Shown piece after piece: positions 1 to 64,000 of a stretch of 64,000 bases of DNA (position 1 is its first letter; every line of letters begins with the position of its first letter). The DNA comes from Setoptus koraiensis (taxonomy: Eukaryota > Animalia > Arthropoda). Below the pieces are notes generated by a model. It was given only the letters and a program-made list of their open reading frames with translations. It ran no database searches and was not told the origin of the DNA. Location of the stretch: the NCBI GenBank assembly GCA_048013815.1, contig CM106585.1, positions 10,726,001 through 10,790,000 of the forward strand, given 5' to 3'. A program made the position numbers and the translations under genes.

Positions 1-200
1 CTGGGGTGCGCGGCGGGCCGGCGATGCAAAGGTCGACCCAATTTCAATTCGGGGGCCGCCGTGAGCTCGTTAGGGGCCGCTAGGCGCGCCGTCCCCTTCG
101 AGCGGCCGAGTAACTCGCGGCGGCGGTTTCCTGTCGACTAATTGGTTTCCCGATGCAAGTGCGCCCATCGTCGGGCAGCAACTATCCGCTGACAGCCAAA

Positions 201-300
201 CTGGCCGAGGCTCACCGAAACTGGCCGAAATTAACTGAAACTAACCGAAGCCAACCGAAACTCACCGAAACTCACCGAAACCAACCGAAACTAACCGAAA
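201..300. repeat. 10-bp minisatellite, 10 units, consensus CYMACCGAAA, intronic just upstream of a frequenin exon
   Basis: Units in register from 201: ctggccgagg ctcaccgaaa ctggccgaaa ttaactgaaa ctaaccgaag ccaaccgaaa ctcaccgaaa ctcaccgaaa ccaaccgaaa ctaaccgaaa. Confidence 0.9.
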
Positions 301-345
301 CCTTGCCCCCCTCGATTCCCGGCCAAACCCAATCGGCCACAACAG

Positions 346-2581
346 TTTCAGAGAAGGAGATCCGGAGATGGCACAAGGGATTTAGAGAGGATTGTCCGAA
401 CGGTCAATTGACGGAGCCAGGATTTTTGCGAATCTACAAGCAATTCTTTCCACAGGGCGATCCATCCAAGTTTGCGAGAGCCTGTTTTCGCGTATTCGAC
501 CAGAACCAAGTAAGTCGCTGGCCCCAAAACGGGGGCGCCTATCACTGCAGCGAGCGTCCAATATCAAATATCCACTGTGCGCTTGTTTATCCGTGTGGCG
601 GGCCCCCGCGCACTCGATCCACTGGCCCGCAGTAATCAAGCTGGCGCAAAGCTTATAAATCCGTCTGTAAACAAACGGATTGTGAGCGTGGCCTTGAATG
701 AAATCAGCATAATTGTTGGCGCTCGCCGAATCATGTAAAAGCAGCAGTCAGGTCAGCTCCATGATTGACTAGATACATACAGACAATATGTAAATTTGGA
801 AAACACTCGGACGGCATAAAAACGCAGCGCCAGATATAAAACAAGTGACGCCCGTTATGCATTTTCTAGCGGGCCTCAACTCCGCTGCGCCATCTCATTA
901 TGCAATAATACTCTAGTGTTTGCCGGTGCGTCGGTGTTGCTTGCCATCGGCAGCACGTCGTCACTTTTGGCGGCCTACTGCAACCACGGCAGAGACCACA
1001 ACGGCAACCACCTCAGCAACCGCGCCAACAACCGCGCCAACAACCGCGCCAACAACCACAACAACAACCACAACAACGCCAAAAAGTGCGCCCTCGTGTG
1101 ATAAAGTTTTGATGGATTGCGCGTTTGTTAGCGGCACCAATACGATCTGCTGGCATCCATGACTGTCGGCCGTTGTCGCTGTTGGCTCGAGTTGTCGCTG
1201 TTGTTGTTGCTGTTGTTGCTGTTGTTGCTGTTGTTGCTGTTGTTGCTGTTGTTGCTGTTGTTGCTGTTGTTGTTGCTGGCGTTGGCCGCAAATGCCGATT
1301 TGATTTATCACCGGCGATCGGCTACCAGCGCCATGCATATATCCGTCGCCGAGAACGCTCGGCCGTGCTGGCAAACAAATGCGAAGGGGCCAATTTGACT
1401 GCCACTGTCAGTGGGGCTCAAGTTTGAGATGAGACACTTATCGGCGGCGGCAGGCACGATGTTATTGTTGTTGCTGTTGCGCGTCGCTATAGTGATGATG
1501 AATATAGATGATGATTGTTGTTGGCCATTGTTGTTTGCGTGCGACAAACAACAACAATGAAGGCCCACGAGATGCAATGAGATTAGATGGGACAAGACGC
1601 CGGGCAGCAATGCGACAACACGAGATCAAATCGGATTGCATTGGCTCGCGATGTACATTGCGATGTGACATTGCGATGTGACATTGGGCAAAATAATGAA
1701 TTTATCCAGCTGAGTTTGGGGCCCATTTAAGGCTCACGTAAAAGGCTCGCACTCACTCACTCACTTTTTTGCTTTCTCTGCCTTATTCACTCTTCATACT
1801 TAGGATGGATCAATAGAGTTCGAGGAATTCATGAAGGCGCTCTCAGTGACTAGCAGGGGCAGCCTTGAGGAGAAGCTCACCTGTAAGTGGATCGGATAAT
1901 AATCAGATAAGACACGACACACGAGAGAGATAAGAATATATTTTTGAGTTGTGCTGATGCTGTTGCAAAACTTTACTTTACTTTCTCTCTACTTTTGTGC
2001 CACTTTCCACGTTCCTATTTCCACTTTCCACTGGCTCTGGTGCGTTTGGCCCATTTGGTCGTCTATCGTTTTATACTTATCGCGCTAATACCACCAGGGG
2101 CCTTTAAATTGTACGATGTGGACAATGACGGATTTATAACCAGAGACGAGATGTACGACATTGTAGGAGCCATCTACGAAATGTTGGGCAGCAACTCGGA
2201 GGGAACGGAAGTGACCAGCGATGAGGACCCCAGGAATCGCGTCGATCGCATCTTCGAGCTGCTGGACTCGGTGAGTTTTGATGCACAATTGCCGCCATTG
2301 CGGCGATTTGTTTTTTAGTTCATTTGTTCACATTTGAACATTTTGAAACATTTTCGAGGCACAAATTGGACAAAATTTGACAAAATTGGCACGCCTCAGC
2401 GAACAAGACTGACTAACTCTATCATTTGTTTGTTTTGGTTAATTTCTGTTTTGGTTGCATAACAATCGATTGGGCCCTCGTCGAGCAGAATCGTGATAAC
2501 AAATTGTCTCTGCAGGAATTCAAGGAAGGCTCCGAACAAGATCCAAAGATTGTTCAGGCTCTGTCGCTGTACGCGCCCTGA
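346..2581 (+). CDS. NCS1: Frequenin / neuronal calcium sensor 1 (EF-hand protein); exons 346-509, 1804-1882, 2098-2270, 2489-2581; first coding exon lies upstream of the window
   Basis: The spliced translation (F)[42 protein letters not shown]...[55 protein letters not shown]...[30 protein letters not shown] matches the NCS-1/Frq family. All junctions are GT-AG (gtaagt, gtaagt, gtgagt donors) with consistent phases. Confidence 0.95.
985..1280. repeat. Microsatellite cluster: (CAACCGCGCCAA)n/(CAA)n followed by (GTT/GCT)n, in a frequenin intron
   Basis: Direct inspection. These repeats give rise to the poly-Q/L/V/T ORFs at 916-1427. Confidence 0.9.
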
Positions 2582-2714
2582 AGTTTTTGCAACAATCACA
2601 AACACAAATACACACAAACGAGCACAAGCATGGCGCCTCTATAATATTATTGTAACATGTTTAAAAAGCAATGTAAGACCATTTGCCAGCGCACAGCTAC
2701 GACCAGACCACCAA

Positions 2715-2917
2715 TCCGACTGAAACAACCGACCGATGCGACCGACCGATGCGACCGACCGATACGACCGACCGATACAACCGACTGGAACAAACAACCA
2801 ACTGAAATAACCAACCGAAACAACCAACCGAAACAACCAACCGAAACAACCAACTGAAACAACCAACCGAAACAACCAACCGAAACAACCAACTGAAACA
2901 GCCAACTGAAACAACCA
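2715..2917. repeat. 13-bp-period minisatellite downstream of the frequenin stop (CGACCGACCGATR grading into CAACCAACCGAAA)
   Basis: Repeated gaccgaccgatgc/gaccgaccgatac units, then repeated aaccaaccgaaac/aaccaactgaaac units. Confidence 0.88.
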
Positions 2918-4086
2918 GTGCAAACATTAATGCGAATTTGCACAAAACAAACAATGCAACTTGCTTCGACGGAAATGTTTAAACGACAACAACGCACACA
3001 GGTCGTCATATGAATATCTGAGCATGCAAGCATCCGAATATCGAAATATCCGAATTTGTGAATATGCGAATACGGATCCATCTATTTATTGTTCTCTCGA
3101 ATCAATCAACAAACAAACAAACAGTGGCAGATTCAGGCAAATCCAGCATACAAAAACGGGCCCATTCCAGTTCATGCGACCACCATTCACTGATGCAATC
3201 AATTTTATTCGAACCATCAACTGACCTAATTAATAATTATCATTGTTTTGATGACACATTAAACACACACACACACACACGCTCTCATAAAACACACTTA
3301 TAAAACACTTATAAAACACTTATAAAACGCTCTCTTATAACACACTCTTACATAACGCACGCCAAGTTGATTCAACTTGTCTCCACTGTCGACTCTCGAC
3401 TCGAGAGTCTCGAGTGACAAGTTACTTTTTGTAGAGCATGTTGTCTATTCTTAATTCTAATATCTGATGATCATCAACTCACCTCATGTACTGTTGTCGC
3501 ATATCTCCAGAATAAACACATGTATCAACACTTATCTTATCTCATCGCTGTGGGCCTCTCCACATCTTATTCTGCTCATGGTCGTCTATGTTCATTTGGA
3601 GCTACTGCTTGCATCAAGAGCAACCGACTGGCATAACTCACAATTGTTGTCATTGCTCATGACAATAATAATAATAATAATGCAAATACTAATTGATCAC
3701 CAGCTACTGTGCTTGTTATCTTTTTAGCTCAAGATCGCCGTTAAATTGATTGATTGTAAATTGATGGCAATTGTCGATCGTGAATTGATGATAACTTAAT
3801 TCAATACAAATTCATGGCTCGCTCCGCGCTTCATTCGCAGCCTCTCGATAAGACTCACTCCAGGACAAAGGATTATGCCATTATATCCAGGTTGCACTTG
3901 ACAACCAACTTATCATATAAATCCGCAGCATCTGATGCATGCCTCGATGTTTCATTCTCTTATTTTCGTTTGCTCAGACAAATGAGCGAGCAGCCATTTT
4001 AGCATCTGCCAGCAACAACAATAATGTTCTCAGTGTTCTTAATCGGCGGATAATCACATTTAGAATCATAATACAGTTGACAAGCG

Positions 4087-6286
4087 ATGGCTCGCGAACA
4101 ACCAATGGCAAGTATTGAGAGATAATTTTTCAGATTTCACACATATGATTGCAACAAAAACGAAATTCGATCACTAATTGAAAAGTTGCTCAGTACAGAG
4201 ACCTGGCCCAAGTGGATATTCGCACACGGACACCAGCGGAGATCATGGCACAACTCTGGCCGGTTTGGCGAATCATGCCGCGGGGGGCACTTTCAGTTTG
4301 TCTTTTGGCGCACAAGGTGATAGCATCTCCATTAGGGATAATTCAATAAATGGTTGCGATGCAGACAAAGTGCCTACCATCAGCTCAAACAGTCACACGG
4401 ATAGGAAGCCCGTTATTTATGGCAGTACGCAGAACACAAAACATAAGGCACAGCAAAACAAGCCGGGTTCTGGTTTATTTTTTTGTGACAAATATCGCTA
4501 CTTCGTAAGTGCGTTACTGTTGCTCGGAATAACTCTCGTCACCTACTCCAGATCGGTGCTTTATTTGAGTGCCGTCCAAATGATTGCCGACAATGTGCTA
4601 GCCGAAGAGATGGCAAATCGCCGGATGGAAGCGGGCGGCGACGACCAAACAAACAATTTCACTCAGCATCACACGTCCGATGGATCTTGTCCCATTGTCA
4701 GACATCATGAGCCATCGAGGCCAGCCACTGAGGCCACCGATTCAAGGTCAGCAAACATTGATTTAGACAATACGATAGTTATATCGGTGGGCCCGTCCAG
4801 TAAGCGTGTCAATGATTTTTACACCATGGTTAGCACCGATGAAAACAACAATCTCGAGATGTACGAATCGAGCATTCGTGCCAACATTACGAAACGCGTG
4901 GAAAGGGGCGAACTGATCGATTGGAGCCCCAGACAGCAGGGCTTCATATTTGCCGCGAACAGCATCGGCAATTTGTTTATGGCGATACCGTTGAGTAGAT
5001 TTGGCGAAATTTATGGCGCCCACAAGGTGATAATTGCGTCGAGTTTGCTTGCTTTTTTGCAAGCATTCGCGTTTCCGTTTGTGGCCCAAATGAACGTGCC
5101 CACAGTGATTTTATTCGAGCTGTTAACCGGTGGCATCACTCACGGCATGGAAACAGTATGTTACACATTGTTTGCCAGTTGGCTAAGTCCGGCCGAATTG
5201 GCTTTTGCCACCTCCTCATTGATGGCCGCCTATCAATTGGGCAGCTCTTTGGCCAATTTGGCCACGGCCAGAATTCTTTCCATGGGCCTGCACTGGAAAT
5301 GGACCTTTTATACGCCTGGTGTGGTATTGCTGATATTTAATATATTGTGGATAATTTGTGCCGCCAATAGACCAAAAGATTGTCGTTTTGTGAGCGAAAA
5401 CGAGATAAATTTTGTAGCAGACAGCCAGCGAGATAGCCACGATAATAAGCAAGAAAATAATCAAGATCGAGCGACTAGCCAAACCAAGGCAGACCAAACA
5501 AATAAGCGAGCACCGTGGAGATTGTTGTTCACAGACGCAACAGTTTCGGCCTTGATAGTGAGCAAATTTGCCGTTAGATGGTACTTCGGTGTTGCCGGTG
5601 CACTGATGCCAACATTCTTACATAATGTCGTCCACACCGACGTCAATCTAATTGCCAGTATCATGGGCATCAACAATATTATCGGCCTTGTGTTTGGCGT
5701 CATAGTTGGATACAAATTTAAAACGTTGGTGCACACAAGACCGTTCAATTGGTCGCTAACCAGAATGCGCAAATTATTTCAATCGATGGCCCATTTCGGC
5801 ATTGGGGCATCGTTGCTGATAATGACATTATTTGATTGCAATACAAACATTATAATCGGCACGCTGGTTGCCAACACCATTTTGATTGGCTTCATTGTTG
5901 TAGGCGTGCTACAAGTGCCGCTCGATATGTCGCGCGAATATTGTAGTCTCATAACATCCATTTCAAACACATTTGCCATTGGACAGATAATCGGGCCGCC
6001 AGTGTCCGGATTGATACTCGGCATGGGCGCCCAGGATCGGCAAGCCTGGAAATATGTCTGGTGGACAGTGGTTGGCTGGCATGTGATTGGCGGAACGGCC
6101 TTCTGTTTATATGTGGACTCAACTCCTAGGAATTTTGAAAATATCAGCTGCCAATCTACTGCCGATGCCGGCCAAAAACACCAGCAACGACAATCGTACA
6201 ATGCCGAAGCAAGCGAAACTCGATTAAACGTGGACAGTGCCAATCCAATTAAACCGAACAAAAGCTTTGTTATTGAATCGCGATAA
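4087..6286 (+). CDS. MFS transporter, SLC17 (sialin/anion:cation symporter) family; predicted exons 4087-4111 and 4194-6286
   Basis: About 12 hydrophobic segments and SLC17-like motifs (YSRSVLYLSAVQM, WSPRQQGFIFAANSIG, WPWRLL-like APWRLLFTD, W..VW..V). The track ORF starts at a TTG directly after an in-frame TAA. An 82-nt intron at 4112-4193 (gtattg...cactaat branch-like...ctcag) joins ATG4087 in frame. Confidence 0.85.
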
Positions 6287-6718
6287 TCACCTACTGGCAC
6301 AAACGACAATTTTTTGAATTTTGTTTGTGTTTTTCAACCACAAAATGGCCGGCACAAAATCATTGGTCATGAGAGAAATGAAAAAAAAAACAAACAGAAT
6401 GGTGGCTCGCTCGCGGAAAATAACTAAGCAACTACCCGAGCTTTGAAACGGTTGGCTGGTTCTCTCTGTCAAGTCGATAAGAGTTTGTGTGCAATCTCTG
6501 TGACTATCCCGAGGTCACTCGAAAATACTTGTCGCATCAACCATGATTAAACTGCCTATAATATTATGTAATAGCCACACGTAAATAAACAAACCTGATT
6601 TTCAAAGCGATCCATCATTATCTGTTCGCATAATTAGTGTTGCAATGACACAAAATCAATATGTTATCGATATGATAAAATATTGGAGTTCACCCTGTTA
6701 TACAACTTGCGTGTCGTG

Positions 6719-7230
6719 TTGACCATCTTGGTTGCATCAAACTTGAAATACGCTTTCGTCCATTGACCCTTATCATCTTGGCCAACTGATGCTGGTGTCA
6801 TCAACTTGTTGACGTCGTTGCCAGCATCACTAGATTGGCCGACCGTGATGATATCGGCGAGCGATAATGATAATTTAAATAGTTTCGTGACCCTGATTCA
6901 TTCAAGTTTCCAGCTTGTCTTTGGAAATCAATGTAATGGAGGACCATTTTTCAACTGACATCTTGCTACAAAGTGAGTCTTTATTTAGTTGTTGTCAGTT
7001 TAATAGTTGCTCCTAGTGATACCAAAGAATCGGATATTCGCAACCAACAGTTCATGCAACAACAATTACGGCAAATGTTTTCGTGCATGCTTGCACTGCA
7101 ACAGTTTTCGTATCATTGCATCCACTAACAATAAGCATACATGATGGTGGCAAAAACAATCGACCACATATTGTTATCGATACCATACAATACACCGATT
7201 GGCCCCAGCGTGACAATTCATTCAGTTGCT
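6719..7230 (+). pseudogene. Decayed duplicate of the 5' region and first coding exon of the carbonic anhydrase gene (paralogous to about 9100-9620)
   Basis: Colinear similarity, for example ccctgattcattcaagtttc vs ccttgattcattcaagcttc, and VSLHPLT..NRPHIVIDTI vs VSLHSLI..NRPYIVIKTI. The ATG position reads ACG and no downstream CA exons follow. Confidence 0.7.
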
Positions 7231-7266
7231 TACCTGTTCGAAATTGCATGCATTTATAATGCATCG

Positions 7267-7963
7267 TTAACAAGTCGCGGCTCGTTGCATTGTTGCATCC
7301 GGATCAGAGGGGATCTCGGCTTGTGTTGCATCCGGATCAGAGGGGATCTCGGCTTGTGTTGCATCCGGATCAGAGGGGATCTCGGCTGGTGTTGCATCCG
7401 GATCAGAGGGGATCTCGGCTAGTTTATTTGATCGTTTGTAGTTATCGGGCCTATGTGTTTGGCCTGGTGCACACCAACCGAACCAATAGTCCCAAAATCG
7501 GCATGGAATCGGAGCGTCGCCGTTACTGCAACCTATCCAATTGCAGAGGTCCTACATTTGGAAGCGTTAGTAATGTAGTTAGTTTGGTTCGTTAATTGAA
7601 TAAGTTACTTGTAAATAAAGCGCAAAGTCAGGGATGTATCGTTTGCTACTTACTTTTTTGCTCGGATCGGGTTGTTTTTCATCATCATACGGGGATCTAT
7701 CGGGCTGATGGAATTCATCGCAACCACCATGGATTTTGCATCGGGGACTCCTCTGTTAATGAAATCGTATGCGTCGATATTGTTTGCAGTTTAAATAATA
7801 AATGAGTAACTTGTGGACTGAGCGCCACTGGAAGAATATTCACTGATCGACGCAAGCTATCAAAAACAATACTTACATGGCTAGTTAGGGCTTGCGAAGT
7901 AAACATTGCAACAACACAAAATGTTGTCATCAAAAGGATTGCAACACCTCTTCTTGAGTCCAT
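7267..7963 (-). CDS. Predicted small secreted Cys/Trp-rich protein with C-terminal acidic 11-aa repeats; exons 7963-7877, 7752-7654, 7551-7267 (156 aa, or 162 aa from ATG 7981)
   Basis: Two phase-0 GT-AG introns with gtaagt donors join three stop-free exons: MDSRRGVAILLMTTFCVVAMFTSQALTSH / RSPRCKIHGGCDEFHQPDRSPYDDEKQPDPSKK / DLCNWIGCSNGDAPIPCRFWDYWFGWCAPGQTHRPDNYKRSNKL(AEIPSDPDAT[P/Q/Q/M])x4 QRAATC*. The N-terminus is hydrophobic and signal-like. Confidence 0.75.
7291..7420. repeat. 33-bp tandem repeat x4, coding on the - strand (AEIPSDPDATQ)
   Basis: tgttgcatccggatcagaggggatctcggct(tg) starts at 7291, 7324, 7357 and 7390, with no spacers. Confidence 0.95.
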
Positions 7964-9475
7964 TGTATTGTTTTGTCGCATATGATTCTAATCAATTTGT
8001 GGTCCTAATTGTGAGGATGATAGGTAAAGATCATAGATAGATGATTGATTGCTAACATATAATCTACCATCCGGTACTTTGTATCGGTTAAGCACCAATG
8101 CTCAAGAAACTAGATCAATGATACAGTTTTCAAGTTTCTAATGATCATTTACTTTTAGCATGTTTGCCACTACTAGCTAGAGACCAAGACACACAAGTTG
8201 AAATACATCATTTTTCACACTATCCTGTTTCAGCATACAACATGTTTGTTTCTGTTCTTATTATGTTTCAGACAGCTCTTGATTTTTTAAATTGCAATCG
8301 ACGGTGAGCGTCAACTGTTTACCCACCTAGTCAATTGGCATGCCGACAACAAGAATGAATTGGTACCAAGGATGGCTCTTGAAAGAAGTCGAACACTTCT
8401 AGCCGTCTACACATAAACTCGACACGGGAAAATCCGTGAAAACAGTCTACTTTTTTGGTTTTTATGACAGAAAAGATCGGCTTTCAGTGGAAACAATATA
8501 GATAATTTTACGGTTCAGCTTTCGCTCGACAGGGACTGTGTCACCTGGCAAGTCAGCGATTTTCTCGACATTAGCTGCCGAAGGGAGACATTCAGAATTT
8601 TTGATACGAAGTCCTGGTTTTTCTGGTCCTGTAGGGAACGCTGCACGTTATTGCAAAATACTCACTTTTCGTGCAACTTCAATGTAAAACTGCATGAAAA
8701 ATGGTTAGAAGTTGCTCTATCCTCTCTAAAATTCGTATATATTATTTCGACATATCAAACTAACTTCTAGGGACAGCTAGATGACGTTTGCTCATCACAC
8801 ATATCGGTTCGGAAAGATTTCCAATAATTTTCATCTTGGTATTAGGATATCTAAAGAGTATCTGATAAGTCGTGTTCTATTGAGAATTTCGCTATCTTTG
8901 TGTTCACAGTTTTAACAAAAAACAAGTTTTATTTATTTGCTGAATAACTCTGCTTCGATCGAGCTAATAAGCTTGTAAGCTTACAAGTTTATTGTTAGAT
9001 TATTATAAATTGAATCAGCTCTGACTGATCTCAGTTTTAGGAGATTCTCCATATGCACTATTTTTTCCTATCGCAATTCTCTCACTAATTTTTCTTTGGC
9101 TGATCATAGTTGTTTGCTACTGAAAAAACGCTTCCATCCATTGACCAATACCATCTTATCTAACTGATACTACTTCGAGCGACTTGTTGACATCTATGCT
9201 AATACAACTAGATTGTTGAGATTGGCCATTCAATGATGACATCGATAACACAGATAGTTTTTTGACCTTGATTCATTCAAGCTTCGATTCACTCGGGCTT
9301 GTTTCGGGATTCCACTGAAGAGGAGTTCATTTTCCAACTGTTATCTTGCAACAAAGTGAACGACAAAATAAAGGAAATTGAAAATTTCTTTCTAGTTAAG
9401 TTGCTGTCCATTAATCCTTATAGATAGTGAAACCAAGGCATCGGATATTTGCAACAATCAGCTAGTGTAACAATT

Positions 9476-10851
9476 ATGACAAATCTTTTCATGTATCTGA
9501 CGGCCATGTCCGCCGTTTCATTGCACTCACTAATAACAAACATAAATACTGTTAGCAAACACAATAGGCCATACATTGTTATCAAGACCATAGACACCAA
9601 TTGGTCTTATAGTGACAATTTAACAGGTTAGATTAAAATATGTATTTCATATACTTTGAACGTCATTATTAGAATAAAACGTTCGTCCTTTCTGGATAAG
9701 TTACTCAAATACTCGTTTTTCACATTAACCAATCATACAGTTATCAGCCCATATTGTCGCGGGCAAAAGCAATCTCCCATCAACATCGAGACATCCAAAG
9801 TAATTGAAAATGTTAATCTTCGATTGGGATTGACAGCTTACGACAAACCAATCAGAGGTCTGATTATGAATCATTTTCCGACATTTCAGCTGAGACCGTC
9901 TGGATATAAGTGGTCACTACCAAATGCAATAATAAGCAACAGTTCTTTCAGTAGTTACAGTCTAGATGATAGTTATGTCTTACATAACGTACATTTTCAT
10001 TGGAGTCAGGACAATTACTTGACTAGTGTCAACAAGTCTGAGCATCAGATTGATGGCACATCATATCCCCTTGAGGTACATCAACAACCACTCGAAACTA
10101 GTTGACCGAAGGACGTATAACTGTATTTTTTAAGAGTTAATTCGAATTTTTGTCTATTTCTTATTTGCTAAACTAAAATTGATTGCTCATCTTTTAGATA
10201 CACATGGTTCACACCAATACAAAGTACAACTCTTTTGATGAGGCCATGTTGAAACGTGACGGAATTCTCGTAATGGCTGTAATGGTTGTTCCGAGTAAAT
10301 CAGAACTATACCTCATGGACAGAGTTATAGATCATTTGGAAAACAGTGAGTTGAAATCCGTTTCACAAACAATAGTATTAATTGACACAACATCAAGGAA
10401 TTCTAAATGACAATACCAATAATAATCTCACCAACAGTTACTATGTACGGATCACAAGTTCCTATAAATGAAGACTCAACTTGGCGAATGTTCTTACCTA
10501 TGGATACCTCGAGATTTTTTCGTTATTCTGGTTCTCTAACTATGCCACCTTGCTATGAATCAGTGCAGTGGATTATTTTTGAGGAAAAACTCAGGCTTGG
10601 CTCCAGACAAGTAGGTCGATTTTCTCTGACTTGAAGTGACCATTCTCTTCGAATGATGGCTCATGCATTCATATATGAATCTATTCTTCCCTCCTATGAT
10701 CATTATTATCCATATCTAGATGAGTAGACTACAAGGATTTAAATTTGAAAGTTTACAAACAAGAACTGGCGAAACAATAAATTGGTCACACCAAACTAGA
10801 CCAGTACAAAATGCAACTCAAATACAGGTGGAATCATCGTTTAGAATCTAA
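9476..10851 (+). CDS. Alpha carbonic anhydrase, probably secreted; exons 9476-9626, 9741-10075, 10198-10345, 10438-10610, 10720-10851 (about 312 aa)
   Basis: Motifs WSY, CRGQKQSPINI, VHFHW (two Zn-ligand His), SEH, YPLE|IHMVH (third Zn-ligand His), YSGSLTMPPCYESVQW and TRPVQ. GT-AG junctions are in phase. The exon 1-2 junction is the least certain. Confidence 0.88.
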
Positions 10852-11580
10852 AGTTTCTGCTTAAATTGTCATGAACGTTGCATAGCTAATGAACGTCACT
10901 TAGTGAATATTCTTTCGCAAATTCTGGAGAGAGTTAAAAGACTAATAATGTCTGAAAGGGATTGCCGAGAGAGGATAAAGGATTCACCTACACTATAATC
11001 ATTTTGTAGCGAAAATCCTTTCATTTGGATTGCCTGTTGGATGCAATAATTGAATAAATACTTTTTAGCGGCCACAAGTCATTAGAGCTTTTAGGGTTAC
11101 TAAATAAATGTTATTTGAATGTTGTCCAATCATGATATCATATACATGTGAGGGCCAAACGTCAATCTCTTCGGAGGAAGCAAATAAGAAGACGAAACTA
11201 GTATGTATGCTGTTTTGTCACTCTTGTTTTGGGATATACTCACTTTGGTGATTTATTGATCTCGCGGAAAAATCTTGCTGGAAAAATCACAATTGTATAG
11301 ACTGTTCTACATAGTGATCAAATCAGATGCAAAGTTTTGTGCACTCACAAGCACAGACTCTGTTTTTCCCGCCGTTGTGCCTCATATTTCTGCGGCGCCT
11401 AACGCAACAATCCCGAGCAATTGAACTGAATAATCACCATCTGTGCGGTGAAAGCATTTTCATTTCTGCACAGACCTCAATATCACAACTATGCTGGAGG
11501 TATCAGCAGATTTCCATACGGTACAGTAGGCAATTTAATTATTTACACGTTTCTTACTTCAATTCTTTACATTTGTGAGA

Positions 11581-11612
<32 letters not shown>

Positions 11613-11708
11613 CGCAGCTCGATGGTATGGTATCACAACTGCTATTTTGTATTTTAGATTTATCACTAGACAATTTATTCACTGGCCGACTATAACTATT
11701 GCAACAAC

Positions 11709-12782
11709 ATGGTCTGGCCCAACCATGGGCGATGCTCTGAAATACTGCCTCGTTTGTATTTAGGAAATATGATAACGGCCAAAAGCAATCGAGAACTAAC
11801 CAGTCTGGGAATATCCGATCTTCTCACTATTGAAACAGCCCCATTGGAACTAAAGGAACTGCCCGAGTGCATCAAACAATATCTATTTATCTACGCCATG
11901 GATCATCCCTGTCAAGATATTATATCGGACTTTGAGAAATCATTTAATTTCATCCACGAAGCCTTAACCGATCCCGATAGAAAGGTCCTAGTTCACTGTA
12001 GGGCTGGCGTGTCGAGATCGGCATCTCTCGTGATTGCTTACGTGATGAAAGCAAAAAATATACCATTTCAGGCTGCCCACGATTTTACACAAAACGCAAG
12101 AGAAATAATACAACCAAATGAAGGATTCATTGAACAATTGAAGCTATATCAAAAAATGAAATGTAACATTGATCTCAGTAATAGAGATTACAGATATGTC
12201 TGTCTCATGTCATTGTTATTTGAACACAGGCTACCGCCATTGGCAAAAACAACATTAATTACAGAGCCCTACATAGCCCGTGTTGACCCCTCAATATTCA
12301 GAATAAGTTCAGGTAGAGAAAGAATGAGGTTCATATCTTCCCAGACCAATGATAAAAAGAACACCGAGCACATACTTAACATATACTTTGCAAAGCTTAA
12401 GCCAAACTTTCTATCAGATTTATATCAACCCGAAAGCGCGTATAGATGCGCAAAATGTCGAACTATAGTCTTCTATGAAATCAACGTGCTTCAGCCACTG
12501 TCCGCAGAATTTACAATCAATACAAACGCAAATGAGGATAGTCATTATGTTGAAGATTGTGGCAATATCTATATCGAACCACAGCGTTGGACTAAATACA
12601 ATAACAAAGAAGGTTCTGGAATAATAAAATGTTTTAAGTGCCACTATAAATTGGGTGACTACAATTGGAACTGTGAAGATTCGTGTGTTACGCCATTAAG
12701 AACTTGCTTGGAGCACATGATGCTAAGAGATGTCAGCATGGTTAAGATTAGTAAAAAGAAAGTCGACGCGCCGTCATTGTGA
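11709..12782 (+). CDS. DUSP12: Dual-specificity phosphatase 12 (YVH1-like) with C-terminal zinc-binding domain, single coding exon
   Basis: Catalytic VHCRAGVSRSA motif, a D-loop (AMDHP), PNEGFIEQL, and the C-terminal YRCAKCR...C..IYIEP..W...CFKC..KLG.YNW Cys cluster. Confidence 0.9.
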   Translation: MVWPNHGRCSEILPRLYLGNMITAKSNRELTSLGISDLLTIETAPLELKELPECIKQYLFIYAMDHPCQDIISDFEKSFNFIHEALTDPDRKVLVHCRAGVSRSASLVIAYVMKAKNIPFQAAHDFTQNAREIIQPNEGFIEQLKLYQKMKCNIDLSNRDYRYVCLMSLLFEHRLPPLAKTTLITEPYIARVDPSIFRISSGRERMRFISSQTNDKKNTEHILNIYFAKLKPNFLSDLYQPESAYRCAKCRTIVFYEINVLQPLSAEFTINTNANEDSHYVEDCGNIYIEPQRWTKYNNKEGSGIIKCFKCHYKLGDYNWNCEDSCVTPLRTCLEHMMLRDVSMVKISKKKVDAPSL

Positions 12783-13161
12783 TACACAAAATGTTTACTT
12801 TTTATTAAGTTCATTTATATTTCGAAGAATGACAGAATAGACATGAATCATGAATATCAACTGGTACTCAACCCAAAATATAAAGCTTTAGGAGCATGTT
12901 TTGGTATAAATTATCAGTATATCCCGAGAATAATTTGATAATTGTTTTTCTTTTGAATCGGAGAGGCTTGGCTCTTTAAGTTGCTTTTATAGTACATGAT
13001 ATAATTTCCGATATTATATATTCAATGTTTAATGACTAGAATATCCTAAAGACAGGATATTTTTAGCAGTATCCTAACATCACAAATTGGTTGTATATGA
13101 TTTGTTGTCGTTGAGTTCATTCCGTTGGGGGGTTAAAAATTTTTTATAATTAGTGAAGGGT

Positions 13162-15225
13162 TCAAGCAGACACTAAAGGCTCACAAAGAAATCGCCCCGC
13201 TCTAACTTCTGATTTGAACAATGACACTCTATATCCAGGGGCGACTAGTTTCAGTTGTAAACCAGATAGAGATTTTGAAGGAATGGCAAACTGTACGTTG
13301 ACGAGACTCGGTTTGGTTGGTCCGGAGCTAAGGTCGAATCTTGCTAACAAAGATCCTATACAAGTTGTAGAATCGACAGCTTGCATCATGTCACTAAATG
13401 TCCAGCTCAATTCAGATGTGCTCACATCCCATTGTCCTTGTGGTTTACTTTGGAATGACGTTACCCCTCCATCTACTCTGAGTGAAAACTTCAAATCTTT
13501 TATATCAGAGATGGTCAATCCAGAACTATTATAAAGATCATTGTACTTCAAATCAATTCTAAGCTTTGTTGTGTTTGGATCACACTGCCAATGCGAGATC
13601 ATTTGTAGGGGGCTAGAATTTGATTGCAAATCTTCCTGTTTCAGCGTATAGCGTAGAATCTCAATATTATAATATTTTGCTAACGGTTTCTGCCGATTCA
13701 ATTCCAGGATATGTCGCGAGAATGAGGGCATGTCAACCTCGTAGGGGCCTTCAAACGAGTCGTTTCTTGCTTGATTATCTTTTTTTATCAACTCTTGATT
13801 ACAGTACAATTTTTTCAGTCTTGCGACGTTCTCTAACCGAAAGCATAGCTTTGACATACCCATTCCAGGAGGCACTTTAGTGAGATTAGCCGGCACAGCT
13901 ATTTTAACATATCCAAGAAGCTGTACGATACAATCTTTTTCGTTTCCTCTAAATGTTGCATTGATAGACTCTTGATTCGCTACAGCAATGATGACTGGTT
14001 TGTTGTCAGACTTAGCGAGTGTTTTTTCTCTATAGAAACTGTCGTTCATATGACTATGAGATAGTCTGCCGTTGATAGTTGGGGGGTTGAACCCGAATGG
14101 ATCATGGTTTCCTTGATGGGAACTTAGTTTGTTGTTCCCAGGTTTCGTCAAACCTAACTGCTGGTGTGCTGGAATCGGTCTGCTAGGCAGTACGTCCAGC
14201 ATAAGATTCGAGTCGACTTGGATGGGCTCCTTCTTCAAAGTAGATACATTAGAGAATAGTTCATTTAAGTCTGCATATCTATCGTTGACGACAGGCGATT
14301 GTGCCTGTTGAGTTTGGGATGGTTTGAGTATAGAAGAATATTCATCGTCTTTCAAGCCGATTGAGGATCGTCTTAGGTTGTTGTTGTTCAATGAAGGTGC
14401 TGCATTGTTGACAGCATGAGTGTTGAGATTATATTGTGATAAATGTAAAGGTAAATTTGTACTTTTATGGTGTCTCCTTGTAGCTTGTTTGGCCAGGTTT
14501 AGATTTCCTAAGGGTTTCCATGCCTCCACTGTTGCCCTCAATTCATCTACAGAGGCACTCAGTTTGCTAGGAGTCACTTGAGACAATGGCTTGATATTAA
14601 TATTGATCTTTTTATTGGCCGGATCTTGGTCATCATCGTCCCAATCTGAATCACTTTCCGAATCTGAGTTGCTAACTCCATTATTTGTTGTTCTGCTAGC
14701 TGAGCTTGATTTACTCTGACTGTCAAATTGATTGGAGGCTCTCATGCGACGACTAATTTCAGATAATGGTGACGATGTTGCCGATGTGGACATGGCTGAG
14801 GATGATGAGTTGAAAGAGGGCTTCTTTGTGATTGGTTGTTCCTGGCCATTTCTATCACGCGCGCTACTTCTATTTGTAAAGTTATTGAAATCTTTGATAG
14901 AGCCACTTGTTGTTGTGGAGTCTGATGTGTTAGTGATGCTAACAACTGAGTTAGTTTTACGATTCATGTTATAGCTTATAAATAGGTCTGGGTTTATTTG
15001 GGGATCTGATGATAATTGTTGTTGTTGTTGTTGTTGAGCTGCTTGTGTAAAATGTCCATTATGCCTGAGCTCTTTTTCATTGGGTATCGGGACTGAAAGT
15101 AGCACACCGCTTTCGCTATTGATGTTCTTTTGTAATGTTGTTGCGTTGTTGGCATCATCAATTTGTAACTTTTTGTTCTTATGCAGAAAATTGAAATTAA
15201 ATGAAAGTTCCTTGAATGAACCCAT
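13162..15225 (-). CDS. SGIP1/FCHo-family endocytic adaptor with mu-homology domain; no F-BAR domain visible
   Basis: SDSDSDWDDD..KKININIKP and ASVDELRAT motifs of the FCHo/SGIP1 linker. C-terminal muHD: PVIIAVANQESINATFRG...LLGYVKIAVP...W.CDP..T.LRIDLKYN...GSLLARFDL..GP.KP..V.VQF...Y.VSLFK..VRAGRFL. Confidence 0.85.
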   Translation of the reverse strand: MGSFKELSFNFNFLHKNKKLQIDDANNATTLQKNINSESGVLLSVPIPNEKELRHNGHFTQAAQQQQQQQLSSDPQINPDLFISYNMNRKTNSVVSITNTSDSTTTSGSIKDFNNFTNRSSARDRNGQEQPITKKPSFNSSSSAMSTSATSSPLSEISRRMRASNQFDSQSKSSSASRTTNNGVSNSDSESDSDWDDDDQDPANKKININIKPLSQVTPSKLSASVDELRATVEAWKPLGNLNLAKQATRRHHKSTNLPLHLSQYNLNTHAVNNAAPSLNNNNLRRSSIGLKDDEYSSILKPSQTQQAQSPVVNDRYADLNELFSNVSTLKKEPIQVDSNLMLDVLPSRPIPAHQQLGLTKPGNNKLSSHQGNHDPFGFNPPTINGRLSHSHMNDSFYREKTLAKSDNKPVIIAVANQESINATFRGNEKDCIVQLLGYVKIAVPANLTKVPPGMGMSKLCFRLENVARLKKLYCNQELIKKDNQARNDSFEGPYEVDMPSFSRHILELNRQKPLAKYYNIEILRYTLKQEDLQSNSSPLQMISHWQCDPNTTKLRIDLKYNDLYNSSGLTISDIKDLKFSLRVDGGVTSFQSKPQGQWDVSTSELSWTFSDMMQAVDSTTCIGSLLARFDLSSGPTKPSLVNVQFAIPSKSLSGLQLKLVAPGYRVSLFKSEVRAGRFLCEPLVSA

Positions 15226-17035
15226 TTAACAAAAATAATTTGTTTTCTCTTGTAGATAGAGATTGAAAATGATTCATAAACTGTTGCTGATTGTGTGTGC
15301 TTGGCGAATATCACTAGAGACTAGAAAATGATAATATAATGTAAGTGGGATAGTGATGATAAAATATGTTAATGATAGATCAATTTGTAAGAATTACAGT
15401 ACCTACGGATTGTGCATGAGGGGATCACCAGATGCCGATACTTACATTATTCTCCTATTCATTGTTGTTATCTAATGTAAATTTGGAAATAGTCCTATAT
15501 CGTTCAACTAGCTTGACTTGTGTTGGCGAACGAACATTATACCATCGCTCTTAATTATACTGTACATGCCATGATTCGTGAATTGTATATAGTGTGTATG
15601 ACAGTGGTTTTTCTAGCAAGAATATTGACCCTAAAGTTAATAATAATTGAATATACTAATTAGATATTTGTCTAATATGACTGAACCATGCTCGTGAAAA
15701 CTGTTTAGCAAATAATAATATCTTTTGGTAAATTATTAATGGTAATTGATTGATTGGCAACGAGAAAAACAATTCTTCTTGTTTAAATGCGCATAGAATG
15801 GACCTGTTGACAGCCGAGTTCGCTATTGTTTAGTGCAAATAAAAGAGGCTTGTGGCGAACAATAATGGCGTGGGGCTGTAATAAATCATATCGTTGTCAT
15901 TTCTGGATATTAGTGGTTAGTTAACTGGTGATGATGATAATAGTTATAATAGTAGAAATTCATTGATTGGTGATGGTATCAATAGGCTAAACTATAACAA
16001 TTTCAATATAGAATATAATATAAATAAATTGTGATATTCAAAATAGTATCTCTAGTAATAATAATAGAAGTAGAAAAAATTTATCTGTGATGGTGATAGT
16101 ATTAGTAATAATAATAATACTATCAGTAATACTGATGATTATAAAAGTATATAGTGACGATACAATGGGCGCTGCTGTTGTTGTTCCTTATCCACTAGTT
16201 CCACGTAAATACGTAGTATATGAGGCAGCAGAATGCAGTAGTGAGATAGTGGCAGCAGTGGTAGTAGTGGTAGTATGGTGGTTATAGTGGTAGTGGTGGT
16301 TGTTGGCAACCATCGGAGGCATTAATGGTGGTAGCAGTGGTAGTGGTGGTGGTGCAGTATAGCTGTTCACTGTACTACACACTGTAGCGAGAGAATGAGC
16401 GAGACTTGCAAAGAATTCATAGCCTGTACGTCTGTGTGTGTGTCTGTCACAAACACAACATCTATTGTGTGTGTTCGTTTGTATGCTCGTCTGTCTGTCT
16501 GTCTGTATATAAATATACATGCATGAGTGTGTTCGAAAGAGTGCAACTACCGTAGAAACAGATGCTGTTGTCGTTGGTAACCTTCAATCTATTCAATCTC
16601 TCTGGTTGTTGTTGTTGTTGTTGTGTTCGCTTGACTTTAACAAGCCATTAGTCGGCTATAGTCAGTCAAGCCAACAAGTTTGCCAGCTAGTCACCTGGCG
16701 GGACTTAGTGATCTGTTATTATTTAAAGGGATCAAACAATCAATCGACAGCGACAACGTCAACAACAGCGACAAGAATGAGGAAGAAGCTACCTTTTAGG
16801 CTTGTCTCTATAATTGAAAAACTTCTTTGAACTTTAATTATCGTCCCCATTGCTAGTGGTGATTGGTACACAACAAAATCTAGTCTTCATTCAGACTTGT
16901 TGTTATTGCATAATTGTCTTAGATAACTATATACATTATAAAAGTGAGTGTGTATAGTGCACATACACGAAGGCATTATGAAACACTTATATCTTATTTA
17001 ACACTTATTATTCAAACTATTTATTCTGGCGCATC

Positions 17036-17971
17036 TCAACTTTCCACTTGAAAGGCATTATGAGGGTCGAAAACCCGTGATGTAGAACCCTTCATTTTGG
17101 CCTTTTTGTATCTGTTATAAATGCATGATGCAACACCAATAATCGCTGATATAATCACTAATAGTATACTTAACGTGATAAACCAATAAGTAAAATTGTA
17201 TAACAATGAGTCGCAATACGAACTATCTCTTTCAATATCTTGATAGATGCTGGTCGTAGCCGGTAAATCCGTTGTTGTACTTATTATCGATTCATTTCCT
17301 TGTGCTGTTGTTGTTCCTGGCATTGCAGCGATTACAACATTATTTGCTGCAACAACTCCATCACTAGACTCTGTTATCGCATTGGGCTGCATCCTATATA
17401 TATAAAATGTGATCAATATGAAAATAAATATAACAACACAATTGAATATGATATTAACTACACTGGCTACTATATCTTTGACTTCATTCGTCAAATTGAC
17501 ATGATTCCTCAATATAGGCAAATCAAATCCACTCGCTAGATTGAACACGTTACTGGCAACCATAACAAACCCAATCGTGAATACTAATTTGGGTAAGGCT
17601 AAAATTATAATACAATTAAGATATTGGTATTAAAATTAGGCTAAATCAATTTGTTTTGCAACTTTCTGATAGTTAGTCTTGCGAGAAATTCTATTTAATT
17701 TACCTGGCTGACATGGACAATTGTCCAAATTGAGTAGACCTATGAAGAATAATAGTATAGGTACTATAATGGTTCCCAATAGGCAAAGCATCCATGTTGT
17801 AGTGCTGGCAAATGCACAGATTATTTCTAAAACTAATTCTAGTTTTGTGTCAGATTTAGATTTGGCATCATTCATTTTGGCTGTGAAACTTTTCTTGATA
17901 TACTCAGGCCATAATGTTATCTGTTTGAGACAATTACCGAATGTATCATTTCTTTCTTGCTCCTCGTTCAA
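17036..17971 (-). CDS. TMEM272-like multi-pass membrane protein; exons about 17971-17704 and 17598-17036; true start uncertain (track start is TTG, first ATG about 17875)
   Basis: The spliced frame reads IGLLNLDNCPCQP|ALPKLVFTIG...YCDSLLYNFTYWFITLS with four hydrophobic segments. The G..L..CP.QP.IP and YC...LY.F..W pattern fits the TMEM272 family. The intron is GT-AG, phase 1. Confidence 0.6.
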
Positions 17972-20564
17972 TTGCCGCGTAGACTGAGAATGTCCAGAGC
18001 TCAGCTATTTTTGATGAATTTATACAAATACACATAATGCGAAACGATAAAGAGTAACGATGAATTGTTGCAGCACGTATTACAAACGGGATAAAGAATG
18101 TAGTTTACGTAATGTAGTTTGTGTTACTTTCCATGGGTGTGAATAATAAAGGCCACGACCCGCATCCTCAACTTACGTCTATCTGACTCATGTTTTGTAG
18201 TTGTTGTTCATTAACAACCAGCTCCAATGTGCTGGTTGCTAATTGCTCTGGCATTGTTAAAACTGTTTTCGCTTCCTAGTGAATAGGATATGTAAATGTG
18301 TCCTTTCCTTAAACAAGAGTCATTCAATAACTTTACTAGAAACGATCGCTTTTATAGAATGCTGCACCTCGCAATTAGTAGCCTTGATTTTCCATCTAGA
18401 TCACCTTCAGATTTCCATGATCAGAAAAACCAGAACACTTCCACCATCTACAATGAATGGAACCGGTAGTGAACGGGCCCAAAAATATTGTTGCTAATTC
18501 TATGTTGTCGTGTATTGCTCGTGAATCTAGCGGCTAAGATTACCCATATATTTTCTACGAGTAGTTGCGAAGTGTTCAAATCAATACTACTATTACTACT
18601 AACTATCTATTCAGTAACAACCGTTTGATGCTATACTGAAATGTTGAGTGTTGTGTCTCGTATTTTATTGTTTGCACTAACAGCGGGCTTGAAGAAGTTG
18701 CTTCCAATGTTATGTAACATGATGATTTGATTAACAGGTGTAAATATTATTATTATTCTATTATTGCATTATTGAACTGATAACTTGAAACTAATATCCA
18801 GCACACATGACTAACTATTCAGGTTGTGGACAAAACATAAGCATCAATGTGGCTTTAGTAAAAGTTCAACAACGACATCGACAGCAGCTTGTAGTTTAAT
18901 TGTACTGACTAACATTATCATCATCTCGATTATAATGATGATGCTTGTTGGTGCAGAAGAGTAAAGCGGCTTCCAAAATGCTCCACTTGACAGTTGAAAT
19001 AGTCGTTAATAAAATTTATCATTATGAAAGAACACACCACTGTAAACTGTAGGCAATTGATCATCATTTCCCAACATACAACAACGAAAGATATATTGTT
19101 CGAGCTTACTGGTTACTCTAGTTTTGCGACATTAGTTCAGTATCAGTAGTGCCAGTACTAAATAGCAGAATTATCCCAGATAAGAAACACGGATCAGTTA
19201 TAAATAAATAACATCAACATCATACATCGACAGACACTATAATAAAACACAGAATGAATAGAAGCCGTGTACTCATGTCTATGTGTATTGTTTTGCTACG
19301 CTTCAAGCAACATAATTTATGGTGATGTTTATTTAGCCTTCTATTTTCTCATTCATTCACTTTTGTTCCGTCAATGGACTCTGGATGATCCGTAATGATC
19401 AGCATCGAGCTTCATCAGTAGCATGGAAATTGCCGAAAATTCATTGATTTCGTTTATTTGTTTGCAAAGTTCGACTTATAGTCGAGGCATATCAGAATTA
19501 AAAATACAACAAGTGGCCAATAATTAGCAACAAAGGTGAACGGGATTTCAAGTTGATTAACAAACAACAGGATGCATATGGAATAATTTTCTGCCCCTCG
19601 AAAAATTTCATAATTAACATAATGATCTCTCCATGTCGAGCTTATGACAAAACAATTTTACGCGAGAAAGCTTTCTAATTCGATTCACCCATCAACATGC
19701 AACAACAAAGAGTGTGCAATAGTTTAAATGTTGGTTCACCGCCAGCATTATTCTCATTAGTATATACTTATCGCATGTAAATAGAATTGCTATAATTAGA
19801 CGACAGGAAACGCGCTCCTTGATGAGCAGAGAAGAGTTTGCCATTCTATGAAGCTATCCCGAATCTAATTGTTAGTCATAACAAGAAGGATAGATCTTAG
19901 TCGAGTTCAAATGTTTTGAAGTTCTCGCACAAACCGTCTGAGTAAGCTTGGCTGACAGTTGAACAATCTCATGATGAATTACATTGGCACCAAAACATCT
20001 ATAAGCTTATGATCGATAAGCTCATTCGCTCCTTCTGTTGAGGAAGGATTCATTAACATGTAAAAATCATCAGATTCTTTGACTTCAGTTGGCAGATATG
20101 TGTTGTCTAGCTCACCGCATTTCTTAAAAAAAAATCAACTTCGAACTAATAAGACACCCTCACCGTAGAAATCTGAGGAGATCCGCTGTTCAAAATGGCT
20201 TGGCGAGAGTTGAAAGATGACCGAATGCCTCACGATATCGTTTAAAAAAAATCACAATAATCTGATGACAGAATTTGGGCGATGACACATGTCGTGAGAA
20301 CGCGACTCGACAGTAACTATCATAAAGATGATGAAAACAGCAGGAGACTTAGATCGCTAATCATTCTAGTATAGTTTTACTTTATTATTATAGTAATAAT
20401 ATGTAACCTCTGTTGTGTACTAACTTGCATCATATCAAATTCTTCAGTTATGCTAAATAATTAAAATTCAACAAGATTTTTAGCTAGGTTGGTTCGTGCT
20501 TGATTATGAATACGTCAGGTTTGTTCACGTCTATTCGTGATCATAAGTGCCCCGCTCTTTTAGA

Positions 20565-23333
20565 TCACTCCCACTCGGTGGTTCCAGGAGGCTTGGGTGT
20601 TAGATCATAGAGCACTCTCGATATGGAGGGTACTTTGAGGATTGATTCGACTATCTTCTTAAAGACCTATAAAAATGAACAATACGAAATAATAAATATT
20701 AGGTTGGTTAATTTCCAAGTTTTAGTTTGAAGGCCAAAATCAATTTAGAAGTTGATAATAATACTAACCTCTGAGGGAATTTGATCATTTATTGTCACAG
20801 GAACTCCAGTCATAAAGTCTTCAGTGACGAAGGTTCGCAGTACTATTGAGTATTGACATGAGGGTTGGGGTTGCCTCAAGACAACATCACGATCAAAATG
20901 AATGGGAATCAGAATGACTGGCATCTGTGAAACTTTTTTATGGTAGTTACTTTCATGCAAAATAGTTTGTGCTCTCGAATCTGCTTCTCGGAGGATGCTT
21001 AAAACTTGAGGGGTCAGTGTTGTGGGTGTTATGTCATTAATAGTATACTGAACATTATCACCGAAAACCCAACAAACTCTGCAAATACAAAACACAATTG
21101 ATTTGTTGATAGATAAATCAAACATGATATATAATAATAATATAATAAAAATGGTATTTAGTATATAGTGAAGGTATATGTTGAATCTCAAAAGACAGCA
21201 AATTGTAGAATATGAACTCACCTATTGACATTGTGACAGATCTGTGGAATTGTTTTGGCAAGCCGGGCCATGTCGTGCCAATCTGTTGGTTCTTCGTTGC
21301 TAGACAAGGCGACTACGTATGAGTATGTCCTACAATCGCCTTGGACACCAACACTTCTGATTGGCATCAGAGTTGATGTCAATTCATATTGCTCGCTTAC
21401 TCTAGATAGAAATTGTTGGTCCTCTTGGCTGGTAGCCTTTTGTATCCTACCTATTAAGGGATGTTGACGCTTGAGCGATATCGCATAGCTCACAATAACT
21501 TTAGCTAAAACACTGGTCTCGCTGAAATCCTTCTCCATGTAGGGCTCATTCGCACATATAACTCTGATAGCCAAACCAGGACCAGGAAATGGATGTCTAT
21601 TGACAATAGCCTCTGGTAGACCCAAATCTCTACCCAAAACTCTAACTTCATCTTTGTGAAAGTCTTTTAACGGCTCGATAACTCTGCCTTTAGAACGCAG
21701 AATCCTTACTAACTCAGTATCATTGTGGTGAGTCTTGATAGCATCCGCTGATGATGATGCGAGATGCGAAGCACTCTCGATGAGATCCGGTCGAAGTGTA
21801 CCTTGACCTAGAAAGACATGATCGGGATCTAAATCCAACTGGGCAATCAAGTCGTTTGCAATCCTTATGAATGTGTCGCCAATGATTTTTCTTTTCTCTT
21901 CGGGTACTGTCACTTTGCACAATGGTTTAGTTATACGTTTCCTTTTGGGCTCTTTTGGATCAACTTGAACAGTAGTAGTTGCATTGCGGAATTGATGCTC
22001 TGCCTTTATCACTGAATAATCAGTGCGATCATGTTTGAATATAGGTAATAAGATTAAGTCAGTAATAAAAAAAAAATAGATCGGAGAAGAGTATCTAGCA
22101 TCTATAAAGTATTCCATCCAGATCACTCGATATAAAAATGTACGCGTAAACAAGAGTTGCTGCTATTATGGCTCTGTTGCCTTACCTTTAACTTCCAGAC
22201 CGAGTTGATTAAGCGACCTCTCTACACTATCACTTTCGTCTTTTCTCATGAATCCATTGTCGATATGATAAGCAATAACTTGATCGGCATTCAATGCTTT
22301 TCGGAAGAGCGCCGCACAAACCGTCGAATCGACACCTCCGGATAATAAGACCTAAAGGTAGATGTTGCAACGTAGGTGATAAGAAAGTAGTTGTAAAAAT
22401 ACGTTTGTGGTAAATAAAAATTGTTTTGACGATGTTATCGGACGCCGTTCATAGAGTTGCATGTCCTAATAAGTAGCACAGTAAACAATTTTGACGTCAT
22501 AATTGCGAGAAAGATTACATCAAGATAACTAATCGAATGATCTGTTGTCAAGTGATGTGCGTGTGTATGTAAACAAACAACAACTATTAGGTGTAATGTA
22601 ATCTACTTACCAAGACTTTTTCTGAGCCAACAGTCTGTCGAATATTTTCTATACAAGCGGGCTCTCTACTTTGCATGGTAAATATACCATGTAGTTCAGC
22701 AATTTCAAATAGGAAGTTCTTAAGCATCAATTTACCATTGGTTGTAAGATCAACTTCGGGATGAAATTGAACTCCATAGATACGCTGTTTTTCGTTACTA
22801 ATAGCGGCAACAACTTCGCCCGACATTGCTATCAGTTTGAAGTCTTGTGCAATTATTTGCACACTGTCCCCATGAGTCAGTAAGACTTGTTCCTCGGTGG
22901 CTAAACCCTTAAATAAGGGACTACCATTATCAACTTTGATGGTGAATTGTCCGTCTTCTCTGAAGTCTTTACGTTGAACAGTGCCATTGAACTCTTTGTT
23001 GATTAAGTGAAAACCATAGCATATGCCTAGCACCGGCAGACCACAACGAAATATCTGAGGATCGTACTGGCTCTCTTCGATTTCGATTGATTTAGTGGGC
23101 ACCGATTGGGTTGGTGAGGCCGAAGATAGATTAGCTGGACCACCGCTAATGATGATGGCTTTGTATTCTTCCTGCAACAATTGTTTGGCCGTTGTGTTCA
23201 GGGGCAATATGTAACATTCAACATTTAGTTCTCTTATGCGTCTATCAATTAATTTGCCATATTGTGAGCCAGCATCTAATATGGCCACTTTTTCGCTTTG
23301 CAGCTGGGTTACTGGTAGTGGTGCGATTTCCAT
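20565..23333 (-). CDS. GMPS: GMP synthase (glutamine-hydrolysing); exons 23333-22611, 22351-22186, 22011-21222, 21078-20769, 20666-20565 (about 696 aa)
   Basis: GATase motifs (ILDAGSQYG, PVLGICYG, GVQFHPEVD), the ATPPase P-loop LLSGGVDSTV, QGTLRPDLIES, IKTHHN, RHPFPGPGLAIR, and C-terminal RVLYDLTPKPPGTTEWE*. Four GT-AG introns are in phase. Confidence 0.96.
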
Positions 23334-25994
23334 TGTGATATAATGTTGTATATAAGTAGCAATAATAATTATGATAATAATGGATAAATACGTGGATATA
23401 TATAGACGGATTGTCTCCTATTCTTTCATAGGAGATAGGACATGTCATTCGATGCGTGTGTCACACACGGTGAATGTGTTTTATATCACTAATAAATATT
23501 TGCTGGGTGCGCTCTTTTCCATTACCGATACTCTGAGTGTGTAAAATATCCGCCAGGGGCGTTAGTAGCGTAAGTGAAATGCACACTACAAATGCATGAG
23601 TGTTCCATCAAGTTGATCTTTTTCCTTGCTGATTCGCTTGTGCAAGCGATTGAGCACACAATTGTGCAGTGCTGATTCAAACGCCAGGGGCGCTTTGTCT
23701 TGTGACGAGAAAATCATTTGCAGCAGCATTGACTGGCACTCACTGTTGTCAAACAAAGAAAGCAAAAGAGCGCCGCTCTGGCGGATATCGTTTCGCACTG
23801 AACGCATCAACATTGACAAAAGCGCACCCAGTACGAGACTGTGAGATAGTCTGTCTCTATGGCGGCATGTGTGATCATTCAGCACACTGTGCCGCACTAC
23901 ACACAAACTAGAACAGTTCGCTATGTGCTAAGACTGGAGCAGACAGTGCAGGTCATTTTAGTGCTGCACTACTGTGAAATGCCGCCGCATTCCCCATACA
24001 AACAGAATTGCCGTGCGCCCTCACTGAGCACAATCGCAGTCTGTTCCTCACCAAACGCTAATCTGTGCCCACCAGTACAGATAACTGTACTCCAGTATGC
24101 TTGCATAAAATATAGCTCGCCTTGCCCAAACCAAACGCATTGTGACCTCCATGCACAAGGTGTGCAAGCGACTGGCGAGCTCCATTGGTGTTAATCATAA
24201 TTTTTATACTACGAGTTACCGCGCGATCCGCTAGATGTCACGTCGTTCAGCTCCAAATTTATTATGTGATCATTTTGACTTTGCCATTAGATGGATTGAT
24301 CGTCGACAATTGAACTAATAATTTGACTCAATTCCAATAATTTACTGCAATTATCAATGGCGACTGACAAACGATGCTGTAGTTTTGCAGCAACTGGATC
24401 GACACACCAGGCAATTATCAAGCGGAGGATACACACAGGCCCAAGTGTCTTGGTGATTTGCTTCCTCCATTCGAGCGATCCTTCGCGTAGAGTTGATAAT
24501 AGTTGCGCATAAATCCCGCACCAGTCTTAGTATCGGCAGACGACAAGATAGTTGACTTGTATATCAAATGTGATGACTATGTATCTTGCACAAGGTAACT
24601 TGTTGGTAAAAATAGTGGCATCTCACACAGATAAAATCATGCGATCGATTACATGTCAATGCAAATACAATTTGTAAAAAGTGACACGGATGTGATTTGG
24701 CTGTTTCTGGCTGATGAACACACTCGGTTTTAGTACACGATGGTGATCACTCATCAATTGACTGAAACCATCTATTGAGACATCTAAAAGCCAGCAACAA
24801 GTGTCGCCCTTAAATTGACTGCCATCTTGAGCTCTCTCTCTCTCTCTCTTCCTGGCAAGCAGATTATACAATCTTGCCGATGATAAATACAAACTTTTGT
24901 TGTTACACGACAGCAAGATTTGCACACAATTTTAGGCTTTCTCTCCGATGATGATATATACAATTGTTTGACAAGTTGAATTGAATTGTTAACCTTCGTT
25001 TGTCGTGCTAGTAACGCAACAACAGAGACCGCAACATCTCACTCTCTCTATACATATATATATATATATACTGTATATATATGTATTGATTGCTATAAAC
25101 AGATTCTTTGAGATGATAATATAAAGTCTGCAATAAGAGCAACCAAGTTGTGAATCATCGTTTAACATTTCACCTCCCCGATGAATGTACAATCAGTTCT
25201 CCAAAGATAGCACTGAACCTTCCTTCAAACAAAATAAGCTAGTTAAGTGATAATTATGTACCAAAACTAATATGATCAACAGTCTTATTAAAAGTATACT
25301 ATTGACACAACAATAGTATCTCAAGCTGCATCATGCAAACACAATAGCTATCGTCATCTAACAAAATCAATCGAGTCATAGCATCAGCTAGATACTGTAC
25401 TTGCCACAACAATATTATTAATAGTTAAGACTATATTGCGCCTTTGGTTTCCCATCTGAAAACATATAGTCAACTCACAATTGTCAGATCCAGATCGTTC
25501 GAGTCACTATATTGATGGAGGTTTGTTAAATGTTCCTCCGATGGCGCGACAATCTGATTATCAACATTTAGAATTCATTTGTTTGTTTTCTAGCTAGTAG
25601 TAAATAAATATATAGATATATAAATTCATCGAGCAAAAACTAAGCAAAAATAGACAAAATAATAACTATATCGAGTGTTCAAAATAGAGTAGAATAATAG
25701 TTTTAGATAGGCATGAAAATTGATTGTATCACACACACTATACATCCCCACTAAAATCAGAAGGGGGAATTGTTCTTGAGTTTTGGTGTTATACGATGTT
25801 GTTTATTAAGATTTGATCGCCTAAATTGCCGATCAGTTGAGCAGTAGTATTCACTTCAGTGGTATCGAAATCACGTGGGAACCATTAAGAAGAATAAAAT
25901 ACATGTAACCATTGTATATGTAGTCAATAAGTATAATAGTAGAAGTCAGTTTTCTATTGCTTTTGTCCATTTAGTTGATTAAAGTCGCTCAAAG

Positions 25995-28900
25995 ATGATC
26001 ATGGAAGATCTGCAAAGACAACAGTTAGCATTTAGCAACGGAAATCTAGCTCCTTATTCAAATACAAATACAATTATGATATTGAATAATAACCATGATA
26101 CTCAACCACTCAATACAACCGTCATCGATAGCAACACATCAATAACAACAAATAACCCGTTATGCAACATTTACCAAAATCATAATCATAACGCCACTCA
26201 TAATACCCATGTTGTTCAGCAACAACCGATTAATCATCATCATCAACACCAACATCAAGTGTCGTCGCCAAATCATATTCATCATAATTCTCAGCATGTG
26301 TCTATTAGTGGTGTTGTCAACAATACTTCCTCCAATCTAGCAGGTCACGACAGTCATGTTGATCTTCACAACAGTTTACATCATCACGCATCACAACAAC
26401 ATCATCATCAACATCATCTCTTAGATATTAATGAGATAGATGAAAGTTTGAGAATGCAAAGCAACGTGCTAGCATCATCGCCCCCATCCACAGCATCGCA
26501 ACAATTGTATACCAATGACACTAATCCAACAGCAATACAATCCAATCTGAATGTCACCTCTTTAGATGATGAATTTGAAACAATTCTTAGTCACATAAGA
26601 GATGAAGAAGAGTCAATGGATGAGATCTACAATTCATCTGGTATTTGGCTGGATTCACTAGATACAAAGATGGCATCCTTGCCACCTGATGAAAATACTC
26701 ACATAGTACCAAATCCAACAGCAGATCATCAGGACCAGAATAAGAGTTGCTCAAATTACTCTATGCACCAACAAATTCAGCAAACAAGTCTAGGGTCAAC
26801 AAGCACAATAAGAAAACAAGCAGGAACTACAACAACCAATATAATCAATAACAATCAACAGCTTACTGATGGCGACTTGTTACCGAAAATTCAATATGTA
26901 CGTCCAACAATACAGCAGCATCATATGACCAATGCAATGCAACAACAAAAAACCCTATTATCTCCAGCGATTGGCCATCATTTAGCGATGCAAACTGAGA
27001 CGAGTGTAATGATGAAATGTAACGATGAAGAGCGACGGCATCATTTAGGCATAGAAAACAATAACAACAACAACAACAACCAATATTCTACCAACTCAAC
27101 TTCAAACAAGACCATCGAAACAACGAACGAGCAAACGGCAATGCACTGCAAAAAAGAAGCAAATCAAGGCATTGTTGATCAGCAACAAACAACACTATCA
27201 GATTGTGCTGGTGGTGTTCCGATGGAACCGGTTCTGGTCAGTTTAACATTAGCATCCTCTGTGTCGCCAAGCTTGTCAGTAGGTGGTCAGCCGGAGAAGA
27301 GGACGGCCCACAATGCGATCGAGCGGCGCTATAGATCGTCTATTAATGATAAAATTATCGAACTTAAGAACATTGTTGTTGGTAATGAAGCTAAATTAAA
27401 CAAGTCAGCAGTGCTGAGAAAGGCAATCGAGTATATTAATCAATTACAGTTGACAAATGCCAAACTGAAACAAGAGAATATGAACTTAAAGTTGTCAGCA
27501 GCTAATATAATAACTACAAATCAAATACAAAATAGTCAACAAAATAATTCCGCTTCAGCTACCTCAATTATTTATTCTACTCCGAACAGCTCCAATAGAT
27601 TTGCGACAGCACCACATCAGCAACAGCAGACAATAGTAAATAACAAGCAAAGTAATAATAATAATAACGATGATGATTGTGTCAAAAATTCCAACAGCAA
27701 CCTCAAATTCAAGAGCTCACAAAAGGAAAGTTCAATGAATTCATCTTTTGCCCATCTAAGTCAATCAAATCTAGATTCAAGAGACCTAGCACTGAACAGC
27801 GCTTGCTCGATGCTGACCGGAAGTCCGACCACTGCCTCATCGCCCGATCAAAGTGGCATGAGATGGGACTCAAGCTCGTCTGGGTCGGGCTCTCCACTTT
27901 CGCCCAAGAATGTGGCCCCCTCACCCCAGCAGCAACTACCATTCAAGCTGGTCAACAACAAGAAGAATGGTCCAGACAAAAACAAACTCACCGCAAAAGA
28001 ATGTAACAGCACCAATGACAAGAACAGCAAATCCGTTACGTCAAGTATCGTGATGCAAACAAATGCGGCGCTAACAGCAACCACTTCAAACGTCGCGAGC
28101 CACATCAATCCCAGGACACATAGTTTAAGTGTCAACGATAGTTCCAGAATGTTCTTGTGTCTATTCGTACTTGGCATAGTCACTTTCAATCCGCTTGGAA
28201 CTGTTTTGTCGCCACAAAACAGTGACATGTCAGTCACTTACACAGCAGCACCTGGACCATCACCTATAGCCTCTAGAAACATTCTAGCATTTTTATCTGA
28301 CAACACCAACAGCAACAGTTCTTGGTGGTGGTCAAGATTTTTTGCCGACGCAACAGCCACAACACTCATTATATGGCTAGTCAATATATTCATATGTCTG
28401 GTTCTACTAAGGAAGGCCTTGAGACCGTTACGTGTCAAGATTACTGACGAAACAATTAAAGAAAGCTTGCCTGCTTTAGCTAAGGGTGCAAGCGAGTTGC
28501 AAATTGGCAATCTTCATGAAGCCAGGCGTAACTTTGAGATCGGTTTAGATCGCCTATTGGGCAAACCAATGCCAACAAGCAGATTATCTAAATTGATTTC
28601 TATAACTTGGCAACTTATTCGTCATTGTCTCATACAACTGTATATTGGTCGCTGGTTATCACCCAATGATAGGGACTCGGATCAAGTGATCAAATTAATT
28701 TGTTTCATCAATTGCAAACTAAATAGCATAGATTTAATACTCAATGAGGGGAGGCGCACATTATCGGGCTACTTATACGCGCTGACAGCGGTCAATGATA
28801 GTCTCCTAGTCAAAGATTGTCAAGGTTACTCCATAAATGCTTTCATCTACGCTAATTTAAGATTCAAGGGTACGTCAAGTCTATTGGCGAGATATTTTTT

Positions 28901-30365
28901 GAGACGCGCATCAAAATTAATTGATCCCAACAATGTTACACAACAACTATTAGCCAATACATTGAGCAGAAAATATTTCAACAAACCACACAAATGGAGT
29001 TACCGGTTCGAGGATTGTTCATCATTGTTTGCCGATTCACATTTCGTCTTGAATGATGCACTATCGTATATTGCATTCAATTATAGGAGGTACCTCATTA
29101 AGAAGTGCATACTATCCATGCTGAATCCACGACCCGGCACACTACAACTGCACGGAAACAGGATTGTATTGGTAAAGGGATCCAAGTCAGAATTGGTTCA
29201 ATTGGTGGACGCCATAGGTATTCTTATGAACAATAGCAAATTCTATCAAGATCCAGTGGCCATATGGTGGTCAAATGTGTTGGCCTTGGGTTATTACTGG
29301 CTAACAGGTAATGCTGCCCAGGCGCACGAAATTAAATTGGAATATCCGACATGTTTGGCCAAAAATCAATTGGTCAATTCGTTGCTGGTGGCGGCAAAAG
29401 TGCGACGCTTCATAGAGATGAATGACAGCCTAGAGAACGATATTCTGTTGTCTCTATTGGAAAGGTCTAGTTTGGCTTTGTGGCAATCCATTGAGGCTAG
29501 CGAAATAGTGAAAATGGAGAAGGCCGCTGAGCTCGCTAAAGCTCGTCAAAGCGCTATTTATAAGGGCAGCGGCTATTCTCATCTGGCATCAAGTGACAGC
29601 CATCTTTATAGTGATGAAAATAGTGAATGTGATGAAATAGTTCACCATGAAGACGATGACGACGACGATGACGACTCAGGATCTAATAGTGATGCTGACT
29701 TGGGCGAGGGCGATCTAGAGAGTGGCCAACAAATGATTGAGGCCTTTCAATTGATGTGCTGCGATTGGTTATTATCAGCAAGAATGACCATGTGGGAAAA
29801 TGCTAACAACGTAAACAAACGTCGTCACCAGTGCGATTTCAACCTCCACGAGTCAAGCCAACAACTCAACTCGAAACAACAAACAAACATTGTTTCGTCG
29901 ACACAACATCATGGTCAGCATCATAAAGTTGGAACAAAGATTGATGCACGCAATTATTCTCTCAATCAACAGCGTTACGCTGTAGACACGCAAATGAGTG
30001 AAAAGTTCATAAATGCATTCAGAAATGACTTGTACACATTAATACATTTAAGCCAGAGTATAGCTAGCGCAAAAACAAAAGTCTACCTGTACGAGGGCTG
30101 TTACAGATTGATTAGCGGAGCTAACCCTCTCAAAGCGATGGGTTATTTCGATCGGACATTGAGGAAGAGACGCCAAAGTTCAAATTCAAAAATTATCTGC
30201 TTGAACGGAGATGGATCTAAGCATATATCACTGAGTAACCATAATGACTTCGCCAAGGCCTTACTAATACAAAAGTACCTGCCAGAGGCATGTTTCTCTT
30301 GTCCCGCCGAGAGGGTCGGTCTCGAGCGTGAAGGTTTTGTTCTGATGAACCAATATAGAAGTTGA
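25995..30365 (+). CDS. SREBP: Sterol regulatory element-binding protein, single 4.4-kb coding exon
   Basis: bHLH-Zip [25 protein letters not shown] with the SREBP-specific Tyr. TM1 [19 protein letters not shown] carries the NP helix-break, followed by the luminal RNIL (RxxL site-1 motif), TM2, and a C-terminal regulatory domain. Confidence 0.95.
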
Positions 30366-30557
30366 TTGAATACTTGATGACCCAACTGAAACTATTAAAA
30401 AAATGTTCGAAGGTACAAAGAGATTCACTATTGATATCTTTAATCGCGATCATCTAGCAAAAATCTAGTCTTCCTGCTATTAGACTAACGTTTGTGTATA
30501 AGTCGCAATATTCAAGTTGAGAGATGCAGATCTTCTTCGTCATTATTGTGATTACGA

Positions 30558-32033
30558 TTATTCCTTGATCTTGCCACCATCTCCCTCGCTTATGAAACGT
30601 TTTCGGCCTCTAGATGGCACATTGTTGACAACGTCACGAGGTAAGAACAATGTTTGATCGAAACACGTTTGCATAAACTTCTCCAAAGTTGAGTATGCAT
30701 GTGGTACATCGATGCTTATTTCTGGCATTTCATCAAAGATTCTTAAGAAACCCTTTTTCAGTTGATCCACGCTCAGAAGATTTGTGTCGGACATGTCTTT
30801 CAATAATTTAGCGATTGATACAATGTCCTGAGCTTGTTTGCTGTCCTCAATCGCCATTAGTACCGCTTCATAAACGAACTCATGGTAGAAGTGAGGTACC
30901 TCTAGCTCTGTTAGGCAGCGTTTTGCCTCATCAATATCAAGTGAGGTCAGATATTCTTTCAAGAGTAAGCGCATTTGTTTGATTAAATATTTCACCGGAC
31001 GAGCACCTCCAGTTAGTCCCCAAACAGTGTCCAATAAAATGAGGCCTCGTTTAGCATAGATCAAAGTGTTGGCATGATTAAGTGCCTCCGCAGTTAGCTT
31101 GTCAGACTTGCTGATACTTGTTTGTTGCTGTTCCAATTTTGAGTCAAGTTCCTCTTTCGCTTCGCTAACATATTTCGGTGGGATACAATCGTCAGCGACA
31201 GCTCGTGCAAGGAAGCAACCCAAAACGCTAGCAGCATCTGGAGTGTCTAGCGCAAGATCACTAAGTTGGCTGAGAAGATGGTCAAAGCCGCGTTCAATAT
31301 CAGTGGTGGTAAGAATGCGCCCATATAGATCAGAGATGAGAATTGAAGCCAATTCTCTATGATATGCCTTTCTTTCCATTGCAACAGTGACAATGACAAC
31401 GAGAATCTGGTGATAGTTTTGAGCCAAATTGGCTTCCTCCAGCGAGCATGCAACCTCTGACGTGTCGCCATGTTCCAGGTATTCCACCACTATTGGCTCA
31501 ATGAAATCTTCCACTTCGTCGTCTTCCAATGGCGGTGTGATGGCTTCAAATTTGCAATTGTCCTCGCTGTCTGAATCATAGTTTGGATCCAATGGATCAA
31601 TATCGTTGTAGTCGGTCAATGGATCAATGCAACCAACTTGGTCACTAGTGGCGATACCCCAAGTGAATTGGCACCCGGATCCGTTGCTCTTTTTAACCAG
31701 TCCCCGTCCGTAGCGGCCTCTCGGTTTGTGACTATTCTTGTGATTGTATCGGCGAACATTATTGGTGAATCGTGTCATCAGATCGTCAGGTTCCTCTTCA
31801 TAGAGCGAGTCGATGTCAACAGAACCAGGCCTGACAATTTGGCCATTATAGGTGCGTCTTGCGTGTTGCTGAAAGTTGGCCTTGCTTATTTCTTGGTGTC
31901 TCTTTGAGGGACGTTTAGCCTTCAATTGAGCTTTTGCATGTTGTTGACCACCAGCGCCGTTGGCGGAAAATGGAGAATTTTTTCTGATTGCATCATTCGC
32001 TGTTGCTGGCGTTGAATTCATTGTTGACATCAT
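30558..32033 (-). CDS. PDCD4: Programmed cell death protein 4 (two MA3 domains), single coding exon
   Basis: KKS.G.G..F.WG, D..DPNYDS, EYLEHGDT.EV, L.DLALDTPDA..VLG.FLARAVADD, C..EL.VPHFYHE.VYEA, GF.RIFDEMPEISIDVP.AY and SRGRKRFISEGDGG. Confidence 0.95.
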   Translation of the reverse strand: MMSTMNSTPATANDAIRKNSPFSANGAGGQQHAKAQLKAKRPSKRHQEISKANFQQHARRTYNGQIVRPGSVDIDSLYEEEPDDLMTRFTNNVRRYNHKNSHKPRGRYGRGLVKKSNGSGCQFTWGIATSDQVGCIDPLTDYNDIDPLDPNYDSDSEDNCKFEAITPPLEDDEVEDFIEPIVVEYLEHGDTSEVACSLEEANLAQNYHQILVVIVTVAMERKAYHRELASILISDLYGRILTTTDIERGFDHLLSQLSDLALDTPDAASVLGCFLARAVADDCIPPKYVSEAKEELDSKLEQQQTSISKSDKLTAEALNHANTLIYAKRGLILLDTVWGLTGGARPVKYLIKQMRLLLKEYLTSLDIDEAKRCLTELEVPHFYHEFVYEAVLMAIEDSKQAQDIVSIAKLLKDMSDTNLLSVDQLKKGFLRIFDEMPEISIDVPHAYSTLEKFMQTCFDQTLFLPRDVVNNVPSRGRKRFISEGDGGKIKE

Positions 32034-33799
32034 TGCGATGGTGTTAAGCTGATATAGAAATATTGGATAAGAAAAAATAGTGCTTATTGTATTGTTGCGT
32101 TGCGTGTCAATTCGATATTCGACTGACTTTGTTTAAAATAGTGCATATGCTGGCAGAGGAAACTTTTAGATTTGTGCTGAGACTTTCAATTTGATGTATG
32201 GATGTAATCAAGTTGCGTTGAGATTGCCTGATTGACCACCGGGTATGCACAAGACAAGAAAGTTGCTGTTGAGATGATATGAATATAGTGGTAATTGGTT
32301 TTTGGTTTGCTGTATTTTGTGTGTGTTCGGTTTGCTTTTTGTTGTTGTTTTTCGCTTTGTCTTTCGCTTTTTGAGGTAGTTGCAAGATGAGCCTAGTCAA
32401 ACGAACCAAATATCTATTGACTGGTCATTGGCTACGCAAGTGCTGCTCGAATGCTACAGCATCAAGTGTTAGCATGACAAAGCAAGATGCTATCTGTTTC
32501 TATCGGACTTTAATAAAAGCTTTTCGATGATGAAAATACCGATATTGTCAAGTTGTTACAATACGAAAGTGTATTGCGTCGGCCTCAGTTCGAATTCGCT
32601 GAATTCTTACGTTTGTATAGTTCGCTGGTGCTGCCTCTGCTACATCACGGCTTTTACATGTAGTTTGCTGCTTGCACGTCTGTCCGTCCGTGCGTGTGTT
32701 TGTTAGTTTTGTTGTTGTTGTTGTTGTTGATCACTTTTGCTTCTCTCCCTGCTCTTTCCCTGTTCGCCCCGTCTTTTTGTTCGTCTGCAGTGCTGCAAAA
32801 GCGCTGCTGCTGCCGCTGTGAATGTGCCGTGCTCGCAAATGCAATTGAGCCGATTCTGTCGCTTTCGGCCCCCTGTCATTCACTCAAATGGGCACAACAA
32901 ATGGAGGGAAAAGAACAGAATACAATCTTGTGCATTTCAGGGCACAGTCGATCTGCTTGCTAGTGATAACGCGTGCGCTGCGACACTCCTTCCCTCGGAC
33001 TAGGGAACTTTTGCAGGGGGGTAACAACTGCTCCGGTGACACACGAATACCCCTCATTCGACCGTGCTCTACCCCCATTCTTCTCCTCATAACGATAACG
33101 ATAACGAAAACGAAAACAACAACAACAATAACAGCGACAACAACAACAAAAACAGCCAGCAGCAGCTTGTTTTCGAGAAACATCTCCAACTAGTAAACAA
33201 CATCATTATTTCAAGCCAAATCATCACTATTGCAGCAGCAGCCGCAGGAGCATTGCCTCATAAACTGCATTTTGAATAGATCTACTACACTCAAGTGCTG
33301 CAACCTATGACCATTCCACTATGGTTCTGCAGTGGATATTTGCTAGCCATGTGTGATGTAGTGGGCAGATGTTATGCAACAACCAAACAACTAGTCATGG
33401 TCAACTAGAAATATACATGTTTCTAAAGCCTTTCTTGCCAAATTTCAATCCAGCTCGACCGTGACCGTGAGCCGTATTTCTAGTTTCTCTCTCATGTTGG
33501 CTAGCTTGTTGGCTGACTGGACGACTTGATATGACCAAAACAAAAACAGGATTACTCTAGAGTCTAGACACTCGGACACTTCCACAATAATGTAGGCAAT
33601 TGTACAAATATAGTAATATAAATATATGTAGTGATCTTGCAGCTTTGAAAGTTGCATCAACCAGGAAGCGAGCGACTGCGTAAAGTACATCCCTTTGTTT
33701 ATTGTATTCAGTTCTTGACCCTTTCTCCCGTTGGTCTTTCACTTTTCCACAACCTTTGTCCGACAGAAAGTTCGAAATGGTATCGAGATATATGTAGTC

Positions 33800-35500
33800 G
33801 ACAACCGGTAACTCTCTTAACTATTCTTGTTCCAGAGTAGATTACATGGGAAGCCGACTGTTTCTAGTGATATGGGCAAATCTCTCGGCACGGGAGGAAA
33901 GCTCCAGGATGTGGGAGATGCCTCCCGGGAGATCCCGAATCTCCCATTTCTCTCCAATGCACAAATAAACGGTCAGAGCTGAAGAAAACGAATGATAGGG
34001 AAATACAAAGATACAGTATGATCAACAACGTAACCTTCGACACTATCGCATCCTGGATTTGAGTCCAAAAAATGTTCAGCTCGACCTAGTGTTCCGGTTG
34101 GAATGATTTATAATCGTAGTCCGAACCACCGAGACTTTCTGGGAGAGTATTAACCGTCTCTACCGACTAGAAGAAACGGAAAAGATGTCAGACTAGGTAG
34201 AAATTGGTTCGAGCCATCAAATTCCTGCCCGAACACTATAGCGACCCAGGGAACAAGCCCTGCCAAGAACCCTAATCATAGATAGCGTGGTCTTTCGGTC
34301 AAATGCTGTCACACGTTATTTAGGATATTTCAGATATCTGTGGTAAAGGGGTCTGATAAGAGAACGAGTATTTCGAAAGTGCGGAAATTCTTAGTTCCCG
34401 AGATAACCGGGGTCTGCATGCTAGGTCATTCTCCATACCTTAACAAAACCACGGGTGAAACGACTAAGTGGTAAGCCTGTAATGATTGGACCAGAACCTC
34501 TGATCCGACCAGTAATGCAGTTTCAGGCCGACAAATATGCCTGCTGCCGACGTCCTGGCGAATCTCTCGATTCGAGAATCGCCAGGATGTCAGCAATTGC
34601 GGCGGCCGAGGCGCCCGAGCGAGCAGCAGCTCCAGCAACAATCACAACACCAGCAGGACCAACAGCGATGGAGACTCACTGTTATCATTATTATTACAAT
34701 AAAAAATTTGAGCGAGCTCTCACGGCCTCTCTTCGTTAGACAGAACGAAAGGTTATTGAGATCCAGTTTCTCTCCGACGACTGTGAATGATGATGTATTA
34801 CGGTTCAAATGCTTATTTGGAGTTTGGAAACAAAGAACAACCAACCAACCAACCAACCAACCGATTTCTCTTCTCGAGCCGGTGGCTCGGATTTTCCTAT
34901 CAAACGATTATTACTGGTAGTTGTGGGGTTCCTCGTCTAGTTTCATATCCATGGCCTAAATGATCTCGTATATGCAAGACTTCCGGAATACCTTACCGGG
35001 TATCAGAGCATCATACCCTACCCGAAAATACCCAATATACCCAAATTGGGCGTGGTACGTATTCCGAACAATAACCGAGCTGTCAATGCATCAGCAATTA
35101 ATGGATGAGATTGGCGGGACGAGACTTGCTGAGAGGTGTGCTCGGCGCGGGGTGACATGGCCTATCTACGAATGAAGGTGGAAGGACAGACTGCTCACAA
35201 GCTGGTGAGTAATGAGTTTCATCATAATCGGCACTGAGACGCCATTTATTTCCGAAGCTGAAAGGCAGATGCTCTTCTTGTTTCAAATTCAGGCTCTGTA
35301 CTGCGCAGGGCGGAACGTGATGCTTTCCAAAAATCGTACCCTTGATTGTACCCACAGTTTTCTCTAAATACCCAGTGAATACCCTTTATTACCCTTGAAA
35401 TACCCCTGAAATACCGTCGATTTACCCACACATGATCAAGAATACCCTCAATTGTAAAAAATACCTCTCGTGAGTTTACGCTCACGATTTCAACATGTCA
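33800..35500. other. Non-genic island with long stop-interrupted reading frames, hairpins and (CCAA)n; possibly a decayed mobile or viral element
   Basis: Composition differs from the microsatellite-rich flanks. One + frame has long runs broken by scattered stops. No RT, integrase or transposase motif was recognised. Confidence 0.25.
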
Positions 35501-36371
35501 GTCGTAAACAGTTCTATTGAAAATAGAAACCTCACATCAACTGAACTCATCAAACCGAATCTACCGTTTCAAACCGACCAGCAATCCAAGCCAGTCAAAC
35601 AACTTGAACCAATAAAACCATAAACACTTGATTAAAATTAAGCGCTAAAAAGTCAACCCTTTTGCCGACCGGTGAAGGAAGAAAACATTCTCCGGCATCC
35701 TAACAACAAGTGCTCTATCTATTACGCTAGAATTTGCCAACCAACTGAAAACCAAACCAACCAACCAACCAACCAAACCATCAAAATTTGAATTTTTCCG
35801 ACATATATACTTCTCATACTAACGCATCATCCGTGGATGCTGAAACGACGGTTGGGAATCCAGACAGGCGGTTTGATTGTAGAAAATACGAAGAAAAATC
35901 TCGATTTTTCGGTGGGAACGAGATTAGCTTTTTCTCGGTCCTGGTACACAGGAGACTTCAAGAAGACTCTTGTCGGTGTATTCTGAGTGTCACTGCCGGG
36001 GACTTGTGTGTTGAGAGTGTGGTAGTTGCGCACCTCGGTGACAGTTACGTTTTGAGTCCTCTTTCGACCTTATAGTGATTTCGAATGACCCGGCTAAAAC
36101 AAAGTATGATTAATGGTGATAGTTGCGCTAGCAGAGACAGCCATACTATTAAAAAAGAAAATATTATTGGCCGGCCAAAAATACCACGCTCGTTCTTTGT
36201 CGTCGAGTATCCTCTCGGCGATAAAAGATTTCTCATAGATAGAAAAACCAACAAATATTACAATACACTGAAGTCCAATGGTACCCTTGAGCATGACGCA
36301 ATCCAACACGCACTTGATCAAAAAGAACTCTTCCTTTACTCACTCGGACTGGTGAAAAAGGAAAATAAATC

Positions 36372-38864
36372 ATGATGCGGCGTACGACACGGAAAGCTGC
36401 TCAAAAGGCAAACAATCTGTTCAAGAGTTTGGTGAAAGAAGAAATAAAGGAAGATTCTGAAGAATCAAGTGTAAATGAGGAAACAACCAGCAACTGCAAT
36501 CTCAACTTAGAAGAATCTGGATTGAAAAAACCTTCTGCGAGGGCAAGAAGAAGGAGGCCTGAAAAGAAAACAAGTAAGAAATTATCCCAGGATGATAGTG
36601 ATTCTGACTTGGATTTCGTTGATTCAGCTGAGATCGATGACGCAATTGATCGTGAAGAGGATATTGACCCAGACGACCCCGATGAACTAAGACGATTTAA
36701 GATTCGTCAATCAAACAGGGAACACGCAAAAAAATTGAAGATCCTCCGCTTTTGGGGCACACACTGGTCTGGCCCTGAGAAACGGTTCGGGACACCTTAC
36801 AAGACTTCCTATGCCAACAGTCTCATAGCCAATGGAAAGAAGGTAACCTGCCCAATTGCCGGTTGTTGCAAGTCGTTTACAACCAGGCAAGGACTCGACT
36901 ACCATTACAAGAGATGCAATCTGGATAATAAATTTAGGTGTAAATTGTGTGCGCCACCCACAAATGTATTTTCAACACATGGTGAAATTCTGAGACATCT
37001 GGTAATTATCCATTTAGATGAACTACCAACTCTCCCAGAGGGGCTTTCAAAAGGCCTGGAGATTTACTTCAAGAAAGATGAAACCACTGTTGGGAAATAC
37101 ACAAAAAACAATGATGAAACTGCTTGTCAAGAATCACTGAAGCAGTGCAAGTCTTTCTACGAACTCAACTTTGGCTCTCAAAACTACCTCCATTGGATGC
37201 CAAAGAGAAAGAATTGGCTGTTGATCCAGTCAGTCTCTGAGATCAAGAATTTCACTCTACCGGAGAAAGAATCTGTTAATGTAAGAATATCCGATGATTG
37301 GAAAAGATTGACAGCAGGTCAAGCAGAGGATGATGATGATTCGAGCATCTTTTACGTTGGAGGAGTACCCTCATCATCTGCCTGGTGTCCTATTCCTTTT
37401 CAAAGTGCTTGTGAAGCGAGGGAGTATATAGCGATTTCTGTAAGTTGTTCAGATATGGACACCTCTCGAACTTATAAAGACGCTAAATTAGAATCGGGAG
37501 TGATTCAGCTGTGGTCGTGTGGGATCACATCGGCAATAGACCCACATACCACAATCAACTGTAAACCAGTTTTGAATTTTGCAATCGCACATCAGTATGG
37601 CCATATATGGGATATGAGCTGGTGTCCTGGAGGCACAACGTGGCAGCACCCCAACACAGTTCCAGCATCAGAAGAGGAGATGCCTAGACTTGGATTGCTA
37701 TCAATTGCTTGTGGAGATGGTCAAATCCGTATAATTAGTATACCACATCCGGAAGCCCTGGAAAAGTCACAGGACCAAGACGACCTCTCACAGCGATTAT
37801 TCAATGTTACACCTGTTGCCAATCTGACTGCACCAGGTGTTGGCTCTTCAACTGATTACCACCCTACAATATGCAAAAGTATTTGTTGGAGCATAACTAA
37901 TCAAGGCTTGATTGCCGCCGGCTATGGAAATGGTCACGTGGCGATATTCGAACTCAATACCAAGTCCCCGATTCTTCTCTACCAACAAGAGGGCAGATCT
38001 GTTCTCAGACCGCTGAAATCGTGGGTGGCTCACGCAGGTGCCGTAACTGGTTTAACGTGGTCACCTTATGATCGACCCCATATTTTAGTTACCGGCGGTT
38101 ATGATCGAAACATAAAATTTTGGAACCTCGAAGATATGGAATCTTGCCTGACTTTGGAAAAGAGTCCTGTAACGAAGTTATATTGGGATTATAGACACAG
38201 AGGGGTGATAGCTTCTTTCGACACTGCTTTCACCAGTTTTGTGAATCGGGTTCTATTCCGATACCCTGCCAAAGATGGTTGGGAAGGTTCCACAGCGAGT
38301 GTACATCGAGCCACTGTTTGGGATATATCGTCCTCAGTTATAACAAATGCAATGGCAAGTTGCGATGGTGCTGGAGAAGTTGTGATTGTATCTTCATTCA
38401 TACCGAAAGCGATTGAGGTCAAACGACGGACTCCAACTACCTTTAGACATAGTCTATACTCGATAGTTCCTATACCGTTGGATCTATCTGATCTCAAATA
38501 CGACGATGCCAGTGAAGAACCAACAGATGGTCCGTCCAAGTTTACATTGCCATCAAGTTATCGCCCTATATCTTCGTATCATGAATTTAAACAAGAGTTT
38601 GGATTGAAGTTCGTGCCTTATACAGATGGTTTACTCGATTCTTGCAAGCGAGGAAGTGATATCAAGCAACTTAATTGTGATCGTGTTTGTGATTATCCGT
38701 TCTCATCGGTAACAGGTATAGCGTGGAGTCCCAACATCTTGTCCTACCCGTATTTGTTTACCGCTACACAAGTTGGAATCTGTCGCTTAGAGAGGGTAGA
38801 TTCAGTATATAACTTAAATAAGAAACTCGCTATAAAAGTATTTTCCTCTTTCATCCAAAATTGA
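36372..38864 (+). CDS. GTF3C2: General transcription factor IIIC subunit 2-like (WD40) with N-terminal zinc fingers, single coding exon
   Basis: FYVGG...AWCP, YIAIS, IQLWSCG, AHQYGHIWDMSWCP, RLGLLSIACGDGQIRIISIPHP, IAAGYGNGHVAIFEL and WVAHAGAVTGLTWSP are typical of TFIIIC-beta. CPIAGC.K.F..RQGLDYHYKRC and CKLC...LRHLVIIH zinc fingers lie upstream. Confidence 0.82.
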   Translation: MMRRTTRKAAQKANNLFKSLVKEEIKEDSEESSVNEETTSNCNLNLEESGLKKPSARARRRRPEKKTSKKLSQDDSDSDLDFVDSAEIDDAIDREEDIDPDDPDELRRFKIRQSNREHAKKLKILRFWGTHWSGPEKRFGTPYKTSYANSLIANGKKVTCPIAGCCKSFTTRQGLDYHYKRCNLDNKFRCKLCAPPTNVFSTHGEILRHLVIIHLDELPTLPEGLSKGLEIYFKKDETTVGKYTKNNDETACQESLKQCKSFYELNFGSQNYLHWMPKRKNWLLIQSVSEIKNFTLPEKESVNVRISDDWKRLTAGQAEDDDDSSIFYVGGVPSSSAWCPIPFQSACEAREYIAISVSCSDMDTSRTYKDAKLESGVIQLWSCGITSAIDPHTTINCKPVLNFAIAHQYGHIWDMSWCPGGTTWQHPNTVPASEEEMPRLGLLSIACGDGQIRIISIPHPEALEKSQDQDDLSQRLFNVTPVANLTAPGVGSSTDYHPTICKSICWSITNQGLIAAGYGNGHVAIFELNTKSPILLYQQEGRSVLRPLKSWVAHAGAVTGLTWSPYDRPHILVTGGYDRNIKFWNLEDMESCLTLEKSPVTKLYWDYRHRGVIASFDTAFTSFVNRVLFRYPAKDGWEGSTASVHRATVWDISSSVITNAMASCDGAGEVVIVSSFIPKAIEVKRRTPTTFRHSLYSIVPIPLDLSDLKYDDASEEPTDGPSKFTLPSSYRPISSYHEFKQEFGLKFVPYTDGLLDSCKRGSDIKQLNCDRVCDYPFSSVTGIAWSPNILSYPYLFTATQVGICRLERVDSVYNLNKKLAIKVFSSFIQN

Positions 38865-39121
38865 CATATAACAATTAATATATACTAGACATAGATTTTA
38901 ATAAACTACCATTCCACAGTCAAATTCCGGACCAATCCACGGTCGGAAATTTCAAACTTCGCGCGGACCTATAAAAATGTTCCATGTTCCATTTGACAGA
39001 CACTTGTCGGTCTAACTTTCTTCCAGCTGTATCAGCTTCGATATCCACCATTTTTTACATTAGATAAGATTTCTATTATTTATTTATTATTGATTTCTAT
39101 GCAGCCAACAATCGGCAAGAG

Positions 39122-40836
39122 ATGGCTAGAGATAATTCGCCATTGGCTAAGTCACGTCACACCTCAGTTCAGGCAATAAGCAACCTCAAAGGTGATTACA
39201 TCAACATAGCATTCCTATTACTGTTATATGTACTTCAAGGTATTCCTATTGGTTTAAGCAGCGCAGTCCCTTTGTTACTGCAAAATAGAAAGGTTAGCTA
39301 CTCAGAACAAGCTCTTTTTAGTTTCGTGACATGGCCATTTAGTATAAAATTATTGTGGGCTCCGATTGTGGATTCTGTTTTCTTCAAAAGTATTGGTAGA
39401 CGAAAATCATGGCTTGTACCAACACAATTGCTAATAGGATTGTTCATGTTGATTCTATCAAGATCGGTTACATCGCTTATGGCAGACGATCCCGTGACTG
39501 GGGCTAAGCCTGATATTGTGCTGTTGACATTCATATTTTTAATGCTAAACTTTCTAGCTGCAACTCAAGATATCGCCGTCGATGGGTGGGCCCTCACGAT
39601 GTTGTCGAGAAAGAATGTTGGCTATGCTTCTACATGCAACACAGTTGGACAAACGGCGGGATTCTTCATAGGAAATGTGGTCTTTTTGGCTTTGGAATCA
39701 GCCGATTTTTGCAATAAATATATTAGGTCAAACGAAAATCAATCAACTCTAGGCATCGTGACCTTTGAAAGTTTCTTATATAACTGGGGTATTATATTTA
39801 CAGTAGTTACAATACTTGTCGCAATCTTGAAGAATGAAAACAAAAAACCATCCTCGAATTATAACAATCAAGATCACGAATTAGCAACTAAACTAAACCC
39901 AAGAAGATCTCTCAGGAGTAGCTCAAGCAAATTCAATGATAAAAGGGGAGACTCGCCAGAAGAGGAAGTAGAATTGGGAATTAGAGAAACTTATGCTAAA
40001 TTATACAAAATCCTGAAACTGCAGAGCTTTCAACTGTTAGCTGTGATTCTATTGACTAGCAAGATAGGATTTTCAGCCCCTGAGGCTGTGACAGGACTGA
40101 AACTTGTTGAATCGGGGGTCCACAAAGAGAATTTAGCTCTTTTGGCAGTGCCAATGGTTCCGCTCCAAATAGTTTTACCTTGGCTTCTAAGCCGGATTAC
40201 CTGTGGACCTCGCCCCCTTGATCTTTTCACCAGAGCTTTTCCTTACAGGTGCGTAGAAGTTAACTGTATTCCGACATTTCAGTTTAGTTTAGACAAAATT
40301 TCTAATTCTGCTTTAATGATGGTCTAAATAATTGTAGGCTGGCATTTGGAATAGTTTTTCCTTTAATTGTTTACTGGACGTCTCTAGTCAAATTGGAGGA
40401 CGGCACCTTCCCCATTTACTATTACTTTGTTTTAATAGTAGTCTATGCGCTTGAGCAAGTATCAGTTTACAGTATGTTTGTGGCTACAATGGCTTTTCAT
40501 GCCTCAGTAAGCGATCCAACAATTGGTGGCACTTACATGACCTTATTAAATACGATAACAAATCTCGGTGGAAATTGGCCCTCTACCTTATCTCTATGGT
40601 TGGTAGATAAGCTGTCATGGGAAAACTGTGTGGAAATCTGTGTCCCGACTAATAGCTCTATTACACTAAATGACGAAATACCTACGACCTGCTCCAAATC
40701 TTGTACTACAACGTTTGACGGATATTATCTCGAATGCGTAATCTGTGTAGTTTTTGGTTTCCTATGGCTACAATGGGGCGGCAGAAAAATCAAGAGACTG
40801 CAATCACTTCCGGCATCTGCCTGGAATTGTCGATAA
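39122..40836 (+). CDS. SLC33A1: Acetyl-CoA transporter 1 (AT-1); exons 39122-40248 and 40338-40836
   Basis: LLLYVLQGIPIGL, WPFSIKLLWAPIVDS, GRRKSWLVPTQ, AATQDIAVDGWALTML, STCNTVGQTAG and DP.IGGTYMTLLNTI.NLGG.WP. One GT-AG phase-2 intron. Confidence 0.95.
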
Positions 40837-41327
40837 AGACAAGTGAGTTAACAAGAGAGTAGCATTGTGATGGTAATTTATTTACGGCAGCATTTCTCTC
40901 GGCTCACATATATAGTTAAAAAAACTAACTAATCACGAAGATATCAAATAATTTATAAAAATACATCTATATATATATATATAAAAGAAAATAGGATCAA
41001 ACGAGAAAAGCGATAATTTCTTAACTTGTTAACTCAATACTTTACGTGTCCACCGCTCATTTTCTGCTATCTCAAAAGCATTGTACATGGTAGTAGTGAA
41101 GTTTTGTGAAAACGAAGCGATAGATTGTCAGCTGAAGATATTTCAAATGGAAGAGAAGGGGCGTAGATGCTATGTGAGGACCAATCTAGTAGATTATGGG
41201 ATACACTCCAACAAGAATCAAGCCAAAATGGTGTCTTCCCTTGTCATGTGATATTGACATGATCAACTTGATTTTTTTTTATATTTGTTTACATCAAAGT
41301 CTGTGTTCTCCTAACAAATTTACTATT

Positions 41328-42806
41328 TCAGAGATAACAATGGCCTGGCCATCTCGGAAAAGTACTAACGTCTTTAATATTTTCCACGCCCGTCAAAGAT
41401 TGTACAAACCGATCTAAACCAATGCCGAATCCTCCGTGCGGAAATGTTCCATATTTCCTCAGATCGAGATACCAACCCAGCTTATTCTCTAAATCTAATT
41501 CGCCCTGATTTATCCGTCGCACCCTATCTAAAAGAGTTTCATAAGAATCTTCACGTAAGCCACCTCCACATATCTCGCCTCCTGTCGGAGCTATCAGATC
41601 GAAACATTTAGCCTCCTGCTTTGTTTGGTCAATTTTCATGTAAAACGGCTTCAGGTATTCTGGGTAGTTAGTGATAAATAGCGGCACGTTATCACAATAC
41701 TCCAGGAGTTGTCGCTCGTGAGTTCTGGAGATATCTTGGCCATATTTTATGTCTACATTCTTCTGTTTCAAGTTGTCGATCGCCTCTGAGTACTGCATGC
41801 GAATAAAAGGTTTAGTCAAAAGTTTGTCCACTTTATCAGTGTTATCTAATCTTTGAATTAATTCATTAGCGTCAGCCCTGTGATCACTAATTTTCGTGAT
41901 GTAATTTGCCATGAACTTGAGAATAGATTCGACACGATCCATCAAAACATCTAAATCAGTTAGATGAGCTTCTTCGGCCTCAAACATTGAAAATTCACAC
42001 AAATGCCTTTTTGTAACTGAATTCTCGGCTCTGAAAGTGTGTGAAGTAGTATAAACTTTAGATAGAGATGACGCCATGACTTCTAAATGTAATTGAGCTG
42101 AGCAAGTGAGAAAAACATCATCATTAAAGTAGTCTTCTTTGGTGTACCGCCCTGTATTCGGGTTATTTGCCAATCTGATATTAGTCTCGTTCATTTCATC
42201 ATGAGATACGTCATCTATATTATCCGCCTGGGCAACACTTGAGTTATTTACCTTGGTTCTTGTTGCTAGAAACAGGTCTGAATTTGACTCACTATCGTTG
42301 GACGTTAGTACTGGGGTGTCTACTTGAAAGAAGTCCATTTGTTTCATAATCATGTGAGCAGACAAAAGTAGTTCGCTCCTCATTCGGGCAAGTGACGTAA
42401 AAAAGGGTGTTCTAGGTCTGAGATGCATCCACTTGCGATAATAATGAAAAGGATAAAGCTCCTTAGTAGCAGAGAATGGGTACTTGCTAGAATCGCACGG
42501 ACCATGGTATCTCACTCGCTTTATTTTAAACTCAACGGATTGCTTCTGACCCCTGCTACTAATTAAATTGCCAAGGCAACTCAAGTAACTACCAATAGAT
42601 ATCTTATCTTTATGTTCCTTTACGATAACACATTGCAAAGGTGTGTTGGTCGAGCCATCTACCAGATCGACGAATATAACATCTCTGTAACTACGATAAT
42701 TTCTCACGTGTCCGCTTATAATGACAGTTTGATCTTCGATAATCGGGGTGACGAGAGCTTGTCTAATACTACTAATGACAGTTGCTAAATTCGAAGGTTT
42801 AGCCAT
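41328..42806 (-). CDS. NARS2: Asparaginyl-tRNA synthetase, mitochondrial-type, single coding exon
   Basis: OB-fold (F.DL.DGS...LQCV), HLRPRT, LTCSAQLHLE, FRAENS..KRHL.EF.M.EAE, YPEYLKPFYM, FDLIAP..GEICGGGLRE and WYLDLRKYG..PHGGFGIGLDR. Confidence 0.93.
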   Translation of the reverse strand: MAKPSNLATVISSIRQALVTPIIEDQTVIISGHVRNYRSYRDVIFVDLVDGSTNTPLQCVIVKEHKDKISIGSYLSCLGNLISSRGQKQSVEFKIKRVRYHGPCDSSKYPFSATKELYPFHYYRKWMHLRPRTPFFTSLARMRSELLLSAHMIMKQMDFFQVDTPVLTSNDSESNSDLFLATRTKVNNSSVAQADNIDDVSHDEMNETNIRLANNPNTGRYTKEDYFNDDVFLTCSAQLHLEVMASSLSKVYTTSHTFRAENSVTKRHLCEFSMFEAEEAHLTDLDVLMDRVESILKFMANYITKISDHRADANELIQRLDNTDKVDKLLTKPFIRMQYSEAIDNLKQKNVDIKYGQDISRTHERQLLEYCDNVPLFITNYPEYLKPFYMKIDQTKQEAKCFDLIAPTGGEICGGGLREDSYETLLDRVRRINQGELDLENKLGWYLDLRKYGTFPHGGFGIGLDRFVQSLTGVENIKDVSTFPRWPGHCYL

Positions 42807-43205
42807 CGATCTGTCAGGTGAACAAGTGAGATTTCATAAAGCTTTCACTGGTACTTCATCGGACTATTTTCAATGTTTTCATCACGTGTTCTTCTTCACT
42901 ATAGACAACATTCTAAAATGTGGTGGGCGTGCCTACCGAATGGGTGTGAATACTTGAGCAGGGTGAAGCCGACATTGAAACCGCATTAACCGGCAATCAC
43001 TCAGAATTTAATTTCATAACCATCAGCTGTGGGAAGAAGCCTCCATGTGTGTAGAGAAGTTTTATATTGGATGATAATTCTGTAGAGAACAAGCCACTAA
43101 TCAATTCAATTCATTTGTCTACATTGATGGATATGAATTGAATTAACTATGAGATTCTAAAGATGATATCGTGCCAGCAAGACCGAGAAAATACCAATCA
43201 ATACG

Positions 43206-44192
43206 ATGCAAGCGATTTCAGAAAGAAACCAGGACGCAACTATTTACATCGGCGGTTTAGATGATCAGGTTGTCGAGTCTATATTATGGGAATTATTTGT
43301 TCAAGCTGGCCCTGTTGCCAGTGTGCACATGCCTAAAGATAGAATTACCGGTCTGCATCAAGGATATGGATTTGTCGAGTTCATGGGAGAGGAGGACGCC
43401 GATTATGCGATTAAAACTATGAACATGATTAAACTTTACGGGAAACCAATTCGTGTCAACAAGGCTTCTGCTCATCAAAAGAATCTCGATGTTGGAGCAA
43501 ATCTTTTCATAGGAAATTTGGATCCCGAAGTCGATGAAAAGCTTTTGTACGATACATTCTCGGCATTCGGTGTCATACTACAAACACCCAAAATTATGCG
43601 AGATATTGAATCAGGCAATTCCAAAGGCTTTGCATTCTTAAATTTTGCTAGTTTCGACGCCTCCGATGCTGCTATTGAAGCGATGAACGGACAGTTTTTG
43701 TGTAACAGACCAATAACTATCAGTTATGCCTTCAAAAAAGACAGTAAAAATGAAAGACACGGCACAATAGTCGAGAGGTTGCTCGCCCAGAAGAACAAAT
43801 TGATCCAAGCTGACAGACCTAACCAATTCTTTGCCGATGCACCTGTATCAGCTAATGGTCTGGCCAACAATGTTGCACCGACAGTACCAATCAGACCGCC
43901 TCCGCCACCGGCAGAATCACAAATGTTCAGCCAATTCTACCCACATAATCACATGGCTGTACCAGGTTCCCTTGGCGTGTTTCCACTTGGACAAATGGCT
44001 CCTCCTATTCCACAGCCAATGATACCTCTATTACAGGCACCACCGCCTCCTCCACCGCCACCGATGATACCACTTTTACAGGCGCCTCCACCACCCCCGC
44101 CTCCGCCACCTCCTCCTCTGCCTCCTCCGGCAGATTCTGATGACGAAGGCGAAGGGAGTGCAGAAAATCAAGACTCTATGATAGAATCCTAA
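43206..44192 (+). CDS. SF3B4: Splicing factor 3B subunit 4 (SAP49): two RRMs and a Pro-rich tail
   Basis: [14 protein letters not shown]...[32 protein letters not shown] and [29 protein letters not shown]. Confidence 0.97.
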
Positions 44193-44209
44193 AGCCATAA
44201 ATACAATTT

Positions 44210-45223
44210 TTAAAAAAAAGTTTTATTGCTAAAGATATATTGAAGGGGTTTCGCAAATTTCGTTCCAGTTTCCACGGCGACTGTGCTAACTGTCCTGTTC
44301 TTATTATCTTGCTGAATTGATTTTTGGGGGTCGTTTGTGGTAGTAACTGCTGATTGAGTTTTGGTTGAGCTAGTATCCTCTATCTGCTGAGACTCTAAGA
44401 GTTTTATCTGTGATTCAATCAGGGTGGCTAAAGAATTAGCTTGGTTGCTCTTATGGTACTTCAATTTGAGTTCCTTGTACATGCTTTTGAGTTTATTGAG
44501 TCTTCTTTGAAGATTGACAGTCTTAATTGCTTGATAGAATTCTATCATCAAAGCATCCTCGTGCCGTTCTATTGAGTTAAAAAAATCCACCAATTCATTG
44601 TATTCACCGTGCTCCTCTAGATAACTAACATAGTGAGATAACGCAGCAGGTCTTTTTTTCAATTCATCGATAAAAATAGACTTCTTCAAGGTGTTTCGCA
44701 TGAAGAGAACAGTTGCAGTAATTAAATCTCCATATGAATACAAAAGGGCATTCTCTAATAACAAAATTTTATCCTTACGCGATCTAAAATGGGATATCTC
44801 TATTGGGGCTCCTTTTTCAACAATATTTCTAACTGTGAGTTTAGGATCGAAAGTCTTAATTGCTACGTCACTCTGCTGATGTTTTCCGGTTAAATTCACA
44901 TTTGATAACAGAACCAAAATTTGGTGAGGTTCCGGTGTGGCGCAATTTATTATAGATGGTGTCAATGCGGGTTTGTCTAGGATTTTATTTTTGATTTCTT
45001 GTTCATCTGAAGATGATGCTTTCTTACTGCTCAAAGACTGTGCTGTTCTCAGATTGGATTCGCTATTGGAGGAACAGGGTAAAACTTTTGACTCATTCAT
45101 CGATATCGAAGTTGGATTGAGGCCCGACTCATTAAAGATCGACTCTTCGCCGAAACAGTAAACATTTTTCGAACTGTTATTACTATTCCAGTAGTCATCT
45201 TCTTCTTCATAACCTCCCGACAT
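44210..45223 (-). CDS. VIPAS39: VIPAS39/SPE-39 (VPS33B-interacting) homologue, apparently C-terminally short
   Basis: N-terminal EEEDDYWN motif. FRSRKDKILLLENAL...GDLITATVLFMRNTLKKSIFIDELKKRP.AL.HYVSYLEE matches the SPE-39 core. Confidence 0.78.
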   Translation of the reverse strand: MSGGYEEEDDYWNSNNSSKNVYCFGEESIFNESGLNPTSISMNESKVLPCSSNSESNLRTAQSLSSKKASSSDEQEIKNKILDKPALTPSIINCATPEPHQILVLLSNVNLTGKHQQSDVAIKTFDPKLTVRNIVEKGAPIEISHFRSRKDKILLLENALLYSYGDLITATVLFMRNTLKKSIFIDELKKRPAALSHYVSYLEEHGEYNELVDFFNSIERHEDALMIEFYQAIKTVNLQRRLNKLKSMYKELKLKYHKSNQANSLATLIESQIKLLESQQIEDTSSTKTQSAVTTTNDPQKSIQQDNKNRTVSTVAVETGTKFAKPLQYIFSNKTFF

Positions 45224-45847
45224 TTTTGTAGTTCTAGAAACCAGTGATGAAGAACCTAATAGAAATTGTAGCTTGAAATAGTGGATGGGGAATGCATGTT
45301 AGAATTATCACTCATGACAACAATGGGACGACCTCAAGCCACATTTGCAAACAGATGTTAATTCTGGATCCTTCGGGCAGACATTTCGGCAGTCATGAAA
45401 ATAATGTAGATAAAATGCTTTGTTGAGCCCATCCGAAGGGTCGATAGGGAAATTTTGGCTCTTTGTAAAGGACTAGATCGGTGGGGACGACTTTTCATCT
45501 GATGACGAAGAAAAAATATAATCAGCTGCTCAAGAAATCTGCGCAAATTTCATTCGAAACTCGCGCTTTTCAGCGAACGATGTCGCGCATGCGTCTCCTC
45601 TATACTTGTTCCACGCTGAAATCGGATGTGATTCCGAGCGCATTGTCCAGCATTGTGGAACCGGCTACGAATTAAGATATACCCGATATTCTACATTGAT
45701 CCCTGCAATTATATTTGCATCTCCTTGGCCAACACGGGAATATATTGGATATATTTATCAATTGCTTTCAGCTTACAGTACAAATTGCTGTGTTTTTCAA
45801 CCAGATAAAAGGATTTGAAATTTACTCATAAATTAATATTAGACACT

Positions 45848-46595
45848 ATGGCTAAATATTCCAGAGACCCCGTCAACGCATCAAAATGTAAGCTTGAGAT
45901 CCTTCTCTATCTTGATTGAAAGCCCCCTGTTGATAGTATAATAACCAGATTCTCTTTCTCTCTTATTTAGCTTGCCAAGCAAGAGGTTCAAATTTACGTG
46001 TTCATTTCAAGGTAAGGATCTAAGCAACATTTAGGCTGCTATTGTGGCTCATCATTTATCTAGTCTTGAAACGTCTGTGCTAATTATTATCTCTTTTATC
46101 TCCGCGATGCCTATTTAGAACACACGTGAAACCGCTAAAGCCATCAAAGGGATGCCCCTTAGACGCGCTCAACGATATCTCAAGAATGTCATCGCCAAAA
46201 AGGAGATTGTCCCATTTAGACGTTTCAGCGGAGGTGTCGGCCGTAAAGCCCAGGTGAAGGCATTCAATTGCACTCAGGGACGTTGGCCAGCAAAATCAGC
46301 TGAGTTCTTATTACAACTGTTGAGAAATGCCGAAAGTAACGCTGACTTCAAGGGTCTTGATGTTGATCGCCTCGTCATTGAGCACATTCAAGTTAACAGG
46401 GCCGCTAAGATGCGCAGAAGAACCTACAGAGCCCACGGTCGTATCAACCCATACATGAGCAGCCCCAGCCACATTGAAGTTATCTTGACAGAGAGACAGC
46501 ATAAGGTCAGATCAAGCAAAGCTGAAGTCGCTGAGGCACCCAAGAAAGTATCTAAAAAGAAGTTGCTTCGTCAGAAATTAAAGAACCGCGAATAG
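45848..46595 (+). CDS. RpL17: 60S ribosomal protein L17 (uL22); exons 45848-45887, 45971-46011, 46119-46595
   Basis: MAKYSRDP...[14 protein letters not shown]|[12 protein letters not shown]...[20 protein letters not shown]...[20 protein letters not shown]. Two GT-AG introns are in phase. Confidence 0.97.
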
Positions 46596-46756
46596 AGAAT
46601 GTTTTAGGTGTCGAGCTAAAATAAACTTTTCAAAAATAACTGCAACTAATACTATTAACACGATTATATCAAAAATTGGCCTCTTATTCAACTTGGATCT
46701 TTATTATTTGTTAGCTGTAGTAATTCACAATTAGATTGCATACTACCAAACGTCGT

Positions 46757-47545
46757 CTACTTAGTTGGTTTTTTCGGATTATTTCCCCAGAAGTATGTTC
46801 CCATCCAATCTTGTAGACCGGGACAATTTGAGCCCAACTCCTTGTACGTCTCACCGCAACTAGTATGATTCAAGCCAATGATGAATGCTCTGGTGTATCT
46901 GTTTCGGCTAAAATCAATACTTGGCAAATAACCTTGTATGTACTTCTTAGCTGCATCAATTGTTCCTGGGATATAACATGCAATAATGTCTCCGATTTCG
47001 CAAATCGATCTTTCACGGCATGATTTGTCTGAGATTCCCCATCGATCTAGAGCGTCATCTGAGGATCGACTTAATTGTTCCAAAATGGCCTCTGGATCAA
47101 ATTTCGAATAGCTTAAGTAGCTGTTATTATAGAGGAACTTCTCATAAACTTTATATTTCGATTCCAGGTAAGTGAAGGTGCTCGGAAAAAAGAACAGTAT
47201 GGCCGAAACGGCTGAAACTAGCGCTGCTAAAACCTCAATAGTTGGCCATAGGATGGATTTTTTAGTTAATGCATTAGCCAATCTACCGAAATATTCAACT
47301 CCCGTGTCTGACTTGATATATTTGATCGCGGGCACAGTGGAGCCCATACTTTCTAGAATGCCCAAGTATGACACCTTGACAAACATTTTAACACTTTCTG
47401 GCACAGCTATTCTGTCGTCATCTATTTCGTTTTCTGAGTCTTCGTTATTTCTCTGCCTGAGAGCTTGCGCATTTGAGGCCAACAAAACGCAAAGGCTGAT
47501 TCCCGCGATACAAGCCAGCATGGCAGTTGTTGTTGAAAGCTTCAT
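46757..47545 (-). CDS. Secreted or membrane protein with a C-terminal DM4/DM12-like Cys motif
   Basis: Signal-like N-terminus, an internal hydrophobic helix, and CRERSICE...YTRAFIIG...C...Y....CP resembling the arthropod DM4/DM12 domain. Confidence 0.6.
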   Translation of the reverse strand: MKLSTTTAMLACIAGISLCVLLASNAQALRQRNNEDSENEIDDDRIAVPESVKMFVKVSYLGILESMGSTVPAIKYIKSDTGVEYFGRLANALTKKSILWPTIEVLAALVSAVSAILFFFPSTFTYLESKYKVYEKFLYNNSYLSYSKFDPEAILEQLSRSSDDALDRWGISDKSCRERSICEIGDIIACYIPGTIDAAKKYIQGYLPSIDFSRNRYTRAFIIGLNHTSCGETYKELGSNCPGLQDWMGTYFWGNNPKKPTK

Positions 47546-48735
47546 TTTGTTGTTCGATGATTGGATAAAGATTTGTAAGAGATGATCGGGGTCTTGGTTG
47601 GCGTTTGAATATCAGGCTCCTCTTATGGTATTGGCGGATGTGTGCTTGATTGGCAAAATGGTTGATTGGCAACGATACTAACCGAAACTATATTGATTGG
47701 ATTGATCCGTGTGCTCCGACGAACTAAACTCAAATGATTTGCAAACTATTTTGATTCCATTCGATTGGGACACCAATTGAAGTTGCTTCTCTTGATCAGT
47801 GGCCGCCATCTCTTTATTTGGCGTAAACAAACACACTCAAACGAACGCCAATGAATGCAATTAAGACAGTTGCTAGATCTATTGAGGTGTGTGTTTGCAT
47901 CGTATGTGTCGGTGATTTAGGAAGAATGTCTTCTTCTTTTATATTATATTTTATATGAGCACTGATTTAACGGTGCTTAGTTCCGCATTAACTGCACCGG
48001 GAACACGGGACAGTTGAACAGGTAAACAAGTAAAAGTAACGGAGATGAATAATGACGGGTGGGAATCCATGACGGTTCTTAGTAGTGCCGTTGTCTGAGT
48101 GTCCGAGATGGTGCCATCTCGATGGTCATTCTAGCGGCGCCCAATTTTATCATTTGTGGCCATCTTTCGGCCAACCTGTCCGTCGCCAAACCACTACGAT
48201 GACTTGTTTCTAGCAAATAGTGGACTTGATGCGTATCAATACTACGGCGAAAGTTGTGGCGGACATTGGTTGACATGGGGAGTGTTCCTGTCAGTGGATG
48301 GTCGTAAAATATTCTCTGGAACTACACAAGCCAACGAGATTGTCATCCTTTTGTTTGAATATGTTTGAATTTGATCTCGAGGCAACCTCTTCACTGGCAG
48401 TCGATCAGAATCTGACAAATAGATAATATCGCCATGCAGTATTCTTCATCTGCAGACCGTGTATAAATAAACCAACGAAGGAAACCAAATGAAATCATCG
48501 ATCCCTGTTCTACCTCTACACAAGATTTATCCACAATGGTGCGGCCCATAAAGATCTCGCACGTTATCTCGCTACATAAATAGCAGTCGCCATCTCTAAT
48601 CATACCTTTGGTGTTTGGTATCATCGTGTGTCCCTGTCGACATTAGGGTTGCTTTCAACAGGATGCACCGCAACGGGATTCACAAACTGTGTGTCCCGAC
48701 TGGTCATGCCCAATTGTAGCATCTGAAGCTTCGAA

Positions 48736-50376
48736 TCAATGAGATAAATAATGCTGATTATATACGAAATGAGTGTTGCTGTTCTGTTGCAACTGCCTGG
48801 TAAAATCGCTATCGTTATAGTGTCTGTGCCCATAGCCGTTCAGGTGATTTTGATCGAGCTGGTGAACAGGAATTGTGGAAATCGTATCGCCAGTTGAATA
48901 GGCGCTTTGGTTGTCCAGGAATTGATTATAATTTGAATCATGGCAATTTAGCATTTGTTGTTGTTGCTGCGATATAGGCTGGCGAATCGTTGGATGTGGA
49001 ATTGTTGTTGGTGCCTCTACGAAATTCTCATGTGATGACCCCAATGGAAAGTCCGATCCAGGTACTGACTCGGCTGGATATATTGCTAGATTGGTATCAT
49101 TGTAGGAAGCGGCGGTAGTTATTGTGTTTAAATTGTGTCTAATTGTTGATGATGTTTCATTGTATCTCCTAGTGGTATTGGGCATTTGTGGAAATATATT
49201 GCTGTTGTTTGATTGATTGTTTATTAGTGGCCTGATAGATGGCAGTTGATGATTAGTGCTAGTAAAATAATTTAACTCTAACATATCACTTGTCACAGAT
49301 TGCTGATCTAGAATTGTTGCTGGTAATTGTTCAATTTTTTTGATTTTGTTGTTGTTGTTGTTGTTGGTGTCTTCGTCTAGATCTAGATCCGAATCACTGG
49401 ATGCTTCCTCTTCGTCGTCATCGTCGTCATACTCTTTTTCCTCTTCGCCATCCAAATCGTCGTCACTGTTGTCCAAATTTTCATTGCCCATAGTTGTAAC
49501 TTGATTATGACCATTACAAGCGGCAAATCGGTTATTCAGATTATCATTTCTTTGAACATTTGTTGCAACTTGCTGCTGTTTGTGTTGCTGTTTTTCACTG
49601 CCAGATGACGGTGTCAAAAGATCCGTCAGATTGGTGTGTCCAGTGGTGTTCAATTCGTTACTATTATCAAGCAATGTGTAGCAACAAGTAGCAGAAATCT
49701 TATCCCTTATTGGATCATCGTCGTTCAATAGAGAATTTTGTCCCCTTTGATTATGCTCGCTGTCACTAGGATCAATAATTAATGATTTAGACGCAGCAAC
49801 AATATTGCTTTCTTGTATTGTAGCGAGATTTGCCGGTCCAGCGGGCGGTCGCAATAATTGGCATTGATTGGATAGTTTGAACGGGGAACTGTTGTCACCG
49901 AATTGGTAACTATTGCTGACTGCATGCTTTGATAAGTAAATAGTTTTGCTGTTGTTGTTATCGTTTGCCTGATGATTATTTGAAGAGGAGATTCTCGTTT
50001 GTTGTTGATGAGTTTTGCTTCGTTTACGAAATTTTGCTCGTCTATTCTGAAACCAAACTTGAATGCGAGCCGCATCTAGGCTAGTTTCTAAGGCCAACTC
50101 TTCTCTTCTATGAACATCCGGATAGTGACTTTTTGAGAAAGCATTCTCTAATTCTTGCAATTGCTTGTGAGTGAACGTGGTGCGATGTCTCTTCGATCTC
50201 ATTGTTGTTGTAGTTGACGAGATGATGGATAGTGATGGATGAAATTTGCAAGTATTACTTGCAGTGATGCTGATATTATTGCTACTACTATTGTTGTTTG
50301 TTTGCACACAATTGTTGTAATTGTTATTTGTATATTGTTGTTGTTGTTGTTGTTGTTGAGACGACATGATCCCCAA
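48736..50376 (-). CDS. Paired-class (Q50) homeobox transcription factor, most like the Prop/PROP1 family
   Basis: The homeodomain [57 protein letters not shown] has RHRTTF, KSHYPD and ARIQVWF, which point to Prop. The remainder is low complexity. Confidence 0.85.
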
Positions 50377-51337
50377 TCACACAAAAATATGATTACGAAA
50401 ACAGCTAGCTTTAATTATATAATAATGACACACATTAGATAACATTTGATTAGCAAGGAAAATTATTGTCTAGTGATAATTGAAGCGTAATTAACAGTTA
50501 ATCTGGGCAGTAGACAGTCGTAACGGACATTTGGTGGACTTATAAATAAAAGTGTCACATGTCTGACTGAAACTGTATTTGTGTCTGGCCATACAGTGGC
50601 GTATGTTAGTTATAGATTGTTATAGAAAGCGACTGTCGACTGTCGACTGGCTCGCTGTCCGACTGACTGACTCTATATTAGCGTCGCCAGTTGATTTGGC
50701 CCACCATAGAGATGTGGTGGGCCCCAGAATAATGGTTATGGCACCTTTTTATCTGTTTACTCCATTAGCTATAACTATTATAAGCGTCGCTATGCCAGTG
50801 CTCTCAGCAGTGACATAGCGACATAGTGCAGTCGCAGTGGCTATCGGCCGCCGAGAGTGCCAGTGTTAGAGTGTCAGATAGAGTTGCAGCGTTAGAGTTG
50901 GAGTGGGTGCTACAAAAGACACTAATATTAAATAATGATCATATATACACTTTGTTAGGGTTTTTATACTTGTTTTTACCCCGGCAAATGAGTATAGGCT
51001 AACATTCCGCAAGAACAATGTCTCTCTCCATTTCTTCTCTCTGTTGTTGTGATGTATAAAGGGTCTGTCTCTTTACTCAAACAAGCCCATTGAGCCGTTC
51101 GCCAGTGGCGGGGGAGCCGGCCAACTTGAGGAGCCAGCAACAACATCAGAGAGTATAGGTTTGCGAATGGAAAAAGAGGCTCATTGCTCGCTATTTCCGC
51201 ATGGCTTTGGCGCGCGTATCTCTTAGCGAATCGTGAGCGAAATCACGCACACCGTTAGACAAATTGAACAGATCAATTAGGACAATAACCTATGGTGACA
51301 ACAACACATTCAGACAAACAACAGCAACAGCAGCAGC

Positions 51338-51372
<35 letters not shown>

Positions 51373-54358
51373 AAATATACAGACAAGCAAGCAAGCAAAC
51401 GAACAAACAAACACAGAGGAAAGGGGACCGTCTCGCGGGACTGAGTTATATCTTCTCTGAGTGAATTTCATTGTGCTCTCTGATCGCTGCTAGCGTTGAG
51501 GCGAAAGTATCATTGCCAGTATCGAGCCAAGGCGCGACAAATAGCGCCGATGGAATCCTTTTTTCGCTCACTGCCACTGCCATCGCTGCTGCCGCCGACA
51601 ACCAACAACCACCGACAACCAACAACCACCGACGGCCAACAACCACCGACGGCCAACAACCACCGACAGCCGGCAGCCGACAGCCACTACAGTTGCAGCG
51701 GGTGCCATACTGCTCAATGCAATCGCAAATATATTATCCTTGGCGACAATTCTTTGACAGCAACAAATCGCACGCAAATACACTATGAGGCTGTGCCACA
51801 TATAGATATACTCTCACAGATATACTCTAGTGACTCCGGCAACTCGACGCCAACTAGACAGAGCGAGTGGCAAAAGTCTTTATCATCTCTGCGTGCGTCG
51901 CCAACACACGGGACCCACAAACGCACAACCAACTGCCAGAGTTCCCCGGGGGCCCCGGCTCTTTGGCTGGCTGACTGGCTCTAGAATATTATTTCAATGC
52001 GAGCCGCTTGTTTGCGGCTCATTTGTGCGCCTTTCCATCCGATATCCGCTGGTTGGCTGGTTGGTTGGTGGGGCCCGTAAATGGGCACCGTTATGGCCAA
52101 GATGTTTGTTTTGTATTCATATTTCAGATACATTCATTTACAGATTGATATTGGTATTTTGCTGTTTGAGTGTTTGTGAGAGTGCGTTTGCTTTTGCTTT
52201 TGCGCTGGAGCCTCAACCGGTGAGCAGAGTAGAGTAGTTTGCATCGGCTTGCGTCGGGTGACAACAACGTCGAGAATGATAAACGGTGCCGTTGTAAATT
52301 GTACCGTTTATCATTCTCGACCGTTGCCAGCAGCGGCGGCGCCAGCAACACCAGCGACAGAAGCCATTGCAAAGTTATATAATGGCTACAATAGATACTC
52401 ACCACTTGGGACAAACAGACGCACCGATTCTTGGATTATCCAGTCGATGGTGCCCACGCTGCGGGCATTAGCTATTTGTGATAGCTGCTGGAGTGGGCCC
52501 CATTCTCGGCTAATTTTTATAGTTGATGTTTGATCGCGCGCACGCACCCACACCGGCTCGGGTGTCGATGTTTTGGGGCCACCATTACGTAACAACAGCA
52601 AACCATTAGTGCAGTTATTAAATGCGCAACCGTTATATATATATATATTCCAACAATATCTGGCTGGTTTGTCATTGCGGTGTGTTTGCGCTCTATGGCC
52701 ATCATACATCAATAGTTATTGTTGGCGGCAGCGATAGGTGAAGTTGGTTGGTGTTGCGTGTCGTCGCCATATTCAAGCGCAAAGCGGCGACATTTCTCTT
52801 CAGGGTTATTTCCGACACACTGACATCACTGATGGTTGCAAATAGTCATTGATTATCATTGATAATCATTGATACAAAAATAAATCAATGCGCTCGGTGC
52901 TTGTGTTTGCGTGGGTGCCAAAGGAAGCCAACAAGAAGTGATTTCAGCAAAATCGACAAATTAGCCGGCTTAGTTTGTATACATTTGTATACCTTTAGGT
53001 AGGTTGTGAGGCGCTTATTAATAAGCTGCTGGTTGCATGCATATCAATTATGATAATAGTGTCAACCTATTGTTGATACTATTATCATCCATGTTGTTGT
53101 TACATAACCAAATCATCAATAATCAGACCGCTCGAACTCACCAACGTGCTGTTGCTGCCTAATCTGCTCGCTACTTAATTAACGACAATCAATTACCTAT
53201 TGGCCTCGATGAACTATCACATCGGCCCAATATACAATATCAACAGCTAGCCTACATGTTGGGATTGCGTAACATGCATAACAATCTATATATCAGCATT
53301 GTTTTTTCCATATTGTATCTATGCAAGCCATCAACTGGCTAATTCAACCAATGTAGGCTGGTTATTGATGGTACGAGTGGCTCCATCTGTGATACAACAT
53401 TCTAACTGAGATTGTTCATCTGTTCAATGGCAATGATAGTGAGAAGAAACAGTTGCAGCAACTGAGTAGTTTGCCGCTAGGCGACGCTCGCGACCAAAAC
53501 TAAAGCATTTGTGTGCACCATTCGCATTAAACCACTTTGTTCAGTATGTTTATATGCAACAATAATAATAATTTGATACATTACAATTGATAATCCATTA
53601 GATGTGATCAATGTAATAATTATGCTCCATTGTGTTCATTGGGCCTAGTTGAGTGCGAGCTGGTCCGATGAGAGTTGTTTGAAGCTAATCGAACTTGGAA
53701 TGGATATGAGGCCTAGCGTCAGTTTGAGAATGTTTGTTGTTGTCTCAAACAACAGGCACAACCAGACGCTCGGCGATGACATAATGACACTGTCATCGAT
53801 GAAGCTTGGAGTTTGTGAAAATTCAAATAGAGAGCGAAACAGACAGACAGAGAGCGAGAAAATTGTCGCAGTTGAGTAATTGTTGAACGAATGGTTGACA
53901 CAGTCGGACAGTTGTTGTTGTCGTTGTTTCTTTTCTGTCCAATTGTGTTTATAGATGGCCAAATGGAAGTGAGTGATAAGTTAGATAAAGTAAACAAGTT
54001 TAACTAAGTGGCTTTGCTCTTCGTCGACTCGACCGATTCTTTGTTCGTCTTGGCTGTGTGTCATTGTTTGTGTTTGTTGTTTGTTGCTGCTGGGGCAATT
54101 AGTGCTTTATTTGACCTATAATGGCCACTTCATATCTGAGCCGGTTGCTCATGGCCAGCGAGCTCGAGATTGCTCAAAATGTGCAATGATACAACAACAA
54201 CAAGTGGCAATCACAAATCGAATGTGTCGTCATGTGTGATCAGCTAGGCGAATGAGAGAAAGAGAGAAAAGAATAAAGAAAAGTTCACACGCAAATTAAA
54301 ACAAAAGACCCACGCTGCCAGCAACAATAGGAAAGAACTTTCTTGGAGCTGTTCACTT

Positions 54359-54362
54359 TGTT

Positions 54363-54415
<53 letters not shown>

Positions 54416-54432
54416 TGTTGTTGTCGTCGTGG
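54359..54432. repeat. (GTT)/(GTC)n trinucleotide microsatellite
   Basis: Long uninterrupted gtcgtcgtc run. Confidence 0.95.
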
Positions 54433-57065
54433 TCGATGTCGCTGTTGGCGCGGATGGACGGGCATCGGCTTTATCGGATTTATTGATACAAGCCCAAGCC
54501 GGACGAGTGACCGCGCCGAGAGCAGTGGCCAATCGAGAATCAGTGAGGCGAGCGGCTAAATTAAATTTGAATTTATCCCTCATGTATTATTATCGTGTCT
54601 GTTATGCTTGCTTTCTCTCGTGTGTATGTGAACATGTGGCGCTCTATAGATCACCGATATATATATAAATCATAAGTTATTTGTCAGACGCAGTTGGCTG
54701 CAATCGAATCTAATTGCGCCACCACAAAGAGATTGACCGACCGACCGAGCATCATTCACCTGTCCTAAACAGCAACACTGACACACGATACAATTGCCAG
54801 TGTGTGTGTATGAACACGGCAAAGATGATAGGTGATAGGCAAAGGTTGTTGCTGTTGTCGTTGTTGTTGTTGTGTGCACCTATGTGAACGATGAGAACTT
54901 TTTCCATCTCACTCGCTGCTCGGTCGTTTGCTTGTTGCTTGTTGTCGGCGTCGGTTGTTGCTGTTGCTGTTGTGTGTGGCTAAAAGTTAAATGCACCAAC
55001 GACAACAGCGCCAACAACAACGACAGCGCCAACAACAACGACAGCGGCAACAACTGGCCGTCTGATCTAATTATATTCGGCATGACATTATATTTGGCAT
55101 GTTGAATGACGTGTCGCAAGTGTCCATGGCGACCAACTGGCCGGCAACAACATTATTAGTTTTGTTCTTTCTGCGCGTTTGTCGTGGCCGCTGTCGTTGT
55201 CGTCGGTGTCGTTGTCGTAGTCGGTCTCTTGTGTGCTACAACAACGACAACGACAACAACAACACCGACAACAACAACACAGACGACAACGCCGACAACA
55301 ACTGACAGCATGCCAAGTTAACCATCTGCTAACAACAAATCGCTACTACTTATTACCTGTAATTGACTCCTCTCATACTCAAACTGACCGATGGCCGGCG
55401 TCGCCCAGCACAAACATTTTGTGGCCTTGTAGTTATTATCTGGTCGCTAGTTACCTGGCGCTGTCTCACTACCTGTCACACACACACATATATTAATATA
55501 ACAGGTAACAGGCGACCTATAATGTTGGCTTGACTCTTCTGTCATACATTTGGGTGTGTTTGTGTGTGAACTTGACTTTGGCCAGACACCGCATGCCAGC
55601 GCAACGGCAACAAGTGCAACAAGACACAACAACAACAGCTAACAGAATTTCTCACCTAGATATCGGATGGCGCCAAACAAAAGGTCCAATTATAGGGCCA
55701 ATTATTGAGCCATTACCTGTTATATACGCACCGCACATTGCTCACATTACACACACATTACATACATATTACATATTACATAATACATTAACGTTACGTT
55801 TCATTGTTGGACACACACGGTCAACATGAGCCAGCAACAACAACAACATCTAACAGCAACAACATCTAACAACATCTAACAGCAACAACAACAACAACAT
55901 CTAACAGCAACAACAACAACAACATCTAACAGTGGCAGCAGCAGCCGACAACGACACCCGACAGCGACAATATTGCATAATAATATTATGTGCGCATAAC
56001 AAGAGTGTGCGGCTCGTGTGAACGGCAACAATCGGTGCGCCGTCCACTGCTGAAAAGGACGCTGCACCGATTGTAATTGGTAGCTTTAAACAGCTCAATC
56101 AATTGCTACTTATCGATCGGTCAGCCAATGGTGGCATTTCGTCTAATAAATGTCAAACGTAACAATAATGTAATAATGTATATTTATGACGCAACGCTCT
56201 CAATGGTTGTTATTGTGTGATTGAGGAAACGCGACGACAATGACGATGATGCAACGCACACACATCTAGGGAAAGTTGGCTTGGTCTGTAATTTTGGCGG
56301 CGCAATATTTTGCTGCAACGCTGTCGATCTATTGCGCCGATTGTGAGGCATTCTCTTTAACAATTTGTTGTCGGTAACAAATCACCAGCGAATTGCAATG
56401 ATCGCTGGTGAGCTGTTTGCTTGTTTCAGCTGCCATGATATGTATATAGATAGTTATATAATAGTTTGTATTGGTTGTGGCGGCAACATGATGTTGGTGA
56501 CATGTGTGAATTGCGTCGCATTATGCCGCCGATTCACTGTGGCAACTCACTGCGCTCGAATAGTGAATAAAAATAATGGATCTAAAAATAAGAATAGAAG
56601 CGCATAAAAGAAGCAAAAGAATTTCTGTGCTTCGTTTGCTTCTTTTACCTGTTGCCCGCTGGACCGTTTTGGCTTGTTGTGGCCTGTTGATGCAACGACG
56701 ACAACCGACACACAGACACAGACACAGACACCGACACCGACACCGACACATACACCGACACATACACAGACAAGGAGACGCAACAACAGTTGACGTCCAG
56801 CGATGCTAATAGAATAGTTATCTTTCAGACGCCACAATCAATTGAATGACAACGAAACAGAATTGAATTAGAATGACAATTGCCTGACAATCGCCCATTG
56901 CCACGCATACCTGTGGCCGTCAATGAATGACAGGTATTTGTTGTTGGCTTCCACTGCCACTTAAGCTCGCCGTCACAATAGTCAATTCGATGCATGTCGC
57001 CGAGATCAGCCTCGTCTTGTCAATGCATTTGCGCCATAATAATATCAAGACAGCGATGGGTGCCA

Positions 57066-57107
<42 letters not shown>

Positions 57108-59318
57108 TTGTCGTTGCTGTTGTTGTTGTCGTTGCTGTTGCTGTTGTTGTTGTTGTTGTCGTTGGTGCTGCTGGACCTGGTTGCGCGCTGCAGCTGACCG
57201 CACCGAGTGTGACAGTTGCGTAACTTGATGCGCATCAATCGATCTGTCAGTTGTGGCGCATCAGATCAGTTTTTGCTGGCCACTGGACAGACGCTGGCGT
57301 GTTTTTGGGCTCGTTACCAAGCCAATTATTGTGGTCGTTGTCGCCGCTGACCAGACAGCTGAGCGGAGCGTCGAGCGAGCGGCCGACAACGGCAACTGTG
57401 GCGACATTTAACATGTCATGCTAATACAAGATGTTTAGTCGCTCTTATTAACCAACAATTCACAAAGCTAAACTTGCTGATGATGATGATGATACACATG
57501 CATGATGCAATTTAAACGAGGCAGCATCAGCGCCGGCGGCTTACCTGTGCAATACTTAAACTAACTAGTAATCTAGTTAGTTAAAGAGTCGCCAGAGTGA
57601 GCGGATCTATGCTATTAGTAGTTGGCTGTTGTTGGCCGAAGAGACAAGGTCGCCGTTTGTGTGACAATTTTCATGTCACAGCCGATACAAACTGATCCGA
57701 TTTAATCTACTACCTGTTGCTGATGATTTTGTGCGCTCAACTTGTAACTTGCAGTCAGTTGTTTGGTTGTCAGTGTAGCCAAATAACAACAACAGCAGCA
57801 GCAGCAGCAACCTGTTCTGTCTGTGTCTGTGTGTCTGTGTCATTCAAATAGGCACCACAATTGACAGTGAGCGCGGATGGGCACAGATTGATTTTGTAGA
57901 GTGTCGAGCATAATAGAGTTTGGCCACAACTGCCAGCACACACACACAGCCTGTTACGTAATTGTTTGCGACACAAGATGTGGGCACAGGAAAGTGGTGG
58001 ACGCCTTCGCCGTGAACTCTCTCTCTCTCTCTCTCGCTCAACAATCTTGTTGTTCTGGCCAAAGAGCGACTACAAAATGGCAAGACCGTCGTTACGTCAT
58101 GACACACACACACACACAACAGCGAGATGCAACGAAAATAATAATAATGATAATATCGTCGTTGTATTGATTGGTGCAGAATATTGTAACTTATAGCCTG
58201 TTGACGAGTCGCCAGCGGCTGACATTTGTGTGTCGATACAACTCTCTCCCGCGCTCGCTCTACCGGACGACAGGTGATCGAGCCGCCGAGCAACAGCGAC
58301 AGCGACAACGACAACACAGAGGAAAGTCCCCCGATCGGCTGTTGTTGGTTATGTATCAATCATTGTCATTTGTACAACGGTTGGCGTAGGACGAGAGCGG
58401 TTGCCGGTTGCCAGTTGCCAGTTGCGACAGTCAAAGTCAAAGTGGTTTTGCGGTCATGTCTGACGGAATGTCCATGTAATTGCAACCGTTAGATGCAGCG
58501 ACTTGTCGATTGTCGTTGCCGTGTCTCTCAACCTTGTCAATTGCAATCCATTCAATTTAATCCGCCGCCGTCCGTTCTCTCGTTCGTCTTGTGAATTATT
58601 ATCTTGTAAAATAATACCATCTTACGTAATAACTTGATCCATGTCGCCTCTGTGTGCGCTCGCTACTGCGCTATTGCTACGCATTGCCAACGTTGCGTTG
58701 TAGCCAACGTTACGTCATAGCCAACGATACGTTATAGCCAATGTACCAGTGTTGGCCTAGTAGCGTACGTTACGTAATACAATGTGCGTTGCGCAATAAT
58801 GGGCAAGGTTTTAGGTGAACTTTTGTCCAAGCGAGCACATATTGACACACACAACAACGACAACATTTTGTAGAGCCACTCATTTGCGCAAACTGATTTG
58901 TTGCAGCAAAACAAGGCGAAGCGTGCGCTGCAAGACCCAAACTCTGGCAAAACGCAAACTCTGGCAAAACTTTGTCACCAGGAACTTTAATTTGTATTTC
59001 GCTCTCGCATTTTATACTTGACTAACCTGCAAGAGTGTGTGTGTGCTTAATTGTTTTCTCTCGCAGTCTGCTGGCGTTTGTTTTATTTATCCAGTCGTCG
59101 CGTCCGTCAGCATCCCGTCAGCATCCCGTCAGCATCACATCGGCACCACATCGGCATCACATGACGGCGCATACCAACGGCCAACGAGCGCAACGAGTGC
59201 CCACAGATGCAAGCCATAGATGGCCGGTGATAAGCAGCGACAGTTGTCAAACATCTTATCTTGTGCACTGTGACAGCAAAACATTATTACATAACACGGC
59301 TAACACGATCAACATGAT

Positions 59319-59359
59319 GTTAGCATCAACATGATGTTAGCATCAACATGATGTTAGCA
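59319..59359. repeat. 17-bp tandem repeat (AACATGATGTTAGCATC), about 3 copies starting near 59309
   Basis: tcaacatgatgttagcatcaacatgatgttagcatcaacatgatgttagca. Confidence 0.85.
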
Positions 59360-59569
59360 GGGCTAATTAAGCTGCTGCTGCTGCGCACTGTCGCTCGCAC
59401 TGCGCAGCTCAATCATGATGATAATTATGATTGCGTAATTACAGCACAGCTACATTTGCAATTACCTGTACTGTTGCACTTTGCGTGGCTTTGCGTTGCG
59501 TAATTATTGAATGGCCGACATCATTGTTATTATTAACATTATGTAATGTTGTTGTTGTCGTTTAAACTT

Positions 59570-59662
59570 GCTGCCGCTGTCAGTGTTGGCGCCGCTGTCA
59601 GTGTTGGCGCCGCTGTCAGTGTTGCCGCCGCTGTCAGTGTTGCCGCCGCTGTCAGTGTTGCT
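59570..59662. repeat. 18-bp tandem repeat (GCCGCTGTCAGTGTTGSC) x5
   Basis: Direct inspection. It produces the AAVSV / AAATLT spurious ORFs. Confidence 0.9.
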
Positions 59663-60455
59663 GCACTTGAACTGTGTCTGGCGTGTTGCAAACTACATAA
59701 ATTAGCATCTATCCATATAGCGCCAGCCATGAATAGTGATAGTCGCAATCAGATGATGTGTGTGTGTGTGTGTCGAGAGAGTGGCAACAATTAGCCAACT
59801 AAAGTCGCAAGTGACAAGTTAGTTAGTTGTTTTTTGGCAACATGTCACACTGCATGTCACTGTTCACCAGTGTGTGAACAGTGACATACCTGAGCTGTTG
59901 CTGTTGCCGCCGCCGCCGCTCCGGCCGATCACATGCTGACACAGGTGAAGTGTCACATGATGGAAAGAATTATGATGAATTGAGAAACAATGGCCATTGG
60001 TCAATGGTTGTTAGCCGTAATCGTACTCACACCAGCGACACTCGCTGACAAGCCGATAACAGGCTGACAGATAACAGGCTGACAGGATGGTCAGCTGTTG
60101 CTGTTGTTGTTGTTGCTGTTTTGCATTCACCTGTCAGCAGCCTGTAAGCGATTTAAACAACTCAATTAGCTCAATTAGACAATCTCCACGCTGCTAATGC
60201 CACGCCGATATGGCTGCTGCTATGAAATGTCTGCATGATAGTATGCAAATTGGCATTGTGTGTCAGTGACAATCACCTCACAACGACCAATCATATCATC
60301 GACGATATGCCATGATGTGCCAGACGACGTGTGTCACTCTCTGACAAAGTGACTTTGTGCGCTATGTGTGTGTGTGTGTGTGTTGAATGTGTTCAACAGC
60401 AGCACACACACACCTGTTGTCGATGTTATCATACGAATTGCGCAACACAATACAA

Positions 60456-60494
<39 letters not shown>

Positions 60495-60923
60495 CAACGA
60501 CAACAGGTGAGCTTGCGACGCATGCGCTGTCAGACAGCGATCGAGCCTTGAAAAAGTTTGCATCAAAAGCAGTCTTAGGCAGGCGTGACCAGAAGAAGAA
60601 GAAGATGGGGGGGGGGGGAAAGGCGCTTGTTGTTGGCTGGTTGTTGATCTGGTTTCTAGGCGACATCATTCACTATTTTGTGGCTTGATTAGGCTTTGTC
60701 CAATTGATTTTATACCATCCGATATTTGTGTCTCACTGGCAGTGATACACAACAAATCGAGTCATTTATTTCTAAATTGTCAAGTTCACTAGTTGATCAT
60801 TTAAAGTTAATAGAGCCATTAAATTGAATTGATTAGACATTAGCTAGCGGTGTGTATGGTTGTGTGTAGTGATTAAAGAAAGTAGTGAGCAAAGCAATCA
60901 TGACAAACAGTGCACAACAACAG

Positions 60924-60955
<32 letters not shown>

Positions 60956-61232
60956 ACGACAACTACAACGACAACAACAACACATAAACAACAGCAAATC
61001 GACGGATGACAACAAATGATTGACATGAATAATTTCTCTCTAATGATAATTACCAAAGTTACTACTACTACTACTCTAATTACCACAACAACTACCGTCA
61101 CTGTGGCAATCAATTATCAATTATAAACATCATTAGCGGCACAAGTAAGCGTCATAAAACATTGCATGATAATACAACGTGCATTACATAACACAACGTT
61201 CATTGCATGATAACTACTGCATTACGCAATAA

Positions 61233-63299
<2,067 letters not shown>

Positions 63300-63750
63300 C
63301 CATTACGACAATGACACTGATGAGTCGGGCACGACAAACTATGTAAATTTTTTACTCTTTTCTTCTATTTTTAGTTTTGTTCATTACGATCAGCGATCGG
63401 TGACTTTGTGCGCCTAGACCAATAAACAACAACAGTGACAACAACAACAACAACAACAACAAAATCAATAACAATAATGACGAACGAACGGCATACAACG
63501 GCCACATAATTATTATCCAACTAATTTATCACTATTACTATTATTATTTATTTATTTATTATTATTATTAAAATTTATTACAATTGAAATTTATTTATTT
63601 ATACATTTATAAATATTATTATTGTTATTCATTCATTGTCATTCGTTCATTACTATTCACAATCGCGTCTCACCTGACATACAATCGACGCATCGTAATA
63701 GCATCATACTACATTATTATTATTCACATTTATTATTTTTAACAGTCACA

Positions 63751-63927
63751 ATGATTGACCACCATGATGAGCGAGCCGACGAGGCCATTCTAGAGATGAT
63801 AATTGAGTTGGAATCGGATTGGTTTAAGCGAAACAATTCACCTACATTAGAAGAAAATTTTTACATACAACATTACATGAACGAAAGCGACAGAGAATAC
63901 CTGAGACAATTGGCACAATGGCATTAA
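63751..63927 (+). CDS. Candidate 58-aa acidic microprotein or terminal exon of an unknown gene
   Basis: MIDHHDERADEAILEMIIELESDWFKRNNSPTLEENFYIQHYMNESDREYLRQLAQWH* has a non-repetitive, protein-like composition within AT-rich flanks. An acceptor-like ttttaacag sits just upstream. Confidence 0.35.
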   Translation: MIDHHDERADEAILEMIIELESDWFKRNNSPTLEENFYIQHYMNESDREYLRQLAQWH

Positions 63928-64000
63928 CTGATTAATTAATCGCTTAATTAATTAATTAGTGATTAATTTTTCGCGCAATAGCAACAGCACATATCAACAA

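Follow-up and report, generated by a model that had tools for sequence, protein, structure and literature searches.

In the conopeptide and other venom or antimicrobial-peptide gene families, the signal and pro regions are conserved together with the introns, and the exon that encodes the mature peptide is hypervariable. CCAP, the nonapeptide PFCNAFTGC-amide, carries its two cysteines in a C-x5-C spacing. Eriophyoid mites are major plant pests and have the smallest arthropod genomes. For Aculops lycopersici, one of these mites, more than half of the predicted secretome was reported to lack orthologs outside the eriophyoids, and eriophyoid effectors are expected to be species-specific (PMC7738191). 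The chromosome-level genome of the eriophyoid Setoptus koraiensis, from Pinus koraiensis, comprises two chromosomes with an N50 of 24.53 Mb, and its published annotation combined ab initio and homology methods without RNA data (PMC11920263); because no RNA was used, a small orphan gene could plausibly have been missed.

The window considered here is the whole 64,000-nucleotide stretch of DNA that was analysed. A preliminary description made from its letters had guessed at a plant-feeding mite, and the genome is indeed that of S. koraiensis. On the minus strand of the window lies what we judge likely to be a real, transcribed and spliced three-exon eriophyoid gene that encodes a 156-residue secreted precursor and belongs to a three-member, taxon-restricted family produced by module duplication (Table 1). 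The proposed model of three exons and two phase-0 GTAAGT introns agrees with the sequence, in which the proposed frame, and only that frame, is stop-free in all three exons; given the local base composition, 155 codons would all remain open by chance with a probability of about 8e-5. The three Cys-bracketed loops, the KK and KR pairs and the lone C-terminal Cys that had been read from this frame are all present in the exon translations, which were analysed exon by exon. A TACTAAC branch-like site lies 16 nt before the acceptor of intron 2. The ATG at 7963, with A at -3 and G at +4, aligns with the start position of both paralogs described below; an in-frame upstream ATG is found at 7981-7979, 18 nt 5′ of it, with C at -3.

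Table 1. Features of the target gene (positions in the window) and of its two paralogs (positions on contig 1 of the assembly).
Feature	Position	Strand	Description
Conserved upstream 15-mer	8125-8139	minus	AGAAACTTGAAAACT; promoter block, invariant in three-way upstream alignment
5′ UTR, minimum extent	7964-8009	minus	spliced contig starts: X4 8009, X5 7998
Exon 1	7963-7877	minus	29 codons, MDSRRG...LTSH; signal-peptide-like leader; from translation
Intron 1	7876-7753	minus	124 nt, phase 0, GTAAGT..CAG
Exon 2	7752-7654	minus	33 codons; from translation; wholly covered by spliced contigs
RSPR basic site	7752-7741	minus	exon 2, immediately precedes loop 1
Loop 1, CKIHGGC (C-x5-C)	7740-7720	minus	exon 2; followed by acidic spacer
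KK	7659-7654	minus	end of exon 2 acidic spacer, before loop 2
Intron 2	7653-7552	minus	102 nt, phase 0, GTAAGT..TAG
Exon 3	7551-7267	minus	94 codons + TAA; from translation
Loop 2, CNWIGC (C-x4-C)	7545-7528	minus	exon 3
Loop 3, CRFWDYWFGWC (aromatic C-x9-C)	7503-7471	minus	exon 3
KR	7437-7432	minus	exon 3, after loop 3
33-bp tandem array	7291-7420	minus	Tandem Repeats Finder: period 33, 3.9 copies, 98% matches
Last Cys	7272-7270	minus	exon 3, C-terminal, just ahead of TAA
3′ UTR	6969-7266	minus	AATAAA at 6985-6980; X4 contig
Paralog B	9,315,150-9,315,950 (putative gene about 9,315,150-9,315,820)	minus	three exons, hand-read including 3′ end
Paralog C	9,253,600-9,254,560 (putative gene about 9,253,750-9,254,420)	plus	three exons, hand-read including 3′ end

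Contigs of four public runs (X1, X2, X4 and X5) were compared with positions 6300-9000 of the window. Those of X1 and X2 read through the introns and the intergenic DNA, which is the behaviour of genomic DNA. Those of X4 and X5, which come from one study under another organism label and are at least 99% identical to the window, leave the introns and the flanks uncovered within the compared interval. The 124 bases at 7753-7876 are skipped exactly in contigs of both X4 and X5, so that 7877 is joined to 7752, and the 102 bases at 7552-7653 are skipped exactly in an X5 contig, so that 7654 is joined to 7551; in plus-strand reading the skipped stretches are bounded by CT..AC, which corresponds to GT..AG on the minus strand. 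No run containing the locus is recorded as RNA, and the nature of X4 and X5 is deduced from their exon-only, spliced contigs: since introns are skipped exactly and intronic and intergenic DNA is uncovered, both behave like RNA, and we infer that they are transcriptome data. Both junctions predicted beforehand are confirmed in this way, and the gene is transcribed and spliced. The transcript extends on the minus strand from at least 8009 to about 6969, and a colinear X4 contig, 6969-7305, ends 11 nt beyond the AATAAA signal. Within exon 3, RNA-like contigs cover 7550-7510, the array (as 63-mers) and the sequence from 7305 downwards. Their depths are low, about 4-7, and at such depths the lack of any RNA-like contig over 7387-7509, the loop 3 region, proves nothing; loop 3 is accordingly read from the open frame alone.

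The preliminary description had also recognized a hydrophobic leader, and this holds in its charge, core, -3/-1 residues and conservation across the three paralogs. The leader has RR at positions 4-5, then a 16-residue hydrophobic core, GVAILLMTTFCVVAMF, and T-S-Q-A, with a Kyte-Doolittle peak of 2.46 over nine residues; it thereby shows the sequence features of a classical signal peptide, namely a positive n-region, a core of 7-16 residues and small uncharged residues at -3/-1. The product is predicted to enter the secretory pathway, and the signal peptide would be cut after the conserved TSQA. Outside the leader, 23 D+E stand against 13 K+R, which gives a net charge of about -10, and 18 of the 127 residues are proline; because the product is so strongly acidic, it is a poor fit to a classical cationic toxin or antimicrobial peptide. 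An AlphaFold2 model of exon 3 alone had a mean pLDDT of 56 and was uninformative.

The gene had been described as a lone orphan, and this part of the preliminary description does not stand: two paralogs share its leader, its introns and loop 1, and one of them, paralog C, also shares loop 2. The assembly consists of two contigs of 24,221,962 and 24,533,333 bases (48.76 Mb), and the target gene is located at 10.73 Mb on contig 1, 1.4 Mb from paralog B (about 9.315 Mb) and paralog C (about 9.254 Mb) on the same contig. When the genome was searched at the protein level with exons 2 and 3, only the target gene itself was returned. By DNA search, paralog B was found to match the start codon, exon 1, intron 1 and the beginning of exon 2 of the target at 72%, and paralog C was found by a DNA search that started from the paralog B locus; a leader profile and an exon 2 profile each retrieved exactly three loci from the whole genome. 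Weak protein matches on contig 2 (E 0.14) were rejected as relatives, as they fall in a low-complexity region.

The features common to the target, B and C are a promoter block, the leader exon, the homologous phase-0 introns, a basic site and a C-x-I-x-G-G-C loop 1. An upstream alignment of the three genes contains an invariant AGAAACTTGAAAA block, and the 48.8-Mb genome contains the 15-mer pattern listed in Table 1 at three sites only, one upstream of every member of the family, and a control pattern at none. The leader exon has 16 invariant positions out of 29, F-C-V and T-S-Q-A among them. Exon 2 is 33 codons long in both the target and paralog C, and opens with the basic site that precedes loop 1, RSPR in the target and KR in the two other genes; the loop 1 consensus of the three genes is C-[N/K]-I-[Y/H]-G-G-C, of which C, I, G, G and C are invariant. 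Exon 3 opens with L-C-N-Q-W-G-C-N-N-G in C and L-C-N-W-I-G-C-S-N-G in the target, so that the C-x4-C loop 2 is present in these two genes and absent from B. A tail beginning LAKHA is common to B and C and absent from the target, and loop 3 and the repeat array are found in the target alone. The number of Cys pairs is thus one in B, two in C and three in the target. The basic site before loop 1 is the only one kept in all three genes; since paralog C does not retain the KK ahead of loop 2, and the KR lies in a stretch confined to the target, the idea of a precursor for several peptides receives little support from the family. The 3′ UTRs of B and C share a conserved block with AACAG|GTAA, possibly an additional splice site.

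The six introns of the family (two per gene) align with a mean column identity of 70% and contain the conserved blocks CTACAAGTTAC, ATTAAT and AACGC; within paralog B, intron 2 matches intron 1 at 84% over 104 nt (E 9e-24). Loops 1 and 2 each follow such an intron and resemble one another (x-L-C-N-...-G-C). The homology of all six introns implies that the gene grew by duplicating a module of intron plus loop exon, and the simplest account would be a tandem duplication of this module that predates the separation of the three genes. In B and C, introns 1 and 2 of one gene diverge from each other (K 0.20-0.27) to the same extent as each does from its counterpart in the other gene (K 0.19-0.21), which points to either gene conversion or constraint. 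A genome-wide introner or repeat was considered as the source of the intron element and discarded, as the element is present only at the three family loci. A mirtron or a snoRNA host was also rejected because Rfam and RNAalifold, applied to the gene and the conserved introns, gave no Rfam match and no consensus RNA structure. If the modular growth proposed here is correct, the family would be a tidy example of gene growth via intron-exon module duplication in a genome that has otherwise shed introns.

The leader and the last exon differ in their rates of change. Between B and C, the leader has a dN of 0.12 and a dS of 0.39 and looks constrained. The coding DNA of exon 3 is too diverged between the same genes to be aligned by BLAST, and the flanking intron 2 and 3′ UTR remain at 76-82%; nonsynonymous divergence in exon 3 reaches 0.45 per site, as compared with 0.18 in introns (Fisher p 4e-7). 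Exon 3 aligns poorly between B and C, however, and is highly diverged at synonymous sites too (pS 0.69), so that this excess may come from indel turnover or misalignment and need not stem from positive selection; the excess is consistent with fast turnover of the mature part and is no proof of positive selection.

The protein had been said to belong to no recognizable family, and the searches outside the genome bear this out for the Cys/Trp part: Pfam, PDB, a word search, ESM Atlas and the HMMER set gave no relative of it. In Pfam, each exon translation was searched and nothing rose above the cut-off, the nearest being LMP1 at 17.4 bits against a threshold of 26; the word search of 5.8 billion proteins with exon 3 of the target and of paralog C gave no match, ESM Atlas gave no usable match, and the PDB sequence search returned only noise (E 0.89 or worse). 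HMMER against 1.84 billion representatives produced 13 matches, all within residues 32-90 of the exon 3 translation, of which 12 begin at residue 43 or later, in the repeats; the matched proteins are long, unrelated repeat proteins (e.g., with EEVESGPDAT units, or Gram-positive surface proteins). The term lineage-restricted accordingly means that the family is not in the public protein sets searched. On sequence grounds, the target is a member of a new taxon-restricted three-gene family, of a familiar secreted-protein kind.

Four AEIPSDPDAT repeats had been read from the 33-bp array, and both Tandem Repeats Finder and the translation recover them: the array, which is open in several frames, encodes [L/P/Q]AEIPSDPDAT four times, and the first codon is the sole difference among the four units. 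Acidic 11-residue repeat proteins such as those with EEVESGPDAT repeats, Gram-positive surface proteins and, in Pfam, Herpes LMP1 have an equal period and a similarly acidic, Pro-rich unit, but they have unrelated architectures and come from unrelated organisms, and the Cys/Trp part is unmatched in them; the likeness is a convergent low-complexity similarity. The CLE motif of plant peptides has 12 residues with R1, P4, G6, P7, P9 and H11, and cyst-nematode effectors carry such motifs in tandem at the C-terminus. A CLE-type mimic was rejected for the repeats, as the unit AEIPSDPDAT[Q/P] lacks R1, G6, P9 and H11 and has only the I-P-S-x-P-D core in common. At 7319-7386, the collapsed repeat unitig of 62-63 nt is about 6.6-fold deeper than the contigs that flank it in the RNA-like runs X4 and X5, and the corresponding ratio in the DNA run X1 is about 2.7; the array may be longer in the X4/X5 sample, or the cover may be uneven, such depths not being comparable.

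What would emerge is an extracellular protein that is acidic, rich in proline and for the most part unfolded, with three small loops. After removal of the signal peptide, a furin or prohormone-convertase-type enzyme would probably cut at the basic site ahead of loop 1 and so remove a short pro-piece, and each close Cys pair (C-x5-C, C-x4-C and the aromatic C-x9-C) would close its own small disulfide loop. Because the paralogs carry one, two and three Cys pairs, the loops are better regarded as independent, self-closing units than as parts of a knotted framework. The acidic tail of four 11-residue units would have expanded recently, and the spare C-terminal Cys could form an intermolecular bond. 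At the level of the family, the promoter, leader and introns would be kept while the mature C-terminal part diverges fast.

This pattern resembles that of the conopeptide-type families, in which the leader, basic pro-site and introns are likewise kept and the last coding exon is far more diverged; the predicted basic cleavage site of the target also abuts the first Cys, as it does in those families. Unlike conopeptides, however, the family has three genes, an acidic, mostly non-Cys product, local loops and no venom context. The combination of a conserved leader and introns with a rapidly changing mature part is typical of secreted peptides that face the environment, in saliva or as effectors, in defence or in reproduction. 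The lineage-specific proteins of the predicted Aculops lycopersici secretome and the salivary families of Tetranychus urticae (PMC7738191) are likewise short, signal-peptide-bearing, taxon-restricted proteins of plant-feeding mites, in small families for which homologs elsewhere are not detected; the likeness is one of kind rather than of demonstrated sequence relation, and an architecture of Cys loops plus repeats is not described in the consulted text. An orphan secreted protein in an eriophyoid mite is expected rather than surprising, and the target would be a fairly ordinary lineage-specific secreted protein.

If a single guess is to be made, it would be a secreted protein that acts outside the mite, in saliva and at host contact. 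A specific form of this guess, possible but to be held tentatively, is a salivary effector that is injected into pine needle cells, where it would bind a host target through its acidic repeats or its aromatic disulfide loop. The genome of a plant-feeding eriophyoid, a small secreted family that is taxon-restricted and fast-diverging, and the precedent of the lineage-specific A. lycopersici secretome, with its expectation of species-specific effectors (PMC7738191), all favour such a role. The contig depth is nevertheless modest, the consulted sources were not found to document host manipulation by S. koraiensis, a pine-needle mite, and rapid evolution suits other secreted classes equally. Defence, reproductive and extracellular matrix proteins are among the classes that also evolve rapidly. 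The product might instead serve the mite alone and play no part in the host, as an antimicrobial defence protein, a reproductive protein of the spermatophore or egg, or another protein of the extracellular matrix, which is likewise possible but to be held tentatively; the leader, the short disulfide loops, the aromatic loop, the repeat tail and the small fast-evolving family apply equally to such a protein, but the net charge outside the leader is atypical for cationic antimicrobial peptides. It is tempting to speculate that the loops, including the Trp-rich C-x9-C loop, are released by a convertase as a new class of disulfide-cyclised peptides in saliva that act on the conifer host, which we consider unlikely; if true, the module of intron plus loop exon would generate new loops. 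The expressed gene model and the three-gene family provide, in any case, a concrete candidate for saliva and effector work, and other small orphan secreted genes may well be missing from an annotation made without RNA.

It is improbable that the locus is transcribed but non-functional or non-coding, its open frame being fortuitous or that of a decaying duplicate. The lack of a homolog in the public protein sets searched and a repeat that is open in several frames would be compatible with such a locus, but a single frame is open over all three exons against the chance given above, the phase-0 introns preserve that frame, and all three paralogs retain the leader, where dN is lower than dS, and the loop cysteines.

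A precursor of the peptide-hormone or neuropeptide type, in which loop 1 would be a diverged CCAP-type C-x5-C peptide freed at the preceding basic site, was considered as well. The target family shares the C-x5-C spacing with CCAP, and the paralogs, which read KR-TL-C-N-I-Y-G-G-C-G, follow the form KR-xx-C-N-x-aromatic-x-G-C-G, with N4, an aromatic residue at 6, G8 and a following Gly. Against the nine CCAP positions, the paralogs have 4/9 identities plus a conservative F-to-Y change, and the target has 3/9 (Cys, Gly, Cys). The canonical coding pattern of the nonapeptide plus Gly was absent from the genome at up to two mismatches, which means that the gene is lost, split by an intron or more diverged. 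A CCAP precursor was nevertheless rejected as very improbable, because the Gly plus dibasic feature for amidation and release is lacking after the second Cys: the Gly of the paralogs is followed by no dibasic site (C-G-E-D-P-P), CKIHGGC-D of the target is without the Gly (C-D-E-F) and has its cleavage site abutting the Cys, and a conserved hormone gene does not look like a set of three paralogs that diverge fast and carry added loops.

The neighbours of the gene are ordinary animal genes (an MFS transporter, a carbonic anhydrase, a dual-specificity phosphatase and a muniscin), of which the MFS transporter ends at 6286, convergent with the target gene. Just downstream of the MFS transporter ORF, in A-rich sequence at 6380-6387, X1 has an additional A and X2 an additional AAAAAAC. 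The 38 nt at 8452-8489, intergenic and upstream of the target gene, form a small element, dispersed or minisatellite, that recurs in other X1/X2 contigs with five differences and with loose ends that read ATTTCGGTG three times. A long CAG/CTG-type trinucleotide run at 961-1427, with several open frames on both strands (poly-Q, poly-Thr/Ala and poly-Val/Ala), sits between the fragments 153-635 and 1944-2318 of EF-hand, neuronal-calcium-sensor-like exons.
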